Positions 1 to 64,000 of a stretch of 64,000 bases of DNA are shown here, piece by piece (within the stretch, counting starts at the first letter, position 1; each line of letters begins with the position of its first letter). The stretch comes from a virus. Where the stretch lies: positions 96,001 through 160,000 of IMG/VR virus record IMGVR_UViG_3300015360_000024. One strand, written 5' to 3'. Below the pieces are notes generated by a model, which did not search any database, had not been told where the DNA came from, and was given only the letters and a program-made list of their open reading frames with translations. The translations under genes and the position numbers were made by a program.

Positions 1-1
1 G

Positions 2-1525
2 TTGATGAACAAGGTCTGCTGGGTCGACAGCCCGGACAAGACCGTTCAGGCGATCCTGGAAGACCTTCTATGGAAGAGACTTCGCGTTGACGAAGAGGTC
101 TGGGAGATCTGCCGTACTCTCGTCAAGTACGGCAACGACTACGAAGAGCTTCTCGTCACTGGAGACGGTCTCGTAGGAATGAACTTCCTACCTCCGCCAA
201 CAATGCGTCGCATTGAAGGTCGTCGAGGCGAGCTGTTTGGCTTCGTCCAGGACTACAAGGGTCGCTTCGGATACAGCCCAGAGGAATTCAAGCAGCTCCT
301 CGCGCAGCGCGCGTCAGGCAGTAACAATCCTCAGTACAAGTACGCCGCACTTGAGGACTGGGAAGTTGTCCACTATCGACTCCGCTCGAAGCATCGCCGC
401 TCGATCTATGGCTACTCAGTTCTTGAGCCAGCTCGCTGGATCTGGAAGCGCCTCATGCTTCTTGAGGATGCTGCGATGGTGTACCGGCTGCAGCGCGCTC
501 CACAGCGCTACGCATTCTACATTGACGTTGGTGACATGCCGCCGAAGGAAGCGATGGGCTTCCTTCACAAGATGCGGCAGCAGTACAAGAAGACGAAGTT
601 CTACAACCCGCAGACCGGCAAACTCGATCTCAAGTACAACCCGCTCTCGCAGGACGAGGACTTCTTTGTTCCTGTCCGCAAGGGTGTTCAGGCAACGAAG
701 ATCGACGTCGTGGGCTCGCCGTCCTGGCAGCACATGGAGGACATCGAGTACTTCAAGCTGAAGCTCTATGCTGCGATAAAAGTGCCCAAGGTCTACCTCG
801 GATCCGAGGCCCCTCGCGCCAAGGGCGTGCTTTCGCAAGAGGATGTGCGCTTCGCCAGAACCGTCCTGCGTATTCAACGCGAAGTGAGGAACGGTCTGAA
901 GAAGAAGTGCCGTATCCACCTCGCGGCCCTCGGTATTGATCCATCGAAGGTCGACTTCGAGGTCTACATGACGACCCCGAGTTCGATCTTCGAGCTGGCT
1001 CAGCTTGAGGTTCGAAACGCGAAGGCGGACTTCGCGGGACGCATGAGTCAGTTCGTGTCACTGCACTGGATTCTCCAGAAGGTGTTTGGACTTAGCGACG
1101 AAGAGATCGAGTACATCATCAAGGAGCGCCACCAAGAGCAGCTCGCCGATGCTGAGATCCAGGCCAAGGCGATGGGTCTCAATATGGACGTTCAAAACAA
1201 GTCAGCACTGCAGCAGCAGGCGGCACAAACACATCTTCAGCAGCAGCAGGCCGCGCAAGTCCAGCCGGGCACGCAAGCAGCAGAAGACCTGCGCAAACAC
1301 ATTCGCTCCGTGGGCAGTCTGTCCTCTATGTGGCCACAAATGAGACAGCGCCTTGGATATCGCCAGATATCCGAACAAGAGTTATTCCATGGCAATCGCG
1401 AGCACGAGAAATTGGTTGGCGACAATCTCGAAAAGATCCTCGCGTCGAACACAGGATTGGCCAGGAGACTCGATGAGTTGGGTCAGCTCGTTGAGGAACT
1501 GAGGCATAGTATGCCTGGCAGGTAA
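2..1525 (+). CDS. gp20: Portal protein, T4 gp20-like (5' end truncated by the window edge)
   Basis: YRLQRAPQRYAFYIDVGDMP...DEDFFVP...MEDIEYFKLKLYAAIKVPK matches the T4 gp20 YRITRAP.R..YVDTGNMP / MEDI.WF...LY.AL.VP motifs; lies upstream of the protease and capsid genes. Confidence 0.93.
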   Translation: MMNKVCWVDSPDKTVQAILEDLLWKRLRVDEEVWEICRTLVKYGNDYEELLVTGDGLVGMNFLPPPTMRRIEGRRGELFGFVQDYKGRFGYSPEEFKQLLAQRASGSNNPQYKYAALEDWEVVHYRLRSKHRRSIYGYSVLEPARWIWKRLMLLEDAAMVYRLQRAPQRYAFYIDVGDMPPKEAMGFLHKMRQQYKKTKFYNPQTGKLDLKYNPLSQDEDFFVPVRKGVQATKIDVVGSPSWQHMEDIEYFKLKLYAAIKVPKVYLGSEAPRAKGVLSQEDVRFARTVLRIQREVRNGLKKKCRIHLAALGIDPSKVDFEVYMTTPSSIFELAQLEVRNAKADFAGRMSQFVSLHWILQKVFGLSDEEIEYIIKERHQEQLADAEIQAKAMGLNMDVQNKSALQQQAAQTHLQQQQAAQVQPGTQAAEDLRKHIRSVGSLSSMWPQMRQRLGYRQISEQELFHGNREHEKLVGDNLEKILASNTGLARRLDELGQLVEELRHSMPGR

Positions 1526-1554
1526 ATCCATTTACTCAACGGATCTGCCATTGC

Positions 1555-1583
1555 TTGACACACGCGATCCTTTGCACCAGTAT
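1555..1583 (+). promoter_or_regulatory. Possible sigma70-type promoter (TTGACA-17 nt-CAGTAT)
   Basis: Perfect TTGACA in the gap after the portal; the -10 is weak; the same TTGACACACG 10-mer recurs at 19482. Confidence 0.3.
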
Positions 1584-1606
1584 CCGCTCAACAAAGGTCA
1601 GATCTG

Positions 1607-2560
1607 GTGGCAAAGAACCAAACCTCTGCGGCTCGGATTGTTTCCGTAGACGCAATCAAGACCCTCATTGAGGGCTCGCATGAGCATCTCGGTGTGGCTC
1701 TGGATGAGGCTCTACACAAGAGCCGCTCTGTCTTTGCTAAGGATAGTGAAGAGGTCACACGAATGGCGACGTTCAGCGATCGAATGATCGTTGGGACGTC
1801 GTCCGGTGATTACTTCAGTGTCAAGTTTGAGCACAACAATGGTGAACTGACACTTCTCTCTCCAGAGAAGGTTGATGTCCCGGTTGTTAGCTCTTCAAAT
1901 GCGACGAAGTCCGTCAAGGAGTTCTCTCTCAGTGCGGTTGATGCGTTGATGTCTGAGAGCAAGGACGCAGTCGGTAAGATTTTGGTTCTCGCAGATCTGC
2001 AGGAGCAACAGCAGGTGTCTGAAGCGCGCGACTACCCTGCGGAAGCGCAGGCTGCTGTGACTTCTGGACGGCCGTGGCGTGAAGCCCTCTCCACCCAGTG
2101 GAAGGAAATCAGCCGCCAAGTCGTCGACAGGCTTGAGTCAATTCGGGGTGCAGCCCTCGAAGCGAAGTACAAGCCGATGTACGAGACCGACGAGATCCCG
2201 GAAGAGAAGTTCGAGACGTACAGGGGCATGGCCGAGAGCGATCTCGGGGTGCTTGCAGAGCGTCTTCGTGCTCTTCATGAGGCCGTCGAAGCCGCGTACC
2301 TCCCATTCAAAGATTCCATCAGCAAGGATGAGTTGGACGAGTCTGAGGAAGACGTCCTGTCTCATTTTTGCTTCTTCTCTGAGGATCTAATCTCAGATCT
2401 TGCGGAGATCCGGTCGTTGGTTGCCGACACGATCGAAAACGAGCAGTGTGTTATGTGCCTTGGGCAGGTCTACGACACCATCGCTGAGTCGCTAACGGAC
2501 TGTGAGATTGCCGGAAGCTTCGTCCAGCGTATGGCTGGCGCACTCGACGATGCGGCGTAG
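1607..2560 (+). CDS. Acidic hypothetical protein, putative prohead core / internal head protein
   Basis: 317-aa ORF between portal and protease; helical, acidic, several hydrophobic-x-E-S motifs; function inferred from position only. Confidence 0.6.
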   Translation: MAKNQTSAARIVSVDAIKTLIEGSHEHLGVALDEALHKSRSVFAKDSEEVTRMATFSDRMIVGTSSGDYFSVKFEHNNGELTLLSPEKVDVPVVSSSNATKSVKEFSLSAVDALMSESKDAVGKILVLADLQEQQQVSEARDYPAEAQAAVTSGRPWREALSTQWKEISRQVVDRLESIRGAALEAKYKPMYETDEIPEEKFETYRGMAESDLGVLAERLRALHEAVEAAYLPFKDSISKDELDESEEDVLSHFCFFSEDLISDLAEIRSLVADTIENEQCVMCLGQVYDTIAESLTDCEIAGSFVQRMAGALDDAA

Positions 2561-2595
2561 GGCCGGAAACCTCGACGGACTATAGGAGAAGCCAA

Positions 2596-3615
2596 ATGAT
2601 TCACCGTTACCCAATCCAGCTCACGACCCTCGAAGAGGATTTCCGCGCCATCGGCCTTCTCCCCGCGAAGGACACGCAGGAGATCTCCGAGACCGACGAC
2701 TCGGCATCTCCGCGTGACATCCCGTCGCCGGATCCGAGCACGGCCGCCGGTAATGACGATAGCCAGGCTACGCCGGCTCGTCACAAGTACGCCAAGCAGC
2801 TCAAGCCGAAGCAGTCTCCAGACGACGGCAATGGTGAGTACGACATCGATTCCGATGGCGGCTCCCAGAAGGGCAAGGGCGGCGGATCGTACTCGCCTCC
2901 TCACGGCGGCAAGGAGTCCCGCGTCAAGTCCGAGGACGGTCACGTCAACGCTGGCTACAAGCTCCTCAAGAGCAAGATCATGAAGAACGTCAAGGACAAG
3001 GGTCAGGCTCCGGCCGTCGCCCAGGGCCGTGCGCCGGTCAAGAGCATCGCCGGCATGAAGAAGGAAGGCGCCAACCTCAGCCGCGCTGCTGAGCTGGTCA
3101 GCGAAGTTGAGGCCCTCCTCAATGGTTCGCAGATGGACGAGGAGTTCAACGGCCTTGTCCATGGCTTCAACCTCATCGGTGAGAACTGTTCGCTGTTGGC
3201 GAACCGCCTCGTCGACATCGCCGAGCACTACAACGTCGACAAGGCGATCTCTGCGATGGAGAGCCTCTACAACAACGCCATCGAGGCGGTTGGCATCCTT
3301 GAGGATACCGCGAAGGCCAAGGAAGACGAGGAAGACGAGGAAGATCTCGATCTGGAGTCCGTCAAGGACGCTTTCCGCCAGATGACGCTGACCCTCATGG
3401 ACGCCGTCGAAGCGTACGATGCCACCATCTCCGAGATGAAGAAGGACGATGATGACGACAAGGACGACGACGATGATTCGGATGACGACGACTCGGACGA
3501 CGATGACGATGATGACTCGGACGACGATGATGACGACTCGGACGACGACAAGGGTGGAATCGCCGCCCGCATGGCGAAGCTGAAGGCAGGCAAGAAGGGC
3601 CCTTTCGGCAAGTAG
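2596..3615 (+). CDS. Highly acidic putative prohead core/scaffold-type protein with an Asp-rich tail
   Basis: Good SD (TAGGAG); codon usage strongly biased to C/G endings like the capsid gene; position corresponds to the T4 prohead-core genes between portal and protease. Confidence 0.7.
   Translation: MIHRYPIQLTTLEEDFRAIGLLPAKDTQEISETDDSASPRDIPSPDPSTAAGNDDSQATPARHKYAKQLKPKQSPDDGNGEYDIDSDGGSQKGKGGGSYSPPHGGKESRVKSEDGHVNAGYKLLKSKIMKNVKDKGQAPAVAQGRAPVKSIAGMKKEGANLSRAAELVSEVEALLNGSQMDEEFNGLVHGFNLIGENCSLLANRLVDIAEHYNVDKAISAMESLYNNAIEAVGILEDTAKAKEDEEDEEDLDLESVKDAFRQMTLTLMDAVEAYDATISEMKKDDDDDKDDDDDSDDDDSDDDDDDDSDDDDDDSDDDKGGIAARMAKLKAGKKGPFGK
3445..3549 (+). repeat. GAC/GAT poly-Asp low-complexity tract with repeated (D)nS units
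   Basis: DDDDDKDDDDDSDDDDSDDDDDDDSDDDDDDSDDD read directly from the sequence. Confidence 0.9.
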
Positions 3616-3635
3616 GGCTCAAGACTGAGGAGCCC
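3600..3635 (+). other. Candidate -1 programmed frameshift signal: C CCT TTC heptamer, 8-nt spacer, GGGCTC/GAGCCC hairpin
   Basis: X XXY YYZ heptamer at 3600-3606, correctly phased, two sense codons before the TAG; hairpin 3615-3635; -1 frame open to 3842. Confidence 0.6.
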
Positions 3636-3842
3636 AGGGCCAGACGTACGGCCTATTCATCAGGACGCCGCGAGATGGCGTTTGGAATCGAACCCAGAGA
3701 CGGTCTAGGAGGAAAATCGACGAGGAACCCAAAGAGACGAAAAGCGCAGTCAGGACTCGGTTTCGAGTACGACGTCGGCTTTAAGTCTCCTTTGAGCGCC
3801 AGATCGGATTTTCGCGGGACCTTCAGGTGGCTGAGAAGATAA
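3606..3842 (+). CDS. Basic 78-aa -1-frame extension of the 2596 ORF (or an independent 55-aa ORF from ATG 3675); absent from the ORF track
   Basis: Manually translated RQVGLKTEEPRARR...GTFRWLRR*; its TAA (3840-3842) overlaps the protease ATG (TAATG coupling). Confidence 0.55.
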   Translation, partial: RQVGLKTEEPRARRTAYSSGRREMAFGIEPRDGLGGKSTRNPKRRKAQSGLGFEYDVGFKSPLSARSDFRGTFRWLRR

Positions 3843-5434
3843 TGAGCAAATCAAAACTACTCGTCGATACGCTGACCTTCAGGGCCACAACCCTGGAGGA
3901 GAGCAAGTCGGGTCCAGGCAAGTTCATTGCCAGGGGTGAGTTCGCTCGTTCGGATCGCGCCACCGAGAACAAGCGTCTCTACCCGGCCACGCTCTGGGAG
4001 CGTGAGATCGGTCGCCTCGCGAAGGCGATGAAGGAAATGAAGGTCTACGGCGAGCTGGACCATCCAATGGATGGACGCACCCAGCTCAAGCGCGTCAGCC
4101 ACATCATTTCCGACCTGCACATGGAAGGCGATGTCGTTGTCGGCACCGCTCACATCCTCGATACCGACGAGGGCCGCAACCTCAAGGCAATCATCGAGGC
4201 CGGTGGTGCAGTTGGTGTTTCGTCTCGTGGGTTCGGCACCACGAAGCCAAATCTCAAGGGCGAAGAAGTCGTTCAGGCGGACTACCGCTTGATGACGTTC
4301 GACTTCGTTGCTGAGCCCGCACAGCAGAGCGCGTACCCAGAAATCAACGTCGAGAGCGCTCCGGCGCCTCGCGCAGTGGAGGCAGCTTCTATGGATGAGA
4401 ACATGACCTGGGAAGAGTTCAAGGCGGCTCATCCGCAGCTTGCCGAGCACTTCACTGACGATGCTGAGCGCGAGTACGAGAAGCGTGCCGCCGAGATCTG
4501 GGCCAAGAAGATCCTTGGCGCCAAGCAGGAGGCGGCTACCAATCTTCGTGGCGAATTCGCCGAGAAGCTTGCGACTGCCGTTGCTGACGCCAAGAAGGAG
4601 ATGGAGAAGGCCGTCACTGAGCGCCTCACCAACGATCCTGCCGTTGCCGGCGCGAAGAAGACGCTTGCCGAGCTGAAGGATCTACTCCGTCCGTGGATCA
4701 TCCCAGCTGACGTTGAGTCGGTCGTCAAGGCGAAGGAAGAGGAAGTTGCGCAGCTGGAGTCCCAGCTGGCCGCCAAGGATCTGGAGATCGCGAATCTCAA
4801 GACCGAAGCCCTCAAGCTCGCCGCCATCGCCAAGGAAGCCGGCTACAGGTATCACCTGGAGCAGCGCCTCAACGACATTGGCCACGCGGACGAGATCCGC
4901 GCCATGGTCGGCGACGTCAAGCAGTTCAAGACCCTCAAGGAGTTGGACAAGCAGATCGTCGTGATCGCTGAGTCCATCATTGCCAGGGATTCCGAGGTCG
5001 CCAAGCGCGACACGGAGATGACTTCCCTCAAGGAAGAGGTTGCTCGCCAGAAGGAAATCGCCGAGAAGGCGCTGGAAGCGACCAAGCACCTCGCAGCCCA
5101 GGTCTACCTGGAGCAGCGCCTCGCAAATCACCCGAACCAGGAGTACGCACGTACCCTGACGGAGGCATCGCGCCCGTCGACCAAGGAAGAGGTCGACTCG
5201 CTGATGACTAAGACCCTGCCGAGGGCTTCGGTAAACGAAGACATCGAGGCCGCTCGCGCGCGAGTTCGTCAGTTGACGAACAGCAACACACGCGAGTATC
5301 TGCAGGAGCAGGAAGAGGGATCCCAGAGAGGCGCCAATAATGGTGCCGCTCGCGATTACAACGGGCTCGGAGCGAATCTCGATGAGATCCGTGCCCTATC
5401 GGGGCTGCCGGACAAGGGCACTCAGAGCAACTAG
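3842..5434 (+). CDS. gp21: Prohead protease (T4 gp21-like) fused to a long coiled-coil scaffold-like domain
   Basis: GELDHP...VSH...GVSSRGFG...FDFVAEPA matches gp21-family catalytic His/Ser motifs; the C-terminal ~350 aa is coiled coil. The track start is GTG 3827; I prefer ATG 3842 because of the TAATG overlap. Confidence 0.9.
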   Translation: MSKSKLLVDTLTFRATTLEESKSGPGKFIARGEFARSDRATENKRLYPATLWEREIGRLAKAMKEMKVYGELDHPMDGRTQLKRVSHIISDLHMEGDVVVGTAHILDTDEGRNLKAIIEAGGAVGVSSRGFGTTKPNLKGEEVVQADYRLMTFDFVAEPAQQSAYPEINVESAPAPRAVEAASMDENMTWEEFKAAHPQLAEHFTDDAEREYEKRAAEIWAKKILGAKQEAATNLRGEFAEKLATAVADAKKEMEKAVTERLTNDPAVAGAKKTLAELKDLLRPWIIPADVESVVKAKEEEVAQLESQLAAKDLEIANLKTEALKLAAIAKEAGYRYHLEQRLNDIGHADEIRAMVGDVKQFKTLKELDKQIVVIAESIIARDSEVAKRDTEMTSLKEEVARQKEIAEKALEATKHLAAQVYLEQRLANHPNQEYARTLTEASRPSTKEEVDSLMTKTLPRASVNEDIEAARARVRQLTNSNTREYLQEQEEGSQRGANNGAARDYNGLGANLDEIRALSGLPDKGTQSN

Positions 5435-5449
5435 AGCACGGAGGATTTT

Positions 5450-6931
5450 ATGGAAGCGAGACAGCTAATGTTGACTGAGAACCGGCGGTCGATTGCCGAC
5501 AAGGGGTTCATTCAGTCCCTCATTGGAAAATGGGGAGAACTTCTTGAGGGGATCGACAACCCCTACACCCGTGGTGTCACGGCGATGCTCATGGAAAATG
5601 AGTCGCAGTGGCTCCAGAACATGGAGGAGGAGACCAAGACGCTCAACGTCGGCTCCTTCACCAAGTTCATCTTTCCGGTTCTCCGGAGGGTGTTCCCGAA
5701 CCTGATCGCCAACGAGATCGTCTCGGTTCAGCCGATGACGGCCCCGATCGGCGCGGTGTTCTTCTTCGACTACAAGTACGGGTCGAACAAGGGCTCCACC
5801 CAGGCTGGCGCGGTGTTCCCGCGCGACTTCGATCGCGACTACTCCTCGGAGTTCGTGCGCGACGAGCAGCTGGCCCTCGGCGACGGCGCTGCCTACGGTG
5901 GTGCTGGCGCGGCTCTCGCGGCCGTTCTCTCGTGGACTCCGGTCCGCCCGCTGAACGCGTCGCTGGGCTTCTCGGTTCAGATCCTGGAACTCAACCCGAC
6001 CACGGGTGCGATCGTCCAGACTGGTACCGACAACGGCTCCGGTGGCTTCACCGGCGCCGTCACGGCCGGCGCGGTCAACTACGGCTCGGGTGCGGTCACG
6101 GCGTTCAAGTTCACGACGGCCCCCGTCCTGAACAACAAGATCGTCGCCCGTTACTTCTACGACGGCGAGCTGAACACCAAGATCCCGCAGGTCAACCTCG
6201 ACATCACCAAGCAGCCCATCGAAGCGATCCCGCGTCGCCTCAAGGCTCTTTGGTCGTCGGAAGCGGCCGAGGATCTGCGCGCGTTCCACGGTCTCGACGC
6301 AGAGACCGAGCTGGTCTCGGGTATCGCTCAGGAGATCGCTCTTGAGATCGACCGCGAGATCATCAACGACCTGTACGTGACGTCGGCCTCGGGCCGCACG
6401 GACACCTTCTCGCTCACGCCGCCCGCCGGCATCAGCGAGCTGGATCACCTCCGGTCGATGATCACCACGATCAGCAAGATCTCGAACTTCATCCACAAGG
6501 ACACCCTTCGCGCCCCCGCGAACTTCCTTGTGACGTCGCCCGAGGTCTCGGCTCGTCTGGCGCAGCTCACCACCCATGGCGACTTCCGTCCGCTCTGGGT
6601 CTCCGGTGGCGCGAGCCCGTACGGCCCGGCTGACATGCCGCGTCCTCTGACGCAGCACGGCCAGTTCGGTATCTACAAGGTCGGCACCCTCATGAACAAG
6701 TGGGTGGTCTACGAGGATCCGTTCTTCGAGTCGGACAAGATGCTTGTCGGTCTCAAGGGCGCGAGCTTCCTGGATGCCGGCTACGTGTGGGCGCCGTACA
6801 TCCCGCTGCAGGTCACGCCGACGTTCCTCGATCCGGCGGACTTCTCCTACCGTAAGGGTCTCCGTACCCGATACGGCAAGAAGGTTCTCCGTAGCGAGTA
6901 CTACGGCCGGATCACCTTCACGGGTCTCTAA
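5450..6931 (+). CDS. gp23: Major capsid protein, T4 gp23-like
   Basis: PNLIANEIVSVQPMTAP.G, RRLKALWSSEAAEDLRAFHGLDAETEL, EIDREII, GYVWAPYIPL, GLRTRYG motifs; strong SD (GGAGG); followed by a terminator. Confidence 0.97.
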   Translation: MEARQLMLTENRRSIADKGFIQSLIGKWGELLEGIDNPYTRGVTAMLMENESQWLQNMEEETKTLNVGSFTKFIFPVLRRVFPNLIANEIVSVQPMTAPIGAVFFFDYKYGSNKGSTQAGAVFPRDFDRDYSSEFVRDEQLALGDGAAYGGAGAALAAVLSWTPVRPLNASLGFSVQILELNPTTGAIVQTGTDNGSGGFTGAVTAGAVNYGSGAVTAFKFTTAPVLNNKIVARYFYDGELNTKIPQVNLDITKQPIEAIPRRLKALWSSEAAEDLRAFHGLDAETELVSGIAQEIALEIDREIINDLYVTSASGRTDTFSLTPPAGISELDHLRSMITTISKISNFIHKDTLRAPANFLVTSPEVSARLAQLTTHGDFRPLWVSGGASPYGPADMPRPLTQHGQFGIYKVGTLMNKWVVYEDPFFESDKMLVGLKGASFLDAGYVWAPYIPLQVTPTFLDPADFSYRKGLRTRYGKKVLRSEYYGRITFTGL

Positions 6932-6970
6932 GCAACAGCCCCAGTGATTGGGGCGCTGAGAGTTACACTG

Positions 6971-6999
6971 AGCCCAGGCTAACACCTGGGCTTTTTGTT
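6971..6999 (+). terminator. Rho-independent terminator after the capsid gene
   Basis: AGCCCAGG-CTAACA-CCTGGGCT followed by TTTTGTT. Confidence 0.85.
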
Positions 7000-7094
7000 T
7001 TTGTTATCATAGGTATGCCGCTTCTATTCTTTGGTTTTATACAATGGATAATGGCAGTAGCCTAGTGATGTTGATGCGTTACCCAAAGGAGACG

Positions 7095-7370
7095 ATGATG
7101 CCAGCCTTACCGGATGCTCTCGCGGAGAGAAGAATGTTTGGGCTCGATGTTACGGATTCAGATCCTCCGGGAAGGCACTCAAGGCCGCGCAACGGCATCA
7201 ACAGCGAACACGATGATATCGCTCATGACAGACAGGCGATAAACGAGATCGGTCTAATGGCCGACCGGATGAGTTCTCTGCTACAAGAGACTCGCAACAA
7301 TACCGTGGAGGCCGACGAACGCCTTCGCCGAGTTGAGGAAGACCTCAAGTTGATCGCCCTGGAGAAATGA
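7095..7370 (+). CDS. Hypothetical protein with a C-terminal coiled coil
   Basis: SD AAAGGAG before ATG 7095 (track start 7044); no recognisable family. Confidence 0.55.
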   Translation: MMPALPDALAERRMFGLDVTDSDPPGRHSRPRNGINSEHDDIAHDRQAINEIGLMADRMSSLLQETRNNTVEADERLRRVEEDLKLIALEK

Positions 7371-7371
7371 A

Positions 7372-7719
7372 ATGGCCAAGTATCAGAAGGTGAAGAATTG
7401 CGGTCCGGTTCCATACCCAGACCGTTCTGGCAAGTTCCTCTTGGACGGCGAGACCGCAGAGGGCGACGACTGGGAGCCGCTGGTGGCTCTTGGCTTCATC
7501 GTGAAGGTTGAGGAGGCTGCTGCTCCGGCGAAGGCAGATCCACCGAAGATCGAGGAGCCGAAGGCTGCTATCCTCCCAGAGGAAACTGCCAAGGGAGCAA
7601 GCGATGGCGAGATGCAGCGCAATGACGGAGGCGGAGTTGAAGAAGTGGATCCTCCGCCGGCTGGGTCAGCCAGTGACGAGGGTCTGTCTGGACGCGCTGC
7701 AACTAGACGACGCCGTTGA
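7372..7719 (+). CDS. Hypothetical protein: small N-terminal domain plus disordered tail
   Basis: SD GGAG; overlaps the 5' end of the neck gene. Confidence 0.6.
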   Translation: MAKYQKVKNCGPVPYPDRSGKFLLDGETAEGDDWEPLVALGFIVKVEEAAAPAKADPPKIEEPKAAILPEETAKGASDGEMQRNDGGGVEEVDPPPAGSASDEGLSGRAATRRRR

Positions 7720-8341
7720 GGAGGCGATCCGCTGGTTCGCCGCGAAGAAGGGTGTAGATCGCGACATCACCATGGACCTGTACGCAGGTCAGGTTGAGTA
7801 CAAGATGCCTGAGGACTGCGACATGGTTTGCGATGTCGCGTTTCAGGTGAATCCTCTCGATGTCTCGATGATCTTTGCGCCGTACAACATCGCGCAGGAC
7901 GAGAAGGTCCCGTACAGCGTGTTTACGGCCGGATCATCGGGTGGGCTTTACAGCTCGCTTCTGCAGTCCATGCAGTACGTCGAGATGGCCAAGAGGATGA
8001 TCAACGCCGAGAAGAACTGGTTGTACTTCCAGCACAAGAACACCCTTCTTCTGCTTCCAGATCCGAAGGGCGGCGGCAAGGTGTTCGTCGAGTACAAGAG
8101 CTGCTGCGCCAACATCGAACAGCTTCCTGAGAGAGATCAGCTCCTTGTCCGTCGATACGCCCTTGCTTGGGCGAAGCAGGACTTAGGGATCATCTACTCC
8201 AAGTACAGCACGTGGCCTACAGCCCAGGGCAACGTGTCGCTAAACGGCGATACGTTGATGGCGCAGGCAAGGGCTGAAATGGACAAGCTTGAGGATGAGA
8301 TCTACGAGAGCGCCAAGCCGATGGCGTTCTTCACCCAGTAA
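7604..8341 (+). CDS. gp13: Neck/head-completion protein, T4 gp13-like
   Basis: LKKWILRRLGQP...QLDDAVEEAIRWF resembles gp13 LKD.ILRRLGAP...Q..D.IQRAL; start reassigned from 7508 to ATG 7604 (SD AAGGGAG) or 7622. Confidence 0.85.
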   Translation: MARCSAMTEAELKKWILRRLGQPVTRVCLDALQLDDAVEEAIRWFAAKKGVDRDITMDLYAGQVEYKMPEDCDMVCDVAFQVNPLDVSMIFAPYNIAQDEKVPYSVFTAGSSGGLYSSLLQSMQYVEMAKRMINAEKNWLYFQHKNTLLLLPDPKGGGKVFVEYKSCCANIEQLPERDQLLVRRYALAWAKQDLGIIYSKYSTWPTAQGNVSLNGDTLMAQARAEMDKLEDEIYESAKPMAFFTQ

Positions 8342-8377
8342 CCGCAAGCCTGTGATATCTATCCCTAGCGATTATCC

Positions 8378-8881
8378 ATGGGTAAGGTTCTCGACGATAG
8401 CGAGCTTGAACTCTTCGACTGCATCAATCAGGACCTGATTGAGCTGACTGGCGAAGAGATCAATTACTACGCCCACGATGCGTCGAGCATCCCAAACCGC
8501 TCGAAGATAGATCCGCTTTACGGCGAGCCAACCGAACGCGTGATTAACGGTCCGAACCGAATCATGGCGGTGCTTAAGTATCCCGAATACGAGTTCCTTA
8601 CGGAAGAGACCGGATACAGCCGTGAGTGGGATGCCAAGGTAATTATCAGTCGAGCGCATCTCGACGAGAAGAACCTGCCATACCCATCCGAAGGCGACAT
8701 CATCGAGATGTGGCGGACGCCGTATCATGATCGTTGGTCGATGGGAAAAGGCTTGTTCTTTGATGTGACCAAGACAAAGAACGATGGCCACATCAATATG
8801 TCGCCAACGTTTACTCAGTTCGAACTCACCCTTAAGAGGCGCACGCAGTTCGGGGCGGAACGCCGGATCACCCCACCGTAG
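8378..8881 (+). CDS. gp14: Neck/head-closure protein, T4 gp14-like
   Basis: ELFDCINQDLIELTGEEINYY...DPLYGE resembles the gp14 N-terminus; follows the gp13-like gene. Confidence 0.7.
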   Translation: MGKVLDDSELELFDCINQDLIELTGEEINYYAHDASSIPNRSKIDPLYGEPTERVINGPNRIMAVLKYPEYEFLTEETGYSREWDAKVIISRAHLDEKNLPYPSEGDIIEMWRTPYHDRWSMGKGLFFDVTKTKNDGHINMSPTFTQFELTLKRRTQFGAERRITPP

Positions 8882-8890
8882 GAGATTCAG

Positions 8891-11206
8891 ATGCCAGGCA
8901 AGCACACCAACAAAGCAAAGCGCTTCAGCAAGCGCGTCAACGAGTCTTCGGCCTGGCTGTTCGCTGGTCCCGGAAACCCCGTGTACATGGGTAACCCAGA
9001 TCCGGTGAGCCAGTTCAACCCAAGCGGCCAGGTGTCGCCAGGTGCGGGCTATATCCCTGACGAGGTCGCCAAGATGCTCGTCAAGGAGAGCGGCCTCAGG
9101 AAGTCCGACACGATCCCCAAGAGGGTCATCGAGAGCTACCTGGAGTCGATGCGGCTATCCAAGGGCCTTGCTGTCGATGTTGCCAGGGTTCTTCGTGACG
9201 TCTACGGCATCACACCGACATTCGACGAATCGTCACTCTACGCCATATCCGGTTCGCTTATTGAGGAGCTGACCGGGGCGATGAACGAGAGCTTCCCGAT
9301 GCCGTTCGCGTTCGATGATGAGCCCAGGATCTTGAACGAGGTCGACCTGGTCGGCTCGTTCATTCAACGCGAGTTCATGGAATCGACGGACGAGAACTAC
9401 GATCTCGTTCTCGGAACCCTGGCGCTGCTCCCTTACCGGGAGTTCTGCGATGTCGTTGACTTCCATGAGTGGGTTGGCGAAGACGCCTTCAACCAGATCG
9501 AAGATCTCGCCATCAATGGTCCAGACGGCATGGCCGAGATGGTGCTCGAAGGCCTCTGCTGGCCGAGTCGCATCAAGCTCATGCCGGAGCATGTCCAGGA
9601 TCTATTCGAGGACGCTGCGGATGACGTCATCAAGGCAGGGACGGCGAAGCTGAAGAGCAGGATGCCGGCGATTCCGCCTGTTCCGAAGGGTGGCCCAGCG
9701 AAGCCTGCTCTTAAGAGCGCTTCCGGTAAGCCAGGGATGAAGATACCAGCGATCAAGGCTAAGCCAACGGTCCCTTCGTTCAAGAAGCAGATGGCCAAAC
9801 ACGGCAAGGATATGGCCAGCGATCCACTTGCTGCCAAGAAGCCTGGCGCTGCCCTCGCGGCACACCGTGAGAAACAGGACAAGGACTGGGATGCCGCGCA
9901 TGCAGCTGCGAAGGCGCGACACGCTGATGAACCCGAGAAGACGGTTCCGAAGGGTAGCCGCCTAAAGAAGGCAGGGACTGCCGCCATCGGCGCGATGAAG
10001 AAGGTCGGCGGCGCCTTCAAGAAGGCCAGCGACTTCCTTCATGCCCCCGGCAAAGCGGTCAGCCACGCAGCGAAGAGCGTCGCTAAGGGCACCGCCAAGG
10101 TTGGCGGTGGACTCGTCACCGGAGCGCTCAAGGCGGTCGGTCACGTTGGCGGTACTCTCGCCAAGGGTGTGGTTGGTGGCTTTACTGGTAAGAGCCACTC
10201 GAATTCTGGTTCGGACCACGACTCCGACGACGGCGACTCGAAACCAGAGAAGAAGAAGGGCCCAGGCGTTCTCGGTCACATCGGCCGGGCTATCGGCAAG
10301 TTTGCTGGTCACGTCAAGAAGGGCTTCAAAGATGCATCTCCTGGCATCGCGCACGTTGCCGGTAGTGGCAAGGAGCCTGAGAAGGCAAAGGAGCCAGAGG
10401 CCGAACCGAAGAAGAAGAAGCGGATGACCACCTCGCAGGTTGGTCAGGAGTCCGTTTATGCGAGCGGATCTCTTATCGGCGAGGTTGAGGCCATGCTTGG
10501 CGGTCAGTCCATCGAGGACGAGACAGAGGAAGAGGAGACAGTTCGTTCACCTGCTGAGGTCGTGGACACGCTGGAAGCTACTTCGGTTGTAGACCAGGCG
10601 GTCTGCGAGGCCCTGTCCGAGATGGACTGGGACGGCGTGGCCAAGATGGCCGGTTTCATGATGCTCGTGCCACAGCGGTTCCTCGGTCTCGTTCAGTCCT
10701 TCAAGGAGGGAACGGACGAGTTCAGGGCTGAGTGGCATGAGCTTGAGGAGAGCGGCTCGAAGCCGAGCTGGATGAACATTGGTTCGTTCGTGACGCTCGC
10801 GAAGCTCTCGCTGGACGAGGGTGTGATCCCGAGGATTGTCTACTTCGCTGGCAAGGCGCTCCAAGCAGCAGACGAGGCCGTGGCCGCACATGTCAACGAG
10901 AGCTATCCGGAGCTTGGTCAGACGGTCTACGGACCGGCAGGAGATCCCAAGGAGGGTCCTCAGCTGGCGAAGTCTTATCTGACCCCTCAGCCGACTGGAA
11001 CGATGACCCCGACCAAGAGTGATTGCACGACGCGGATGTTCTCGGATCCTGCGGACCGCGAGAAGGCACGCAAGGCGAAGCTCTCCGACGTCATGGACGT
11101 TCTCAATGGAATGCGTAGCGCTGCGGCGGCGGCCGGCGTTGCTCCTGAGGGAATGTTCCTGAACCTCTATCGCGACATGCACCGAGAGAAGGTTCGGTAC
11201 AGCTAA
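8891..11206 (+). CDS. 771-aa hypothetical protein with acidic ends and a K/A/G-rich middle; possible internal virion protein
   Basis: Long ORF with SD; no family recognised; many h-x-E-S motifs. Confidence 0.65.
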   Translation: MPGKHTNKAKRFSKRVNESSAWLFAGPGNPVYMGNPDPVSQFNPSGQVSPGAGYIPDEVAKMLVKESGLRKSDTIPKRVIESYLESMRLSKGLAVDVARVLRDVYGITPTFDESSLYAISGSLIEELTGAMNESFPMPFAFDDEPRILNEVDLVGSFIQREFMESTDENYDLVLGTLALLPYREFCDVVDFHEWVGEDAFNQIEDLAINGPDGMAEMVLEGLCWPSRIKLMPEHVQDLFEDAADDVIKAGTAKLKSRMPAIPPVPKGGPAKPALKSASGKPGMKIPAIKAKPTVPSFKKQMAKHGKDMASDPLAAKKPGAALAAHREKQDKDWDAAHAAAKARHADEPEKTVPKGSRLKKAGTAAIGAMKKVGGAFKKASDFLHAPGKAVSHAAKSVAKGTAKVGGGLVTGALKAVGHVGGTLAKGVVGGFTGKSHSNSGSDHDSDDGDSKPEKKKGPGVLGHIGRAIGKFAGHVKKGFKDASPGIAHVAGSGKEPEKAKEPEAEPKKKKRMTTSQVGQESVYASGSLIGEVEAMLGGQSIEDETEEEETVRSPAEVVDTLEATSVVDQAVCEALSEMDWDGVAKMAGFMMLVPQRFLGLVQSFKEGTDEFRAEWHELEESGSKPSWMNIGSFVTLAKLSLDEGVIPRIVYFAGKALQAADEAVAAHVNESYPELGQTVYGPAGDPKEGPQLAKSYLTPQPTGTMTPTKSDCTTRMFSDPADREKARKAKLSDVMDVLNGMRSAAAAAGVAPEGMFLNLYRDMHREKVRYS

Positions 11207-11286
11207 TGGTGATGGATCCGGCCAAGATTGCCGTGGCGGTTTCCAGTGGCCTTAGCATCGTCTGCGCGCTCGATTTATGGATCTGA
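11206..11286 (+). pseudogene. Orphaned original 5' end of the 11815 gene (MVMDPAKIAVAVSSGLSIVCA then LDLWI*)
   Basis: 15/19 aa identical to the N-terminus of ORF 11815; starts by TAATG overlap with the upstream gene. Confidence 0.85.
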
Positions 11287-11874
11287 TACTATGTCCCTTC
11301 AGATGCCATTCAAAAACATCGATGACAAGCGAGCGAATGCTCGTAGGTATTGGGCAGAGAACAAGACTCGTCTGTATGTTGCGCAGAGAGAATACGTAGC
11401 GAAGCGGAATGAGTCAGATCCTGAGTTCAGGAAGCAGACGCTCGATCGTCAGGCGGAATGGGCTCGACGAAATCCAGAAAAGAAAAAGGCCATCCAGGCA
11501 AGGAATGAAGCCAAGAACGGCGAGAGAAACGCAAGAAGCCGTAGAAATGCAAAGCTGAAGCACGATCACGGAATCACCGTGGATGAGTACGAGGCGATTC
11601 TAGAGAATCAGTCTGGTGGATGTGCCATCTGTGGATCTAGGTCAGCCAACAATGGTTCGAGAACCAACCTCTTCGTCGATCACTGCCATGAGACGTCTGC
11701 AGTAAGGGGATTGCTTTGCAATCCGTGCAATCTCGGTCTTGGTAACTTCATGGATAATCCTGAATTACTGATCAAGGCTGCCAACTACGTCGATAAATCA
11801 AGGCGGACGACACCATGATGGATTCAACGAAGATTGCAGCAGCTGTTGCCAGCGGATTGTCGATTGTGTGTGCG
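11269..11874 (+). mobile_element. Endonuclease VII homing-type cassette carrying a recoded replacement 5' end of its target gene
   Basis: Deleting 11269-11874 (606 bp) restores one continuous ORF, ...SGLSIVCA/TCEKYW... Confidence 0.75.
11291..11818 (+). CDS. Recombination endonuclease VII-family (HNH-like) free-standing endonuclease
   Basis: GITVDEYEAILENQSGGCAIC...LFVDHCHETSAVRGLLCNPCNLGLG is the Endonuclease_7 signature; basic helical N-terminus; likely start ATG 11291 (track 11228). Confidence 0.92.
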   Translation: MSLQMPFKNIDDKRANARRYWAENKTRLYVAQREYVAKRNESDPEFRKQTLDRQAEWARRNPEKKKAIQARNEAKNGERNARSRRNAKLKHDHGITVDEYEAILENQSGGCAICGSRSANNGSRTNLFVDHCHETSAVRGLLCNPCNLGLGNFMDNPELLIKAANYVDKSRRTTP

Positions 11875-12231
11875 ACCTGCGAGAAGTACTGGGAAGCAAG
11901 GGACAGGGGAGTCCCTGACGACAGATGTCTCGCGGTAGACGGCTGCGGGTCTCCTATTGCCGGTGACGTGTTCCACGAATATCGCGGGCCGATGACTCAG
12001 TTCGACCAATTCTGCTTTCGTTGTGGAGATCGGGCTACGCATGCGGTGCGCGTGGATAACAGCGTCAGGGTGATCGGCGTCTGTTCGGCTCACGTCGAAA
12101 TGATCAAGACGCTGAAACCTGAAGGCAAACGTGCGCCGAACGTCGTCCTTATCTCCAAGGATGGCGAGAAACAAATCACAGATAAAGACGCCCCGCAGAG
12201 ACGCCAATCTCTCCTCAAGTTGAAGTGGTAA
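11815..12231 (+). CDS. Cys-rich, probably Zn-binding hypothetical protein
   Basis: CATC...C...C...CFRC...CSAH; ATG overlaps the endonuclease stop (ATGA). Confidence 0.75.
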   Translation: MMDSTKIAAAVASGLSIVCATCEKYWEARDRGVPDDRCLAVDGCGSPIAGDVFHEYRGPMTQFDQFCFRCGDRATHAVRVDNSVRVIGVCSAHVEMIKTLKPEGKRAPNVVLISKDGEKQITDKDAPQRRQSLLKLKW

Positions 12232-12234
12232 GAG

Positions 12235-13074
12235 ATGGGCCTCAATAAGTTCGTCGATATCCGTCAGACGCCAAAGACATCAGGGAACTGGCGGCTGGCG
12301 ACGGAGGAGCTTGTTGAGCGAGGCGAGGCGATGGCGAGGATGATCTCCTACGCCGTTGCTAAGGAGGCCTTTGACGCTCTACTTGAGGAGATCCCAGCGA
12401 CCAACGACTACGAGGAGCTGAGGCAGTCGCTGAAGCTTGTTGAGGTCGGCGCCGGGAAGAAGGGGAAGGAAGCTGCCTTCGCGATTCACATCCCTTCGAA
12501 GGGTCGCAATATCAAGAAAATCGACGCCTCAAAGACGGTGATTTCGATTATCCCAAAGAAGGGAAATCAGCCGGCCGGCGAGGATGTTTTGATCTTGGAG
12601 CGCAACGGCCCTTGGACAGCGGACACGATTCCGTTTTTGCCGAAGAAGAGCGAAGGGGTCGTTGTTCAACGGAAAACGACGACAAGGGAAACTGAGAAGA
12701 TCTCGAATGAGAAGTGGAAAATACTTGACCGAGTTCTCAGGGAGTTGAAGGAGGCCGGTCGCAGTATCAAGCCGTACAAGCCCGGGACGCCTGGGCGCAT
12801 CAAGAGAAACGCTAAGGCGGTACCAGATCTGGCAATGCAGGCGCTGAACCTGGAATTCGGTAGCGGTGGAGCCAGAGGTAAGCCGGTTTTCAGGAAAGTC
12901 TTCGGGTCCATCAAGCGGACGGTCGCTGGACTTGCGAACAGGTTCGATGAGATCAAGAACGCGATGACCGACCCGAACTCGAAGACGTACAAGAATTGGC
13001 CGAAGAGAATGAGTACGATCTCCTCTGGTCAGGCTTCTAAGTACATGGGATTCCAGAAGAGGCTTGGTCTCTGA
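12235..13074 (+). CDS. Basic hypothetical protein, possibly head-tail associated
   Basis: 279-aa ORF coupled to the gp15-like gene; no family recognised. Confidence 0.6.
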   Translation: MGLNKFVDIRQTPKTSGNWRLATEELVERGEAMARMISYAVAKEAFDALLEEIPATNDYEELRQSLKLVEVGAGKKGKEAAFAIHIPSKGRNIKKIDASKTVISIIPKKGNQPAGEDVLILERNGPWTADTIPFLPKKSEGVVVQRKTTTRETEKISNEKWKILDRVLRELKEAGRSIKPYKPGTPGRIKRNAKAVPDLAMQALNLEFGSGGARGKPVFRKVFGSIKRTVAGLANRFDEIKNAMTDPNSKTYKNWPKRMSTISSGQASKYMGFQKRLGL

Positions 13075-13802
13075 TGTCGAGTCATATCCTGTCCAAGGAT
13101 AACGCCAGGACCGGCGACGTCTGGCTGAGCGACTTCGATCGTGGCGTCATCACGACGCTTGGCGGGGTCGTGAACACGGTTGGAGATATGTACGTCGTCC
13201 AGATCTCTGGAGTGTCGGCACCGCCGGAGACCGGGAACATTGCGTTCGAAGGAATTCCGATTTACTTCGCTTTCCCGGATGAGGTGATCGATCCAAAGAT
13301 CCTTCCGTCGATTGTAGTTCGCAGGGATTCAATGGACCCGGCGATGAGTCGCTGGCACCTGGGAAACCAGCAGTACTTCATTCCAGCCCCTGGGTCTCAT
13401 CTCGTGACGTGGACGCATCCAATCACGGGTGAGGTATTTACCCTTGGATCTGACGCCTACGAGGATAAGGCACAGGCCGTACCTTTTGACATTCTCTACA
13501 CAATTCAGATTCGTGCCCGGTATCGCAACAATCTCAAGGTGGAGGCTATGGCGATGCTGAGACACACCTTGAAGAAGTACCCGCCGTACACGACGGTATA
13601 CATCAAGGACAGCTTGGGCGATCTCCGAAGCTACACGGCTTTCATGGAGACTCCGTCACCACTCGATACCAAGCCAGATGTTGCTGGTCGAGAGACGAAC
13701 TTCAACGTCACCCTCAGGGTTGAGGCTGAACTAGATCTGAACGATCCGGTTATCCGTCAGGCGCCTTCTGGAATGCCGACGTTCAACTACCTGCTTCCGT
13801 AG
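13074..13802 (+). CDS. gp15: Tail terminator / sheath stabiliser, T4 gp15-like
   Basis: AVPFDILYTIQIRARY...LKKYPPYTT resembles gp15 PVP....FTL.I.TR....ILPYF.P; lies upstream of the sheath. Confidence 0.7.
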   Translation: MSSHILSKDNARTGDVWLSDFDRGVITTLGGVVNTVGDMYVVQISGVSAPPETGNIAFEGIPIYFAFPDEVIDPKILPSIVVRRDSMDPAMSRWHLGNQQYFIPAPGSHLVTWTHPITGEVFTLGSDAYEDKAQAVPFDILYTIQIRARYRNNLKVEAMAMLRHTLKKYPPYTTVYIKDSLGDLRSYTAFMETPSPLDTKPDVAGRETNFNVTLRVEAELDLNDPVIRQAPSGMPTFNYLLP

Positions 13803-13823
13803 TAAAACCGAGAGGATGGCCAG

Positions 13824-14273
13824 ATGCCATGGATCTACAACCCAACCAGAGATGTTCTTCAAGTCACGCTCCAGGACGGGCTTCGTAACGGGTTCCTGCC
13901 GCGTAAGAAGATTTTCGTCCAGCTGGACAAGATGAGCGCAGAGGTATGGCGCCTGGTCCAGGCCGGGAAGCTTGTCAATATGGGTGGTGATCCAACTGTC
14001 CAGCCTTCTCAGGTTACCCAGGCAAAGGCAGATACGACTCCGCAGGTCCAGCCTTCGAAACCGGATACTTCCAGCACTCATCATTCAGCGGGTGCTAGGG
14101 TCGCCGTCGACTCATCAAGTGCTCTAGACGGCGAAAAAGAATCGAAAGCCGTTAAAAAGCAGGACGATGATCTCGAAAAAGCAACTTCCGTAAAGCCGGA
14201 AGCTGATCCGGATCTCAAGAAACACGACACCAAAACGGAAAAACGAAACGAGCGCTCTCGCAAGAGAACGTAA
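13824..14273 (+). CDS. Hypothetical protein: small N-terminal domain plus disordered charged tail
   Basis: ORF immediately before the sheath, SD GAGG. Confidence 0.6.
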   Translation: MPWIYNPTRDVLQVTLQDGLRNGFLPRKKIFVQLDKMSAEVWRLVQAGKLVNMGGDPTVQPSQVTQAKADTTPQVQPSKPDTSSTHHSAGARVAVDSSSALDGEKESKAVKKQDDDLEKATSVKPEADPDLKKHDTKTEKRNERSRKRT

Positions 14274-14315
14274 GTATCGTTCGGAAGTTGCACCGACCAC
14301 TAGGGGAGACGAAAA

Positions 14316-17141
14316 ATGGCCGAGTTTCTCAGCCCAGGCATTTTCATCGAAGAAGTCAACACCAGTGGTCAGCAGGTGGAGGCCGTTGGCACGTCCACCA
14401 TGGCGACTGTTGGGTGGACCGAGCGTGGTCCAGTCGACACCGCAACGGTCGTGACAGGTATCGACGACTTCCAGAGGAAGTTCGGCGAGTACACCAATCA
14501 GTCCCGCGTTCCGATCTCCATCCAGGCGTTCTTCGTCAATAGCGGATCTCGGGCCTACGTCGTGCGTGTTGTCCCGACCGATTCGGTCGAGGGTGAGTCG
14601 TGCATCACGGATCTCGTCTCCGGCGAGACGATTACCGGCGCCGGCACTGGTATTAGCCCGCAGACGATGACCGATACGCTTCTCAACATCCCGGTCTTCA
14701 AGGGCTCGGTTGTCGTCAAGTGGCGGAATAACCCAGCCGGCACGATCGTGGCCGAGAATCCTGTCTTCGCTCCGGCCGAGGGCGAATCGCTGGTTGGTCC
14801 GTTCCTGGCCACGCTGGCCAACACGCCGATCATTGATGGCGCCATTACGATCAACTGGACCGAGGCCATTCAGGCTATCGGCACGCTGACGCTGACTGGT
14901 AACGCTCTTACTACCGAGACGGTCACCATCGGCGCCAAGACGTACACGTTCCAGACCGTTCTTACGAACGTCAATGGCAACGTGCTCATCGGCGGTACGG
15001 CGTCGGGTTCGCTCGATAATCTAATCGCTGCAATCACTCTGGGTACCGGGTCTGGCACCTTGTACGCGGCGGCGACCACGGCTCACCCGACGGTGCTTGC
15101 TGTGGCTGGTGCTGGCGACACAATGATTGCGTACGCGATCCTCGGTGGCGTTGCCGGCAATGCGATCACCACGACGCAGACGCTTACCAACGGCACGTGG
15201 GGCGGCGCGACCCTTGCTGGTGGCCTGGCTGCGGCGGCTCGCACGGCGACGATCACTGGCACGAGTACTCTCGGCGGCGCCAATGCGGCCCGCCTTTCGG
15301 CCGGTAGCATTAACCGTACGACTGGCGCTCTGAGCTTGACGTACGTGACTCGCACGATCGGCACCAATAACGGTCCCGGCACGAACTCCATCACGGTCGA
15401 CTACGATTCGGGTGGCGCTCTCCAGACGGTTACCGACAACGGCGCAGGCGCTTTTGCGGCTACGACAGCTGGCGGTACGACTGTTACTGGAACGATCGAC
15501 TACACCACTGGCGCTCTTTCGATCACGTTCACTGGTGGCACTGATCAGCCATACGCTGGCAATATCCTCGTCGCCGACTACAGGCACTGCCAGTGGGAGA
15601 TGACGGCATCGAACCCCGGTGCGTGGTCTGGTCGTCTGACCATGCGCATTGCTGGCAATGCGAGCTTCTTTACCTACGGCACGCAGGCGACTGCGGGCGT
15701 AGGCGAGTACTCGAAATTCAACGTCCAGGTTCTCCTGGAAAACACGTTGACGGGCGAGGACGAGATCAAGGAGACCTACGAAGAGGTCGTGTTCTCCGAC
15801 GCGGACGACGCGGTCTACTTCCCGAACATCCTGAACGACAATTCGGACTTCATCGAGGTTACGGACTCGGGCACGCTCGACGTTCCGGCGACCTTCAAGG
15901 GCGTTGATCGGAACCAGGTCATGGGGACTGGCGACAGCCTTCTGATGCTGTTTACCGGCACGCTGCTGAACTTCCCGATCGTCAAGACGTCGATTGTGAT
16001 CACGTACACGCCGATCGTCGGCGCGCTGCGTACGCTGGCTGTCGACGTCAACGGCAACATCACGGGCACTGGTCTGGATACGACCAAGACCAACAGCGTC
16101 AACTACACCACTGGTGTGTTCACACTGAACTTCCTCGGTGGCAACGATCGCCCGCTTACGACGACCACCATCGATGCGGCGTACATCTCGATGCCAGCGA
16201 CGTCGTTCGTGGACTACGTGTTCACGGGCGGATCTGACGGCACGCTGACCGGCGTCACGTTCGACCGTGGCGTCTTCACCAGCCCGGTTCTGACGGCATC
16301 CAAGCGTGGCATGTTCGCGCTGAGCCGCATCGACGAGGTGATGCAGCTCATCATCCCGGACTTCGCTGGCGATACCACGGTGGCTGGCGATCAGCTGGAC
16401 TACGCGGAGAGCCGCAAGGACATCTTCGTCATCCTGACCACGCCATCCGGCTTCGAGTCGCAGGAAACCGCTGACTACCGGGCGATCACGTTCAACAGGA
16501 AGTCGAAGTTCTCGGCCATGTACTGGCCGTGGATTAAGGTCACGGATCCGCTGAACTCGGCCAAGACGCTGACGGTCCCACCTCTGGGCTGGGTCGCTGG
16601 CGTGTACGCCCGCACGGATCAGTCGCGCAACGTCGGCAAGGCGCCAGGCGGTACGATCGATGGTGCGCTGCGCTTCCTGACTGGTCTAGAGCTGAAGCCC
16701 GACAAGGGCGACCGCGACCTGGTCTACCCGCTTCGCGTCAACCCATTGATCGACACGACTCAGACGGGTCTGGCGATCTGGGGTGTTCGGACGCTGTCGG
16801 CGACCAACGACGTGCTTCGGTACGTCAACGCGGTTCGTCTGTTCCAGTTCGTGGAGAAGTCGATCTTCAACTCGACGTTCAACTTCGTATTCGAGTCGAT
16901 CACCGCGAACCTGTACGGCCAGCTCAAGAGCGCCTGCGACAGCTTCCTGCTGAATCTCTACACGACAGGCCACTTCGCTGGAGATTCGCCGACCCAGGCG
17001 TTCTTCGTCATCTGCGACGAGACCAACAACCCTCCAGAGGTTGCGAACGCTGGACAGGTCGTCGTGGACATCGGTATTGCTCCCAACCGCCCGGGTGAGT
17101 TCATCCGGTTCCGGTTCAGCCAGAAGACGCTGACGGCGTAG
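14316..17141 (+). CDS. gp18: Contractile tail sheath protein (T4 gp18 family) with large inserted domains
   Basis: N-terminal FLSPGIFIEEV...VGWTERGPVD...FQRKFG; C-terminal WGVRTL...YVNAVRLFQFVEKSI...FVFE, FFVICDETNNPP, IGIAPNRPGEFIRFRF. Confidence 0.96.
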   Translation: MAEFLSPGIFIEEVNTSGQQVEAVGTSTMATVGWTERGPVDTATVVTGIDDFQRKFGEYTNQSRVPISIQAFFVNSGSRAYVVRVVPTDSVEGESCITDLVSGETITGAGTGISPQTMTDTLLNIPVFKGSVVVKWRNNPAGTIVAENPVFAPAEGESLVGPFLATLANTPIIDGAITINWTEAIQAIGTLTLTGNALTTETVTIGAKTYTFQTVLTNVNGNVLIGGTASGSLDNLIAAITLGTGSGTLYAAATTAHPTVLAVAGAGDTMIAYAILGGVAGNAITTTQTLTNGTWGGATLAGGLAAAARTATITGTSTLGGANAARLSAGSINRTTGALSLTYVTRTIGTNNGPGTNSITVDYDSGGALQTVTDNGAGAFAATTAGGTTVTGTIDYTTGALSITFTGGTDQPYAGNILVADYRHCQWEMTASNPGAWSGRLTMRIAGNASFFTYGTQATAGVGEYSKFNVQVLLENTLTGEDEIKETYEEVVFSDADDAVYFPNILNDNSDFIEVTDSGTLDVPATFKGVDRNQVMGTGDSLLMLFTGTLLNFPIVKTSIVITYTPIVGALRTLAVDVNGNITGTGLDTTKTNSVNYTTGVFTLNFLGGNDRPLTTTTIDAAYISMPATSFVDYVFTGGSDGTLTGVTFDRGVFTSPVLTASKRGMFALSRIDEVMQLIIPDFAGDTTVAGDQLDYAESRKDIFVILTTPSGFESQETADYRAITFNRKSKFSAMYWPWIKVTDPLNSAKTLTVPPLGWVAGVYARTDQSRNVGKAPGGTIDGALRFLTGLELKPDKGDRDLVYPLRVNPLIDTTQTGLAIWGVRTLSATNDVLRYVNAVRLFQFVEKSIFNSTFNFVFESITANLYGQLKSACDSFLLNLYTTGHFAGDSPTQAFFVICDETNNPPEVANAGQVVVDIGIAPNRPGEFIRFRFSQKTLTA

Positions 17142-17180
17142 CCAACGCCTCAACAATCCCCAGGTCAATAACTCGGAGGC

Positions 17181-17669
17181 ATGGATATGTCGGTATCAGT
17201 TCTCATCACGAATCTCACGGCCAACAAGGTCACCATCAACGAGCTGTACACCACCCTTGGTGCTGCTGGATCCGCGACGGCGGCGGTCACGATCTCGCGC
17301 TCTGTCGCCCAGCTCGACTCGATGCTGGAGTTAAAGGCCCTTGTTAACGCCGCGACGGTTAGCGTTGTTGCGACGAACTCTGCTGACAACGCAGATCTGC
17401 TCAGCATCCCGATGGAGCAGCACGGCGTTGTGCCGCTCGTCAGTGTTGCCGTGGCGACCGAGGTTCTATCGGTCGTTACCTTCGCTAAGCCGTTCCCGGC
17501 TGGCGTTGTTCCGGTTGTGACCGTCACGATCGACAAAAGCCTTGGTCTTCTATCGCTCGGTAACGCCTACGTTCAGTCGATTACCAACACCGGATGCACG
17601 ATCGCTCTAGTTGTGACGACGCTGCAGGCGGCTTCCACAGTTCAGTTGAACTGGCAGGCGAGCTACTAA
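17181..17669 (+). CDS. Probable small virion decoration protein (beta-rich C-terminal domain)
   Basis: VVTFAKPFPAGVVPVVTVT...YVQSITNTGCTI resembles H-type-lectin-like fibre-end domains; SD GGAGG. Confidence 0.5.
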   Translation: MDMSVSVLITNLTANKVTINELYTTLGAAGSATAAVTISRSVAQLDSMLELKALVNAATVSVVATNSADNADLLSIPMEQHGVVPLVSVAVATEVLSVVTFAKPFPAGVVPVVTVTIDKSLGLLSLGNAYVQSITNTGCTIALVVTTLQAASTVQLNWQASY

Positions 17670-17727
17670 GCAACGCTATCTCCAGCGTGATATAGTAGAT
17701 CTAAGAAATCGAACCTGAGAGGCGATC

Positions 17728-18282
17728 ATGGCCAGGCCAAAAAGCACCGACTTCCTGCACAACTTCCGGTTCCACGTGATCGTCACTGGGTTCGGTGGCG
17801 GCAACAATAACCAGTTGGGCAGTGCTGCAACGGACGGAACCGTGACCGCCGGCTTCAACACGTGTTCGACACCTGAGGCAACTCAGGAGGCTGTCGAGTA
17901 CCGCGAGGGTCACTACATCTACACGCAGAAGTACAGCGGTCTGCCGACCATCAGCGACATCTCTTTGTCGCGTGGTGTGGCCAAGGCCGATGGAACGTTC
18001 TGGCAGTGGATGAAGTCGGTCATCGAAGGCAATGAGGAGTATCGGGCGAACCTCAGCATCCTGCACTTCCATCGCGATTCGAAGCCGGCAACGTCGTCGA
18101 CTCCTGGTGCGCCGAACGTCCACCAGAAGGCGCTTGAGGCTGGATCAATCGAGTACAAGTGCCATGAGGCGTTCCCGATTCGTCACAAGGTTTCGTCGGA
18201 TCTCGACGCGACCGGCAGTGAGGTCTCGATCCAGGAACTCGACCTCGCCATCGAACACTTCGACGTCATCGAGCACACGTAA
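17728..18282 (+). CDS. gp19: Tail tube protein (T4 gp19-like family)
   Basis: DFLHNFRFHV...GFNTCSTPE...VEYREG...ISLSRGV...FWQW...SDLDATGSEVSIQELDLAIE. Confidence 0.9.
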   Translation: MARPKSTDFLHNFRFHVIVTGFGGGNNNQLGSAATDGTVTAGFNTCSTPEATQEAVEYREGHYIYTQKYSGLPTISDISLSRGVAKADGTFWQWMKSVIEGNEEYRANLSILHFHRDSKPATSSTPGAPNVHQKALEAGSIEYKCHEAFPIRHKVSSDLDATGSEVSIQELDLAIEHFDVIEHT

Positions 18283-18309
18283 CCAGCTTGGTTCTGGTAC
18301 GCTTGCGCT

Positions 18310-19026
18310 GTGCCCCGTCGGCGTCTATTCGATGTGCTGCATAGCCACCTGTTTTGGGCGTTCGACGCGTCCAACTCGGGTGTGCCTGTGTTTAACCCGT
18401 TGTTTGGGTTCTCTAAGATCTCGGCACCGCAGATCAATGCCGAGATCGAGATGTTCAAGGACGGCACATTTATTTACAACCGGGCGGTTGTAAAGGGCGG
18501 GTCAGTTGGTCAGATCCTGTTCGAGCGAGCGACGTCGATGTTCGACGCCGATTTCTACGACTGGATCATGTTTACCTTGCACGGTAACAAGGACTTCGAA
18601 GAGGGTGGAACGCTTGGTAAGATTGCCAGCTTCCTGACCGGAAGCGGTCGATCTTCTCCGAGGCGCAGCCTGTTGATTGTTCAATTCACGAACATCAACA
18701 TTGCTGGCGGCGGCAGTGATCGTGACATCGCCTTGCGTGTTGCCGGCACGGCTGCGCTTGCAGCCATCACGGCTGGCTTGGCCAGCAGTAGTGTCGCCGG
18801 AGCTGCGATTGCCGGAGCTGCAGTTGGTGGTGCGGTTGCGTACGGCATCGGGCCGTTTGAGTTCGCCACCAGGATTCCGGCGCGTGCCTGGCTTCTTCAT
18901 GACTGCTTGCCAGTCAGATACAAGGCTGGCTCTGATTTCGATGCTGGAAATGCAGCGATCTCCCTCCAGGAGCTAGAGGTTCAGCCGGAACACATCGAGG
19001 AATTCTCGCTGGGAATCAAACCGTGA
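18310..19026 (+). CDS. Second tube-family protein (probable tube initiator) with a hydrophobic insert
   Basis: GFSKISAP...ILFERA...FYDW...WLLHDCLPVRYKAGSDFDA...SLQELEV parallels the tube gene. Confidence 0.75.
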   Translation: MPRRRLFDVLHSHLFWAFDASNSGVPVFNPLFGFSKISAPQINAEIEMFKDGTFIYNRAVVKGGSVGQILFERATSMFDADFYDWIMFTLHGNKDFEEGGTLGKIASFLTGSGRSSPRRSLLIVQFTNINIAGGGSDRDIALRVAGTAALAAITAGLASSSVAGAAIAGAAVGGAVAYGIGPFEFATRIPARAWLLHDCLPVRYKAGSDFDAGNAAISLQELEVQPEHIEEFSLGIKP

Positions 19027-19033
19027 GGCGCTG

Positions 19034-19258
19034 ATGCCAAGAGGTAACGACGAAATGCTTCAGATCCCTCTCAGCGACTCTGAGAGTCTGGACATCATCC
19101 GCTTGGAGGATATGACGGTGCTGATCGTCATATCTGAACGGCGAGGAGTTCAGCACAGGACGGTCGCCAAGATTGATGGCAATGCCGCCATTAAGATCGC
19201 CAAGTTCCTCGTTGGAATCAAGGGAGGCAAAGATGGATCCGAAGACGCCGGAGACTGA
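19034..19258 (+). CDS. Small hypothetical protein
   Basis: 74-aa ORF, SD GAGG. Confidence 0.5.
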   Translation: MPRGNDEMLQIPLSDSESLDIIRLEDMTVLIVISERRGVQHRTVAKIDGNAAIKIAKFLVGIKGGKDGSEDAGD

Positions 19259-19469
19259 CAACTGGAGCGTGGCGGATATCGCCGCAATGCTTACGGGCCG
19301 GGATGACCGGAACGCGTCGACGCCTTCCAGCTATGAACTGCCTGTCGAACTTAGCCCTGGATTCCATCCAGGTGAAGGTGAATACGTCATAGATCCAGAC
19401 TACATGGAGCTTTTGGGAATCACGGACCCAGCTGAACTTATTCAGCGCAAAGGATCTACCTCCAGGTAG
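19233..19469 (+). CDS. Small acidic hypothetical protein
   Basis: SD AGGGAGG before ATG 19233 (track start 19173). Confidence 0.55.
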   Translation: MDPKTPETDNWSVADIAAMLTGRDDRNASTPSSYELPVELSPGFHPGEGEYVIDPDYMELLGITDPAELIQRKGSTSR

Positions 19470-19481
19470 ACGTAGGATCCA

Positions 19482-19511
19482 TTGACACACGTAGCTTAGT
19501 AGAGGTAAACA
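19482..19511 (+). promoter_or_regulatory. Possible sigma70-type promoter (TTGACACACG box)
   Basis: TTGACA in the intergenic gap, same 10-mer as at 1555; -10 weak (TAAACA). Confidence 0.3.
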
Positions 19512-19519
19512 GTTGGAGC

Positions 19520-20086
19520 GTGAACGATCGAAGATCTAGTTCAGCTCCAACGGCGGAGATTGCAGGCCTCTCCGATTGGAAGGCTAAAGTATTGGCTCGG
19601 GACGCCAAGGCCTGCGTCAATTGCAGCAGCGAGGACAAGGTTGCTGCCTGCTTCGTTGTTCCTGTTGAGGTTGGCGGCAACCTCCGGGTCAGTAACGGTG
19701 TGACCGTTTGTCGAGAGTGTAGGATCGCTGCTGAGAGCAGCCGTGTTCTTCCCCAGCGCATCGATAACAAGACACCGATCAACTTCCTCATCAGCGACGG
19801 CCTGCATAGGGTCGTCAATCAATACGTTCACAACGGGTCGAAGTTCGGTAGCGTGTCGGCGCTAATGAGGTCGATGATCTCGGCGTACATCACACAGCCT
19901 GAGCTGTACGAAGACCTCCAGAACTGGCAGGACGCTGGTTCCGATGTGAAGGTAAACGGCTGGGTCGACGGTCTCCAGTATCAGGTGTTCAAAGGGATGT
20001 GTCGGAACAAGGGTATCAGCTACACGGACGCCCTAAAGGCGTTGCTGCTCGTGGCTATTGACGGCTACGAGCCAGAAAAACACTAG
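19520..20086 (+). CDS. Degenerate HNH Zn-finger domain fused to two ribbon-helix-helix-like repeats; probable DNA-binding regulator
   Basis: WKAKVLARDAKACVNC...VVPVEVGG...NGVTVCREC is HNH-like but lacks the catalytic His residues; KTPINFLISDGL...VSALMRSMI and DVKVNGWVDGL...YTDALKALL look like RHH. Confidence 0.65.
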   Translation: MNDRRSSSAPTAEIAGLSDWKAKVLARDAKACVNCSSEDKVAACFVVPVEVGGNLRVSNGVTVCRECRIAAESSRVLPQRIDNKTPINFLISDGLHRVVNQYVHNGSKFGSVSALMRSMISAYITQPELYEDLQNWQDAGSDVKVNGWVDGLQYQVFKGMCRNKGISYTDALKALLLVAIDGYEPEKH

Positions 20087-20095
20087 GGGTTAGTA

Positions 20096-20872
20096 ATGGA
20101 TCCGCAGATTGAAATTCCAAAGGCGCCGATTGATTCGTACGAGCTTCCCTGCGGCCACGTGGACCAGGATGGCGGCGTGCATACGCTGGTGACTGTTCGC
20201 GAGATGACTGGCGAGGACGAAGAAATCCTCGCGGCTCGCAACATGCCGACCACGAAGAAGATCAACAAGATCTTGACTCGCTGCACGGAGTCCATCGGTC
20301 CGTTCAGTGGCCAGGCGCTACAGTTCATTATCCCCGAGCTGACACAGGGCGACCGCATCTACTTGCTTATGGCGATTCGTCGCGCATCCCTCGGCGACGA
20401 GATGCCGTTCCAGACGACGTGCCCATCGTGCAAGGAGGAGGCTCGGTTCATCGTCGATCTCAACGATCTTGAGACCAAGAAGATGGCGAACCCAGCGCTT
20501 CGCCACTACGACGTCGTGCTACCGAAGTCCAAGCACAAGGTTCGGATGAAGGTGTTGACCGGCAAGGGCGAGGAGGCGATTAGTAAGGCCGCCATCAAGG
20601 GCCAGGACATCATCTCGACGGCGATCTTTGCTCGCATCGAGTCGATGAACGACAAGCCAGTTACCATTCCGGATCTGAAAGGTCTTGCGTTGAGCGACCG
20701 CAACTTCCTGCGTGGGGCATGGGAGGAACACGAAGGCGGCGTGGATACCGAGATCCAGGTGGACTGCCCGAGCTGCGGTGTTGCTTACGAAAGTGAGTTG
20801 GACATTTCCCAGCAAGGTTTTTTCAACCCCTCGGCAACATTGAGCAACTGGAAGAAGAAATATTCTTTCTGA
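20096..20872 (+). CDS. Tail assembly chaperone / T4 gp26-like baseplate hub assembly protein
   Basis: YELP...VTVREMTGEDEEIL...LTQGDRIYLLMAIRRASLG...CPSC; directly upstream of the tape measure gene. Confidence 0.85.
   Translation: MDPQIEIPKAPIDSYELPCGHVDQDGGVHTLVTVREMTGEDEEILAARNMPTTKKINKILTRCTESIGPFSGQALQFIIPELTQGDRIYLLMAIRRASLGDEMPFQTTCPSCKEEARFIVDLNDLETKKMANPALRHYDVVLPKSKHKVRMKVLTGKGEEAISKAAIKGQDIISTAIFARIESMNDKPVTIPDLKGLALSDRNFLRGAWEEHEGGVDTEIQVDCPSCGVAYESELDISQQGFFNPSATLSNWKKKYSF
20818..20824 (+). other. -1 slippery heptamer T TTT TTC of the tail chaperone
   Basis: GGT TTT TTC in the chaperone frame; -1 frame open to 21009. Confidence 0.85.
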
Positions 20873-21009
20873 TGGAATGCTGGCGGGGGCTTGGTCGCAG
20901 GGAGATCTTGGACTGGCCATCAACCTTCAGGATTAGAATGATCCTCAAGAAGTCAGATCTAGAGAAAGAGCGGCAGCGTAGAGAGGAACGAGCCGGAAGA
21001 CGGAGATGA
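20821..21009 (+). CDS. Frameshift extension of the tail chaperone (lambda gpT-equivalent / gp51-like); absent from the ORF track
   Basis: Manual translation FQPLGNIEQLEEEIFFLMECWRGLGRREILDWPSTFRIRMILKKSDLEKERQRREERAGRRR* has the typical helical chaperone-extension pattern. Confidence 0.8.
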   Translation, partial: FQPLGNIEQLEEEIFFLMECWRGLGRREILDWPSTFRIRMILKKSDLEKERQRREERAGRRR

Positions 21010-21226
21010 GCCGCGCAAGTGCTTGCGTTGCAGATGGGGTGCTGGGTTGATCTCCGCACCCCATTGCCTTATGGGGTCGGTGGTGAAGATCTTCGTATTT
21101 TTGTAGAGTAAGCCGATGATGATGCCTGCAGATACCCACCGTACTTCGAGCATGGCGGTTGACCGCTGCGCTTCATCGGTGAATCTTTGGGTTTATTCTG
21201 TTTCAACCAAGGATATCAGGTAGTTT

Positions 21227-24200
21227 ATGGGCCTGAATTTCCTAGGACTTGGCTTCTCTCTGGGAGCCGAAGACAAGGGCCTGGCGTCGGCGATTAAAAC
21301 GACGTCGAGCGGCCTGATGGATATCTCCAAGTCCGTCGTCGGGATTGGCCTGGCGTCCGCGAAGATGGTCTTCAAGGCCCCCGACTTTGGGCCTGCCAAG
21401 GATCTCGTGAAGACCCTGGCTGGCGACGTCAAGACGACCACGACGGCCCTTGAGGCCTATGGGGTTGCAGCCTCTAAGACCACCTCCGCTGGCCTCGCCG
21501 GATTGAACCTGACCGAGAAACAGTTCAGGAAGGCACAGGGTCTCGTTTCTAGTGTCGCCTTCTCGATGAATACAGACGTCGGCGGGGTGACGAAGTCGTT
21601 CGTTGCTCTGCAGCAGGCTGGCGTTGACGTCAACAGTAAGGGCTTCAAGAAGATGTTCGGTAGTTTTGAGGACTACCAGAAGTTTATCGAAGTCAGCGGC
21701 ACGAACACCGAAGCATTTGCTGCATCGCTTGGCGTGATGGAAAAGCAGATGGGCATGAGCGGTGACCAGATCAACGACTCCGTGAAGGCAGTCGCTGCCA
21801 TCGGCAAGAAGTTCAACATCGGACGCGAATCCATTGCCGCGATGTCGGACACGGTGAAGATCCTAAACGAGAACGCCAACAAGCTGCCCCAGAACTGGGG
21901 ACCTGACCGGATGCAGAAGTTCCTCAAGGGAACTGCAATCGTTCAGGGTGCGCTGACCAGTGTCGGTCTGACTGCCGATGAGGCAATCGCTGCTTCGAAG
22001 GGTCTGACCTCCGCCCTATTGAAGGGCGAAGAGGGCATGGCTGGTCTATATTCTGGCATTGCAAAGGATATCCCGAAGGGCATGGATATCCTGACCCAGA
22101 ATCTTGGATCGCTGCCGGACGCGTTCAAGATGATGCAGGAGAGTCCCGATCAATTCATGCTCAAGATGGGCGGGATGATCGATCAGGTCAACTCGATGAA
22201 CCTGAAGCCAGAGGCGCTGGATCGCTTCAGGCTGCAGATGGATCAGACCTTTGGTCCCGATATCATGGCTGCCTTCAATAAGAAGGGATTCGGAACGATC
22301 GGACCGGCGCTTAAGAAGGCCCAGGATCCAATCGCTGACCAGGATAAAGCCCTGCAGAACCTCTCGAAGCGCTACCAGGACGGCCGCACGCACGCGGAGC
22401 GTTTCGCCTTAGCCCAGGACAGGGTTCAAACTGAGCTAAAGAAGGTCCACGGTGTCATGAGCGACACCAAGTACCTGGCCGAGTACAACCGTCAGTCGAA
22501 GAACTTCATCGGCGACATGAAGCAACTCGCTGACAAGGGCGGCATCGTTGGCAAGGCAACGTCCATGCTCATCGATTTCAAGATGCGTGGCGTCGGTGGC
22601 GCGATTGCAGCGCACGGCAAGTGGGGCTTCGCGCTGTCTGAGGGCATGAAGGTCATGCAGCCGTTCATGGCCTACTTGCCAGCTCTGAAAGTCGCCTTCA
22701 TGGCGCTTATGAGTCCTATCGGTATGGTTGCCGCTGCGGTCGCCGGTTTGTTCTTCGTGTTCAGGGATCTCGGCAAGGGCGAGAACAGCGTCATTCGTCC
22801 GATGCTGGATAAGCTAATGGCGGAGGCTCCTGTCTTCCTCGCTAAGATCTGGGCCACGATGCAGGAGGTCTTCCAGACGGTATGGAAGGTTCTCTCCAGC
22901 GTGGACTGGGGCAAGGTGATGAAGACGGTCGGCGATGCGCTGACCAAGGTGTTCAACGTTATCTTCCAGGTGATCGACATGATCGACTGGAATAAGGTTG
23001 GCCAGGTTCTCGGTGCGATCTTGTCCAAGGCGGCGGAGGTTGCACTCATCATCCTTAGGGGTGCCATCAAGCTCGGAGAGAAGCTGCTGATGTGGCTCGA
23101 CGGCATCGACTGGGGTGCGATCGGAAAGAAGATCGGCTACTTCTTTGCGGAGCTTGGTGCGATTGCAATCGGCGCGATTATCAAGGTGGTCCAGAACCTA
23201 CCGGAGATCATGGTCAAGATCTTCCAACATGCCGTCAGTCTCATCGTGGGCGTCCTCGATGGCATTAGGGATTACCTCGTCAAGAAATTCCCTGAAGCGG
23301 CCAAGCCGATCACCTTCATCTTCGAGATGATCAAAGCAGCGGTGAAAATCGTCGGCGGTGCATTCCAGCTGGCCTGGAAGATCATCGGCGGAATCCTCAG
23401 CGGAATCTGGAGCATTCTCAAGGGCGTCTTCAGTGTCATCGGCACGATTGTTAGCGTCGTTGCCGGTGGATTGAAGGCGGCGTTCGGTCTCATCAAAGAC
23501 GCCGTTATGTTCGTCTGGGACAAGATAAAGGCCGTTGGCAGTGCCATCGGTAGTGTCGTGAGTGGAATCGGCGGCGCGATCGGAAAGGTCACCGGCTTGT
23601 TCAGCGGTATCGGTGGCGGCATTTCTGACTTCTTTAGTTCGACCAAGAAGCAGGCGGGGCAGTCGACAGCCGACATGATCGCCAAGCAAGTCGAGATGAA
23701 TAAGAAGATCACGGAAGAGGCCAAGAAGCGGAATATCGAGCTTGCCAAGCAGGGCAACGAACGAGCGATGGCCGAGGAGGGTTACGTTAGAACCACCGAA
23801 GGCCAGATCATGAAGTCGGCTGACACGATCTATAAGTACGTGCAGACGGTCAGCGGCGGCATCCAGAAGGTCTTCATGGACACCGCGAAGATGTCGAAGG
23901 CGATCGTCGGTGGCGAAGCGTTCGACTACATGAACAAGATGCAGGACGAGATTCGCGCGACGAACGAGATCGCTCAGCACAGCGCGAAGAGCGGCTCAGA
24001 TGAGTGGAACGCGAATATGGACGCGGCCATCGAATCAGCCAGCCAGGCTCACCAGGAGTACTTCAAGAAGTTCGGCGTTCGTTGGGGCATCATGTACGAC
24101 CGCAACGAGCAGCTTGCTGCCCAGTATTCTGTTGAGAACAGCATCATGGAAAAGGCCAAGTCTGTCGGCGTTGGCTATTACGCTGCGATGCAGGCAAATC

Positions 24201-25576
24201 AGACCAAGCTCGCTGAGGTTGCCGGCGCTGACATCCTGCGTCTTGAGCAGCTGATGCAGGCAGGCAAGATCACGCAGGACCAGTTCAACAAGCAGAACGA
24301 CGAAATCAATGCTCGGATGGCCAAAGATATGGTCAAGCTGGGCGAGACCACGGAGATTCTGGCCGGAAATTTCACGAAGGTTTTTGAGAAATACTCAGGG
24401 AACGCCGAGCAGATGGCGATGTTTGCAGAGCGCGCCTCGTATCAGATGGCTGCAGCATTCAAGGCGAACGGCGACGAGATCTTGACCCACCTACCGAAGG
24501 CAGCCGAGAAGTCTCGTGATGCCATGAAGTCGGCGTTTGACGAGCTTGGAGATCTCCAGGAGAGGGAGATTCGCGCTCTGATTGCTGGCGGTCAGTACAC
24601 CGGCAAGGCACTTGAAGAGCAGGTCAGGGCGACACAGAAGAAGTACTCGGACTTCCAGAAGGAGTACACGGACGCTCAGCTGAAGTACAACGACAACCTC
24701 ATTGCAGGGTCTGAGACTGGATTTCTTGAGGCCACCAAGAAGATCAAGGCGGGCCAGGACAGTCTGCTCAATGCCGTGAAGGCGAAGACGGCAGAGGCAG
24801 CAGGAGAGATTCAGAAGACATTCGGTGTCACTGGTGACGCCGCACTTGAGTCAGTGAACCAGATCGCCGCCGTCGACCCGAAGATCTTCAGGAAGAACAT
24901 GGCGGTCGTGAAGGAATCGTTCATGGGGTTCCTCAAGGAGATGGACGCCAGAGGCAGGGCGCTGCTCGACAACACAACAAAGTCGTTCAATACGCTCTGG
25001 TCGACGATGGACGAGGGTTGGAAGAAGAACAGGAAGCTGATGGAGGACTTCGGCTCCGGCGCCGACAAGTTCATGTCTGCATTCTGGAAGATGGTCGTCG
25101 ACAAGGCGGCCATTGCGACCACTCAGCTCGTGGCCATGTCGAAGGGGATTGAAACGAGCATGAAGGCGATGGCCAGGTCCATCAACCTTCTGGACCTACT
25201 CACTTCCCCGGATCAAATCACCGCATGGGCTGCGTCCGTTGTTTCAGCGCTGGCAACAGCAATGCGCGGTGGAGCAGTTGCGGATTCGCTGCTCTCGTCG
25301 TCGTACACGAAGGCGCTGGCGATGGCAGGGGAGATTCAGAAGGCCACGCCGGACGGGGCGAGCATGACGAACCCGGCGCAGACCAGCGGGGCTTCGTCTG
25401 CTGCTACGACGCTGCTGGCATCCATCAACCACCCGGCATGGACGGACAAGAAGGAATACATCCCGGCGAAGCTTGAGGAGATCAATATAAACCTGCTTAA
25501 CGCCCTCAAGGCGATGGGCGAGGTCGCACGTGGCAAGGCAGTAACCGCGCCCAAGGCGCCACAGCCGAAGCACTAA
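21227..25576 (+). CDS. Tape measure protein
   Basis: 1449 aa, alanine/helix rich, with W/F-spaced amphipathic repeats (VDWGKV, IDWNKV, IDWGAI); between the chaperone and baseplate genes. Confidence 0.92.
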   Translation: MGLNFLGLGFSLGAEDKGLASAIKTTSSGLMDISKSVVGIGLASAKMVFKAPDFGPAKDLVKTLAGDVKTTTTALEAYGVAASKTTSAGLAGLNLTEKQFRKAQGLVSSVAFSMNTDVGGVTKSFVALQQAGVDVNSKGFKKMFGSFEDYQKFIEVSGTNTEAFAASLGVMEKQMGMSGDQINDSVKAVAAIGKKFNIGRESIAAMSDTVKILNENANKLPQNWGPDRMQKFLKGTAIVQGALTSVGLTADEAIAASKGLTSALLKGEEGMAGLYSGIAKDIPKGMDILTQNLGSLPDAFKMMQESPDQFMLKMGGMIDQVNSMNLKPEALDRFRLQMDQTFGPDIMAAFNKKGFGTIGPALKKAQDPIADQDKALQNLSKRYQDGRTHAERFALAQDRVQTELKKVHGVMSDTKYLAEYNRQSKNFIGDMKQLADKGGIVGKATSMLIDFKMRGVGGAIAAHGKWGFALSEGMKVMQPFMAYLPALKVAFMALMSPIGMVAAAVAGLFFVFRDLGKGENSVIRPMLDKLMAEAPVFLAKIWATMQEVFQTVWKVLSSVDWGKVMKTVGDALTKVFNVIFQVIDMIDWNKVGQVLGAILSKAAEVALIILRGAIKLGEKLLMWLDGIDWGAIGKKIGYFFAELGAIAIGAIIKVVQNLPEIMVKIFQHAVSLIVGVLDGIRDYLVKKFPEAAKPITFIFEMIKAAVKIVGGAFQLAWKIIGGILSGIWSILKGVFSVIGTIVSVVAGGLKAAFGLIKDAVMFVWDKIKAVGSAIGSVVSGIGGAIGKVTGLFSGIGGGISDFFSSTKKQAGQSTADMIAKQVEMNKKITEEAKKRNIELAKQGNERAMAEEGYVRTTEGQIMKSADTIYKYVQTVSGGIQKVFMDTAKMSKAIVGGEAFDYMNKMQDEIRATNEIAQHSAKSGSDEWNANMDAAIESASQAHQEYFKKFGVRWGIMYDRNEQLAAQYSVENSIMEKAKSVGVGYYAAMQANQTKLAEVAGADILRLEQLMQAGKITQDQFNKQNDEINARMAKDMVKLGETTEILAGNFTKVFEKYSGNAEQMAMFAERASYQMAAAFKANGDEILTHLPKAAEKSRDAMKSAFDELGDLQEREIRALIAGGQYTGKALEEQVRATQKKYSDFQKEYTDAQLKYNDNLIAGSETGFLEATKKIKAGQDSLLNAVKAKTAEAAGEIQKTFGVTGDAALESVNQIAAVDPKIFRKNMAVVKESFMGFLKEMDARGRALLDNTTKSFNTLWSTMDEGWKKNRKLMEDFGSGADKFMSAFWKMVVDKAAIATTQLVAMSKGIETSMKAMARSINLLDLLTSPDQITAWAASVVSALATAMRGGAVADSLLSSSYTKALAMAGEIQKATPDGASMTNPAQTSGASSAATTLLASINHPAWTDKKEYIPAKLEEININLLNALKAMGEVARGKAVTAPKAPQPKH

Positions 25577-25579
25577 ACC

Positions 25580-25900
25580 ATGTCAGTCGATGTCAAAAAC
25601 AGCTCCAGGCTGCAGTTCACGGACCTGCTCATCGTCAATGGCGTTGAGTTCTGGGACACGCTCGCCTTGCCTGACGCCGTGCCCAGACAGGACGACATCC
25701 AGCATATCGTCACCGGAAGCGATCGGATCGATTTGCTTGCAGATCAGTACTACCAGGACGTTGGTTTATGGTGGGTTATCGCATGGGCCAACGACCTCGA
25801 CATCCTTCCGACGGATCTCAAGGAGAACGCTCAAATCAGAATTCCATCCAAGAATTACGTGATCAATGAATTGATTCGGAAGTCTGTAAGGAGGGCCTAG
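25580..25900 (+). CDS. LysM-like baseplate wedge/tail X protein (T4 gp53-like)
   Basis: HIVTGSDRIDLLADQYYQDVGLWWVIAWANDL motif. Confidence 0.85.
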   Translation: MSVDVKNSSRLQFTDLLIVNGVEFWDTLALPDAVPRQDDIQHIVTGSDRIDLLADQYYQDVGLWWVIAWANDLDILPTDLKENAQIRIPSKNYVINELIRKSVRRA

Positions 25901-27409
25901 GTGGCCGTTGATTTCTTTGGCGTGCGGCTGGCGGGTAGGATTCGTCAGTTCGTTGCGGGCGACGGCCAGGGTCCCGGCAAAGTGGTTGAGCTTTGGACCG
26001 AGAATCAAAGCTCCGAGCTAACGCACGACCTTGGCGCCTTGGCGTTCGTGTCGGAGATTGATGTCAAACTGAAGATGGGAGAGAACGCCGAGATCTCTCT
26101 GGTTCTGACGCCGCCGTTCGAAGATGCCCTGACGTTCATGCAGTCCGAGTTGATCCGCTTTGGCAATGGGCGACTCGAAGTAGAACTTGGTTACACCACC
26201 GGAACTGACTCAGGTGGTGGAGAGACGTCGTTTAGTACGCTGGCGTTCTCTGGATTTCTTCAGAAGCCAGACGTTAACATTGGCTCAGATATCACAATCA
26301 CCCTGCATGGACTTGGCGTCGGCTACCAAATGAACGTGGTCGGCGGTGTTAAGTCTGAGGTGTTCCCTGATAACACGACATACGCCGACGCAGTACTGAA
26401 AACCCTGTTGAAGTACGTGACCAGTGACGGGTCGGCCAGTGGGCTAAAGGTGTCTAGGGACTCGTTGTACAAATTCGTCCCAGCCGAGAAGCAGAAGGGC
26501 GAATCTGCTGACGCGTTCTTCAAGGTTCCTCCGCCAAATACCGTGACCAGTGGTTCCAGCCAGCTGCCAGACGCTAAGGTGATTTCTGGCGTCATCAGTA
26601 AGGGCCCGCGTAACGACTGGTGGTTCGTCAAAGAGACGATCCAGAGCTTCGGATATGACCTGTTTATCCAGGGAAACGAGATCTACATCGCAACCAAGTC
26701 GCAGTGGATCGACGGCGGGATTGGGCAGGGTCGCTCACGAAAGCAATTCCTGCTGCGTGGCGTCGTAGATCCGACCAGGGATATGTATCCGATCTTGTCG
26801 TTCCAGTCGCCAACCGAAGCCGTTTGGCTCCAGCCCGGCGTTGGTAAAATGGTTGCTAGCGACGTTGACCCGAACAAGGTGGCACCTGCCGTCGATCATC
26901 AAGCGTCAGGTGACAGGACAAGCATCGCTCGCGGCAAGAAGAGTGCCGATCCGAAGGATGTTGGTGCCGTTGGCATTGATGCGAATGATATCGCATCACG
27001 TCCATTTCCTGGCGATGCGAGCGATCCAGAGATCAAGAGGAAGGTTGACGCTCATTGGACTGACATGAACATGGACGCTGGTATCCAGGGTCAGTTCACG
27101 ACGCTTGGAATTCCAAGTCTGACGCCAGGGGAAATTATCCAGGCCGACGGATTTCATCCGTTAAAAAGCGCAGGCAACCCGGAGAAGGCAATTTTCAATG
27201 GGGTCTATGGCGTGGTGGAGGTGAACCACAAGGTCGGCATTGGCGGGTGGGAGACCGCGTTCCTCGGGATCATGAATTACTTCCCAGAGGTCATCAATAA
27301 AATCGCGAAGGAACAGGCGACTAAGTCTGTGGCGAATGTGGCCAAGAGCGTCCCGATGCCTGAAGAGGACTTTCTGGGGCGGCGACGCATGTCGCCGATT
27401 AAGTACTAA
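25901..27409 (+). CDS. Baseplate hub protein (gp27 / late control D-like)
   Basis: Between the LysM gene and the spike; LEVELGY and FTTLGIPSLTPG..I...G....NG.Y.V.EVNHKVG.GGWET C-terminal pattern. Confidence 0.75.
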   Translation: MAVDFFGVRLAGRIRQFVAGDGQGPGKVVELWTENQSSELTHDLGALAFVSEIDVKLKMGENAEISLVLTPPFEDALTFMQSELIRFGNGRLEVELGYTTGTDSGGGETSFSTLAFSGFLQKPDVNIGSDITITLHGLGVGYQMNVVGGVKSEVFPDNTTYADAVLKTLLKYVTSDGSASGLKVSRDSLYKFVPAEKQKGESADAFFKVPPPNTVTSGSSQLPDAKVISGVISKGPRNDWWFVKETIQSFGYDLFIQGNEIYIATKSQWIDGGIGQGRSRKQFLLRGVVDPTRDMYPILSFQSPTEAVWLQPGVGKMVASDVDPNKVAPAVDHQASGDRTSIARGKKSADPKDVGAVGIDANDIASRPFPGDASDPEIKRKVDAHWTDMNMDAGIQGQFTTLGIPSLTPGEIIQADGFHPLKSAGNPEKAIFNGVYGVVEVNHKVGIGGWETAFLGIMNYFPEVINKIAKEQATKSVANVAKSVPMPEEDFLGRRRMSPIKY

Positions 27410-27412
27410 ACG

Positions 27413-28069
27413 ATGCCATTCTTCGAAGACAAGCTTACGGAGTTCATGGATTACCTGGTCCGGTTCGGGCTTGAGTACTATCGTCGCTACTACGGTCCGT
27501 ATCGCGCCCGTGTGATCAGTAACAAAGATCCGGAAGGCCTTGGTCGCGTCACAGTCGAGGTTCCGCGAGCAAAGCTTCACCGGCTAAACGCCAAGTGGGT
27601 CTTTCCCATGATGCACGGCGCCGGCAAGGAACACGGCGTTTTCTGGCCGCCGGAGGAGAACGATTTCGTCTTCGTGTTCTTCGATAACGGAGATCCGGAG
27701 CGTCCACTTGGCTACATGGGCGGGTGGTATGCCGAGAAGGAAGTCCACAAAGAGCTGAGCCCTGAGAGCGACGGGACCATCAAGAAGCGTGGCTTCAGAA
27801 CTCCAGGCGGCCATCTCATCGCGATGTCCGACGTTGGCGGCAAGGAGAAGATCCTCATTCGCCACAAGGATGGGACAATCGTCGAGTGGACCGACGACAA
27901 GAAGGTCAAGATCGGCAAGGAGGGCGGATCATTCGAGCCGATGATGAAGGGCAGTACTGTCAAAAAGTGGCTAGAGAGCCACACGCATCCGCACTCGTGG
28001 GGCCCCACTGGGCCGCCGATCCAGCCATTCCCTGTCAAAGGGCTTAGCGATGATGTCGAGGGGACCTGA
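27413..28069 (+). CDS. Baseplate central spike (gp5/gpV OB-fold)
   Basis: YRARVISNKDPEGLGRVTVEVP...GVFWPPEENDFVFVFFDNGDPERP; C-terminal HTHPH metal-binding tip motif. Confidence 0.9.
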   Translation: MPFFEDKLTEFMDYLVRFGLEYYRRYYGPYRARVISNKDPEGLGRVTVEVPRAKLHRLNAKWVFPMMHGAGKEHGVFWPPEENDFVFVFFDNGDPERPLGYMGGWYAEKEVHKELSPESDGTIKKRGFRTPGGHLIAMSDVGGKEKILIRHKDGTIVEWTDDKKVKIGKEGGSFEPMMKGSTVKKWLESHTHPHSWGPTGPPIQPFPVKGLSDDVEGT

Positions 28070-28530
28070 TGGCCCTCAACGTCGGACAGCTGCGTAGCCA
28101 GATTCAGGGCGTCTTTGACCAGCGCCTGGAGAGCATTCCGCAGATCGCCAGCAAGATCGCCAGGGCGTACCAGGCCTACGCTACGGCTGCCCAGGCTCCT
28201 CCTGGCGCCCCGGTAATCCTGAAGGGGTCAGAGAGCCGCCTCCTGGAGGTTGCTCTCTCCAACCTCATGCAGGGCCGTCTGCCGGCGCCACAGGCAGCGC
28301 AGGCGCTCGGAAGCGCGATTGCGTCATTCTGGTTGGTGCCTCCTGTCACGACCGGATCTGGCGGGGTCTGCACGGCAGTCGTCCCTCAGGCGGCGGTTGC
28401 GAAGATGGCGGCAACCAAGGTATCAGCATCGTCACAGGCTGCGATGTCATTGGCTCAGGCCTTTGATCTGATGACGAGGACCGTAATCGTCACCAACCCT
28501 CCGCCGCTTCCTCCAGGACCACTGTTTTAG
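28069..28530 (+). CDS. Hypothetical baseplate-associated protein
   Basis: TGATG-coupled to the spike gene; Ala/Pro rich. Confidence 0.6.
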   Translation: MALNVGQLRSQIQGVFDQRLESIPQIASKIARAYQAYATAAQAPPGAPVILKGSESRLLEVALSNLMQGRLPAPQAAQALGSAIASFWLVPPVTTGSGGVCTAVVPQAAVAKMAATKVSASSQAAMSLAQAFDLMTRTVIVTNPPPLPPGPLF

Positions 28531-28532
28531 CC

Positions 28533-28916
28533 ATGGCGAATTCACGGATCAGATCCTTCGCGTTTCCATTTCGGAAGGGGGAACTTGCGTTCCCGAAGTC
28601 CGCTACGGACACGGACGCGATCAAGGCGTCCGTGATACAGATCGTCACCACGCAACGTGGCGAGAGGGTTATGCGACCGGATTTCGGGTGCAACGCGTTC
28701 TCGTATGTGTTCGAGAATAATGGCCAGGAATTTAGAGTGAACGCAGAACGCGAGATTCGCCAGGCCCTATCCAAGTGGGAACGCAGGATCCGAGTGGACA
28801 CAGTAGAAATCACGTCCGACGATATCACTGAGCCAGGCCAGATCCTGATCGACATTTCGTACACGATTCTGTCCACCGGAGAAGTTGCGACCACGACGGT
28901 GGCTGGAGGGGTCTAA
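28533..28916 (+). CDS. gp25: Baseplate wedge protein gp25-like (GPW/gp25 family)
   Basis: IKASVIQIVTTQRGERVMRPDFGC...IRQALSKWERRI. Confidence 0.93.
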   Translation: MANSRIRSFAFPFRKGELAFPKSATDTDAIKASVIQIVTTQRGERVMRPDFGCNAFSYVFENNGQEFRVNAEREIRQALSKWERRIRVDTVEITSDDITEPGQILIDISYTILSTGEVATTTVAGGV

Positions 28917-31081
28917 TGGCAACGAATACGCTTACACGAGTACGCTATGCAGGCCTCGATTTCGATACGCACGAGGATGAGATCCTTGCGCGACTTCAGG
29001 TCAAGTTCGCGTCGGTGTTCAACGACTTTGCGGTCTCGTCGCTCGGGATCATGCTGGTCGACATCTTCTCGTTTGGCCTGGATACCCTGTCGTTTTATCT
29101 GGATCGTCGGGCCACTGACAATTTCATGGTTACGACGCGGACGAGGTCGTCTGCTGCAAGGCTCGCGAGACAGCTCGGTTATCGTCCTGGTCCTGCCAGC
29201 GCGTCGAGCGTTGACATTGATGTGTCGCTTGGCGCCGTTTATCCATTCGCGGTGACGGTTCCTATCGGATTTCAGTTCAACGGTCCAAATGGGTTGATCT
29301 TTGAAGCACAAGAGTCGCTGGCGTTCTCGCCAGGAGATCTAACCGTCAAGACGCTCACAGCCTCGGAAGGTGAGACGTTGACCGCCGTGTTCTTCTCGAA
29401 CGCAGAGGCCAACCAGGTTTACGATGTCGGCAACGTTCCGTCTGGTAAATTCATCGTTGGCAAGGGTACGGCCGGACAATCCAGAACTCTCGTTGAGGTT
29501 GACGGCAATAACTGGGTAGAGCAGGAATTCCTCCAGTTCGGAGACACCGAGCAGTTCGAGATGGGGTACGTCGACGCTCCTCCGACTGTCCGGTTCGGTG
29601 ACGGCATTGCCGGATCGATTCCTGATAACGGCGCCGAAGTCAAGGTTACATACTTCGCTTCGACTGGCGTCAACGGTGCTGCGACGGCCGGCACGATCAC
29701 TAAGGCAACTCGTCCGCTAGTCATTAGCTTCCAGCAGATCTCCCTAGTCATCAACAATCAAGAGGGGACCAGCGGTGGCTCGGATCCAGAGTCGCTGTCC
29801 AGCATTAAGGCGAACGCGCCGGCTGTCTTCAAGAGCCGGAACGTCAACGTCACCCTGGAGGACTACGAGGCGAGGTCTCAGTCGTTCGTGGATCCTGTTT
29901 TCGGCGCGATTGCAGTTGCTAGGGCAATCAATGTTCGTGGGGCGTCGGATGATGCATTCCTGTCGTCGCTGTTGACGACGATTAATACACAGTCCGGTAG
30001 CTATGCACCAACGGTGGATGCTGCGGTTACGGCAATCCTCGCAAGCCTGGCGCTGATCGATACGTCGGTGACCGATGCCCAAACCGACGATGCGACGCTT
30101 CAATCTAGCATTGCGACGGTTGCCAGCGAGGAAGTCAACGCCAGAACTGCTACTGAGGCAAACCGCACTGCTGCGGGCGTAGCTCAGGCGAATTCGGCGT
30201 CGGTGTCTGCTGATCTTTCTTCGCTGACTGCGGCTATTAACGCGTACACGGTTGCTGGGTCTACGCAGATTACGACGACGGATAAGAACATCCTTCTTAA
30301 CCTCATCAACGCGGCTACGGCCAAGAATAACGAGGTCAGTAGCCAGGCGTCGACGGTCCTATCGAATGTCACCACGGCGACGACTGCCCTTGATGCCATC
30401 AATGCCCAGGCAGATGTGGCCGAAGCTCGTCGTGCCGCGATTCGAGTCGACGTGGATGCTATTGCTGTTCAGAGCACGGCGGTGGATACGAGCACGAACG
30501 ATCTGTCGACCGACGTGACAGCCATCGAGAACACCATAACCACATTGACCGACGAGGTTGCGACGCACGTTGATTCGTTCCTGTCTAACGAATGCAAATC
30601 GAACCTGATCGAGGTTCCCGTTCTGACGTTGGATTCCGAGGGTTTCTATGTGGTGCCAACCAACGGTCTTCAGAAGAGCCTCCAAGCGTATCTGGACGGC
30701 GCCAAGGAAGTTACCCAGGTAGTGAAGGTGACTGGCGTGAGTTCACTCCTGGTCGCGGCTGACATCAGCGTGCTCGTTGGCGTGCTGACGGGCTACAACG
30801 AGGCCACGGTTCGCTCTCAGGTTGAGGCTGCGATCTTGAATGTCCTGCGCAAGCGTGCGTTTGGAAACAAGTTGAGGTTGTCGGAGTTGTACGCGCCGGT
30901 TGCTCCAGAGTTAGACAACGTGCCGATCGAGGGCGTTGAGTACGTCAACATCGAGATCACTGGGCCGATCGATCACCTAGACGTCGACGGTGGCCTCGCG
31001 GTGTCTGAGTACGAAGTGGTAACCCGAGGGACGATCGCGGTGACGTCCGAGGTGGTCAACAAGTCGCTCGTTGGCCAGTAG
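28916..31081 (+). CDS. Baseplate J / gp6-like wedge protein with a helical insertion
   Basis: LDFDT..DEIL...FNDFAVSSLG...LARQLGYRP; VRFGDGIAGSIP; GG.DPESLSSIK.NAP; VTLEDYE. Confidence 0.92.
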   Translation: MATNTLTRVRYAGLDFDTHEDEILARLQVKFASVFNDFAVSSLGIMLVDIFSFGLDTLSFYLDRRATDNFMVTTRTRSSAARLARQLGYRPGPASASSVDIDVSLGAVYPFAVTVPIGFQFNGPNGLIFEAQESLAFSPGDLTVKTLTASEGETLTAVFFSNAEANQVYDVGNVPSGKFIVGKGTAGQSRTLVEVDGNNWVEQEFLQFGDTEQFEMGYVDAPPTVRFGDGIAGSIPDNGAEVKVTYFASTGVNGAATAGTITKATRPLVISFQQISLVINNQEGTSGGSDPESLSSIKANAPAVFKSRNVNVTLEDYEARSQSFVDPVFGAIAVARAINVRGASDDAFLSSLLTTINTQSGSYAPTVDAAVTAILASLALIDTSVTDAQTDDATLQSSIATVASEEVNARTATEANRTAAGVAQANSASVSADLSSLTAAINAYTVAGSTQITTTDKNILLNLINAATAKNNEVSSQASTVLSNVTTATTALDAINAQADVAEARRAAIRVDVDAIAVQSTAVDTSTNDLSTDVTAIENTITTLTDEVATHVDSFLSNECKSNLIEVPVLTLDSEGFYVVPTNGLQKSLQAYLDGAKEVTQVVKVTGVSSLLVAADISVLVGVLTGYNEATVRSQVEAAILNVLRKRAFGNKLRLSELYAPVAPELDNVPIEGVEYVNIEITGPIDHLDVDGGLAVSEYEVVTRGTIAVTSEVVNKSLVGQ

Positions 31082-31090
31082 GAGTCAAAT

Positions 31091-31510
31091 ATGTCGATCT
31101 CTGGAGTTAGCTCAAACATTACAAAGAGTTCAAACTCGATCGACCTATACCAGGGCGAGTCGAAGGATCTGGATCTCCTTATCGTTCAGGAGGTCAGGGA
31201 CGTTAACGGCGTGCTCGTGGAGCAGCCAGTGGATCTGGCAGGGTCAACGATCTACCTCTCGGTTCGCAAGAAGGCGAACAGCCCAGAGCTGCTCATCAGC
31301 AAGGATTCGACGAATATCTTAGCCATTGAGATTGTCGCTCCGACGGCATCTGGCATGGCGATTATTCACCTACTTCCAGCGGACACGAAGAACCTCGCAG
31401 CTGGTGACTACGTGTTCGACATCTGGATCGTGCTCAGCAGCGGAAAAAATGCGCCTGTGGTAGAGATATCGGAATTCATTGTGAAGGAAGCTGTCACCAA
31501 GCTTCCGTAA
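31091..31510 (+). CDS. BppU-N-like Ig-type baseplate/fibre adaptor protein
   Basis: IDLYQGES...DLAGSTIYLSVRK...G.AIIHL.PADT.NL..GDYVFDIWI pattern. Confidence 0.65.
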   Translation: MSISGVSSNITKSSNSIDLYQGESKDLDLLIVQEVRDVNGVLVEQPVDLAGSTIYLSVRKKANSPELLISKDSTNILAIEIVAPTASGMAIIHLLPADTKNLAAGDYVFDIWIVLSSGKNAPVVEISEFIVKEAVTKLP

Positions 31511-31539
31511 CCAGCGGTGAAAATACTTGCGCAGATACC

Positions 31540-32391
31540 ATGTCCAAACAACTATTCGACAAGGTCGCCGAATCGATCACCAAGGATCACCCGTCGTTCA
31601 AGATCCGGTACAAGAACGAAAGCAGCCTCATGCGGTTCTTGGCCGTTTTGGCCTATCCGTTCAATGAGACCTTCGCGGACGGCTACATTACGACGCTTGG
31701 ATCGACGGTCTACTTCCCGAGCAGGGAGGATGTCGAGCAGAGCTACACGCACAGCGCCGACACGCTAGCCCACGAAGGCGTTCACATCTTCGACGCCCAG
31801 CGGCATGGTCTCTGGTTCACGCTCAGCTATGCGTTGAACCAGCTTGCGCTCCTGCCGTTGCTGGTGGCCTTTGCGATCCTGGGCAGCTGGGTTCCGGTTG
31901 CTGCCCTCGTTGGTGGCGGGACCATTGCCTATGTCTCGCTGTGGCTGATGATGAAGCTGACGGCCAGTAGGAATGTGCGTCGCTGGACGTTCTTCGTTTT
32001 GGCCGGCCTTGCCGGGCTTTCGTACCTTGGTTTGTCCGTTTGGTTGACGCACTGGTGGGCGATTCTTGGAGTTGCCGTCTTTGTGCCTCTGCTGCCTGTA
32101 TCTTCTTTGCTGAGGGCGGAGTGGGAGTATCGCGGATACGCTATGGGGTTCGCGATCCAGTATTGGCGATTTGGTTCCATCACGGATTCGATGATCGAGC
32201 AGAGGGTTGGCACCTTCACGGGGCCCGACTACTTCTTCATGGACAGGAACGCGGACCGGGTTCGCGACAAACTGAAGGATATCCGCGCGAGCGTTATCGA
32301 CGGGACGATTTTGCTCGGGGCTCTGGCTAGGCCGTATCAGCGGACGCTGGACGTGTTGAAAGAACTCGGGTTGGTCAAAGGAGCGGCTTGA
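31540..32391 (+). CDS. Membrane-embedded zincin-like metalloprotease (HExxH)
   Basis: TTLGSTVYFP...LAHEGVH; a downstream RAEWEYRGY supplies a candidate third-ligand Glu; 3-4 hydrophobic helices in between. Confidence 0.7.
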   Translation: MSKQLFDKVAESITKDHPSFKIRYKNESSLMRFLAVLAYPFNETFADGYITTLGSTVYFPSREDVEQSYTHSADTLAHEGVHIFDAQRHGLWFTLSYALNQLALLPLLVAFAILGSWVPVAALVGGGTIAYVSLWLMMKLTASRNVRRWTFFVLAGLAGLSYLGLSVWLTHWWAILGVAVFVPLLPVSSLLRAEWEYRGYAMGFAIQYWRFGSITDSMIEQRVGTFTGPDYFFMDRNADRVRDKLKDIRASVIDGTILLGALARPYQRTLDVLKELGLVKGAA

Positions 32392-33576
32392 GTGCCTAAC
32401 ACCGAGCAGATGTTGTGGCCGTACCCGAACAAGGATTCAGATCCTTGGTTCGAGGCATTCGAGACCATGGTTGCGTCCATGGACGCCTCTGGCTATGCGT
32501 CCAGGGAAGATCGCAACATCATTTTCGGAGGTGGCGGGGACGTTACATGGGACGCCGGTACCGGGACGCTGACGTGGGCTGATCCCATCGTCGCGTACTC
32601 GATGATTTCAGGTTTCAAGCTGTCGATCCCGGCTGGATTTCTCATCGTTCCAGATAATCAGGTTATCTACATCAACCTGACTAGGCATCCACAGACGAAT
32701 GCTTCGCTGGCTGTGACGACGGCAAGCACAGTTCCGAACACGGATGCAGCCATGGTTTTGGCGGTGCGTGTCGGTACGACAATCTACTGGCGCTGGGGCT
32801 CCAAGATTGAAACCGGCGAGACACTGAACCTATTCGGCGTTCCGGGTTCTGGTGCTGCTTCTGATATCTACGAGCGAGCGGCGACGTTTGGTGTGCCAAT
32901 CGGCAGCCTGACAGACGAGGCAACGCTGGGCCGGGTCGTCGTTCAGGGATCGCTCATCGGCGTCTCCGCTGAAATCACGCTGCCCGTTACAGCAGGCACG
33001 GTCGACGTCAACGTCAAGGTCAACGGCGTTGTTAAGTTGACGGTTCAGCTGTCGACCTCTGACCCGACACTGAAACAAACGTCGGTGGCTCCTGGCGTTC
33101 ATCCGATTGGATCGGCCGACCAGGTCTCCATCGAAGTTATTGCCGTTGGGCACAATAACGCCAGCGTGCTTCAGTCTGGCTTGACGGTGAACGCTGTTCT
33201 GGCGGCTGGTATTGCGTTGCCGCCAGCCGGAATTCCTGACGCCTCTGATTTCACCAGGGGGCTTACTGAGCTTTCGGTTGCCCCAGTCTTGGCAACCGAG
33301 CCGATTGCCGTAGGTGACAATGATCCAAGGATTACAGAGAACAGGCGGATACTCAGGACCATCGTTCAGCCGACCGACGGAAGCGATTTTATCGTCACGA
33401 TCTCTCCGGCGATGTCCACGATCAATTATATCGTCACGCATACACTCGCAACGGTCACAGGGCACGTGACTGTTAATGTGCCGTTGGTAGGTCGCCTGAC
33501 GACTCAATTCAATGTGAAGACCAGTACAGCCTTGTTGAACGGCGAGAGCATCTTCTTCAGGGTGGAGGCGCTCTAG
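32392..33576 (+). CDS. Virion appendage/fibre-type protein, paralog A
   Basis: N-terminal ~140 aa shared with ORF 38819; beta-rich modular C-terminus. Confidence 0.65.
   Translation: MPNTEQMLWPYPNKDSDPWFEAFETMVASMDASGYASREDRNIIFGGGGDVTWDAGTGTLTWADPIVAYSMISGFKLSIPAGFLIVPDNQVIYINLTRHPQTNASLAVTTASTVPNTDAAMVLAVRVGTTIYWRWGSKIETGETLNLFGVPGSGAASDIYERAATFGVPIGSLTDEATLGRVVVQGSLIGVSAEITLPVTAGTVDVNVKVNGVVKLTVQLSTSDPTLKQTSVAPGVHPIGSADQVSIEVIAVGHNNASVLQSGLTVNAVLAAGIALPPAGIPDASDFTRGLTELSVAPVLATEPIAVGDNDPRITENRRILRTIVQPTDGSDFIVTISPAMSTINYIVTHTLATVTGHVTVNVPLVGRLTTQFNVKTSTALLNGESIFFRVEAL
32408..32450 (+). repeat. 43-bp exact direct repeat, copy 1
   Basis: AGATGTTGTGGCCGTACCCGAACAAGGATTCAGATCCTTGGTT, identical to 38835-38877. 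Confidence 0.9.
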
Positions 33577-33577
33577 T

Positions 33578-36500
33578 ATGTCATTGCCGATTAAGAGTTA
33601 CGCTCTTGAAGTTGTCAGCGGAGGCGCTGCGAACCCGTTGGTTGTCTCAGGAACGACAGATCCGACGTTGGGACTGTCCAAGCCGGAAGGGTCGATCTAT
33701 CTGCGTTACGTCGTGGCCAGCGGCCAGGCGTTTATCAAGTTTGGGCCAGCCAGTACGGACTGGGTTGTGCTTGCCACGGGCGGCGGCGGCATTGGTAGCT
33801 CTCTTGATGATGCGTACGATTTCAGTGGCGCAGGTCTCGGTCGAACGATTACCGCAGACTCTGGTGCGCTGCAGATTGACGCGTTCACAACGAACACACA
33901 GGCTGCGCTTACAATCAACCGGCAGCCAGGCGGGGTTGCGGCTGCCGTTGGCGTTGATTTAGTTCTCAGCGGTAACTTGAATTCGAGCGGTGTGGGCATT
34001 CAGATCACCGACGCTGGATCCGGCACCAGCATCAAGGTTACGAAGTCGAATGCTGGGTCTGTGTATTTCGCAGACCTGACAAACGCAGGCGCTAAGGCGC
34101 TAGAGGTTGTGGTCACGGCTGCGCCGACGTCGGTCTCGCCGGTATCCATCGTTGCCAATACGACCGGCACAACGGCCGCACTACTGTCGGTTTCGAAGAT
34201 CCCAGGCGCCACGACGGCTGGTAATGCGATCTCTGTCTCGATGGGCGCCAACACGACAGGCGCTGGCATTGTTTCGACGAATGCAGGTCCAGGAGCGGCA
34301 GTTTCTGCGATTAACTCGTCGTCGACCTCTGGCGCGATGTCGATTCAGAATACGAACGTATCCGGCCCCGTCGACTTCTATGCGATTGACAGTGCCGGCA
34401 CCGCTCAGATGTCGTGGGGCGTCGGTAATGCAAGCTATTCAGACACCGCGCGTGTTGGCAGGGGTTACGTCTGGCGGAATGCCGGGAAAGATTTTGTCTT
34501 TGCTCGTACCAACGTTGTTGATGCGATCCTGAAGGCTGACGGCAAGCTTGGAATTGGAACGTCCACGACGCTAACCGCGCAGCTGGAAGTCAACGGCGCG
34601 ACGCCAGATGTCTTCATTAATGGATCGACGAGTTCTTTTTTGCGCTACCCGGCGCTTGGCGTGGCTGCGCCGACTTTTACGACGCGCAGCGTGGGTACTA
34701 AGATCGTCCTGTACCCAGCGGTCGCAGGAGCATCGGCCGATTATGCGCTTGGCATTGAGGGTAGCACGCTGTGGCATTCGGTCCCGACTGCAACCAGCTC
34801 AAACCATCACAGATGGTACTGCGGCATCACCGAGCGCATGAACTTGCGTGGCGACGGCGTTCTGAGCATCACGCAGTCGCTGGCGGATCCGGCTGACGGC
34901 AGCGGTATCATCACGCTGAAGAACACGCTGAGCACTAGCATGGCGCAGATTTCCTGGCAGAACCACACAAGCACATTCCAGGCGGCACTGGGACGCGCAA
35001 ACACCGCCTCTCAGGGTCAACTTTATTGGTACTTCGATAGCCCGACCAGTGCAGGACTTCTGTTTAGCGGCCCTGGCGGGACGAATATGAACATCTTCGC
35101 CGGAGTGGCGAACGGTGCCGGTTTCCAGATGCACAGTGGCAGCGCTGTGGTTGTCAGTGACGCGAACACCGGCCGTATGCGCTACGTCACGGCGGGTCAG
35201 AAGTTTCAGTTCTCGTTGAACGGCGGCGCCTACGTTGACGTCCCGGTTGCCGCAGCAGCGTTTACGACCAGCTCAGTTTTGTTCGCGAACGCCTCTGGGC
35301 AGATCGCTCAGGACAACGCCACATTCAGATGGGTTGACGCGACGAATAACTTGCAGGTTGGCACGAGCGCCGTCACGAACAACTTCACGGGATTCCCCCT
35401 TACGGTTTCGGTGTCGTCGACCGACATCGTTACGTACATGTGGAACACCAACGCGGCTGGATTTAGCGCGATGGGCGTTCTGGATAACGCCCTTGCGTTC
35501 AAGGCCAACTGGGGCTACGGCAACGCGAGCACTCCGGCGCCGTTTGCGAACAAGGCATTTTTCCAGACCAGTGGCTGTGACTTCGTGCTCGTCGACTCAG
35601 CGAGCACATACAAGTTCTTCTTCGGCATGGCCAATAACTCGACGGTCATGCAGATGGCCAACGGGTCTAGCGGCGCTGTCAGCGAGGCCAGCACTGGAAG
35701 GATTCGCTACAACACCACTGGTCAGAAGTTCCAGGTTTCAGCAAATGGCGCCGCCTACGTTGATCTCGCAACTGGCGGCGGGACCGGCATGGCGATCGGT
35801 AACGCGATCACCAGCGCGACGGCTGGTTCTGTTCTGTTTGCTGGCGCAGCTGGAATTCTCCAACAGGACAACGCGAACTTCTTCTGGGATGACACCAACA
35901 ACCGGCTAGGTATCGGAACGGCTACTCCATCGGCGACGCTGCATGTGAAGGATACCGAAGTCTTCACCACAGCTGTTCGGCTTGAGCATACTGCGACGTC
36001 TGGAATCTCTGGCGCCGATCTAATCGACTCAGCAGCCGCCTATAAGGGTTCAATTGGCTACGCTGGTTCTACGACGACTATCACGCATATACAGAGCAAG
36101 ATCTTCATTCATTCGGCTGGTCCAGATGTTGTTATTACGAATGCTACGAATGCAGCATTCACATTCGGGATGACAGCTTCATCGATCGCGTTGCAGATGC
36201 AGAACGGCAGCGGTGCAGCGATTGGCGCCGCCAGCACGGGTAAGCTGATCTACAATACAACTGGTCAAAAATTCCAGGTTAGCGTCAACGGATCGTCGTA
36301 TGTAGATCTATCCCCTGGTGTCGAGCGCCTATCTGCCGATGGTGCAGCCGATCCGGTTATTCAGACCACGTTTGTCTCAGGCGCAGGAACCGATCTGACG
36401 CTTGCCAACGGTGCGGTCGACGGGTTCATAAAGAACTTCGTTGTAACCAGCGGCACTGGAACAATTACCCCGACAAACCTGGCGGATGGAAATGTTCTCA

Positions 36501-36598
36501 CTTATTCGGCGGCTCCTGCGAATGTTAGTTTCGTTTGGGATGCGACTGGTGCGACGTGGCACGTCTACGGCAACCCCTACAACATGGTTACCACCTGA
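33578..36598 (+). CDS. Long tail-fibre-like protein with internal repeats
   Basis: 1006 aa, G/A/S/T rich; three copies of TG...Y.T.GQKFQ.S.NG..YVD and two of SVLFA...G...QDNA.F.W.D..N.L..G. Confidence 0.75.
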   Translation: MSLPIKSYALEVVSGGAANPLVVSGTTDPTLGLSKPEGSIYLRYVVASGQAFIKFGPASTDWVVLATGGGGIGSSLDDAYDFSGAGLGRTITADSGALQIDAFTTNTQAALTINRQPGGVAAAVGVDLVLSGNLNSSGVGIQITDAGSGTSIKVTKSNAGSVYFADLTNAGAKALEVVVTAAPTSVSPVSIVANTTGTTAALLSVSKIPGATTAGNAISVSMGANTTGAGIVSTNAGPGAAVSAINSSSTSGAMSIQNTNVSGPVDFYAIDSAGTAQMSWGVGNASYSDTARVGRGYVWRNAGKDFVFARTNVVDAILKADGKLGIGTSTTLTAQLEVNGATPDVFINGSTSSFLRYPALGVAAPTFTTRSVGTKIVLYPAVAGASADYALGIEGSTLWHSVPTATSSNHHRWYCGITERMNLRGDGVLSITQSLADPADGSGIITLKNTLSTSMAQISWQNHTSTFQAALGRANTASQGQLYWYFDSPTSAGLLFSGPGGTNMNIFAGVANGAGFQMHSGSAVVVSDANTGRMRYVTAGQKFQFSLNGGAYVDVPVAAAAFTTSSVLFANASGQIAQDNATFRWVDATNNLQVGTSAVTNNFTGFPLTVSVSSTDIVTYMWNTNAAGFSAMGVLDNALAFKANWGYGNASTPAPFANKAFFQTSGCDFVLVDSASTYKFFFGMANNSTVMQMANGSSGAVSEASTGRIRYNTTGQKFQVSANGAAYVDLATGGGTGMAIGNAITSATAGSVLFAGAAGILQQDNANFFWDDTNNRLGIGTATPSATLHVKDTEVFTTAVRLEHTATSGISGADLIDSAAAYKGSIGYAGSTTTITHIQSKIFIHSAGPDVVITNATNAAFTFGMTASSIALQMQNGSGAAIGAASTGKLIYNTTGQKFQVSVNGSSYVDLSPGVERLSADGAADPVIQTTFVSGAGTDLTLANGAVDGFIKNFVVTSGTGTITPTNLADGNVLTYSAAPANVSFVWDATGATWHVYGNPYNMVTT

Positions 36599-36605
36599 GG
36601 GTGAT

Positions 36606-37934
36606 ATGACGCGCATCATTCCATTGACTGAGACGACGGACCCGGCTGCGGTAGCCGACCAGGCCGTTCTTTATTCGAAAGACGTGGCTGGCGTAACACA
36701 ACTCTTTGTACGACTTAGTGACGGTACTATCGTACAGATTAGCGGTGTAGGCGGGACTGCGTCACCTATTGTAGTTTGGACTGCCGCGAAGACGTGGGCG
36801 CAGGTCTATACTGAGATCACGTCGTTCAGCTCAAAGTGTGTCGTGCTCATTGAACCGAGCGGCGCCAATCGCAACATCACGACGGGAACCTACGACATCA
36901 ACGGCGTGCGGTTTATCGGCATGCCGCAGCTGACCGCAGCCACGGTTGGATATGGCGCGGTTAAGGTTGTGGTCGATGCGGCCGTCACGTTCTCACAGGA
37001 CGGAACCACTCTCTTTGCGGTGATTTCAAGCCAGGATGTGTTCTGGTATTTCAATAGTGCCGTCCAGCCTGTGCAGCTAGACAAGATTCGCATCCGTCTT
37101 GACGGCGGCAAGATGCATGCAGACGCAGGTTCTGTGTTTACAAACATCACAGAGGCGCGCATCTGCCTGACAGGCGGAGCACATCTTCAGGGATACAGCA
37201 ATGCGACGGATGCACTGATCCAGTTAAGTGATGCTGCCACGTGCGTGATCGAATCCTATACAGGACATGTCATGCAGGACATCGTCAATACGCCAAAAAC
37301 CGCGTTTAGTACAACCGTTGAACTGTGGACTGACCCCGCTAGCGTGGTGTACACGTCCGGCAGTGGAGGTTGGTTTCGATCTGCCAACACCACGCCTACC
37401 TATAAGAGTTTCTGGGGCGGAAGTTCCACCCCTGGCGCTGATGCGAATTCTCTTGCGAAGGTGTCGGCCAACGGCACATTCCATAAACCATATGTAGACA
37501 ACAGCGGTAACTGGGGCAACATCGTCGACCCCCTCACCCTTAACAACGTCGTAGTTAATACGATGTTGACCAGTTATGGCATCACGCTGCTCGGGGCAGA
37601 GCTACAACTGAACTCACAAGCGGATGTTGCTTCGCCTGGTACCAAGCCAATCGATGATTACGCGCTTTCGTACACTGGATCAATTTTTATCATGCAGAAC
37701 ACCACTGCAGGAGGCACAACGATTAACAGTCTCGCCACGATTGGCAGTGGGTTGACGTTGTTCATGTTAATGAACGTTGGGTCGTCAGGAACCCTGACGC
37801 TAAAACACGAGACGGGAACGACACCGTCTTATCGTTTCTCGCTCGCAGGTGCGGTAGATCGTGTTCTTGCAGTCGGCGAAGGTGTTTGGGTTCTGCGAGA
37901 TTTTGTGCGAAATCGCTGGCGGCTAGTTGGTTGA
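36606..37934 (+). CDS. Fibre/appendage protein
   Basis: N-terminal TDPAAVADQAVLYSKDVAGVTQLFVRLSDG motif typical of fibre repeats; start reassigned to ATG 36606 (track 36486). Confidence 0.6.
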   Translation: MTRIIPLTETTDPAAVADQAVLYSKDVAGVTQLFVRLSDGTIVQISGVGGTASPIVVWTAAKTWAQVYTEITSFSSKCVVLIEPSGANRNITTGTYDINGVRFIGMPQLTAATVGYGAVKVVVDAAVTFSQDGTTLFAVISSQDVFWYFNSAVQPVQLDKIRIRLDGGKMHADAGSVFTNITEARICLTGGAHLQGYSNATDALIQLSDAATCVIESYTGHVMQDIVNTPKTAFSTTVELWTDPASVVYTSGSGGWFRSANTTPTYKSFWGGSSTPGADANSLAKVSANGTFHKPYVDNSGNWGNIVDPLTLNNVVVNTMLTSYGITLLGAELQLNSQADVASPGTKPIDDYALSYTGSIFIMQNTTAGGTTINSLATIGSGLTLFMLMNVGSSGTLTLKHETGTTPSYRFSLAGAVDRVLAVGEGVWVLRDFVRNRWRLVG

Positions 37935-37966
37935 TGCGATTTATTGCCTTTCATAAGTAGGATTTC

Positions 37967-38800
37967 ATGAAGACCGCGCATCAGATCACGCCAAACCCGC
38001 AGCAAAATCAGGACGTATCTAACAAGCAATACGTTGATGCTACGGCTGCGGGTGATGCGGCAGTAGTCTTTGATGACGCCGTTCCAGCAAACCAGCTAAA
38101 TATTAGGTCTGATCGCGGAAGTAATCAGAGTCCGATAAACAACGCGCAGTCGCAGATTACAAACTTTGGATCACAGGACGGCCTCGTTGATCCTGCGGCC
38201 GTTGGCGCCACCGCCAAGGGAGCCGTGATTGGCGGTGGTGACGACAACACGGCCTCAGGTCTCTACTCAACGGTGCCCGGTGGCGCTGGGAACAAGGCGA
38301 CTGGGCAGTATGCGTTCGCGGCAGGGCTTCGCGCACTGGCGAATAAGAGCGGACAGATTGCCACCGCAGGCGGTGCCTTTAATGTCGCTGGCGACGCGCA
38401 GACCGGATGGATGGTCGTTCGTATTGGAACGCCAGGTGTTGGTGCTGGCGAGTCGATGGAACTCGGCGCAGGTAACTCGTCAGACCAGTACATCCTATTG
38501 GATGACGACAAGGCATACACGATCGTCGTCTCCGCAGTCGCTCGTGGTCTCGTGAGCGGAAATCCGTGCATGCAGAGCTTCAGGCAGACGTTCGCCGTTC
38601 GACGTGAGTCTGGAACGTCAATTATTGCTGCCTCTGGCGTACTGGAGCAGATGGGCGACGCGGCAGCGAACTCATGGACTTTGGTGGCATCTATCGGTGC
38701 CGGACCAGATCGATTCAGCCTGACCGTAAACACTGGGATTACGACGAGTTCAGTCCGAGTTGTCGCCAAAGTTGAGCTGACTGAAGTGCAGAACCCCTGA
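37967..38800 (+). CDS. Fibre protein with YadA-head-like GG..N.A repeats
   Basis: AVIGGGDDNTASGLYSTVPGGAGNKATGQYAFAAG. Confidence 0.65.
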   Translation: MKTAHQITPNPQQNQDVSNKQYVDATAAGDAAVVFDDAVPANQLNIRSDRGSNQSPINNAQSQITNFGSQDGLVDPAAVGATAKGAVIGGGDDNTASGLYSTVPGGAGNKATGQYAFAAGLRALANKSGQIATAGGAFNVAGDAQTGWMVVRIGTPGVGAGESMELGAGNSSDQYILLDDDKAYTIVVSAVARGLVSGNPCMQSFRQTFAVRRESGTSIIAASGVLEQMGDAAANSWTLVASIGAGPDRFSLTVNTGITTSSVRVVAKVELTEVQNP

Positions 38801-38818
38801 TAGTCTGAGCTAGAGATC

Positions 38819-39691
38819 ATGACCAGCACGAACAAGATGTTGTGGCCGTACCCGAACAAGGATTCAGATCCTTGGTTTGCCGGGTTCGAGTCGATGACCG
38901 GAGCGATGGATGCTTCCGGCTACGCGGCGCGCGAAGACCGCAATATCCTGATCTCTGGCGGTGGGACGGTGTCGTTTGTTGCTTCGACCGGGCTGCTGAC
39001 CTGGTCGGCGGCGATCGTCCTCATGTCTCCGATCTCAGGGTACAAGCTGACGCTGCCAGCCGGATCGGCTGTTCTGGTGGACGGTGCGAGCCTGTATGTA
39101 AACGTTGTTAGGGCACCAACAGGCAACTCTTCACTGGCGTCGTTCGTATCCGCTCAGGTTCCAAACACCGATAGCGCGATGTTGTTGGCGGTTCGAAACG
39201 GGGCTGCTGTCTACTTTCGAAACGGATCCGAGGTTGGGGACGGACAGTCGAAAACGCTCTTTAGCTCCGGAGGTCTGCAGACCGGATCGTCTCTCATCTC
39301 GATTGTTAAGATGGCGACGCGTGAGAGCCACGGCTCGGATACAGCTCTCGTTTGCGGTGGTGATGCCTTAGATCCGGTTGCGTTCGATATCCCTGGCTTT
39401 ACAAAGACCATGGTATTTCGAGCAGTTGCTGCAAACGGCGATATTGGACTTAGCACCACCGTCAAGTTGTACAATCTAACGGACAGCGATCTGATCGCGA
39501 CGCTGACCTTTACTTCGACTTCCCCAACCAAGATGGATGCTGTCCTTACCCAGGGAACTGGCGTCGGACAGATCGATCCAGGGTACAAGATCTACGAAAT
39601 AAGAATCGCACTCGGCGCCCCGTCCGGAGGGCCAACGGAGACTGTCGAGCTGTACGCAGCTGAAATAATCATCACCAATACAGCTACTTAG
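38819..39691 (+). CDS. Virion appendage/fibre-type protein, paralog B of ORF 32392
   Basis: MLWPYPNKDSDPWF..FE.M...MDASGYA.REDRNI N-terminus shared; C-terminus different. Confidence 0.7.
   Translation: MTSTNKMLWPYPNKDSDPWFAGFESMTGAMDASGYAAREDRNILISGGGTVSFVASTGLLTWSAAIVLMSPISGYKLTLPAGSAVLVDGASLYVNVVRAPTGNSSLASFVSAQVPNTDSAMLLAVRNGAAVYFRNGSEVGDGQSKTLFSSGGLQTGSSLISIVKMATRESHGSDTALVCGGDALDPVAFDIPGFTKTMVFRAVAANGDIGLSTTVKLYNLTDSDLIATLTFTSTSPTKMDAVLTQGTGVGQIDPGYKIYEIRIALGAPSGGPTETVELYAAEIIITNTAT
38835..38877 (+). repeat. 43-bp exact direct repeat, copy 2
   Basis: Identical to 32408-32450. Confidence 0.9.
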
Positions 39692-39790
39692 CGGACGCCG
39701 CTTAGTTTCGCAACGTATTCCATGGTTCGGGATATCCTGATCGTAACCGAAATGAGCGTCCACTCCGATAAAGAGACAGGTTGGTGACCA

Positions 39791-40273
39791 GTGCCACCGC
39801 CTGGACGCACGCTCGTTCGTTATGAGCAGCTCAGACGAACTGAGCCAGTTGGAGTCGAGCCTCTAGATGATGGCAAGCTCGCTAAGGGTAGGTATTTCTT
39901 GGCAGATTGTCTCATGACGGACGTGATTGGTCATTGCGTTTATGTTACAGGGGCCGCCGTTCTTGGATTTCCGCAGGTCACCAGGACCGACATCAAGACA
40001 ATCGGCCTTGTGAAGCCTGCGCTCGGGATCATCGTTGAGAAGTCAGCGGTTACTCGCTGCCTGGTGATGACGTTCGGCGAGGCGGAGGTGTCTCCGGCGA
40101 TCCTAATTCCAGGCCAGCCTTACTGGGTTGGCGATGACGGAAAGATTACCGACGTATTGCCGGTGCCAGATCCAGGAGGCAAGATTGCTTGCCAGATTAT
40201 CGGTTCGGCCATTGATGTAGGACGGCTACTGATCAACCCAGAGCGACGCCCAACAATCAGAACAGATCCGTGA
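39791..40273 (+). CDS. DUF2190/capsid-cement-like small virion protein
   Basis: ALGIIVEK...VMTFGE...PGQPYWVGDDG...QIIGSAIDVGRLLINP resembles the C-terminal domain of ORF 40747. Confidence 0.55.
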   Translation: MPPPGRTLVRYEQLRRTEPVGVEPLDDGKLAKGRYFLADCLMTDVIGHCVYVTGAAVLGFPQVTRTDIKTIGLVKPALGIIVEKSAVTRCLVMTFGEAEVSPAILIPGQPYWVGDDGKITDVLPVPDPGGKIACQIIGSAIDVGRLLINPERRPTIRTDP

Positions 40274-40290
40274 TAGTAGAGGAGCCGTAG

Positions 40291-40728
40291 ATGCCGCCGC
40301 GTAAAAAGATGAACGGCACCGAGCCCAAAAAGAATGGGACGGTACCAGATGCAACAAAGCATGTTGATGATGATGGCTTCCTTTGCCTGAAGGGTGACCT
40401 GTTTTGGCGATGGCGTGCTCTCGACGCTGAGCTAAGAGCGGCCATCGCTGAGATGGAATCAGCGCAGCAGCAGATCCAAGTTGAGATAGCCAAGCAACCA
40501 GAACTGTCGGCGCTCCTTCAGAGGAAGGCCGCGCTTGCTGGTACTATTTCTACGGCCAAGACCGAACTACTAACGGTGCAGGGAGAGATCGAGAACGCCC
40601 TTGGTATCTCTCTCAAAGAGCATGCGTTTGACGACAAAACCGGGCGACTCTATAATCTAACAGCTGAGGGCTCTCAAGGAGATCCAATGAAGCCGAAATC
40701 TCGTAGGCAGAAATCGGCATCAGTATAA
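40291..40728 (+). CDS. Coiled-coil hypothetical protein (possible fibre chaperone)
   Basis: SD GAGGAG; heptad-rich centre. Confidence 0.6.
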   Translation: MPPRKKMNGTEPKKNGTVPDATKHVDDDGFLCLKGDLFWRWRALDAELRAAIAEMESAQQQIQVEIAKQPELSALLQRKAALAGTISTAKTELLTVQGEIENALGISLKEHAFDDKTGRLYNLTAEGSQGDPMKPKSRRQKSASV

Positions 40729-40746
40729 CCTCAGGGGAGAATTACC

Positions 40747-41988
40747 ATGGCACTGCGTAAGTTTCTATTTCAGAACCAGACCGAAGGATTCCACGAGGAG
40801 TTCTCAGCCGGTGATTCTCTCAATATGGTTGGCAGCAAGATCGAGAACCTTCTCGATCCTACTGGACCGCAGGATGCTGCAACCAAGTTCTACGTCGATA
40901 GCGTTGCGACTGGACTCGATCTGAAGGCATCGTCGCGCGTATCGCCGACCGCCGACTTCAGCACGTACACCAGCGCAGGTTCCGGCGTCGGCAAGACACT
41001 GACGGCGCCGACTGCCTCGGCCACACACAACACGCAGGACGGCGTTCTGCTCGTTGTTGGCAACCGTGTTCTCGTCACGACGGCCGGCGGTAACACCACG
41101 ACCCCGGACCTGGATAACGGTATCTATACGGTCTTCTCGCTCGGAAACGGCGCAGGCACCAGTTTCGTGCTGACCCGTGCTACCGACGCAGATCAAAACG
41201 CCGAGGTCACAGCTGGTCTATTCACCTTCGTCACTGAAGGCACTGCGAACGCAGATACCGGCTGGGTGCTGGTTACGAATGATCCGATCACTGTCGATAC
41301 GACTGCACTGCAGTTCACGCAGTTCAGTTCAACGAATGCGTATACGTTTGATCAGGGTCTCTCGAACACGGGCGGATCGATCAAAGTCGAACTGGATACG
41401 GCAGCGGACGCCCAGGGCGCTGGTGCTGGTGGCGGTAGCTCGGGCCTTGAGTTCGACGTCAATACAGCCGCTGGCAAGGTCCGCGTTGCTGTGTCGACTA
41501 CCGGCAGTATTAATCGCCTGGCCGACGGTATTGGTCTGGAGTTGGATCCGACCGCCAACACGGCAGGCAATAACTTCTCGCTGTCCTCGACGGCAACTGG
41601 TCTCAAGGTGCTGCGTGCGCCGAAGACCGAAGAGAATTACATCGCCAACGAGGCGTTCGCTGTTGGCGATCCAGTTGCGTGGGCGGCAGGCGTCAATGAC
41701 AAGCTTGCCAAGGGTCGTGCTGATACCGACGCGAAGAGCCGCATTGTCGGCATCGCGCGTACGGCATCTACCGCACTCAACGATACGGCTGCAATCGTGT
41801 CTGAGGGCGTTGCAACCGGCACGCTGACTGGCGCAACGGCCGGCGATCCGTTCTACCTGCAGGCTACCGGCGGCGTCGGAACGTTTGCCTCGATCACTTC
41901 AGGCAAGCGCGTCGTTCGTCTTGGCTTTGCCAAGAACGCGACCGATCTGTTCGTCGACATCATGGATCTCGGCAAGAAGGCGGCGTAA
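40747..41988 (+). CDS. Head/tail decoration or fibre protein
   Basis: KIENLLDPTGPQDAATKFYVD...DNGIY...LTRATDAD...FVTEGTANADTGWVL...TTALQFTQFS is a recurrent phage fibre module; DUF2190-like C-terminus. Confidence 0.7.
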   Translation: MALRKFLFQNQTEGFHEEFSAGDSLNMVGSKIENLLDPTGPQDAATKFYVDSVATGLDLKASSRVSPTADFSTYTSAGSGVGKTLTAPTASATHNTQDGVLLVVGNRVLVTTAGGNTTTPDLDNGIYTVFSLGNGAGTSFVLTRATDADQNAEVTAGLFTFVTEGTANADTGWVLVTNDPITVDTTALQFTQFSSTNAYTFDQGLSNTGGSIKVELDTAADAQGAGAGGGSSGLEFDVNTAAGKVRVAVSTTGSINRLADGIGLELDPTANTAGNNFSLSSTATGLKVLRAPKTEENYIANEAFAVGDPVAWAAGVNDKLAKGRADTDAKSRIVGIARTASTALNDTAAIVSEGVATGTLTGATAGDPFYLQATGGVGTFASITSGKRVVRLGFAKNATDLFVDIMDLGKKAA

Positions 41989-41990
41989 TC

Positions 41991-42200
41991 GTGCCTTCTG
42001 TTCCTCGCAGGGGCCGCTTGCTGGATAAAACCAAGTTCGCCACTCAGCGTGGCGGCATGACCCAGCAGGAGTTGGCCGATGAGGCTGATATTCCACTCTC
42101 CTGCGTCGTTAAGGCTGAGCGTCTAGGTCGGCGAACGAATCAGACGGTTATCTCCAAGCTCGTTGAAGCGCTTGGCTGCGCAGAGAATCAGATCGTCTAA
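41991..42200 (+). CDS. XRE/Cro-type helix-turn-helix protein
   Basis: GMTQQELADEADIPLSCVVKAE...VISKLVEALGC. Confidence 0.85.
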   Translation: MPSVPRRGRLLDKTKFATQRGGMTQQELADEADIPLSCVVKAERLGRRTNQTVISKLVEALGCAENQIV

Positions 42201-42208
42201 GGAACTAA

Positions 42209-42760
42209 GTGGCTGTCGGACCCGATCGCGTCCAGGTTATCAAGCGAGAGTCTGCAGCCCTGGGCGGGGATGCAGCCGAGGACGTTGATTACCTGGAGCC
42301 AATCAGCGCCCAGGAAGACGCGATCGAGGCGGCCGGCATTTACATGCAGGACGCCTCGAATCGCGATGAGGCCGTGTGGATCGAGCGCAATGGCTCGAAC
42401 ATGCGGTTCTTCGACGTTGCCAACCCGGGCGGATATTCACTGACACAGCTCGCCACTGGCGGCGCTGGCATCACGTACAACGAATTCCTCCTCGATAACG
42501 AGCCCACAGCTGAGACTGGCGCGACCGACTGCACCTATACGCCCACGTACACCGGCATCAAGGTCACGAAGGAGGAGTGGAAGAGGAACGATACGACGCT
42601 CGTCAAGAGCATCGACTACACGTACACTGGGATCTCGGTGACCTCAGAAGTACGGAAGGTGTTCGCGGCCGACGGGACTACCATTGTGGCCCAGGTGACG
42701 TGGACGCATTCATACACGGGGATCAATCTGACGGGCTCGACTATGGTAAGAAACGTGTGA
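42209..42760 (+). CDS. Hypothetical virion-associated protein with YT.TG beta-hairpin repeats
   Basis: TYTPTYTGIKVT / DYTYTGISVT / HSYTGINLT. Confidence 0.6.
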   Translation: MAVGPDRVQVIKRESAALGGDAAEDVDYLEPISAQEDAIEAAGIYMQDASNRDEAVWIERNGSNMRFFDVANPGGYSLTQLATGGAGITYNEFLLDNEPTAETGATDCTYTPTYTGIKVTKEEWKRNDTTLVKSIDYTYTGISVTSEVRKVFAADGTTIVAQVTWTHSYTGINLTGSTMVRNV

Positions 42761-42761
42761 G

Positions 42762-44462
42762 ATGGGCGTAGTCGTCAACCCAGTGATCTCCATCCTGTAC
42801 GACGCAAACGGCGTCGCGATGGCCGTTCAGGTTGGTGCTGCGATTCCTGGCAGCACTCCAGCTATTATGGTTGCCGGCAGTGACGGCACCAACGCGCGCT
42901 ACATGCGGGTGGCGGCCGATGGCACCGTCCGTATAGATCCGACCGGGACCACGACTCAGCCAATATCAGCCGCATCGCTTCCGCTGCCAGCTGGCGCTGC
43001 TACGGCTGCCCTGCAGACACAGCCTGGCGTCGATATTGGTGACGTTACTGTCAACAACGGCACTGCTGGTGCGGCCGTCAATATTCAAGATGGCGGCAAC
43101 TCGATCACTGTCGATGCGACCTCGTGGCCGCTTCCAACTGGAGCCGCTACAGAGGCGACGCTTCTGACGATGCTCACGTTGGCTGGTTTTCAGGCGAGGA
43201 TAAATACCCTCGGCCAGAAGAACATGGCCAACTCGACGCCGTTCGTGATCGCTTCCGACCAGACGGTCATCCCGATCTCTGACAATTCTGGATCACTGAC
43301 CGTTGATGCGACCTCTTGGCCGCTTCCGACAGGCGCAGCGACTTCAGCGCTTCAGACCACAGGCAACACCAGCCTCAACAACATCGATACCAAGATGCCC
43401 GCGCAGGGCCAGGCGACGATGTCCGCGAGCACGCCGGTCGTCATCGCAAGCAACCAGAGCGCGGTTGCTTCGAAGAACGCTGCCGCATCACAAGACGATG
43501 GGCATTCGGCGTCTATCGGAGCGACAGCCGATGCCGACACGGCGCTCACGGTCATCGGACGGCTCAAGCAGATCATCACACGCCTCGCGGGAGGTCTGCC
43601 GGCCGCATTGGTCGGAGGTCGGCTCAATCAGAACATGGGTTCGTGGTTCGGCTCGACGGTGCCAACCGTCGGCCAGAAGGTGATGGCGCAGTCGATCCCG
43701 GTCTGCATGCCGACCGATCAGACGGCGGTGCTGGTCACGTTCACCGGCACGCGTACGGGTGCGGTTGGGTCGATCGTTTCTCTTGGTGGCTCCACGGCCG
43801 GCATACTCCAGACCATGCGGGCGACCGCTTATACCGAGCAAGGGTCGCAAGCACAGCGTTCATTCAAGTCGAACAACGTCAACGACACGTCTGCGGGCAC
43901 TGGCGCTCGCACGGTCAAGTTCATCTACTACAGCAACACGGGTGCCGGACCGTTCACCGAGACGGTGACGCTCAACGGCACCACGGCGGTCGCCACGGTC
44001 GCCACGGACATTCGCTTCATCGAATCCATGGAGGTGGTCACTTCTGGATCCGGTGGTGCGAACGCTGGAACGATCACGATGTCCGTCAACAACGCGGGCG
44101 GTGGTGGAACCATCGGTTCTATCGGCGTCAGCAGTATCGTCACAGGCCTCGGGGACAACAAGACGTTGTGGGCGCACCACTATGTTGCTGTGGGTGTCAT
44201 TGCGAGCTTGTCCACCTTGATCGTCGGAGCGCAGTCCAGCGGCTCTGGTACTTCAGCTCGATTTTTCGTCAAGGCACAGTCCGTGCTGACAGCCAACGCA
44301 ACAGAGACACTCGTCGGTGACGTTCTGCTTGTGCAGGGCGCATTCTCGCGCCTCTTCAACTTCTACGTGAAGGTCACAGGGTTCTCACGTCTCACTGTGT
44401 ATGCAGTTCCATCCAACAACAACGCAACGCTCTCCGCAGCGTTTGACTACTCGGAGACCTAG
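42762..44462 (+). CDS. Repetitive fibre/appendage-like protein
   Basis: Three PLP.GAAT repeats, repeated GQ..MA.S.P..I..DQ motifs, beta-rich C-terminus. Confidence 0.65.
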   Translation: MGVVVNPVISILYDANGVAMAVQVGAAIPGSTPAIMVAGSDGTNARYMRVAADGTVRIDPTGTTTQPISAASLPLPAGAATAALQTQPGVDIGDVTVNNGTAGAAVNIQDGGNSITVDATSWPLPTGAATEATLLTMLTLAGFQARINTLGQKNMANSTPFVIASDQTVIPISDNSGSLTVDATSWPLPTGAATSALQTTGNTSLNNIDTKMPAQGQATMSASTPVVIASNQSAVASKNAAASQDDGHSASIGATADADTALTVIGRLKQIITRLAGGLPAALVGGRLNQNMGSWFGSTVPTVGQKVMAQSIPVCMPTDQTAVLVTFTGTRTGAVGSIVSLGGSTAGILQTMRATAYTEQGSQAQRSFKSNNVNDTSAGTGARTVKFIYYSNTGAGPFTETVTLNGTTAVATVATDIRFIESMEVVTSGSGGANAGTITMSVNNAGGGGTIGSIGVSSIVTGLGDNKTLWAHHYVAVGVIASLSTLIVGAQSSGSGTSARFFVKAQSVLTANATETLVGDVLLVQGAFSRLFNFYVKVTGFSRLTVYAVPSNNNATLSAAFDYSET

Positions 44463-44464
44463 AC

Positions 44465-44755
44465 GTGATCAGCTTCGGCAACCTTCCACAACGCTCCGGT
44501 GACTGGACGTACTTCAAACCGTTCATCGCGTCCAAGACACTCAAGGTCCAGTACGAGGACGACGGCTTCGTGTACCTGATTTACGGATATGACGGTCCGG
44601 AGGTTCTCGTGTGTACGATCTGGAGGAGCATCGTCCCTCCGTCGGTCGTCAATGGCGGCTACAGCCAGGCGCAGAACGACACTGACAAAGCAGACTTCGA
44701 GACCAACTACAAACCGACAGCGAACGGCTGGATTCAGGGCGCGTCCAAGACGTAG
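44465..44755 (+). CDS. Hypothetical protein, possibly the N-terminal half of a gene split by an in-frame TAG
   Basis: Ends ...DFETNYKPTANGWIQGASKT*; the same frame continues LKTYVVEVALAGANAKDMLSIFNP. Confidence 0.6.
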   Translation: MISFGNLPQRSGDWTYFKPFIASKTLKVQYEDDGFVYLIYGYDGPEVLVCTIWRSIVPPSVVNGGYSQAQNDTDKADFETNYKPTANGWIQGASKT

Positions 44756-44806
44756 CTAAAGACCTACGTCGTCGAAGTTGCGCTCGCGGGCGCCAACGCC
44801 AAGGAC

Positions 44807-45244
44807 ATGCTTTCGATCTTCAATCCCGCAGCATCGGGAAAGATCGTCAAGCTTCGTGAAGCCTGGGCAACGGTTCCATCTTCTTCTGGCGCTATGGTCA
44901 TCATTCCGTTCGAGATTCGACACGCGACTGCCATTACAACCGGAACTGTCGTCAACGAGAAATCGTTGGACATAGGAGATGCCAACAGTGCTGTAGCTGT
45001 TGTGCGTCAGGCTCCGACAGGGATTACCGATCATGCGATACCTGTGTGGTGGACATGGGTTGAGCAAATCAACACGGTGCAGGGATCTACCAACGCGCAT
45101 AGTGAAACACTGAGCGACAGTTCATCAATCTCAGAGATAAAACCGTTGACCTTACGTGAGGGGAACGGCGCGTACCTGCGACAAATCGCTACGAACACGA
45201 GTACATTCCGTATGGGCTTTCTGTTCACAGAGGAGATTCCGTGA
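44807..45244 (+). CDS. Hypothetical beta-rich protein, possibly the C-terminal half of the 44465 gene
   Basis: In frame with 44465-44755; frame open from 44756; no well-spaced SD for ATG 44807. Confidence 0.6.
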   Translation: MLSIFNPAASGKIVKLREAWATVPSSSGAMVIIPFEIRHATAITTGTVVNEKSLDIGDANSAVAVVRQAPTGITDHAIPVWWTWVEQINTVQGSTNAHSETLSDSSSISEIKPLTLREGNGAYLRQIATNTSTFRMGFLFTEEIP

Positions 45245-45438
45245 GTCTTGAATTCTTTCCACTGGTAACCGAGGTCTCTGAGAACACGGCCGTTACGGAA
45301 CGCATGCAGGTCTATCGCGCCAAGATTCTTGGCGGGTGGCTCGTGCTAGTAACAAGCCAGGTCGCTGGATATCAGCATGAAAAATTAACGTTTGTGCCCG
45401 ACGCTGATCACACCTGGAATGGAGAATCGCTGCCATGA
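45241..45438 (+). CDS. Small hypothetical protein
   Basis: YRAKILGGWLV...LTFVPDADHTWNG looks like a conserved small bacterial protein type; SD GAGGAG. Confidence 0.6.
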   Translation: MSLEFFPLVTEVSENTAVTERMQVYRAKILGGWLVLVTSQVAGYQHEKLTFVPDADHTWNGESLP

Positions 45439-46349
45439 AGAAGATGTTTTTGATCGCCCTTGTTTGCTTCGTTGCTGGGTGTGAAGACACCGCAACGCCC
45501 AACCTCGTCTCAGTTGCTGAGGCCAGTATGACCACGTGTCAGACGTGTACGAATGTAACGCCGGCCCAGCCAGCAATCCTCGTGCATGGACGCAACGATA
45601 CGTCGGCTCGGTGGAATACCCTGGTAACTAACTGGGCAGCCAAGGGATACACCGAGAACACCAACCTGTTCCGGATCAACATGGCTGCATACTGCACGAG
45701 CAACTCGTTCTGCGCGATGTTGCCCGCCCCTGACGGAACGGGCGCGACGTACGTTAACGAGAGTTACGCCAACTGCCTAAAGCGGTACATCGACGAGAAG
45801 GTGCCATGTGTAACCGACGGCGCCGGTGGTGTTAACTGTCCCGCAGTTGATATCGTAACGCACAGTCAGGGCGGCGTGGTCGCGCGCTACTACACCCGCT
45901 TCCTCGCAGGCACGCGGCAGGTCAACGACCTTGTCGTGATGGCAGCGCCGATCGGCAACGGCATCACGAACTGCACGCTCGCAGGAGCATGTCCGGGCGT
46001 CAATCCAGAGGACTGTCCTGATAGCGCTTTCGCGCGCAAGCTCAACGGCGTTGCACCGCAAGGCGATGGGACAAACGACGAGACCCCGGGCGGACACGCA
46101 ACGGGGCCGATTCACTATTCGGCCACGCTGTCGACAGGAGACAAGACCGTCGTGCCGTGGTGTACGGCCTACTTCATCTCGAACCCGCAAACCCAACAGG
46201 GTGATGATCTGAGCTGCTCGGGTGCAGGCAACTACACGCTCGATCCCGACGCAGATAGCTGCAAGCTATCAAGCGTGATGCACCTGGTAATTCCAACGAA
46301 CACCACTGCGATCAACGATGCGTACTGCAAGTTGAACAATCCAGAGTGA
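45435..46349 (+). CDS. Lipoprotein alpha/beta-hydrolase (lipase class 2-like)
   Basis: Signal peptide with lipobox VAG-C16; ILVHG oxyanion motif; nucleophile elbow VDIVTHSQGG; GDKTVVP Asp and VMHL His candidates; Cys rich. Confidence 0.85.
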   Translation: MKKMFLIALVCFVAGCEDTATPNLVSVAEASMTTCQTCTNVTPAQPAILVHGRNDTSARWNTLVTNWAAKGYTENTNLFRINMAAYCTSNSFCAMLPAPDGTGATYVNESYANCLKRYIDEKVPCVTDGAGGVNCPAVDIVTHSQGGVVARYYTRFLAGTRQVNDLVVMAAPIGNGITNCTLAGACPGVNPEDCPDSAFARKLNGVAPQGDGTNDETPGGHATGPIHYSATLSTGDKTVVPWCTAYFISNPQTQQGDDLSCSGAGNYTLDPDADSCKLSSVMHLVIPTNTTAINDAYCKLNNPE

Positions 46350-46380
46350 TTCACGGCTACGATGTTCTGATGGCTGAGCG

Positions 46381-49044
46381 GTGATTCGAGTAACGATCAA
46401 AAATACAGGCAGCGTGCAGATCGTGCCTGGTGGGCATCCCGCGCTGCCTCCTCCGTTTCACCTGGTCGCATTGTGGCCGGGTGAAATGGAGGAGTCGATC
46501 TGCACTATGGAACAGGTGCAGGCTGAGTGGCCTCATAATTCAGGTTTTAAGGTGCTGGATCTGTTGAGGCAGCTGGTTCAGCAGAGTGTGATTCGAGTTG
46601 ACATTCGTCCATATCAGGAGAATTCTCCGGCGGTTCCTGCAATAGCACGGGCAAGCGAGATCCTGACGCCTCCGCCGCCGGCACCTCCTAAGCCAGAGAC
46701 CGTCGCTCAGGTGTTTAGAATGGCACCGCCCACCGTTGAAGATGACCCAGATGAAGACGAGGACGAGCCCATGAGCAACAAGGACGACCTGCCTGATTTC
46801 GTTGATCCGCTCTATAACGCGCCGACGACCAAGAAGGCTAAACCTGCGCCTGTTGAGGAGGTTGTGCCAGCAAGGCCCGCTCCCGTACAGAGTCCCACTG
46901 CAATCGACATCCCAGACCCAACTGTGGCTGCGTATCGTGGCAAGAAGAAGGAATCCAGGAAGGACGCCTTCGACTCTGCAGTGCAGATGGCGTTCGTGGG
47001 CGCTGGCCAGGGAGGCGGTCGGATTGCCCAGTCGTTCTACGACATGGGCTACAGGCGCGTCTGCGCGGTCAACACGACCCAGCAGGACTTGTCGTCGCTG
47101 ACTATCGCCGACCAGCTTGTTATCGGCAGGAACCGTGGCGGCGCCGGCAAGGACCCGGAACAGGGCAAGCTTGCTGCCAAGGAGTCGTACGAGGAGATCA
47201 TGGACCTCCTTAACCGCTCATGGGGTGAAGGCGTCGAGCAGATGTTCGTCTGCGTCGGAGCTGGTGGCGGAAGCGGTACTGGCAGCTGGCCGGTCCTCGT
47301 CAAGGCGATGCGCGAGTTTGGTGAGAGCACAAACATCGAGAAGCCCATCGAGAAGCACCTCGGCATCATCATGACGATGCCCAAGCGGTCCGAGGGCTCA
47401 CGGGTTCAGCAGAACGCGCTGACGGCACTCAAGCAGGCTGTCGAGCTGGTTGAGGAGAAGAAGATCAGCACGCTTGTCATTGTCGACAACGCGAAGATCC
47501 ACGACCTGTACCCCGGTCTGCCGGTGAAGCAGTTCTGGACGGTGGCCAATCAGAACTTTGCTGCCATCCTGCATACATTCAACATCCTCGCGGCCAAGGA
47601 TTCGCAGTACAACTGCGTTGACGCAGATACTGAAGCATTGACCAAACGCGGCTGGGTCAGAGGGTTTGATCTTGATCCACGAGACGTGCTTCTGACTAAG
47701 AATGCAGAGACCGGCGAACTTGAGTGGCAGGCTCTGACGGATCTCAAGCTCTGGCCAGATTACGAAGGGCCACTCGTAGAGTTGAAAAATAGAACGTTCA
47801 GTGCCGTGACGACGCCAGACCATCGCTGGTTAGTAACCGAGTCCTATGGTGGCGAAGACGTTTGCAAGCTGACCAGCGAGTTGTCGTTGACCGGCCACGA
47901 TCGTATTCATCGGTCTGGCACTTATCGTGGTCCAGATACCTCTATATGGACCGATGATTTCGTTGAGTTGATGGGGTGGTTTTTGACGGATGGAACTTGT
48001 ACCGTTACGCCTGAGTGCGAGGTCAAGAAGCAAAAGAACAGAACGTATGCAGGGCCTCGTGTAAGTGTTCAGATCTATCAAAGTGAGAGGGCTAACCCAG
48101 GGAAGGTTTCCCGTATAGATTCGCTATTACAGCGAATTGGGTGCCAGGCCCACAGGGGATTTTACGACAGAGATCAGCGTGTAACATGGCGACTTGACCG
48201 ATCTACGTCAGAGATTTTGAACGCTCTGTTCCCAGAGAAGGTTCTAACTCCTGAGGTTGCAGCCCAGCTGACAGCGTCACAGGCGAAGAGACTTCTTGAA
48301 TCTATGATGCTTGGAGACGGTAATCTTGCTGGGACTGATGAGCGACAGCAGGTATTTACTTCTGGCTCCGAAGCCGGGATTGAGGCATTTCAAATGCTCT
48401 GCACTTTATGTGGATTTGCCAGCACTTCGCGATGGCGTGATATGTCTGGATACACGCCTGTGTCTGACAAGATGCCAAACATTCCAAAGATGAGCGGCGT
48501 TTGGGCTTCGACCATTCTTCGGAGGCCGACCGTACAGCTTCAGAAGGAACATAAGAGAGAGTTCAACGCAAAACAGGGCGTCTGGTGCCCTGTTGTTCCC
48601 AATACGTACTTCGTGGCACGCCGTGAAGGAACGGTTTACGTTACTGGCAACACGTTCGACCGGGCTGACTATCGGTCGGTGCTCCGCAACGGCATTATGA
48701 TCTTCGGCATGACACGAGTCGAGGAGTGGGTGAACAAGGAAGACGTCTCGGTGGCCATCCGCCAGAACCTCGCCGGGTCACTTCTGGCTGATGGGTTCGA
48801 TCTCAGCAAGGCGAACATGGCTGGCGCAATCGTCGTGGCTCACGACAATGTGCTTGAAGAGGTGCCAATGGAGAACATCGACTACGCCTTCCATAGCCTC
48901 GGACGCGCGCTTGGCAACGATGGGATCACGCTCCACAGCGGCATCTACGAATGGAACAAGCCGGGCATGATGGTTTTCACAATCGTCTCCGGCCTTCAGC
49001 CGCCGCAGTCGAGATTTGACGAGCTGGAGAAGCTCTCAACCTGA
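46381..49044 (+). CDS. Tubulin/FtsZ-superfamily GTPase (TubZ/CetZ-like) with an N-terminal extension and an intein
   Basis: AFVGAGQGGGRIA (T1), AVNTTQQDL, GGAGKDPEQG (T3), GAGGGSGTG (T4 signature), VDNAK, ANQ; the spliced T7 loop reads YN/TFDRAD. Confidence 0.9.
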   Translation: MIRVTIKNTGSVQIVPGGHPALPPPFHLVALWPGEMEESICTMEQVQAEWPHNSGFKVLDLLRQLVQQSVIRVDIRPYQENSPAVPAIARASEILTPPPPAPPKPETVAQVFRMAPPTVEDDPDEDEDEPMSNKDDLPDFVDPLYNAPTTKKAKPAPVEEVVPARPAPVQSPTAIDIPDPTVAAYRGKKKESRKDAFDSAVQMAFVGAGQGGGRIAQSFYDMGYRRVCAVNTTQQDLSSLTIADQLVIGRNRGGAGKDPEQGKLAAKESYEEIMDLLNRSWGEGVEQMFVCVGAGGGSGTGSWPVLVKAMREFGESTNIEKPIEKHLGIIMTMPKRSEGSRVQQNALTALKQAVELVEEKKISTLVIVDNAKIHDLYPGLPVKQFWTVANQNFAAILHTFNILAAKDSQYNCVDADTEALTKRGWVRGFDLDPRDVLLTKNAETGELEWQALTDLKLWPDYEGPLVELKNRTFSAVTTPDHRWLVTESYGGEDVCKLTSELSLTGHDRIHRSGTYRGPDTSIWTDDFVELMGWFLTDGTCTVTPECEVKKQKNRTYAGPRVSVQIYQSERANPGKVSRIDSLLQRIGCQAHRGFYDRDQRVTWRLDRSTSEILNALFPEKVLTPEVAAQLTASQAKRLLESMMLGDGNLAGTDERQQVFTSGSEAGIEAFQMLCTLCGFASTSRWRDMSGYTPVSDKMPNIPKMSGVWASTILRRPTVQLQKEHKREFNAKQGVWCPVVPNTYFVARREGTVYVTGNTFDRADYRSVLRNGIMIFGMTRVEEWVNKEDVSVAIRQNLAGSLLADGFDLSKANMAGAIVVAHDNVLEEVPMENIDYAFHSLGRALGNDGITLHSGIYEWNKPGMMVFTIVSGLQPPQSRFDELEKLST
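47614..48651 (+). mobile_element. Intein (346 aa) with a LAGLIDADG homing endonuclease domain
   Basis: Block A CVDADTEALTKRGW; block B TPDHRW; LMGWFLTDG and LLESMMLGDG; block F/G VWCPVVPNTYFVARREGTVYVTGN followed by Thr at +1. Confidence 0.93.
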
Positions 49045-49048
49045 AGCT

Positions 49049-49276
49049 ATGCCGAAGCCATGGATCGAGAAGCTGTCCGGCCCGGTCAATGGCGTCAATC
49101 TAACCTTCGAGACGCCGCAGAATTTCGTTCCAGGCAGCGTGAAGGTATTCGTGAACGGGATCGTTCTCGTGGCGGACATGGATGACGGTTGGACAGAGCT
49201 TGGGACCAAGAAGGTGGTCATGAAGATCGCGCCGATTCCAGGCGACGTGCTTCAGGCTTACTATCTGACGGTTTAG
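49049..49276 (+). CDS. Small beta-sandwich virion protein, paralog of ORF 49337
   Basis: SGPVNGVNLTF...GSVKVFVNG...DDGWTE...KIAP vs SGTVDGSNTVF...GTTAVFRNG...DDGWLE...KIAP. Confidence 0.7.
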   Translation: MPKPWIEKLSGPVNGVNLTFETPQNFVPGSVKVFVNGIVLVADMDDGWTELGTKKVVMKIAPIPGDVLQAYYLTV

Positions 49277-49336
49277 TCGGATCTTACCTCCAGTTGCACA
49301 TATCGATCCGGTTAGGGTAGAAGTGTACCTGGGCGC

Positions 49337-49798
49337 ATGCCGAGTCCAAGATTTGAAGTTCCGTCCGGAACTGTGGATGGTTCCAACACAGTCTTCACTG
49401 TGTCGATGCCGTATTCGGCTGGAACTACTGCCGTTTTCAGAAACGGTTTGCTCCAAGAGAAGAGCCTGGACGATGGCTGGCTTGAGACGAGTCCAAACCT
49501 AGGCATTGTGACGTTAAAGATCGCGCCGAGTGCCTTTGGATACCCAGATGTCATTCAGATCTTCTTCCTGGACCAGTCACCATCTCCTGCTCCGCTTCCA
49601 GAGTCACTGGTCTTCAAGCTCAAGGGCATCATCCGAGCGCAGCCATCCATGAGGGGCTCGCTGGATATCCAGCAACGGATGACTGCTCACATGGAAGCCA
49701 ACAAGCCGCTCGTAGGACATCTGGAGGAACGCAAGGACTTGCGCGGCTCCATCAAGGCGCAGCCGAAAATGAAGGCCTTCATCAAGGAGTGTGTCTAG
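49337..49798 (+). CDS. Small beta-sandwich virion protein with a C-terminal extension
   Basis: Paralog of ORF 49049. Confidence 0.7.
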   Translation: MPSPRFEVPSGTVDGSNTVFTVSMPYSAGTTAVFRNGLLQEKSLDDGWLETSPNLGIVTLKIAPSAFGYPDVIQIFFLDQSPSPAPLPESLVFKLKGIIRAQPSMRGSLDIQQRMTAHMEANKPLVGHLEERKDLRGSIKAQPKMKAFIKECV

Positions 49799-50629
49799 GT
49801 GCCTGCAGTCTCCCAGGAAGAGGCTGTGCGTTTTCGCCTGATGTACGACGCTCGTATGTCGATGAAGCAGATCAGCGAACAAACCGGGCGTGGTCTGGAA
49901 ACCATCTGGCGTCACCTCAGGGCGTCTGGAGCGACTCGAACGCTGGAAGCTGGTTGGGCGATGGCGATGGATGAAGGTCGCGTCCCGGCCCCTCCGGTGA
50001 ACCGTAGACATACATTCGACCAGCGCTTTTTCGAGGTCGTAGACTCCTCGGAGAAGGCGTGGGTTCTCGGGTTGATGTTCGGCGACGGTAACGTTCGTTC
50101 TAGTGGCCGTGTGTTGCTGGCGTGTGGCAAGGACAAGGATGTCGCTCGCAAGGTCGCGGATCTGTTTTCTTACAGCGGTCCGCTGGTCTTTAAGTCGAGC
50201 TGTTGGATGCTGGAGGTTGGCTCTGTTGCGATGGTAAGGGATCTTGCCGCACTTGGTGTGGTTCCAGCTAAGACGTATACGATGAAGTTCCCATCGCTAC
50301 CTGACGGTCTGTTGCCGCATTTCGTGCGCGGCCTCTGGGAGAGCGACGGAACCATGTCGCGCTTGAAGACTGGCGGCCTGTATATGAAATATGTCAGCGC
50401 CAGCAGATGCTTTGTGGTTTCACTGCGCGACTTGCTTATCGACACGGTTAATGTGGTGGCCAAGGTTCAAGACCCGAGAGGACTTGATAGGCGTGGCGTT
50501 CCAGATCGCACATCTGTCATATCGTATGGCTCATCAAGTGCTGAGCGGTTGAGCGAGTGGGTGTACGGTTCATCTACTAAGCAGATGCGTTGTGATAGAA
50601 AATGGCACATTCATCGAGGTGATGTATGA
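49799..50629 (+). CDS. Free-standing LAGLIDADG homing endonuclease with an N-terminal HTH
   Basis: EKAWVLGLMFGDGNV and LPHFVRGLWESDG motifs; MSMKQISEQTGRGLETIWRHL HTH. Confidence 0.9.
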   Translation: MPAVSQEEAVRFRLMYDARMSMKQISEQTGRGLETIWRHLRASGATRTLEAGWAMAMDEGRVPAPPVNRRHTFDQRFFEVVDSSEKAWVLGLMFGDGNVRSSGRVLLACGKDKDVARKVADLFSYSGPLVFKSSCWMLEVGSVAMVRDLAALGVVPAKTYTMKFPSLPDGLLPHFVRGLWESDGTMSRLKTGGLYMKYVSASRCFVVSLRDLLIDTVNVVAKVQDPRGLDRRGVPDRTSVISYGSSSAERLSEWVYGSSTKQMRCDRKWHIHRGDV

Positions 50630-53600
50630 GCCCGGGCTTTGGCGAAGGACCGTTTGGCAGTGGCTCATTCGGAGAGTGGCCGTGGTCGCTGTTCACGCTC
50701 ATTGGCGGCATCCCGGCCGTGTACAGGGAGCAGGACGATCTCGCTGGCGCTGGGACTCTAAGGGCCCTTCTTGAGGGTCTGGTTCCTTCGCTGGATGGAC
50801 TTAGACAGAAGATCCGTGACTACGACGATCTTCGTGACCCACTACGCGCTCCGATTGATACGGACTTCTCGGTCTCTCTGCTCATCATTAGGACCGATAA
50901 TCAGGGCGACGGCACATCGATCGTGTTCTTGAGCGAGGGCCCCGACGGCGATAAATTCAAGGGAATCCGGCCAGGAATGGTGCTGATCGACCTGACTGGG
51001 TTCAGGTTCACGATCAGTAAGGTGAACAGCTCTGCGCTTCCGGTGGACGTGGACGATCCTCCGATCGACCCAGAGACCGGAGAGCTGACAGGTCGCCACA
51101 TAGTCGTCGACAACATCGGTCAGTCCAGCACGGAGTTGGTCCCATTCTCATCGTCGGTACTCATCACGAACGAGAATCCAGCCCCAGTCGGGGCTACTGG
51201 AACGATTCAGGCTGTTGCGTTTGCGTCACTGATCGATGGTCAAACCTTTACGCTTAACGACGCTGTTCATCCAGTGGTCGTCTTCGAGTTCGATACGGTC
51301 CCGGATGGCGTAACTCCTGGTCGGATTGCGGTCGACGTCAGTGGATTAACAACAGACGTTGAAGTTGCCAATGCGATGGTTGAGGCCATCAATGCCGCGC
51401 CTAATCTAAATCTAACCGCGTCCAACGGCGGCGGCACCCTGTCACTGGTGACGATTGTCAATTTTGGCGCTGGCCTCAAGGGTAACTCGCCCACGACAAC
51501 ATGGTCAGAGACCGTTATTGACGCAGGGTTTGTTATTGCGCAGCCGAGTGGTGGTTCGGCTGGAGCGTTCCCACTGGATACCATCGTGTTGGGCTACGCA
51601 GGGCATGACGACGGCGTTTCGCTTCCGCCGTACGTGTTCAACACGGTTGGTTCGTACGTTGGCGGGCTCGATATCGCCCCGAATAGGGTGACGATTACCT
51701 GGAACGAAAGCGGCATTCTAAAGACTGGGTTCTTCACTGGAGAAGGACTTCCTGGTGGAGATCTCGCAGATACGAGCACGCTTAATCGGTCGTCGTCCGG
51801 TCCTGCCCTCGCAGCTGGTCAGATCAAGCTCTATAACGATAGCGGAGCCGTGATCGACGCCGATTCGATCAATATTACCTACACCAAGATTCCGTTCATC
51901 CAGGCTGAGGATTCTGAGATTCGGGCGCAGAATATCCTCGCGTTCCTGTCCGGCGATTACGGCATCAAGCTTGATCGCAACGACCCGGAGTTCCTCCAGA
52001 GGTCGTACGTCAATAACTCGTTCAAGATTTGGGACATCAAGGGAACCGAACTTGGTTATGACGTGCTCGGTCAGTACGCCGGTTATTTTGTTAGCGCGAA
52101 GCCGCTGTATGCGATTAGTGCGGCGGTCGCAGCGAGCTTGCCTCCTGAATACGTATTTGAGTTCCCCGAAGGGGATCCGTCGGTCGGTAGTATCGTTGCC
52201 ATCGCGCCAGGTGACATTGTAGAAGGCGAGACGTTTACGCTGGATGACGGCGTGAGCGCACCCGTGACGTTCGAGTTTGACGTTCCGCCCGATGGCGTTT
52301 TTGGCGCCAATATCGTTGTCGATATCAGCGCGGCAGTTACAGCCTTGGATGTCGCAAATGCAATGGTGGCGGCGATTAATGGAGCCGTTGGCCTTGATCT
52401 GACTGCGACGAATGGCGGCAGCACGCTGACCACGGTGACGATCACGAACGCCGAGAACGGCGCGTTCGGCAACGTCACGACGTGGACGGATTCGGTTGCC
52501 GATGTCGGTTTCGTTATTGCGCAACCAGTTGGCGGCGTGGACAGCGATCTATTCACGACGATCAATCCTGGTCGTGGCCTCTTTGACGAGATCGCCATGG
52601 ATGCGATTCCACTCGACCTACTCTGCTCAGACGTCACATACCCTCAAACCGTGCAAGTTGTTACCGCGACGACCGTCGAGCAACTTCAGCTGGAAGGCAG
52701 CAACAAGCGCTCGCGCGTCACCGTCACGACGGCCGCCATGTATCAGTCGTTCGCCACGGATGGCGTGTTCACGGATTTCAATGGACAGAATTTTGACGTT
52801 CTAAGCTACGAGCGGATCAACGCGACTACCTACACGTTCGAGGTGTCGGCGTTCTTGCTTCCAGTCGTTGGCGTCGGCTCGATGACGTGGAACGTGTTCG
52901 CGTTCACTGCGCCAAACACGGTGACGATTGTCGGTCTCGGAACTGATGTTGTTGATCTCGGCGTTCAGTATGTTGGGTATACCGGGCGCAGGTATCGGAT
53001 CACGAAGACATTTATAGATCCGGTGCTCGCTGGCGTCGGCAACTGGACGTTCATTGATAGTGATGGAGTAGCTTCGTACATCGAGTCATTCGAGTTGGTG
53101 ACGGGGACGACGTACCAGTTTGAGATCATCAGCGCGACAGCTCCGGCAACCGGCCCAGCGAATATTTTTTATCACTGCGAGATTGTTACGTCGTGCGACT
53201 TCTGTAGGGCTAGTTCAATTCTGATCAAGATCAGCCCGAGCGCCATTCTTAGCTTCCCCGAAGCTCTAGAGGGCGACGCCCTGAGCCGTCTTGTGATCAG
53301 ACTCCAGCAGATGATCCCTGGTCATGTCAGGATCGCGGCGTTTATTTACGATCCTGGTCCTGCGGTTGCCTCATGGGGGCCGATCGTCGCGTCCGTGACT
53401 GACAGCGTCGTTGAGAGTAGCTCTGAGGATGCGCTATACACGGCTGTCTACGACGAGGATGAGTATCCCGCCGACGAACTTCCAACGGACGGAGCCCCGA
53501 TTACAGCCTCTTCTGAGGTCACCATCACGAACGAGAACGTGTTGGAGGAGTACCTTGTTGAGGAGGATCCGCTTATTGCTGGAACATGGCTAGCCGGCGG

Positions 53601-54063
53601 CCAGTGGCAGGTTACGGAGTATCGCTCGTCGACTTCGTTCCGCTCGTTCAACTACGGCGCCGATGACGTCGGGATGGTCACTCCTCCAAACTATGACAAT
53701 GGAGCGATCTCCACGGGCACCCTGACATCTCCGACGGTCAATATTCCGGCTGCGACCACTGTACTTCTGAAGTTTAGGCACTTTGGACAGATGCGGGCAG
53801 GCGGCGCGAACGACGTTGTGAGCGTCCTCGTCGTTGACGAGACTGGTCCGTCGACGGTTCAGACGATTACAAAGACAGATCTCGGCCTGTTTGGATCTGG
53901 TACCAACGGCGGATTCACGTCATTCAGCGTTCCGATCGGCCCTGCTGTCATCGGAAACGGCAACTTCCACTTAGAATTCGTCTTTAATTCGGTTACAACC
54001 ACGCTGGGTCAGCTGGGCGAAGGCTGGTACATCGATGACGTCGAGATCCAGGTCATCCCGTAG
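50626..54063 (+). CDS. Baseplate wedge/tail protein (P2 gpI / T4 gp7-like) with multiple inserted domains
   Basis: PAVYREQD...LRALLEG; LAFLSGDYGI.LD...IWDIKGTELG; LQQMIPGHV; C-terminal LTSPTVN...LKFRH...GWYIDDVEI beta-sandwich. Confidence 0.75.
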   Translation: MSPGFGEGPFGSGSFGEWPWSLFTLIGGIPAVYREQDDLAGAGTLRALLEGLVPSLDGLRQKIRDYDDLRDPLRAPIDTDFSVSLLIIRTDNQGDGTSIVFLSEGPDGDKFKGIRPGMVLIDLTGFRFTISKVNSSALPVDVDDPPIDPETGELTGRHIVVDNIGQSSTELVPFSSSVLITNENPAPVGATGTIQAVAFASLIDGQTFTLNDAVHPVVVFEFDTVPDGVTPGRIAVDVSGLTTDVEVANAMVEAINAAPNLNLTASNGGGTLSLVTIVNFGAGLKGNSPTTTWSETVIDAGFVIAQPSGGSAGAFPLDTIVLGYAGHDDGVSLPPYVFNTVGSYVGGLDIAPNRVTITWNESGILKTGFFTGEGLPGGDLADTSTLNRSSSGPALAAGQIKLYNDSGAVIDADSINITYTKIPFIQAEDSEIRAQNILAFLSGDYGIKLDRNDPEFLQRSYVNNSFKIWDIKGTELGYDVLGQYAGYFVSAKPLYAISAAVAASLPPEYVFEFPEGDPSVGSIVAIAPGDIVEGETFTLDDGVSAPVTFEFDVPPDGVFGANIVVDISAAVTALDVANAMVAAINGAVGLDLTATNGGSTLTTVTITNAENGAFGNVTTWTDSVADVGFVIAQPVGGVDSDLFTTINPGRGLFDEIAMDAIPLDLLCSDVTYPQTVQVVTATTVEQLQLEGSNKRSRVTVTTAAMYQSFATDGVFTDFNGQNFDVLSYERINATTYTFEVSAFLLPVVGVGSMTWNVFAFTAPNTVTIVGLGTDVVDLGVQYVGYTGRRYRITKTFIDPVLAGVGNWTFIDSDGVASYIESFELVTGTTYQFEIISATAPATGPANIFYHCEIVTSCDFCRASSILIKISPSAILSFPEALEGDALSRLVIRLQQMIPGHVRIAAFIYDPGPAVASWGPIVASVTDSVVESSSEDALYTAVYDEDEYPADELPTDGAPITASSEVTITNENVLEEYLVEEDPLIAGTWLAGGQWQVTEYRSSTSFRSFNYGADDVGMVTPPNYDNGAISTGTLTSPTVNIPAATTVLLKFRHFGQMRAGGANDVVSVLVVDETGPSTVQTITKTDLGLFGSGTNGGFTSFSVPIGPAVIGNGNFHLEFVFNSVTTTLGQLGEGWYIDDVEIQVIP

Positions 54064-54072
54064 GAGAATGCA

Positions 54073-54528
54073 ATGCCTCAGGTCGTATCAGCAGTAGTCA
54101 CCACCGCATGGCGGACGAAGCTTGCCCGGATCTACGCCGGCCTGGACGCGTTCTCGTTGCCGCTGTCGTTTCAGATTGGTGAGGGCGGCTGGACTAATCC
54201 AGGCGGCGGCAAGGAGCCGATTCCTCCAAGCATTGCGCTGACAGCGCTGACGGCTTCTGGGTACCCGTCTGGCAGTCAGTACATCTTCACGAAGGCCCTG
54301 ACCGGCGGAGATCTGACGTTTACCTCTCCAACGCGGCTTGAGATCAGATGTTTCGTTGCATCTTCCGAGGCGAACGACGACGGGTTCGGTGCCCCGCCCG
54401 AGTTCTTTGAGCTTGGAATCTTCAGCCAACCAGCAGGCGGTGGGACCTTGCTCGTCTACTCAACGTTTCCGATCGAGATCAAGACGTCCAGCAAGGCCCT
54501 TGAGCACGTAATCTTCGTGGACTTCTAA
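54073..54528 (+). CDS. Tail-collar/fibre attachment protein (DUF3751-like)
   Basis: VTTAWRTKLA...FQIGEGG...ELGIF...LLVYSTFP..IKT. Confidence 0.7.
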   Translation: MPQVVSAVVTTAWRTKLARIYAGLDAFSLPLSFQIGEGGWTNPGGGKEPIPPSIALTALTASGYPSGSQYIFTKALTGGDLTFTSPTRLEIRCFVASSEANDDGFGAPPEFFELGIFSQPAGGGTLLVYSTFPIEIKTSSKALEHVIFVDF

Positions 54529-54532
54529 GCAC

Positions 54533-56464
54533 ATGCCGCCAATCACGCTGAGCCCGATCTCCAACGCCACCGTAAAGGTGCGATGGAAGGAGCCGTACGC
54601 CTCGGAAGGCCTAAACCGCAAGATGGCGGTCGTGGTTCCGGCTGGTGTGTATCGCGGCCTGAAGCTTGGGGTGAGCGCCAGCAATCTATCTGTCGATTTG
54701 CTCCCTGACGCAGTCGGGGATCACGTCGCCGTTCAGGAGAGTTCCGACGGATTCCAGACGACGTATGTGGATGACACGTCTGGTACGATCACCCTGCCGC
54801 TGACGGGGTTCGCCACCAACGACGTGGTTGTGATCTGCCTGGTTATTGGTTACGCGGTCGGCGCTACAACGACGGCTGAGTTCCGTGGTTATGTGCTGGC
54901 TGACTACGATGCGCTATCGGATGCAGCCAAGAGCGACCTGGTGGTGCTCGGAACGGTTCTTCGTCCAGCAGCCGGCATTATTCCGGCGGTCAACATCACG
55001 CACGATCGTCGGACCTTGCCGTTTCTTCGTCGCACCGATGAAGCCACGCCATGGAACCCGCTGGTTCGTAACGGCGGGTTCGAGCTTGGCGCTACGAATG
55101 CGACCAATGCCGGCGCATCGCCATTCTGGACTACGTACGCCTCGAACGCGAACTTCACGATTCGTCCGGTGACGACCGAGTCTCACTCGGGCGCCAAGAG
55201 CCTGGAGATGACTGCGTCGGGTGCTGGCGCGGTGACGGCTACGATCTGGCAAGACCTGTTCATACCAGTGACGCCTGGCCGCTTCATGATGGGTCGCTTG
55301 TTCAAGAAGGTAATCCAGACAGCGACGCTATCGAGCGGCAGGATTCGGTTCACGTTCGGAGATCAGGACGGCATCAACGACGTCAACGAAGATCTGCTAT
55401 TCGATGTGTCTGCTATTGATGGATCATTCGAAGAGTTCTCTGGGATCATTAAAGTCCCTACGACTGCGCGCGTGCTCAAGGGTGTGTTCATTGTCATCGC
55501 TGGCACATATGCTGGCACCGGCCCGTGTATCCGAATTGACGATGCCCAGGCTTGGATGCAGGTTGATGCAGCCAACTGGATGGATGTCCTCGATGCTCGC
55601 GCTGGCGAGGGTGCGTTCGGAAGGCTGCTCCTTGGTACTGCGAATAGCTTTTCGACTAGTGGCGCGAAGCTGTCGAACCCCGGAAACCTTGTTGAGGTAG
55701 AGCGATCTGACTCAAACCTCCTGGTCCTCCCTCCGGCTATCTCGATTCCGGCTCGCGCTTCAGTGAGCCTCAAGTACACGTTGGTCTTTCAGAGCCTGCC
55801 GCCGGGAAATCCTGGTTATAGAAAGTACGTGTCCCGGGTTGGGCACTTGCTCGAAGTCGTGAACGCATCCTACGACTCGACGACGGATACATGGACGAAG
55901 GATGTCGCTGGCGTCAACGCGCTCAGAAGCGAAGTGGCGGCTAGCGGAGTCCTTGTTTACGAACGTATTTCTGATGTTGCCTGGTTGGATTCCGCCTGGG
56001 CTGCTCAGTACACCGTTGGAACGTCGCCTCTATTCACGCAGTCGATCAGGCACGGCGACCGCCCGCTTCAGCTGGGGTCGAACTGGTTTCAGTACGATAC
56101 GACCTCAGGTGGAGAAGATTTCGTTTTCAGGGATGGTGGCTTCATCCAGATCATGGCCGCGACGACGATTTGGATCGAGCTGCCGTTGATAGTTGGCGAT
56201 AGAGTGAAGTCGTTCACGATTCAGGTCAGCGGAAACGGTGCGTCTGATATCTCTGCGATTAGGTTTCAGCGTGCCGGTCTAGGCAGCACGTTAGCTGAGC
56301 TGACGACGGCGCTTAACAATCCTGGCGCCGGTTGGGCCAGCTATCCGTTCGCGCTGCCAGGTGGCGAGACATTGCTGGCTAATGAATCGTTCGTGATCGA
56401 GTTTGTCATCACTGGGACGATGCAGCTTGCAACTACAACGGTGATCTATGATCACCCAGTCTGA
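54533..56464 (+). CDS. Tail fibre / receptor-binding protein, paralog 1 (CBM4/9-like domain)
   Basis: VRWKEPYASEGLNRK...GVYRGL N-terminus; PLVRNGGFE...IRIDD carbohydrate-binding-like module. Confidence 0.7.
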   Translation: MPPITLSPISNATVKVRWKEPYASEGLNRKMAVVVPAGVYRGLKLGVSASNLSVDLLPDAVGDHVAVQESSDGFQTTYVDDTSGTITLPLTGFATNDVVVICLVIGYAVGATTTAEFRGYVLADYDALSDAAKSDLVVLGTVLRPAAGIIPAVNITHDRRTLPFLRRTDEATPWNPLVRNGGFELGATNATNAGASPFWTTYASNANFTIRPVTTESHSGAKSLEMTASGAGAVTATIWQDLFIPVTPGRFMMGRLFKKVIQTATLSSGRIRFTFGDQDGINDVNEDLLFDVSAIDGSFEEFSGIIKVPTTARVLKGVFIVIAGTYAGTGPCIRIDDAQAWMQVDAANWMDVLDARAGEGAFGRLLLGTANSFSTSGAKLSNPGNLVEVERSDSNLLVLPPAISIPARASVSLKYTLVFQSLPPGNPGYRKYVSRVGHLLEVVNASYDSTTDTWTKDVAGVNALRSEVAASGVLVYERISDVAWLDSAWAAQYTVGTSPLFTQSIRHGDRPLQLGSNWFQYDTTSGGEDFVFRDGGFIQIMAATTIWIELPLIVGDRVKSFTIQVSGNGASDISAIRFQRAGLGSTLAELTTALNNPGAGWASYPFALPGGETLLANESFVIEFVITGTMQLATTTVIYDHPV

Positions 56465-56476
56465 TGGAGATAGAAA

Positions 56477-58978
56477 ATGCCCCCGGTAACCATCTCGGCG
56501 ATTGTTGATCTCTCGAAGGTCAAGATGAAGTGGAAGGAGACGTATGTCTCCGAGGGGCTTAACCGCAAGGTGATCCCTGCGATGCCGAAGGGTATCTACA
56601 GCGGCCTCAGGCTGATTCAGAACATCTCGTCACCACGTCAGGTTGAGGTGTCTGCTGCGCCTGACGTAACGCATGCTGCTGTCCACCAGAGCGCGACTGG
56701 ATACTCCACGACATATCACGACGTTGCTGGTGTTTCTACGATACTTGATCTGAGCAACGCGGCGCTAAACAACCAGGAGACGGTCATCGCGCTGTCGATC
56801 ACCTATGTGATCGGTGCTGATACGACGGCTAGCTGGATTGCCTATCCGATTGCTGATTGGAACGCGCTGACCGACGCGCAGAGGGCTGAGCGGATCGTCC
56901 TTGGGACGGTAAGCGTTCCAGCTCCGGCCACGAACATTACGACAGCGATGATCACTCCGAATCGTCGCACGGCGGCTTGGGAGAGTGAGTCGCCTGGCTC
57001 GGTGCCATGGTCTCCAATCGTTAAGAATCCAAGCTTCGAACATGGTGGTACAGGTTCCAGCGGCTCCGGTCAGTATCTGATCTCTGACTGGCGCAATCGG
57101 GTCGACTTGGACGTCAACGGGCGCTTTGAGTTAGGCGTGGCCACTGTTCGTTCTGGTGCCAAAAGCTTGGCCTTCAACAAGACAATTGTTGGAGCGAGTA
57201 CTGGAAAGATCGAGCAGTACCAAGAGGTTCCCGTTACCCCTGGGCAGCTGGTTCGCGTGACGGGTTGGATTAGGCAGCTCATCGCCCCGACGGGCGGGTC
57301 ATATACATTCAACGTCTACTGGGGCGATCTGGACAGCCTTGCCTCGGGGAGTCTTACCATCACCGCATCGGCGGCTGGCCTTGACGCCGCATTCCGTAAG
57401 GTTGAGTCGACGTTCAAGGTGCCGGCGGGTAAATTCGTTATCAAGACGGTCACGATCGAAGTTGTCGGTGTGACGTCTGCATCAACCGGCGTTGCCGCCG
57501 TCTTCGATGATTTTCAGGTGTTTATTGAGACCGGCTCACCGCTTACGCGGCAGGCAGCTCTCGCAAACAGCTTGCGCCAGCAAATGGTAAGCGCGCTGTT
57601 CTTCGAGGATCCTTCAACATACGCAGCCAATGGACAGCTATCAGCTCTTCTGCGTTACGACAAGTCGACGCCAGTCGGCGAAGGGTCTCTCATCGGTCAG
57701 CGCAAAGACCTCGCAGACAATTCGGCGCAGCCAGCGCTCTCATGGATGGGGCGTATCATCGACCTCGGCAAGTTCATGTTGTTCGGCTCCGCCGAGTCAA
57801 ACCAGCCTCGCATCGAGGGACCGTTTTCATCGAATGAGCCGTTCACCCTAATGTTTGAGACCAGACGCGAAGGACCAGCTGGCAAGGGGCTGCGCTTGTA
57901 CGCTGGGTATCTGTTCGGTGGCTCCACGGAACCTGGCTTCTTCTTGACGGTTAACGCAAAGCATGACGGGACGAACTGGACGAGGGACGTTAACGGCGAA
58001 GGTTCGTCTGGTGTGTATATTGACGCTGACGAGAATCGCGGCAATATTGTATCCAGCAATGGTGCACCGTGTTTGACGACTTATGTTCACAGGGCAGCTG
58101 ATCCTAATACATGGACCACATGGCAGGAGGCCGTTTCCCTTATGGGGCTAAACGATCCAGAGGGAGGATCTGCTCTCCAGACGTCACAGATCTTGATCCC
58201 TCGCTATTTTGATCAGACCAAGCCTGTTATTGTCATTAGCGGTGCGCCGGAGCCTAGAGGCCCTGTTCTACAGGGAGATGGGGATTCTATTCTGGTCGGC
58301 GGAATCGACCACGCTGGAATTTATTTCTACCCGGATTCCAGAGTGGTTCACGAGGACTTCGATGACTCGACGCTCGGCTACTACCTGCGCCAAGACATTG
58401 TTAATGTTGGCAGCACGACCCTCAGTCCAGCTAACAGCAGGGCTACGCTAGTCACAAACGCAGCCAGCGGTAGCATCAGCGTATTTCGTCCAAACGTCGC
58501 CTATCAGAACTGGGGTTCCAATGGCGGGCTGTTCAGGCTAGGTTTCCGCGCCAGGATTGCCATCGGCGGTATCACCAATACCGAGCAGTACATTGGGTAC
58601 TGGTGCCCTGGCCAGGGCAACCCGGACAACAACGCCGCATTGGCTATGGCGTTCAAGATTGTGAACGGTGTCGTGTCAGTGATTGCCGATGGTGGTGCGG
58701 CGACAGCTTCTACCGGAGTCACAGTTGGCGTCGGTCAAATTCGCTGGTTCACCCTGGTCTTCGATCCGACCAACGGAGTGGTCCAGTGGCATATAACGGG
58801 CTCTGGTGGAACCATTGCCAGTGGTATGGTCGGCGGGACTTATGGGACTCTCGCAGCCTCCGCAGAGGCCGGTGATCCAAACTATCCATTTATCGGTGTG
58901 AAGACGACAACTGCGGCAACGTCTTCGATTACGGCTGACTGTTTGACCGCCTGGATGGGCGACAGAGAGGGAATGTAA
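56477..58978 (+). CDS. Tail fibre / receptor-binding protein, paralog 2
   Basis: MKWKETYVSEGLNRK...GIYSGL; PIVKNPSFE...VFDDF; lectin-like C-terminus. Confidence 0.7.
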   Translation: MPPVTISAIVDLSKVKMKWKETYVSEGLNRKVIPAMPKGIYSGLRLIQNISSPRQVEVSAAPDVTHAAVHQSATGYSTTYHDVAGVSTILDLSNAALNNQETVIALSITYVIGADTTASWIAYPIADWNALTDAQRAERIVLGTVSVPAPATNITTAMITPNRRTAAWESESPGSVPWSPIVKNPSFEHGGTGSSGSGQYLISDWRNRVDLDVNGRFELGVATVRSGAKSLAFNKTIVGASTGKIEQYQEVPVTPGQLVRVTGWIRQLIAPTGGSYTFNVYWGDLDSLASGSLTITASAAGLDAAFRKVESTFKVPAGKFVIKTVTIEVVGVTSASTGVAAVFDDFQVFIETGSPLTRQAALANSLRQQMVSALFFEDPSTYAANGQLSALLRYDKSTPVGEGSLIGQRKDLADNSAQPALSWMGRIIDLGKFMLFGSAESNQPRIEGPFSSNEPFTLMFETRREGPAGKGLRLYAGYLFGGSTEPGFFLTVNAKHDGTNWTRDVNGEGSSGVYIDADENRGNIVSSNGAPCLTTYVHRAADPNTWTTWQEAVSLMGLNDPEGGSALQTSQILIPRYFDQTKPVIVISGAPEPRGPVLQGDGDSILVGGIDHAGIYFYPDSRVVHEDFDDSTLGYYLRQDIVNVGSTTLSPANSRATLVTNAASGSISVFRPNVAYQNWGSNGGLFRLGFRARIAIGGITNTEQYIGYWCPGQGNPDNNAALAMAFKIVNGVVSVIADGGAATASTGVTVGVGQIRWFTLVFDPTNGVVQWHITGSGGTIASGMVGGTYGTLAASAEAGDPNYPFIGVKTTTAATSSITADCLTAWMGDREGM

Positions 58979-59245
58979 ATGATGGAGAACAAGATGAACG
59001 AGAAGACGATTAACAACATCCCGGTTTCCGAGGAGACCTTCAACAAGATGATCCTTCTGCAGGAGAGGTCTCGGCGGATCAATGCTGAGGCTGCTATCCT
59101 TCAGCGCGAGAAGGTCGATACCGAGGCAGCGGTTGCTGCGCTCATGGCCGAGATCGAAAAGAGCGCTCCTACCAAGGAGGGTAACGGCCTGGCACAGCAG
59201 ATTTCTGCTGTCGCTCCGGCTGCGCAGCAGACCCCGACCGCATAG
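58979..59245 (+). CDS. Small coiled-coil protein (possible fibre chaperone)
   Basis: Between fibre paralogs; SD GAGGG. Confidence 0.6.
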   Translation: MMENKMNEKTINNIPVSEETFNKMILLQERSRRINAEAAILQREKVDTEAAVAALMAEIEKSAPTKEGNGLAQQISAVAPAAQQTPTA

Positions 59246-59254
59246 GTGATTTGA

Positions 59255-61852
59255 ATGCCCACGGACATCCTCGCGCTGCCATCGAGCAGCCTCAACACGA
59301 AGTGGAAGGAGCCGTATGCCTCGGCGAGCCTCAACCGGAGGTCCGTTGGCATCACTGCGCCGGGAATCTATCGTGGTTTGAGATTGCAGCCGGATCCGTC
59401 CCTGGGCGACAGGACAATTCAGGTCGAGGCTGACCCGGATAAGCTTGATCACGTAGCCGTTTACGAGAACGACAGCGGATTCTCGGTGACGTATCGGGAC
59501 AGCACGTCAGGTGACATCATCCTGTCGCTGGCTGGATACGCCAGCGTTAATGTCGTCGTTTGTATTTTCGTGGACTATCAGACCGGCGTCTCCACGACTG
59601 GCGCCTTTCGGATCTTCACGGAGGCCGAGTTCAGCGCACTGCCTTTGGCTGTCAGTAACGCGTTGGTGATCATTGGGACTGTGACGGTTCCGGTGTCCGG
59701 TGCCATCTCGGCATCGAATATATCGCTCCTGCGTCGCACGCTTGCGTCATCGAATCTGTCACGCGGAACGATCCCCAACGCTCCGTTGGTTCGTAATCCT
59801 GGGTTCGAGTCCGGCGAGACCAATGCGACATACGCCAAATCGAGCTTGTTCTGGGACAAGTCGATGACGGTCGGCACGGGAACATGGAAGACCAGTACGG
59901 CGCAGGTCTCGACGGGCATGAAGTCCATCGAGATGAACGTGACAGCTGGACCTGTTACTGGAGAGATTTCTCAGCAGGTTGGTGTCGAGACGGCGGAGGG
60001 TGAGCTGTTCTTGATTGCCGTTACGATCAAGCAGCTGAAGACGATCTCCTCTGGAAGTTTGGTCTTCTTTTTGGAGTGGTCTGACGTCAACGACGCCTTG
60101 CTGACCACGACAACCATTGGCCTCGACGGTGGCGGAATCGACTCGTCGTTTAGGACGGTGGAGACAATCATTCCGGCACCGGCTGGTGCGTCTTCGTTGC
60201 GTTCTGTTGGTATTCGGGCAACGGGCTTCAGCCCGGCAAGCACTGGGATTTTTGGGTACGTAGATAACGTCGATGTATTCGTTGAGCCGAGAGATCCACG
60301 GTACCCGTACGCATTCGACCAAACGTTCCGTAGAGCGGTGGCCGCGACTGCTGTTTCGCTTCTGGACAGGACGGGGAATTTCGCAAGTCAGATCGCGTCC
60401 CTTCGGTTTGATCCAACAACACCGTCAGGCGAAGGTCGCGCGCTATTTGAGCCAGGCAATCCGGCTAATATTCCACCAGCGCTTGCAGTGCTTGGTAGGC
60501 TGTACAAGCTCGGATCTAGTCTCCTTGGGACTGAGGCGAATGCGCTGAAGCCGCGCGTCAGCGCCGACGTGAGCGTTGCGGTTGGTACCGAGTACACGCT
60601 CATGTGGGAGTCGGTTCGCGACGGGGAGTCTCCTGGTGGCTACACCCAGGCGGTTGCTCGTATCTATGGCGCTCCGGCTGGGCAGTGGACGCTAACAGTG
60701 AATGCTGCGTTCGACGGGACCAACTGGATCAAGGATGTCAACGGTCAAGTTGCGTACAGGACGACATTAGCGCGAGATCAATTCGTCATCTCTACCCAGA
60801 TCGGAGGCACCAACACGTGGCTCGATGCGGCTTGGGTGAAGGTGTCGGAGGCGCTTCCTGGGGCGGTCAATCTGCTGCTTGGTACAGGTTCGAACCAGTT
60901 CGTGTTCACACCGACGCAGCTCACGCACGATGCAGATATCGTCCCAGCAATCACTGGCACGTTTAGCGTTGGTTCTGCGGCCGTACAGCTCGACAAGATG
61001 TGGACGCGGCGCATTGGGCTTGGAGCCGATGGGACTGGCGCGGCTCCAGCGAACACCCCGCTTGGTCGATCACTGTCGATCATCGGAAGTCATGCTCCGT
61101 ATCAGGGCGAGTACATCAGCAAGCGGTTCGGGATATGGGGCCGTAAGGGCCTGCGTTTTGTCGATGACTTCTTCAGCGAGACGACGGTTCCCGATGGATG
61201 GAACTCTGGCTCGATTGGTGCCGGCGCCTCGATTGTTCGTGATGGATCAATACCTCATACCCTCAACGCTGTTCATACCGGAGCTGCGAATGGGACAGCG
61301 TATATCTATACGGCCAACAGCTTTCGTTTGACGGATGGCTTCGTGGCTCGTTGGAGATTGGTATGGAACAACGGCGGCACGATTGGAACTACTGGAGCTG
61401 TTGGGTTTGGTGATCCGATCGGCGGTACGAACGGCATGTCGTTTCATGCCATCGTTGACAACGTAACCTCTGGTGGTCCGTACTTCGGGACTGGATTCCG
61501 TTATGGCGGGACGCTCGATGCGACATTCAAACAGCCGGCGGGCGGAACGTTGATTGATATCGACGCCGTTACTGGATCCGGAGAAGGCGCATTCGGCAGT
61601 AACACGCTAATGCGTTGGTACACTCTCGCCGTTGTTAGTGGTGTGGCCTATTGGGAGGTCTACACGACCGAGCCAGACGGCGAGATCAATGACGACAGCT
61701 TCCTGACCGCGATCGGAAATACTGGGGCCATCACGGTTCCGTCGGGCCTCTATCCGTTTTACGTGAGCGCTCCTGGTGTCAGCGGCCTTGGCGGAACCAC
61801 AATGAAACTGGATTACTTCGAAGTGATCACCGGAGGTCGCGATGGCGGTTAA
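59255..61852 (+). CDS. Tail fibre / receptor-binding protein, paralog 3
   Basis: TKWKEPYASASLNRR...GIYRGL; PLVRNPGFE...YVDNV; distinct C-terminus. Confidence 0.7.
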   Translation: MPTDILALPSSSLNTKWKEPYASASLNRRSVGITAPGIYRGLRLQPDPSLGDRTIQVEADPDKLDHVAVYENDSGFSVTYRDSTSGDIILSLAGYASVNVVVCIFVDYQTGVSTTGAFRIFTEAEFSALPLAVSNALVIIGTVTVPVSGAISASNISLLRRTLASSNLSRGTIPNAPLVRNPGFESGETNATYAKSSLFWDKSMTVGTGTWKTSTAQVSTGMKSIEMNVTAGPVTGEISQQVGVETAEGELFLIAVTIKQLKTISSGSLVFFLEWSDVNDALLTTTTIGLDGGGIDSSFRTVETIIPAPAGASSLRSVGIRATGFSPASTGIFGYVDNVDVFVEPRDPRYPYAFDQTFRRAVAATAVSLLDRTGNFASQIASLRFDPTTPSGEGRALFEPGNPANIPPALAVLGRLYKLGSSLLGTEANALKPRVSADVSVAVGTEYTLMWESVRDGESPGGYTQAVARIYGAPAGQWTLTVNAAFDGTNWIKDVNGQVAYRTTLARDQFVISTQIGGTNTWLDAAWVKVSEALPGAVNLLLGTGSNQFVFTPTQLTHDADIVPAITGTFSVGSAAVQLDKMWTRRIGLGADGTGAAPANTPLGRSLSIIGSHAPYQGEYISKRFGIWGRKGLRFVDDFFSETTVPDGWNSGSIGAGASIVRDGSIPHTLNAVHTGAANGTAYIYTANSFRLTDGFVARWRLVWNNGGTIGTTGAVGFGDPIGGTNGMSFHAIVDNVTSGGPYFGTGFRYGGTLDATFKQPAGGTLIDIDAVTGSGEGAFGSNTLMRWYTLAVVSGVAYWEVYTTEPDGEINDDSFLTAIGNTGAITVPSGLYPFYVSAPGVSGLGGTTMKLDYFEVITGGRDGG

Positions 61853-62387
61853 TTTTCCTCCGCTTACTCCAGAGGAGCGCACGGTTGTAATCGATTGGAT
61901 CAACGAGCGAGTGATCCCCTGGCCTGATGTCTGGGCCTTGCTTGATCGGGCTATCGAGCACTTCGGCTTCCGTACAGGACCGCCGGAGATGCGTGAGTAC
62001 GCGGAGAGTCTTCCGATTCAAATTGTCGGAGTCAACGGTGGTCTTTCTTGGAAGACCGAGCCGTCCTATGCCGATATTGATCTCGCTGTTGTATTGGACC
62101 GCGATTTCAATAAGGGGGATCTGGCCTTCCTGACCTGGGTTGGCAAGCAGCGGATCTCGGCAGAGGAAATCGTCATGCAGACTTCGCGCTGTACGATTCC
62201 AGGCATCGAGCTGGAGATCGATGGGGTTTGGCGACGCATCGATGTTCTGCGACCCATGAAGGAGCATGGTGGCCGACTATGGGTGTGTCCTGGGACGTGT
62301 CGTCACTGTAGTAGGTTGTTTTACGACGCCAATTTCGTTCTCGTAGGCGGTGTTATCACGCACGAATCCTGCCTCACAGGAGTCTGA
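61842..62387 (+). CDS. Putative Pol-beta-superfamily nucleotidyltransferase-like protein with a C-terminal Cys/His cluster
   Basis: NGG-x10-DIDL fits hG[GS]x9-13Dh[DE]h; candidate third Asp in RRIDVL; CPGTCRHC...HESC. Confidence 0.5.
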   Translation: MAVNFPPLTPEERTVVIDWINERVIPWPDVWALLDRAIEHFGFRTGPPEMREYAESLPIQIVGVNGGLSWKTEPSYADIDLAVVLDRDFNKGDLAFLTWVGKQRISAEEIVMQTSRCTIPGIELEIDGVWRRIDVLRPMKEHGGRLWVCPGTCRHCSRLFYDANFVLVGGVITHESCLTGV

Positions 62388-62422
62388 TTGCGTCGCGCAC
62401 ATCATCGTGCGAAGCTTCCGCC

Positions 62423-62764
62423 GTGACCAAGCGTCTGCCAACGCAACGTGATCGGTCCGCCGGAAGAGCGGTTTCCCAGGGGGACGGAACCCCAAGGGAC
62501 GAGATCGATGAAATTACCGATCGACTGGAGATGCTTGAGGCTAATCCTCTGCCAACGCCGCCTCCGATGTCACCCCGAGATCTTAGTATGGTGATGGCCT
62601 CCTTTGAGGCTAAACTATGCGAGCTGAACAAGTCCCTGACCAAAGAAACCAGGGCAAACCGAATCACCCTTCGCAACTTCACTACCGAGTGTGAAAAGAC
62701 GAAGGAATCGGTGGAAGATCTCAACACGGAGCTGAATCTTGTCATCAGGAGAGAAGTCGGATAG
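62423..62764 (+). CDS. Coiled-coil hypothetical protein
   Basis: 113-aa ORF overlapping the next gene; start uncertain. Confidence 0.5.
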   Translation: MTKRLPTQRDRSAGRAVSQGDGTPRDEIDEITDRLEMLEANPLPTPPPMSPRDLSMVMASFEAKLCELNKSLTKETRANRITLRNFTTECEKTKESVEDLNTELNLVIRREVG

Positions 62765-63293
62765 CTACGTCACTGCAGTTGCGACCCAACTGTTTCAGAC
62801 GCAGGCGCTTATCCAGACGCTGCTGACCGAGATTAGAGAGAACTCAACCGAACAGGCTGCGCTCAATGCGGAGCTAAAGAATCTCCGTCTAAACGTCAAC
62901 ACTCTGTCGAATATCATCCGGGGCGGCGACGGGAACACGAAGCCACTCGTCCTCGAAGTGGAGATGATGAAGCACGCCGATATTCACCTCGACAAGAGGA
63001 TTACGGCGGTGGTTGAAGACATCGAAGACCAGATTCTTTCCTTGGCAAAGAACCTGGCTGAGTCAGTTGCTCGCGCTGAAGGCAAGATTGAGGCAGCCGA
63101 TAAGTCACGGCGTGACTGGGAGGCCGCCAAGCTTGCAGCTGATACGGCGACCAATAATGCAAAGCTTGCAGCTGATACGGCGATCAGCAATGACCTGCGT
63201 CTGGATAGCCGAACTCGGTTTGCGACTAAGGCCTCAATTGTTATCGCGATCATCTCCATGATAGGAACGATCTTGGCGCTTGCTCTCAAGTAG
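62739..63293 (+). CDS. Coiled-coil protein with a single C-terminal transmembrane helix (holin/XhlA-like topology)
   Basis: C-terminal ASIVIAIISMIGTILALALK; TTG start with GGAG upstream. Confidence 0.6.
   Translation: MSSGEKSDSYVTAVATQLFQTQALIQTLLTEIRENSTEQAALNAELKNLRLNVNTLSNIIRGGDGNTKPLVLEVEMMKHADIHLDKRITAVVEDIEDQILSLAKNLAESVARAEGKIEAADKSRRDWEAAKLAADTATNNAKLAADTAISNDLRLDSRTRFATKASIVIAIISMIGTILALALK
63129..63183 (+). repeat. Tandem 33-nt in-frame duplication containing a 22-bp exact repeat
   Basis: AAGCTTGCAGCTGATACGGCGA at 63129-63150 and 63162-63183 (AKLAADTA twice). Confidence 0.85.
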
Positions 63294-63305
63294 ACAGACA
63301 CACCA

Positions 63306-63342
63306 CGCACTTTGCTCCGCGTTCGGTCGGAAGTGCGATTTT
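63306..63342 (+). terminator. Possible intrinsic terminator
   Basis: CGCACTT...AAGTGCG stem followed by ATTTT. Confidence 0.4.
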
Positions 63343-63412
63343 GGGGTAGCGCAGCCGGCCTGAAACGAGCGTCTATCTAGTGTATAGGTAGCGTTGTAAG
63401 AGGAGAATCACC

Positions 63413-63808
63413 ATGGGCGTTCGCGTCACCTTTGAAGTTCTTGTACAGATTTCGGAGAATACCCAAGAACTCAAGGAGCTTGGAAAGAGCCCTCCTTGGA
63501 AGGGAACGTCGGATCTACTGGACGACGGTGGGACATGGCGGCAGAGGATTGTTGCCGGTGCCGTCAACGTACCCGTAGATCTGAATGGTCTAGCCAATGG
63601 ACGCCTGCTTGCCATCAAGACCAACCAGACCATCACGTTCAGGAAGAACCTGATTGGCGGCGAGCCTTGGACGATTCGCCCAATGGGCACAGGAGCCCTG
63701 GATGGTGTGTTTTTGGCGACAACAGACGGAATTACGTCGCTCTTCTTTTCTAACGCCGGATCCCTTGATGCCGAAGTGACCATCTCCATAGGTGGAATGG
63801 TCGTCTAG
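63413..63808 (+). CDS. Small beta-rich hypothetical (probably virion) protein
   Basis: SD GAGGAG; 131 aa. Confidence 0.65.
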   Translation: MGVRVTFEVLVQISENTQELKELGKSPPWKGTSDLLDDGGTWRQRIVAGAVNVPVDLNGLANGRLLAIKTNQTITFRKNLIGGEPWTIRPMGTGALDGVFLATTDGITSLFFSNAGSLDAEVTISIGGMVV

Positions 63809-63902
63809 ATCTCGGTTGCTTGCGTAAACCAAGGCAAAAGGTTAGCTTTCGCTGAGTTCGAACCCGGGCCGTTGGCCCAAGACAGAAAATCTGGAGAAGA
63901 CC

Positions 63903-64000
63903 ATGCTTACTTTGAACCTGACCAACACCTCGGGCGTCGCGATCGTTGCCGGCGACGGCGTCCTCCCCAAGATGTTCAGCTGGATGTCGATCGCGATTGC
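63903..64000 (+). CDS. Hypothetical protein, 3' end truncated by the window edge
   Basis: SD GGAG; MLTLNLTNTSGVAIVAGDGVLPKMFSW... Confidence 0.55.
   Translation, partial: MLTLNLTNTSGVAIVAGDGVLPKMFSWMSIAI

Follow-up and report, generated by a model that had tools for sequence, protein, structure and literature searches.

An acidic gene in the head module of an uncultured T4-like phage very probably ends in a programmed -1 ribosomal frameshift, a reading that draws on the comparison of nucleotide and predicted protein sequences. The gene lies in a window of 64,000 nucleotides, positions 96,001 to 160,000 of an IMG/VR virus record of 194 kb (IMGVR_UViG_3300015360_000024), at whose left end a T4-type head module is found. 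According to the mechanism that we propose, most ribosomes would stop at the TAG at 3613-3615 and give an acidic protein of 339 aa, and a fraction would slip back one base on the heptamer C CCT TTC as the P-site tRNA-Pro and the A-site tRNA-Phe re-pair in tandem, probably assisted by the nearby stop and by one or two hairpins that begin 8 nt downstream. The slipped ribosomes would then read 78 codons in the -1 frame, giving a protein of 415 aa in which the acidic body is followed by a basic tail, predicted to be disordered. The head module is organized as follows:

2-1525, Portal_T4 gene, encoding a T4-like portal
1607-2560, gene for a protein of 317 aa without assigned function, between the portal gene and the acidic gene
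2596-3615 (+), acidic poly-Asp gene between the portal and protease genes; 0-frame product of 339 aa, pI 4.3
Between the end of the acidic gene and the protease start, a stretch of about 225 nt without a conventional gene
3842-5434 (+), gene for a 530-aa protein in which a prohead serine protease (Peptidase_S77, T4 gp21-like) is joined to a scaffold-like coiled-coil region
5450-6931, gp23-like major capsid gene, separate from the frameshifted gene

Judged by synteny (T4-like portal, the gene itself, S77 protease-scaffold and gp23-like capsid), the acidic gene is likely a head or prohead-core gene. Its acidic body gave no match in a Pfam search and a single weak match, to a virion structural protein, in PHROG, and the acidic protein that occupies the same position in phage PA5oct is annotated as a structural protein with ESI-MS/MS evidence. 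The upstream proteins of the family, otherwise very divergent, share the N-terminal sequence LTTLEEDF..IGLLP with an invariant E and G (2596-2670 in the window, with its homologs in alignment A6), which may be a targeting or a protease-cleavage signal, by analogy with the L/I-x-E sites of T4 core proteins. The coiled-coil region fused to the S77 protease comprises about 350 aa and, because of this fusion, T4 gp21 and a gp22-like scaffold seem to be one polypeptide here. The same protease/coiled-coil fusion is present in the annotation of Rhizobium phage RHph_TM21B. ARAGORN found no tRNA or tmRNA genes in the 64-kb window.

The acidic ORF ends in GGC CCT TTC GGC AAG TAG, with the stop placed two codons past the heptamer. 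The elements of the putative signal and of the extension are:

3600-3606 (+), slippery heptamer C CCT TTC, a phased X XXY YYZ with 0-frame codons CCT and TTC; Pro would re-pair from CCT to CCC and Phe from TTC to TTT
3607-3614 (+), 8-nt spacer, covering the terminal 0-frame codons GGC and AAG and bases 1 and 2 of the TAG (3613-3615)
3615-3635 (+), hairpin 1, candidate stimulator; GGGCTC (3615-3620) paired with GAGCCC (3630-3635), a G+C-rich stem of 6 bp with a loop of 9 nt
3637-3654 (+), hairpin 2, a 5-bp stem directly 3' of hairpin 1
3606-3842 (+), extension in the -1 frame, 78 codons plus TAA; basic tail of pI 11.6, predicted to be disordered
3642-3668 (+), conserved motif RRTAYSSGR, in the coding region upstream of 3675
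3675-3677 (+), in-frame ATG inside the extension, start of a mechanically called ORF of 55 aa (3675-3842)
3822-3830 (+), C-terminal motif F-R-W
3840-3844 (+), TAATG, in which the TAA of the extension (3840-3842) overlaps the protease ATG at 3842

The original prediction had described a correctly phased heptamer, an 8-nt spacer followed by the GGGCTC/GAGCCC hairpin, and an open -1 frame of 78 codons with 20 Lys/Arg and 8 Asp/Glu whose TAA overlaps the protease ATG, and each of these elements is present in the sequence at the coordinates given above. The -1 frame is open from 3534 to the TAA, and the predicted products are 339 and 415 aa long, the longer with the junction peptide KGPFRQVGLK. The gap was scanned for promoters, terminators and Rfam families, and none was found. 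An overlapping heptamer, G GGC CCT at 3597, was discarded as a slip site, being unconserved (missing in relatives L002, L013, L004, L006 and L071), and transcriptional slippage was dismissed in view of runs of just 3 nt.

The extension behaves as a protein-coding sequence. Among six members of the window's clade, the variable columns at codon positions 1, 2 and 3 of the -1 frame number 36, 25 and 69, respectively, and a variability dominated by third positions is likewise found in four other clades. The coding signature extends to 3606-3674, upstream of the ATG at 3675, and between the heptamer and this ATG the Arg codons swap between CGN and AGR with the residue unchanged. Furthermore, the tail sequence is conserved across relatives whose proteases are only 32-40% identical. 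These comparisons demonstrate, in our view, that the tail is under purifying selection from the slip site onwards. The codon at 3675 is ATG in the window, L004 and L006, TTG in L002 and L003, and GTA in L013; since close relatives carry TTG or GTA at this position, the ORF of 55 aa is not the unit under selection, nor is it the functional unit, because RRTAYSSGR lies upstream of 3675. In alignment A5, which comprises 38 tail sequences, R, R, Y, S, G, R and G in or just after RRTAYSSGR are invariant, the T and A of the motif are nearly invariant, and so is the W of the C-terminal F-R-W. Conservation of F-R-W merely through its overlap with the ribosome-binding site of the protease gene was considered and rejected: its Arg codon varies among AGG, CGT, CGC, CGA and AGA, which indicates a constraint on the protein and not only on the ribosome-binding site. 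AlphaFold2, run with the family alignment, gave a low-confidence model (pLDDT 60) with no secondary structure, and the tail is best regarded as a basic peptide, disordered and bearing two short linear motifs. It also contains a conserved G-x-E position, a candidate protease cleavage site; the cleavage specificity of the phage's protease was unreadable from the capsid N-terminus. Searches of Pfam and PHROG with the tail gave no match.

The arrangement is shared by a large set of relatives. Through the protease, 21 related viral contigs were fetched, with protease identities from 82% to 32%. Almost every one of these contigs has, in the gap, coding sequence for a homologous basic peptide that runs up to the protease start, in agreement with the earlier proposal that the -1 extension fills an otherwise empty gap. 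Further loci came from searches of viral and metagenome contigs with alignments of the tail peptide, and the resulting census holds 42 distinct loci with the tail motif, 40 of them evaluable. Homologs without the heptamer or without the open -1 frame had been named as the observation that would speak against the original prediction, and the census came out in its favour: at 38 of the 40 evaluable loci, the tail is encoded in the -1 frame relative to the upstream gene, with an in-phase canonical X XXY YYZ heptamer inside the frame overlap at 35 of these 38. The tail frame has no ATG, GTG or TTG before RRTAYSSGR in 33 of the 38, and the 0-frame stop follows the heptamer after 0-2 codons in most loci. 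The shortest overlap (10 nt, in L036) consists of the heptamer and the stop, so that the shift is possible nowhere else at that locus. At 37 related loci, the frequency of in-phase XXXYYYZ heptamers in the remainder of the upstream gene is 0.13% per codon, from which a heptamer within the last 10 codons is expected in about 1.3% of loci, and it was observed in 33 of the 37, counts that overstate independence because the loci are phylogenetically related and are not 37 independent trials. At the level of sequence, the census thus establishes that a diverse clade of uncultured T4-like phages has conserved both the signal and the frame relation.

A cultured-phage collection, searched at the DNA level and by tblastn, gave no match to the region, to the acidic protein or to the tail, and in the nearest cultured phages by protease (PA5oct, Cr30 and RHph_TM21B) an acidic protein precedes the protease without gap and without tail. 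A profile search of 1.84 billion representative proteins returned 52 tail matches, almost all of them small ORF calls of 37-135 aa, and seven of the 52 were examined in their genomic context; the search returned no in-frame fusion of body and tail (about 400 aa). A word-indexed search for longer proteins containing the tail also found none, which is weak evidence.

The slip site itself changes along the phylogeny. C CCT TTC is invariant in the nine members of the window's clade, G GGA AAC is the most widespread heptamer, and G GGA AAA, G GGA AAG, C CCT TTT and C CCT TTG are found in other clades. A tree of the protease domain requires at least 12 changes of slip site or of expression mode, and the C CCT TTC group forms in it a single well-supported clade nested among lineages with G GGA AAC and with non-canonical sites. 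The replacement of one canonical heptamer by another with the frame layout kept is the signature that would be expected, from the sequences, of a selected frameshift. Three loci (L007, L009 and L050) retain the -1 layout and have at the slip position only C CCT AYC, with no canonical heptamer. The CGC CCT AYC sites are:

L007:5756-5768
L009:3580-3592
L050:2471-2485

L009 and L050 are devoid of any start codon, and L007 has an ATG seven codons before the motif. The lineages with this non-canonical site fall into two distinct parts of the protease tree, and our guess is that these three loci might shift through slippage of the P-site tRNA-Pro alone. At least five relatives carry the tail module as a small gene of its own, with an independent start:

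L015:5700-5929, whose start reads GGAGG, 6 nt, GTG
L092:1451-1666
L095:1639-1860, whose start reads GGAGG, 5 nt, ATG
L098:647-952
L099:1501-2109, a version of 202 aa with an internal duplication

Stand-alone forms are found at no fewer than three places among the frameshift lineages of the protease tree, and their existence implies that fusion to the acidic body is not essential everywhere. The tail is, therefore, a discrete module able to work unlinked, which most lineages express only through the frameshift.

The RNA structure downstream of the slip site is the weakest part of the original prediction, hairpin 1 being weakly supported as a stimulator in the window's clade. The hairpin is present, and the 54-nt fold reaches -19.6 kcal/mol with z = -2.4, two of 200 shuffles being equally good. 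Hairpin 1 is retained in eight of the nine clade members, where the synonymous sites are invariant; against its role, no compensatory change was seen in it among the nine members, and the closest relative, L067, has lost four of the six pairs and retains the heptamer. Hairpin 2 has compensatory changes in two of its five pairs among the same nine members. Across the family, the 60 nt that follow the heptamer fold better than the 5th percentile of the local background at 18 of 33 loci, the window's own 60-nt fold standing at the 26th percentile, and some clades have stems of 12 bp with z = -5.4. A stimulatory structure appears, on these predictions, to be a feature of the family, and it is plausible for the window locus. 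Very stable long hairpins, of up to -43 kcal/mol and z = -5.4, are found in L036 (L036:2499-2575), L047, L039, L051, L016, L046, L049 and L053, where they begin 5-9 nt past G GGA AAC. In those clades the hairpins enclose the sequence that codes for RRTAYSSGR, so that stimulator and peptide motif are dual-coded there.

Different explanations for the same layout were weighed against the frameshift. The tail could be an independent small gene translated from its own start, the ATG at 3675 (55 aa), with the heptamer as an incidental feature. This ATG has an AGGA 9 nt upstream (its Shine-Dalgarno match is weak, -4.0 kcal/mol), gene callers place many small ORFs in this region, and in L015, L092, L095, L098 and L099 the module does have a Shine-Dalgarno sequence and a start of its own. 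Nevertheless, a product started at 3675 would lack the invariant RRTAYSSGR, the region 3606-3674 carries an equal coding signature, the ATG gives way to TTG or GTA in close relatives, 33 of the 38 relatives have no start codon before the motif, and the enrichment of heptamers would be left without explanation. Translation of the ORF 3675-3842 from its own ATG, which the original prediction had set out as the opposing case, is consequently disfavoured, since the ATG is not conserved and conservation begins at the slip site; we consider it improbable. Termination followed by reinitiation in the -1 frame at a non-canonical codon, which would give a separate tail peptide with no frameshifting, would suit the overlap of the frames by a few codons around the stop in many loci and the stop/start overlaps that are common in this gene cluster. 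However, the window's -1 frame contains no ATG, GTG, TTG, CTG or ATH codon from 3534 to 3675, and neither a phased canonical heptamer nor its swap for other canonical heptamers is predicted by such a mechanism, which makes it very improbable.

An assembly or sequencing indel, with body and tail belonging in reality to one continuous ORF, finds an argument in L014 (L014:5780-5840), where the tail is in the +1 frame relative to the acidic gene, a G6 run lies at the junction, and the frame homologous to the window's 0-frame end (PFGK) runs into the tail without a stop. Either a natural in-frame fusion is masked at this locus by a homopolymer error of the assembly, or the locus is a real variant or a different recoding event. 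As a general explanation, an indel is highly improbable: about 38 contigs, assembled independently from many samples, have the same -1 relation and no homopolymer where body and tail meet, the 0-frame stop just past the heptamer is never missing, and the profile search returned no in-frame fusion of about 400 aa. That the gap is non-coding, a regulatory RNA or a spacer in which the -1 frame is open by chance, would agree with a stretch that has neither annotation nor database family; conservation of the protein sequence across relatives with 32-40% protease identity and the dominance of third-position variation effectively refute this reading, whose probability we consider close to nil.

If the tail is produced by frameshifting, as we favour, ribosomes that complete it would terminate on the TAATG and may feed the translation of the protease gene. 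In nearly all relatives, with frameshift-dependent and with stand-alone tails alike, the tail stop is offset from the protease ATG by -4 to +5 nt, which fits translational coupling. The protease gene has a moderate Shine-Dalgarno match of its own (-5.9 kcal/mol), so that coupling is not required by the sequence. It is possible that frameshift efficiency tunes protease translation. In regard to the protein, its similarity in position and charge to known core proteins suggests a prohead-core or scaffold-type component, whose tail may plausibly serve for docking or targeting within the prohead; DNA and the portal are candidate binding partners of the tail. In a wider hypothesis, which we regard as doubtful, the basic tail would be a mobile prohead-core module, gp68-like in function, that has toggled repeatedly between a stand-alone gene and a frameshift-only extension; in the frameshift lineages, the ribosomes that complete the tail would terminate on the protease start and reinitiate, and frameshift efficiency would set the stoichiometry of the tailed core protein and the maturation protease.

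In tailed phages, programmed frameshifting is textbook knowledge where tail chaperones are concerned, and a few capsid and tail proteins are further known cases. Gene 10A/10B of T7 and T3 and gp5A/5B of Lactobacillus phage A2 are head genes in which a -1 frameshift close to the 3' end yields a C-terminally extended isoform as a minor product. Passages of PMC5009743 and PMC10885494 cite the frameshift of A2 gp5A/5B. As predicted for the window's gene, these extended isoforms contain the whole body of the major product; they are forms of the major capsid protein, whereas the window's gene encodes an acidic scaffold- or core-like protein upstream of the protease, with an extension that is a predicted disordered basic tail and ends on the protease start codon. 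The lambda G/GT heptamer, G GGA AAG, is identical to that of the relative L093. In lambda G/GT and its counterparts in tailed phages, as in the window's family, the layout is conserved across very divergent phages and the sequence of the slip site is little conserved; the G/GT arrangement fixes the ratio of short and long forms, and the window's family may be likened to it in this respect. G/GT is a tail gene for unrelated proteins, with an internal shift and a long overlap, whereas in most loci of the window's family the slip would take place 0-2 codons before the stop. The signals of E. coli dnaX and of the IS3 family combine, like the window, a tandem-slippage heptamer with a stem-loop 5-9 nt downstream; the dnaX frameshift, unlike the one proposed for the window, truncates the product. 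An unsystematic look at the family's sequences showed no conserved Shine-Dalgarno-like stimulator upstream of the slip site.

The closest parallel in position is found in T4, where genes 67 and 68 lie, as the window's gene does, between the portal (gp20) and the protease (gp21). In T4 (L066:6782-7449), gp67 ends in a poly-acidic stretch, the C-terminal half of gp68 is strongly basic, and the stop of gp68 overlaps the start of gene 21, an order of charges, acidic and then basic, that the window's body and tail mirror. However, 67 and 68 are two separately initiated genes with no frameshift. Neither body nor tail showed homology to gp67 (PF17634) or gp68 (phrog_1049 and relatives) in Pfam and PHROG, and homology of the tail to gp68, considered for its position and charge, was rejected after hhalign (A1 against gp68) gave a probability of 0.1% and PHROG no match. 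Since no homology to gp67 or gp68 was found, the T4 parallel is an analogy and not a family membership.

The mechanism is ordinary, a standard bacterial -1 tandem slippage as far as the signal indicates, and what is new is the gene family and its context. Our literature search found no case of frameshifting in a prohead-core or scaffold-type gene, and the first 300,000 of the 449,034 characters of the main recoding review contain no mention of 'scaffold' or 'prohead'. Standard gene callers leave a gap of about 225 nt at this locus or call arbitrary small ORFs; because they miss the tail, a whole clade of environmental T4-like phages is mis-annotated. The family offers a natural series of slippery sites and putative stimulators, from weak to very strong hairpins and including C CCT AYC, on one homologous scaffold, which would be useful for defining the rules of bacterial frameshifting. 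It also offers a way to test whether recoding is linked to the stoichiometry of the head-assembly components and, if the doubtful hypothesis of a toggling module coupled to the protease gene were true, one recoding event would gate the maturation of the head.

Follow-up and report, generated by a model that had tools for sequence, protein, structure and literature searches.

An Endonuclease VII-type gene accompanied by a replacement gene start: a candidate splicing-free homing cassette in a phage genome

This study analyzed a 64,000-nt stretch (the window) of a phage genome of approximately 194 kb, comprising positions 96,001-160,000 of IMG/VR record IMGVR_UViG_3300015360_000024; all coordinates refer to positions in the window. 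We propose, with a probability of roughly 85%, that the segment at 11269-11874 is a homing cassette that requires no splicing and consists of a linker, a free-standing DHHRN-like endonuclease gene and a foreign version of codons 1-20 of the invaded gene.

The features of the locus are listed in Table 1. The reading frames form a chain, in which the stop codon of the 771-aa gene overlaps the ATG of a stub as TAATG, the TGA of the stub is followed after 4 nt by the ATG of the endonuclease gene, and the endonuclease stop overlaps the start of the intact 138-aa target gene (11815-12231) as ATGA. In endonuclease-free relatives, the identical TAATG overlap joins the stop of the 771-aa gene to the start of the intact target gene. 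The insertion point lies 21 codons into the target gene, and excising 11269-11874 (606 nt, 202 codons) fuses codon 21 of the stub in frame to ACC TGC, the beginning of TCEKYW. The first-pass annotation had described a 26-codon stub, an endonuclease and an ATGA-coupled intact gene at 11206-12231 and had claimed that deleting the insert restores a single ORF; both the layout and the in-frame join were confirmed.

Table 1. Features of the locus, including the inferred extent of the cassette (positions in the window).
Feature	Positions	Strand	Basis or remark
Upstream gene, 771 aa	8891..11206	+	TAA overlaps stub ATG (TAATG)
Orphaned native start (target-gene codons 1-21)	11206..11268	+	Empty-site relatives
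Stub ORF, 26 codons: 21 native (...SGLSIVCA) and 5 linker codons (LDLWI), then TGA	11206..11286	+	
Inferred mobile cassette of linker, endonuclease gene and replacement start (606 nt)	11269..11874	+	
Free-standing Endonuclease VII-type gene, 175 aa	11291..11818	+	PF02945 match
Endonuclease VII (beta-beta-alpha-metal) catalytic domain	11552..11794	+	Motifs aligned to Hpy99I and T4 Endo VII
Replacement 5' end carried by the cassette, codons 1-20 (MMDSTKIAAAVASGLSIVCA)	11815..11874	+	ATG overlaps endonuclease stop
Native rest of the Cys-rich 138-aa gene	11875..12231	+	Identity to L044 restored

The stub is a native start of the target gene. Its resemblance to this gene is not due to chance because it matched the profile of the target-gene family at E 5e-5 and because its 21 native residues are completely identical to the N-terminus of P0002, the protein of an empty-site relative. 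Of 19 aligned residues, the stub and the new 5' copy share 15, and 9 of these 15, among them every residue of SGLSIVC (seven), are specified by different codons, exactly as had been counted earlier; the nucleotide identity is 38/57 (67%). The GC3 values of the stub and the 771-aa upstream gene are 0.76 and 0.72, and those of the endonuclease gene and the new copy are 0.54 and 0.50, respectively. The claimed contrast in codon bias between the stub and the new copy is thus reproduced (0.76 vs. 0.50), and with only 20 codons it is consistent with a foreign origin and by itself not decisive. The GC content of the cassette (approximately 0.50) likewise differs from that of the left flank (approximately 0.60) and of the genes to the right (0.55-0.56). 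The earlier description of a synonymously recoded start was correct in that different codons are used; nevertheless, the new copy carries four amino-acid changes, is one codon shorter and exhibits no sign of designed recoding, and we interpret it instead as the 5' end of a foreign ortholog that moves together with the endonuclease gene.

Phages that lack the endonuclease at this position support the assignment of the two copies. In the close relatives L044, L045 and L108, stub-type codons run straight into TCEKYW, as had been predicted for empty sites, and the endonuclease is also lacking at the site in L003 and L004. The proposed check of which copy the empty-site relatives resemble favored the stub: over 57 nt, the stub matched both L044 and L045 at 51 positions, whereas the new copy matched them at only 42 and 41, respectively, and none of the outcomes that would count against the earlier interpretation was observed. 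Against the four nearest relatives (L044, L045, L108 and L109), the stub shared 45, 45, 42 and 43 of 51 nt and the new copy 36, 35, 33 and 31. Over the 57 nt, the new copy is 72-74% identical to close relatives, compared with approximately 89% for the stub. Relative to L044, the new copy had significantly more mismatches than the gene body (15/51 vs. 33/300; Fisher p 0.0014), whereas the stub did not (6/51 vs. 33/300; p 0.81), and identity returned to approximately 27/30 immediately after 11874. Since even the closest empty-site relatives share only approximately 89% identity with the window phage, the dating of its insertion draws on the stub itself, in which all six differences from L044 are synonymous; this pattern points to a recent insertion.

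A near-identical pair of genomes with and without the endonuclease was available for a second lineage, that of L064, and it demonstrates more directly the claim that the element brings a replacement start. On the 3' side of the junction, the endonuclease-bearing L064 was identical to the endonuclease-free L076 and L080 at 327/330 and 326/330 nt, respectively, whereas in the last 45 nt on the 5' side it matched them at only 22-23 positions (49% for L076). Unbroken identity begins exactly at the Thr codon that follows Ala, and the stub fragment of L064 matched the native L076 sequence at 14/15 nt. The 99% identity downstream together with 49% upstream indicates that the 5' end was imported together with the endonuclease rather than having diverged in situ. 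A tandem duplication in the resident genome, with the functional copy diverging afterwards, possibly because escape from cutting was selected for, would account for the mostly synonymous differences between the stub and the new copy, which are those expected under protein-level selection. Such a course is impossible for the flanks of L064 and L076, and in the window the divergence does not extend beyond the duplicated 57 nt, which share the lower GC3 of the endonuclease gene; we therefore consider in-place divergence extremely improbable.

The layout of stub, linker, endonuclease and new start, at the same Ala/Thr codon boundary, was found in two distant phages, L046 and L064, and the target proteins of these phages and of the window are only approximately 44-47% identical. 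The endonucleases of L046 and L064 were the nearest relatives of the window enzyme that were found. In L046, the endonuclease P0078 occupies the same place behind a stub of its own that ends in ...ICA and a linker, and it is followed by the intact gene. No close relatives of the L046 target gene were found, and the comparison of stub and new copy with relatives thus covers the window and L064. The left junction is not strictly alike in the three phages because the L064 stub extends 6 nt (ACCTGC) beyond those of the window and L046. Overall, of the 73 distinct alleles of the target gene, 4 have the endonuclease gene immediately upstream. These observations bear on whether the duplicated 5' end was a one-off accident, in which illegitimate recombination beside an intergenic endonuclease gene was repaired imperfectly and no unit ever moved. 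In favor of such an accident, free-standing phage homing endonuclease genes (HEGs) are usually intergenic, and the 65-aa endonuclease remnant at the start of the target gene in L002 coincides exactly with the gene boundary and is accompanied by no more than a 12-bp repeat. However, the same layout and the same codon boundary recur with divergent targets, and the three endonucleases form one group (42-47% identical to one another and 35-40% identical to those at a second site); an isolated accident is therefore improbable.

We further considered a group I or group II intron or an intein, with the stub joined to TCEKYW after splicing. The removal of 606 nt is in frame, and many phage HEGs reside in introns. 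Nevertheless, a search against Rfam gave no match at E<=1, the predicted RNA fold at the junction was unremarkable (z 0.87 relative to shuffled controls), and neither the ribozyme fold nor the in-frame Hint fusion that characterizes intron- or intein-borne HEGs was found. The insert cannot be an intein because the stub frame closes at TGA 11284-11286 and the endonuclease lies in a different frame, and splicing is unnecessary because the downstream gene has a complete N-terminus and an ATG of its own. These results bear out the earlier description of the element as free of introns and inteins, and we regard a spliced insert as very hard to credit.

The endonuclease scored above the curated cut-off of the Pfam family PF02945 (Endonuclease_7), with E 3.6e-24. 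When aligned to Hpy99I and T4 Endo VII, it retains the CAIC (CxxC), DHCH (DHxH), R and CNPCN (CNxCN) motifs intact, so that the Cys pairs that bind Zn and the DHHRN-type residues D-H-H...R...N are all present. The protein begins with a basic part that is predicted to be helical and has its nuclease domain at the C-terminus; an alternative in-frame ATG at 11303 would yield the start MPFKN, which agrees with the MPY starts of relatives. A search of 5.8 billion proteins returned P0078 of L046 as the closest homolog (48% identical), and a search of IMG/VR yielded no close relative, the best match being 50% identical over the catalytic domain. Since this is a member of the Endonuclease_7 family and the sole Endo VII-type gene of the genome, it might be the Holliday-junction resolvase of the phage itself, similar to T4 gp49, rather than a selfish gene. 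Its distribution argues against a resident function: the gene is reduced to a 65-aa remnant in a related genome that is 100% complete, is missing from related genomes with a completeness of 92% and 88%, and comes and goes among similar genomes (empty sites in L044, L045, L108, L003 and L004; L064 vs. L076), including at this same locus in close relatives. In addition, a basic extension precedes the catalytic domain, which is C-terminal like those of F-CphI and Hpy99I, whereas that of gp49 is N-terminal, and the GC content of the gene is below that of its flanks. The resolvase alternative consequently has very little probability.

The most serious alternative, which we nevertheless consider unlikely, accepts that the cassette arrived as proposed and holds that it is now an immobile fossil, with an inactive or domesticated endonuclease and an arrangement inherited vertically. 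HEG life cycles include decay, and decay is evident in related copies: L002 retains only its 65-aa remnant, the copy at the second site in L065 and L127 has an internal deletion, and the L046 stub has begun to decay, with Thr at the invariant Leu of GLS. This last change indicates that some insertions are old, and some insertions at this site may have lost mobility. In contrast, the endonuclease ORF in the window is full length with all catalytic motifs, the solely synonymous stub differences from L044 are those of a recent insertion, and the L064 lineage contains near-identical genomes with and without the endonuclease.

The source of the replacement start was sought among the 73 alleles, in which the best match to the new 5' copy was only 37/51 nt. 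The only other holder of this exact copy was P0001, from a Logan contig with an identical arrangement, and no donor carrying this copy outside the flanks of the window was found. The target gene itself is conserved, as indicated by its 73 distinct alleles, and is located in the virion module. Its 138-aa product matched no Pfam or PHROG family; the AlphaFold model (pLDDT 79.7) matched no PDB fold and, in BFVD, only one uncharacterized Caudovirales protein. Weak RING-like matches were judged not credible. Distant-mode DNA and tblastn searches of GenBank phages revealed no match to the region or to the 138-aa protein, and a profile search of genome contigs with the family alignment revealed no prophage copy of the gene.

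On the basis of these findings, we propose that the enzyme would cut endonuclease-free alleles at or near the conserved coding sequence for GLSxVCA/TC, and that an endonuclease-bearing genome would act as the template for repair of the break. Homology would be provided on the left by the upstream gene together with the native 5' end preserved in the stub and on the right by the gene body, and repair would bring in all sequence lying between these two arms. The old start would remain as the 26-codon stub, and the new 5' end joined to the native body would form a site that is presumed to be immune to cutting because its left half has diverged. As the cassette restarts the gene with its own ATG and N-terminus, the target gene is left unsplit and neither an intron nor an intein is required. 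The stub probably acts as a leader that brings ribosomes to the endonuclease start. The chained reading frames suggest that the element probably borrows the translation signals of the target gene through translational coupling, and no promoter or terminator scoring above shuffled controls was found inside the cassette.

The closest known parallel is provided by mobile endonuclease ORFs (mORFs) of fungal mitochondria, which form gene hybrids in Allomyces macrogynus atp6, in Glomus atp6, atp9, cox2 and nad3, in Rhizopus atp9 and in Mortierella cox2 (PMC3630166). As proposed for the cassette, an endonuclease ORF and a foreign duplicated piece of the target travel together as one unit, the native piece is an unused remnant, and splicing is not needed (PMC3630166). 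The inserted piece has a nucleotide identity of 64-81% in Glomus, and the native piece matches close relatives at 91-98% (PMC3630166), values near the 72-74% and 89% observed here. Native and inserted gene-end copies flank the endonuclease in the window, L046 and L064, and the native copy groups with close relatives while the inserted copy is foreign, as revealed by the relatives of the window phage and by L064 and L076. However, mORFs replace the carboxy-terminal end and leave the native 3' end stranded downstream, whereas the phage cassette replaces the 5' end, strands the native start upstream and must therefore also provide a start codon. The hosts and enzymes also differ, with LAGLIDADG or GIY-YIG enzymes in mitochondria and an Endo VII type in a phage. 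The parallel drawn in the first-pass annotation is real and documented, with the opposite gene end replaced: the cassette works like an mORF and lies outside the described mORF set.

Among phage elements, the MobA element of T4-like phages combines mobA with a gene 60 bypass cassette (bioRxiv 10.1101/2022.08.31.505936, citing Bonocora et al. 2011). According to that source, MobA resembles the cassette in being a phage HEG within a coding region without an intron or intein, in replacing the native cut-site region by a stretch homologous to the target (homR), and in occupying one position in many phage clades beside empty relatives that are 96-99% identical. In the same account, 55-75 nt of the MobA target are deleted, two polypeptides are made and a ribosomal hop is needed, whereas the cassette deletes nothing, retains the native 5' end as a stub and leaves a single polypeptide, encoded by one 138-aa ORF, for which ordinary initiation is sufficient. 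Ribosomal bypassing of the insert was considered and rejected, as 606 nt is far too long and no hop is needed for a single uninterrupted ORF with its own ATG. F-CphI, a DHHRN-family enzyme of cyanophage S-PM2 that is encoded beside psbA and targets the intron insertion site (PMC6083498), is likewise a free-standing phage HEG product with a C-terminal Endo VII motif and resembles our enzyme in motif and domain position; its immunity derives from the intron without target-gene duplication (PMC6083498), whereas the cassette carries a duplicated 5' end. The intronless homing of the T4 Seg and Mob enzymes, in which a break in an endonuclease-free genome is repaired from the bearer with co-conversion of flanking markers (PMC2988022, PMC2790892, PMC2330249), follows the break-and-repair route proposed here. 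The Seg and Mob genes are intergenic or divide a gene into two functional parts (Aeh1 nrdA, T4 39/60), whereas the cassette leaves its gene whole. The string "duplicat" is absent from the T4 review.

The gene two positions upstream constitutes the second site, at which the same endonuclease family has a version that replaces the 3' end. Gene-end replacement may thus be a general splicing-free route of phage HEGs into coding sequence, with one Endo VII-type lineage of this phage group using both 5' and 3' versions, an extension that we rate slightly below even odds. If it is true, the stranded native end would be a working left homology arm rather than debris, the stub would be a leader ORF feeding the endonuclease, and the element would resemble an intron that restarts its gene instead of being spliced out.

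To our knowledge, HEGs have been held to enter coding sequence only by means of an intron or intein, by gene splitting or by a MobA-type hop, and otherwise to be intergenic. The locus would represent a fourth route, in a phage, in which a spare gene start is carried; its comparative basis consists of near-identical genomes with and without the element and three lineages sharing one codon boundary. It would connect phage HEGs with the mORFs of fungal mitochondria and account for short orphan ORFs beside nuclease genes, which annotation pipelines overlook. With one small gene and one enzyme, it would also offer an experimental system for target-site immunity, the reach of co-conversion and stub-driven translation of an endonuclease. 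Finally, such cassettes would transfer short foreign coding segments among phages that are otherwise 99% identical.

The window covers bases 96001-160000 of an IMG/VR virus record that comprises 193,958 bp and is rated 91% complete. In the window, an Endonuclease VII-type gene is located between the orphaned native 5' end of a target gene (the stub) and an intact target ORF whose first 20 codons are a replacement (the new copy; 11815-11874). In Pfam, the 175-aa protein matched Endonuclease_7 (E 3.6e-24), and in PHROG, it matched the endonuclease VII families; alignment to Hpy99I and T4 Endo VII revealed that its Cys pairs and DHxH...N motif are intact. GC falls to ~0.50 over 11200-11900. The stub and the upstream gene have GC3 values of 0.76 and 0.72, respectively, compared with 0.54 for the endonuclease and 0.50 for the new copy. 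The cassette is not marked by any promoter, terminator, or unusual RNA fold.

Features of the endonuclease locus in the window
Feature	Position	Strand	Remark
771-aa gene	8891-11206	+	ends TAATG, whose ATG opens the stub ORF
Stub ORF, 26 codons	11206-11286	+	stop codon TGA
Endonuclease ORF, 175 aa	11291-11818	+	starts 4 bases past the stub TGA
Target ORF, 138 aa	11815-12231	+	start overlaps the endonuclease stop (ATGA)
Tail sheath gene	14316		among the virion-module genes 3' of the target ORF

The first-pass annotation had described the new copy as a synonymously recoded version of the stub, and recounting reproduced its figures exactly: of 19 aligned residues, 15 agree, and different codons are used for 9 of these 15, including all seven of SGLSIVC (38/57 nucleotides identical). 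Excision of the cassette (11269-11874, 606 nt) preserves the frame, as claimed, and no Rfam family, intron or other, matched at E<=1, in agreement with the proposal of an intron-free element. The observation is confirmed, and the interpretation of the locus is supported. The same arrangement was present in another sample, on a 39.9-kb Logan contig of SRR6448207, comprising the 771-aa gene, a 608-nt gap in which no gene was called, and the 138-aa gene with the cassette-type N-terminus; its 138-aa protein differs from that of the window only at the last residue (G for W).

The target protein is small and conserved and belongs to the neck/tail module. It had no Pfam or PHROG family, and a large protein collection contained 76 relatives. 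Seventeen positions are invariant, including eight Cys as well as G14 and L15 of the GLS motif, and the Cys pattern suggests that the protein probably binds zinc. The AlphaFold model was confident (pLDDT 79.7), with no PDB fold match.

The predicted relatives with an empty site were found. In the closest relatives, P0002 (93%) and P0003 (91%), encoded on contigs L044 and L045, the N-terminus carries the residues of the stub joined directly to TCEKYW, and the first 21 residues of P0002 are all identical to the stub. In both contigs, the start of the target gene overlaps the upstream stop codon and the insert is absent. The stub matched both at 51/57 nucleotides, and the downstream copy at 42/57 and 41/57, respectively. 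Compared with the four nearest relatives (L044, L045, L108, and L109), the stub was identical at 45, 45, 42, and 43 of 51 nucleotides, and the new copy at 36, 35, 33, and 31; among 73 alleles, none exceeded 37/51 against the new copy. Mismatches to L044 were significantly more frequent in the new copy (15/51) than in the gene body (33/300; Fisher p 0.0014), and those of the stub (6/51) did not exceed the gene body rate (p 0.81). All six stub differences are third-position synonymous, which argues that the stub was under protein-level selection for most of its divergence from L044 and, therefore, that the insertion is recent. Because identity to L044 returns to about 27/30 just past 11874, the foreign tract consists of the endonuclease and exactly the duplicated 5' end.

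Other loci share this layout. P0078, which at 48% identity was the nearest homolog of the endonuclease among 5.8 billion proteins, is located in the syntenic module in L046. A stub (...NGTSVICA, with LGLSIV and a stop after it) lies 5' of the P0078 gene, and an intact 154-aa target homolog beginning VDQTKIRLAVLSGLSLICATC lies 3' of it. The last native codon of this stub encodes the same Ala as in the window. The linkers, LDLWI-stop in the window (11269-11286) and LGLSIV-stop in L046 (3988-4008), are alike as peptides with little nucleotide identity. With the family alignment, we gathered 61 loci from viruses and 47 from metagenomes; scanning them with an endonuclease profile yielded a third case, L064. 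This contig starts within the stub (VCATC), followed by the linker, endonuclease, and gene; its near-identical relatives L076, L077, L078, L080, and L136 lack the endonuclease. Downstream of the junction, L064 is identical to L076 at 327/330 nt and to L080 at 326/330, whereas only 22-23 of the 45 nt upstream are identical, and perfect identity begins exactly at the ACC (Thr) codon following the Ala. The stub fragment of L064 matches native L076 at 14/15 nt, and its new copy differs. Divergence of the 5' copy in place is ruled out by this contrast; the 5' end arrived together with the endonuclease.

Pairwise identity among the three endonucleases of this site is 42-47%, and their identity to second-site enzymes is 35-40%. 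In all three cases, stops and starts that overlap or lie close together link the reading frames, which may be translationally coupled. The stub frame of L064 enters the endonuclease without a stop, and a stub-endonuclease fusion is possible. The L064 contig ends inside the stub (1-60) and the L080 contig ends just 5' of the gene (1-75), both at or within ~70 nt of the insertion site; these ends may be assembly breaks from mixed alleles with and without the endonuclease.

The second site of this endonuclease family lies two genes 5' of the target gene, in L134 (540-1075), L062, and L142; L149 retains a remnant, and L065/L127 have the L134 insert with an internal deletion of 273 nt. Flanks of L134 and of loci without the gene (L126, 1490-1530; L094; L067) are 99.3% identical on the left and 99.9% on the right. 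The stop codon of the upstream gene is followed by the insert, with a 12-nt repeat, CTCGTCGGRTAG, and the native LVG-stop consequently terminates the endonuclease ORF. In the occupied allele, the last nine codons of the upstream gene differ at 4 nt (Met to Ile). This site is a small 3'-end-replacement version.

Of 73 distinct alleles, 4 have the endonuclease directly 5' of the target gene; in one of the four (L002), only a 65-aa remnant is left. The genome of the window phage carries this Endo VII gene only. A core resolvase was rejected as its identity because a 100% complete related genome contains only the 65-aa remnant and those 92% and 88% complete lack the gene. The degenerate remnant (L002, 4790-4998; = L047), which lacks the segment with CxxC and DHxH, lies precisely between the upstream stop and the target gene's start; its ORF opens with the target gene's own ATG CC, and a flanking 12-bp direct repeat, ACAGCTRATGCC, duplicates the stop/start overlap.

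Homing by double-strand-break repair, with the endonuclease as the presumed cutting enzyme, is the best reading of the locus. Left-side homology would be supplied by the stub and upstream gene and right-side homology by the gene body, so that the 606-nt unit would be copied in its entirety. With an ATG and N-terminus of its own, the cassette would render the insertion harmless, and divergence in the left half of the reconstituted site would confer immunity.

Homing endonucleases with the Endo VII motif were established by F-CphI (PMC6083498). A review of T4-type mobile elements makes no mention of duplication, and the literature searched contained no phage example of such a cassette, an absence that is not proof of novelty. 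The closest documented systems are the mobile endonuclease ORFs (mORFs) of fungal mitochondria, which bring a foreign carboxy-terminal gene end and strand the native one, with identities of 91-98% for the native end and 64-81% for the inserted end (PMC3630166). These figures resemble those of the window locus, which is a mirror image of the mORFs, affecting the 5' end in a phage rather than the carboxy-terminal end in mitochondria. T4 MobA also bears a target-homologous stretch; however, it removes the native region of the target, the gene is split, and translation depends on a ribosomal hop (10.1101/2022.08.31.505936). The comparisons at the window locus give unusually clean evidence, and the cassette system is easy to test.

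Follow-up and report, generated by a model that had tools for sequence, protein, structure and literature searches.

Results

The window examined here, the 64,000 nucleotides at positions 96,001 to 160,000 of IMG/VR virus record IMGVR_UViG_3300015360_000024, from a large uncultured phage, contains a gene on the plus strand (46381..49044) that encodes an 887-aa precursor of a tubulin/FtsZ-fold GTPase interrupted by an intein. The 887-codon reading frame is free of interruptions. Its start is a GTG codon at 46381, as supported by alignment to homologs that begin M-I-R-V, whereas gene callers place the start at M36 or M43 instead. All of the parts described below lie on the same strand. The precursor opens with a folded N-terminal domain (aa 1-100, 46381..46680; AF2 pLDDT ~85-96, and conservation in A1/A3), followed by a disordered, proline-containing and acidic linker (aa 105-172, 46693..46896; pLDDT <50) with a short D-P-L-Y motif, the residues of which (D142, P143, L144 and Y145) are almost invariant among the tubulin homologs. 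The GTPase domain of the N-extein (aa 201-411, 46981..47613) comprises loops T1-T6 and core helix H7 and has the Asn of the T7 loop as its last residue; it was delimited by PF00091, by PDB searches with sequence and profile that matched FtsZ, RepX and TubZ, and by AF2 and Foldseek. The intein itself (346 aa, aa 412-757, 47614..48651) runs from Cys1 to a terminal Thr-Gly-Asn and is followed by Thr at +1, as delimited by presence and absence among alleles, homologs, residue conservation and hhalign. The C-extein (48652..49044) then supplies the remainder of the T7 loop with its two Asp, helix H8, the C-terminal tubulin domain and the stop codon.

The original prediction had described the N-terminal region as a non-tubulin arm of ~190 aa. 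The extension is real, but it is not a plain arm, consisting instead of the folded ~100-aa domain, the disordered linker and short conserved motifs. The domain is confined to closer relatives, and shorter members of the family lack it. A Pfam search with this domain gave 0 matches, and its protein-atlas look-alikes scored 0.76-0.77, which is below any useful level; neither source revealed homology to virion proteins. A stand-alone paralog of the domain is located in the same genome at the end of the late gene block (63903..64000, plus strand; N-domain HMM, conditional E 5e-12) and runs ~190 nt beyond the end of the window.

The gene product is a GTPase of the tubulin/FtsZ fold, in agreement with the original prediction. 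The Pfam Tubulin model (PF00091), for which the cutoff is 33 bits, gave 58.7 bits over aa 204-377, and TubZ-like_C, a domain recorded for many members of the family, matched aa 758-873 at 21.1 bits, under its cutoff of 26. Two motifs, GQGGGR of T1 and the signature GGGSGTG, do not vary among 58 homologs. Without the intein, the protein aligned to the tubulin fold in profile and structure searches, as had been anticipated. The AF2 model of an intein-free allele (mean pLDDT 81.9) has a two-domain tubulin fold, and its Foldseek matches include TubZ, CetZ, FtsZ and RepX, with E values between 1e-20 and 1e-22. The C-extein alone gave nothing significant against PDB sequences and is spanned by the whole-family profile only.

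The best sequence-profile match, over the full length, is FtsZ of M. jannaschii (PDB 1FSZ/1W5E; E 2.7e-22), with which the phage protein shares its fold and loops T1-T7, down to the Asn and the two Asp of T7. However, it reaches 99.5 bits with TIGR00065, for which the cutoff is 295.2, has an N-terminal extension and one additional T7 residue, and ends with its C-terminal domain, lacking the linker, tail or anchor peptide that follow in FtsZ. The fold is likewise common to TubZ/RepX (2XKA, 4EI7), c-st TubZ (3V3T), CetZ2 (4B45) and PhuZ (phiKZ gp39), with TubZ-Bt and CetZ2 as the top Foldseek matches (E ~1e-22) and a C-terminal domain that is TubZ-like, but identity to these proteins is 18-22%, and PhuZ is barely detectable with the phage tubulin in hhalign (probability 2.7%). 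These profile and fold scores show that the family is none of FtsZ, TubZ and PhuZ proper. It comprises 253 clusters at E 1e-30 or better, and no close relative of the phage tubulin was found among deposited phage genomes; this is a large family whose only known carriers are uncultured phages. The spliced GTPase probably polymerizes.

The limits of the 346-aa intein, predicted at 47614-48651, were set exactly by alleles that lack it. Several intein-free alleles were found, 541-543 aa long and 91-93% identical: the proteins P0002-P0004 are uninterrupted across the predicted junction, and the flanks in the window agree with the unoccupied site of L001 at 56/60 nt. In addition, the relative L004 (~84% nucleotide identity) is collinear with the window and has a clean gap at 47613-48647. 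Removal of the in-frame insert gives back the conserved host protein, and intein-free alleles exist, as expected of an intein. An assembly artefact was rejected, as assembly of a second source gave the same protein and another eight alleles are known, and a functional domain insertion was rejected because the same element is found in unrelated proteins.

The prediction that the insertion lies in the T7 loop was also confirmed, both by profile alignment to FtsZ and by the AF2 model. The family profile aligns over the junction with the N-x-D-x-x-D of M. jannaschii FtsZ, with one additional residue, to give a spliced T7 stretch of N-T-F-D-x-x-D. The junction (N411|T412) falls, in the intein-free model, within loop 405-414, between helices H7 (382-404) and H8 (415-422). 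The junction thus lies directly after the conserved T7 Asn, with the two catalytic Asp 3 and 6 residues further on.

We compared 119 full-length intein homologs of 40-78% identity. Invariant in 119/119 are Cys1, the Thr67, His70 and Trp of block B, Cys F:4, Asn346 (G:7) and the Asp of both LAGLIDADG motifs; Thr G:5 is present in 118 of the 119. Block B (47812..47829, plus strand) reads T-x-x-H-x-W, corresponding to Thr B:7, His B:10 and Trp B:12, and Cys F:4, the Cys of a W-C-T triplet, is encoded at 48586..48588 (plus strand). The two LAGLIDADG motifs, with catalytic residues Asp126 (47968..48000, plus strand) and Asp235 (48292..48327, plus strand) of the intein, align with the canonical intein motifs. 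The canonical penultimate His is absent here, position G:6 being Gly in 116/119 homologs, and the +1 residue is Thr in 107/119 and Ser in the other 12/119. The same catalytic residues are conserved equally in copies sited within DNA polymerases. The intein gave no match to the Intein_splicing/Hint models of Pfam or to the N- and C-terminal intein models of NCBIfam (E up to 1-10), and none, on its own, to PDB sequences, whereas hhalign related it to Pfam-recognized inteins with a probability of 92% (E 5.7e-7). In the AF2 model of the whole precursor, the putative HINT splicing domain (aa 407-482 and 697-758) has pLDDT <50.

Mechanistically, the intein combines features of two classes. The W-C-T triplet (B:12, F:4, G:5) together with Thr or Ser at +1 is the criterion for class 3 (PMC2807308, PMC5050341), and the full triplet and +1 residue are shared with the class 3 prototype, the DnaB intein of mycobacteriophage Bethlehem. 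However, the tubulin intein retains the standard Cys1 nucleophile, and we have not filed it as class 3 because Cys1 is found in 119/119 homologs, which the definition of that class excludes. Three of 37 W-C-T inteins were previously found to retain Ser1 or Cys1 (Tori et al. 2010, PMC2807308). As Cys1 and the triplet coexist, the reaction may start at either Cys and the intein may be of class 1 or of class 3. Among inteins of known phages, those in the RDF/metallophosphoesterase and TOPRIM proteins of mycobacteriophage cluster A1 are 24-25% identical (tblastn, E 4e-9 to 9e-7). They too come from phages, contain a LAGLIDADG endonuclease and adjoin an invariant active-site residue (PMC5050341), but the tubulin intein adds Trp B:12, Cys F:4 and Thr G:5, and its host is a cytoskeletal GTPase rather than a nucleic-acid enzyme.

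Several observations bear on the origin of the intein. Its GC3 is 0.514, as compared with 0.721 for the extein. The identity of the intein does not correlate with that of the extein (rho 0.09, for pairs that are non-independent), and individual pairs appear uncoupled in both directions, with exteins 98% identical around inteins that are 78% identical and, conversely, inteins 85% identical within exteins that are 68% identical. The nearest relatives of the intein reside in family-A DNA polymerases (PF00476) and are 50-55% identical over all 346 residues. These metagenomic phage inteins, inserted at N|(T/S)-P-x-Q-G, conserve the same residues and are likewise framed by Asn(-1) and Thr(+1), but they occupy another host gene and another insertion site. 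In the phylogenetic tree, the T7 tubulin inteins are monophyletic (support 1.0), and their sister is a DNA-polymerase clade (support 0.75). Homologs were found within DNA polymerases, terminase, portal and primase proteins, and no second copy of the intein was found in this genome. A weak intein match just upstream of the window is an HNH-type ORF in the terminase/portal interval.

At least eight other metagenomic tubulin alleles carry the same intein at the same site. As all of them are unannotated metagenome proteins, the intein is not one already widespread in described tubulin/FtsZ genes, a circumstance that would have spoken against the original prediction. Elsewhere in this family of uncultured-phage tubulins, loops T1, T2 and T4 are occupied by other inteins.

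A free-standing gene for a LAGLIDADG homing endonuclease (49799..50629, plus strand; Pfam LAGLIDADG_3, phrog_4645) is located near the tubulin gene. Its place is a clean gap in L004, and it is missing from L001 and L002. Its similarity to the intein is marginal (E 0.007), on which ground we rejected the idea that it is a copy of the intein endonuclease; it is a second, independent mobile insertion outside the tubulin gene.

The tubulin gene is on the late, virion-gene strand, downstream of portal, protease, capsid, sheath and tape-measure genes, in a genome that has a head and tail of the T4 type as well as numerous translation genes. It is flanked upstream by a variable slot with an alpha/beta hydrolase and downstream by small beta-domain proteins, and its position and its synteny with large proteins encoded downstream are conserved in L001, L002 and L004. 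These large proteins have no Pfam, PDB or deposited-phage match; weak PHROG matches were to tail sheath phrog_165, on a 1145-aa protein, and to phrog_19162 (function unknown), on three others. Of the original placement of the gene inside a virion cluster, the location on the late virion-gene strand therefore stands, but the downstream genes are at most putative virion genes, given the weakness of the PHROG matches. A promoter and terminator scan around the gene on the plus strand returned nothing, a result that suggests co-transcription and is otherwise uninformative.

Our best guess for the role of the tubulin is a cytomotive filament by which the phage organizes its replication or assembly at a late stage of infection. 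The original prediction went further, proposing a virion-tethered or capsid-trafficking filament, for which the N-terminal domain might be the virion anchor. The position on the same strand after the structural genes named above, the conserved downstream synteny and the stand-alone paralog at the end of the gene block are all consistent with such a role. However, the domain lacks homology to any virion protein, the downstream proteins have no identifying matches and shorter family members do without the domain altogether. We therefore consider this proposal unlikely and have not kept it: its one basis was conserved position among mostly unannotated genes, and the family is not PhuZ. Chimallin, the nuclear shell protein, whose presence had been suggested as a point to inspect, gave 0 matches in a low-power search of the 91%-complete record.

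Somewhat less probable still is a TubZ-type partition motor of a plasmid-like prophage in place of a lytic-cycle cytoskeleton. TubZ-Bt, RepX and c-st TubZ rank near the top of the matches in both structure and sequence, and TubZ-like_C is found on many family members, but the FtsZ match is equally good. Moreover, a TubR/centromere system, also raised originally, was not apparent: no TubR-like gene lies next to tubulin here or in L001, L002 and L004, and inspection of the neighboring genes revealed no adjoining repeat array. The conserved place within the late morphogenesis strand, the T4-type head and tail and the many translation genes also argue against a partition motor.

Discussion

Together, these observations indicate that the element is very probably a selfish, mobile LAGLIDADG intein within an intact tubulin gene, one that would splice fast and constitutively and not act as a switch. 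We regard it as a selfish mobile element because of its foreign composition, its divergence uncoupled from that of the extein, its place on a branch of DNA-polymerase inteins and the existence of intein-free alleles. The founder would have come from a pool of related inteins found mostly in family-A DNA polymerases of phages, with Asn(-1) and Thr/Ser(+1) on either side in every case, and would have invaded the tubulin gene between the T7 Asn and the two Asp, which are predicted to be the residues that one subunit places in the GTP pocket of its neighbor. We suggest that the intein settled at this site because the codons are too constrained for mutation, rather than for any service to the phage as a switch. 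We infer that it is active in both splicing and homing. After translation, it would most likely excise itself quickly and constitutively, yielding a 541-aa tubulin with a layout identical to that of the intein-free alleles, and its endonuclease would carry the intein DNA to empty alleles during co-infection.

The original prediction had proposed that splicing gates filament assembly. Such conditional splicing, with the intein serving as a post-translational timer or a stress or redox sensor and the unspliced precursor withholding or capping filaments until a cue, has some appeal. According to the T7 alignment and the model, an insert of 39 kDa at T7 would be expected to obstruct the longitudinal interface; the precursor would then be unable to polymerize or would cap filaments, and it plausibly could not use its T7 face before splicing. 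Conditional splicing has been documented in other inteins, the mycobacterial DnaB intein reportedly being an oxidative stress sensor. Furthermore, Cys1 and Cys F:4 are both invariant, and the allele recurs in at least nine tubulin genes, this one included. Nevertheless, the intein-free alleles have a GTPase domain 100% identical to that of the intein-bearing protein, and composition, uncoupled divergence and phylogeny point to a recent, mobile, polymerase-derived intein. In addition, the DNA-polymerase copies conserve the same residues equally, and the inteins at T1, T2 and T4 are expected from site conservation rather than from a single regulatory design. We therefore abandoned the gating proposal as improbable. 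The same holds for a more elaborate version, in which the T7 precursor would be a filament-end cap, splicing, made responsive to redox state or time by Cys1 and Cys F:4, would set the onset of viral treadmilling, and the T1, T2, T4 and T7 inteins would be more than parasites; if true, the cap and its tuned splicing would constitute a natural post-translational switch on a tubulin.

A decayed or non-splicing insert, leaving the tubulin gene inactivated, a pseudogene in the making or a source of cleavage products only, might be suspected from the absent penultimate His, the missing Pfam and NCBIfam intein matches and the low AF2 confidence of the splicing domain, but it is very improbable, given an intact 887-codon frame, catalytic positions all present and conserved across 119 homologs, exteins 98-100% conserved relative to intein-free alleles, and the good splicing of penultimate-Gly inteins (PMC5050341), such as the RDF intein, which splices efficiently (Kelley et al. 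2016, PMC5050341).

The selfish intein favored here thus resides in an unusual protein. Known intein hosts are mostly replication and repair proteins, along with a few metabolic enzymes. The original prediction had named no known intein in the tubulin/FtsZ superfamily, and we likewise found no report of one in the open-access literature searched, from which a cytoskeletal polymer appears to be a new kind of intein host. This is no one-off, as inteins are present at four GTP-touching loops within one family of uncultured-phage tubulins, a pattern that illustrates the rule that inteins persist where the host sequence cannot change. Because the intein models of Pfam and NCBIfam miss this lineage, precursors of this kind are labeled as plain 'FtsZ', with misleading lengths and domain maps. 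The T7 allele also represents a ready-made tubulin whose polymerizing face is presumably blocked until a self-removing domain departs, and it could aid studies of filament capping and treadmilling.

Identification and boundaries of an intein in a phage tubulin

The source record of the window comprises 193,958 bp, with an estimated completeness of 91%, and the plus strand of the window carries a distantly T4-like morphogenesis module encoding portal, prohead protease, gp23-type capsid protein, adaptor, sheath and tape measure. The capsid protein is ~35% identical to its best matches among deposited phages. The open reading frame at 46381-49044 (plus strand) was confirmed and encodes 887 aa from a GTG start. 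Public gene calls place the start at Met36 or Met43 (852 and 845 aa; region 46381-46509); since the N-terminal residues are conserved in homologues, we regard the GTG at 46381 as the true start. Pfam identified a tubulin/FtsZ GTPase domain at residues 204-377 (58.7 bits against a cutoff of 33) and, across a gap and below threshold, a TubZ-like C-terminal domain at residues 758-873. The two matches are separated by 346 residues (nt 47614-48651), of which the first is Cys and the last two are Gly-Asn; Thr comes next.

Searches with the N-extein, the host tubulin part ahead of the insert, recovered numerous homologues, 541-543 aa long and 91-93% identical overall, that run uninterrupted across the predicted junction. 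One related locus, L004 (~84% nucleotide identity), is collinear with the window save for two clean gaps, corresponding to the insert and to a neighboring free-standing LAGLIDADG gene, and the empty site of another, L001, agrees with the window flanks in 56 of 60 nt. We identify the insert as an intein with precisely defined ends. Among deposited phages it matched only sequences nested within genes for DNA polymerase, large terminase, portal, primase and metallophosphoesterase, the latter two being the TOPRIM and RDF intein hosts known from mycobacteriophages (PMC5050341). The curated intein profiles of Pfam and NCBIfam gave no match. A profile built from 119 full-length intein homologues (40-78% identity) aligned to the Pfam-recognized inteins of other tubulin alleles with a probability of 92% (E 5.7e-7), with block B and both LAGLIDADG motifs in register. 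The AF2 prediction for the full-length precursor was poor over the splicing domain and does not resolve a HINT fold there.

Position in the T7 loop

A profile of 58 intein-free homologues aligned with the entire M. jannaschii FtsZ (E 2.7e-22), and in this alignment the junction coincides with the N-x-D-x-x-D stretch of FtsZ. The intein comes after the T7 Asn, three and six residues ahead of the two Asp; the stretch is one residue longer than in FtsZ. When an intein-free allele was modeled with AF2 (mean pLDDT 81.9), the junction, N411|T412, lay in the loop linking the core helix H7 (382-404) to H8 (415-422). Foldseek confirmed the tubulin fold of this model, returning TubZ-Bt, CetZ2, FtsZ and RepX with E values between 1e-20 and 1e-22. 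The original prediction of a T7-loop intein in a tubulin/FtsZ GTPase was right in every structural detail. In FtsZ and tubulin, the T7 loop reaches into the neighboring subunit's GTP pocket; an insert of 39 kDa at this position should therefore block the longitudinal interface until it is removed.

Conserved splicing and endonuclease residues

Invariant or nearly so among the 119 homologues are Cys1, the block B Thr, His and Trp, Cys F:4, Thr G:5, Gly G:6, Asn G:7, Thr/Ser at +1 and both LAGLIDADG Asp residues. The residue at -1 is Asn in 117 of the 119, across DNA polymerase A, Pol III alpha, tubulin T2 and T7 sites and several unidentified hosts, a prevalence that suggests a requirement of either the splicing chemistry or the homing site. 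Trp B:12, Cys F:4 and Thr G:5 constitute the class-3 triplet, and class 3 is defined by the absence of a position-1 nucleophile (PMC2807308, PMC5050341), which in 2010 was retained in only 3 of 37 triplet inteins (PMC2807308). The window intein combines the triplet with a retained Cys1, so the triplet alone does not fix its mechanistic class. A penultimate Gly, which this intein has, allows efficient splicing (PMC5050341).

Inteins across the tubulin family

The tubulin family comprises 253 representatives at E <= 1e-30, from 1.84 billion cluster representatives searched, and no close member was found in deposited phage genomes. Inteins occupy four of its loops: T1, after G-Q-G-G (two proteins); T2, at the Asn/Thr boundary of the N-T-T motif (four); T4, within the G-G-G/S-G-T-G signature (seven); and T7, following the conserved Asn (nine). 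The T2 inteins belong to the same lineage as those in T7 but form a separate branch, and one metagenome protein of the same broad family (P0244, 1212 aa) carries two inteins, a canonical one in T1 and a relative of the window intein in T2. In the unbiased set of the top 150 family representatives, eight carry inteins. Where intein-bearing tubulins are named in their sources, they are called simply FtsZ. The open-access literature searched, including the main intein and jumbo-phage surveys, contained no account of an intein in any tubulin/FtsZ protein. The tubulin host family, the four-site pattern and an intein lineage missed by curated profiles appear to be new; the element itself is of a standard type and works by a standard mechanism.

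Tubulin identity and genomic context

Assignment to FtsZ proper was rejected (99.5 bits against a cutoff of 295.2), as was assignment to PhuZ. No nuclear shell protein was found in the 91%-complete record, and no TubR-like neighbor beside the tubulin gene. The position of the gene is conserved in relatives, with a variable slot upstream and, downstream, two small beta-domain paralogs followed by a series of large proteins, identified no further than by weak PHROG matches. The upstream slot holds a lipase-like alpha/beta hydrolase gene (45435-46349, plus strand) in the window and a Peptidase_C92 gene in L001; L004 does not align there. Directly after the tubulin gene, the tandem beta-rich-domain paralogs lie at 49049-49276 and 49337-49798 (plus strand). 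The first was missed by 60-aa ATG-level calling and is a conserved 75-aa gene in L001, L004 and the contig of P0123, another metagenome tubulin. Three large paralogs at 54533-56464, 56477-58978 and 59255-61852 (plus strand) share an N-terminal region (phrog_19162, function unknown) and have diverged C-terminal halves; such divergence behind a shared N-terminus is frequent in receptor-binding proteins. None of the three matched Pfam, and 59255-61852, the one searched against PDB sequences, had no match there.

Residues 1-100 of the tubulin form a small, confidently modeled domain without a recognized fold, followed by a disordered linker whose short motifs are kept even in short family members. 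A stand-alone paralog of this domain (~95 aa; HMM conditional E 5e-12) occupies 63903-64000 and continues to ~64190 in the genome. The N-terminal part and the location among virion genes had been taken to suggest a virion-tethered or capsid-trafficking system; neither the domain, the linker motifs, the stand-alone paralog nor the conserved gene position reveals such an anchor.

Probable origin and mobility of the intein

The intein, present in one copy in the genome, differs from its extein in GC3 (0.514 versus 0.721). Its nearest relatives outside tubulins are in phage family-A DNA polymerases (50-55% identity). In a quick maximum likelihood tree, the nine T7 inteins form one clade (support 1.0) with a polymerase clade as sister (support 0.75). 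Intein and extein identities among the nine T7 alleles are uncorrelated (rho 0.09): in one pair the exteins are 98% and the inteins 78% identical, and in another the inteins are 85% and the exteins 68% identical. By residue conservation, composition and history, the window intein looks active, mobile and foreign. Splicing had also been proposed to gate filament assembly. We consider such a gate on the tubulin less likely. The data agree with a selfish intein that entered the gene recently, still moves and takes advantage of a catalytic loop whose sequence cannot change.

The free-standing LAGLIDADG homing endonuclease gene (49799-50629, plus strand) is precisely inserted between genes of 153 and 1145 aa, with overlapping start and stop codons. 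In L004 a clean gap stands in its place, L001 and a further related locus, L002, lack it, and it is present beside the intein-bearing P0123. Just before the window, between the large terminase and portal genes, a Cys-rich HNH-type open reading frame (genome positions 94888-95718) is likely a homing endonuclease. The genome is rich in homing-type elements; an endonuclease VII cassette at 11206-12231 may be compared.
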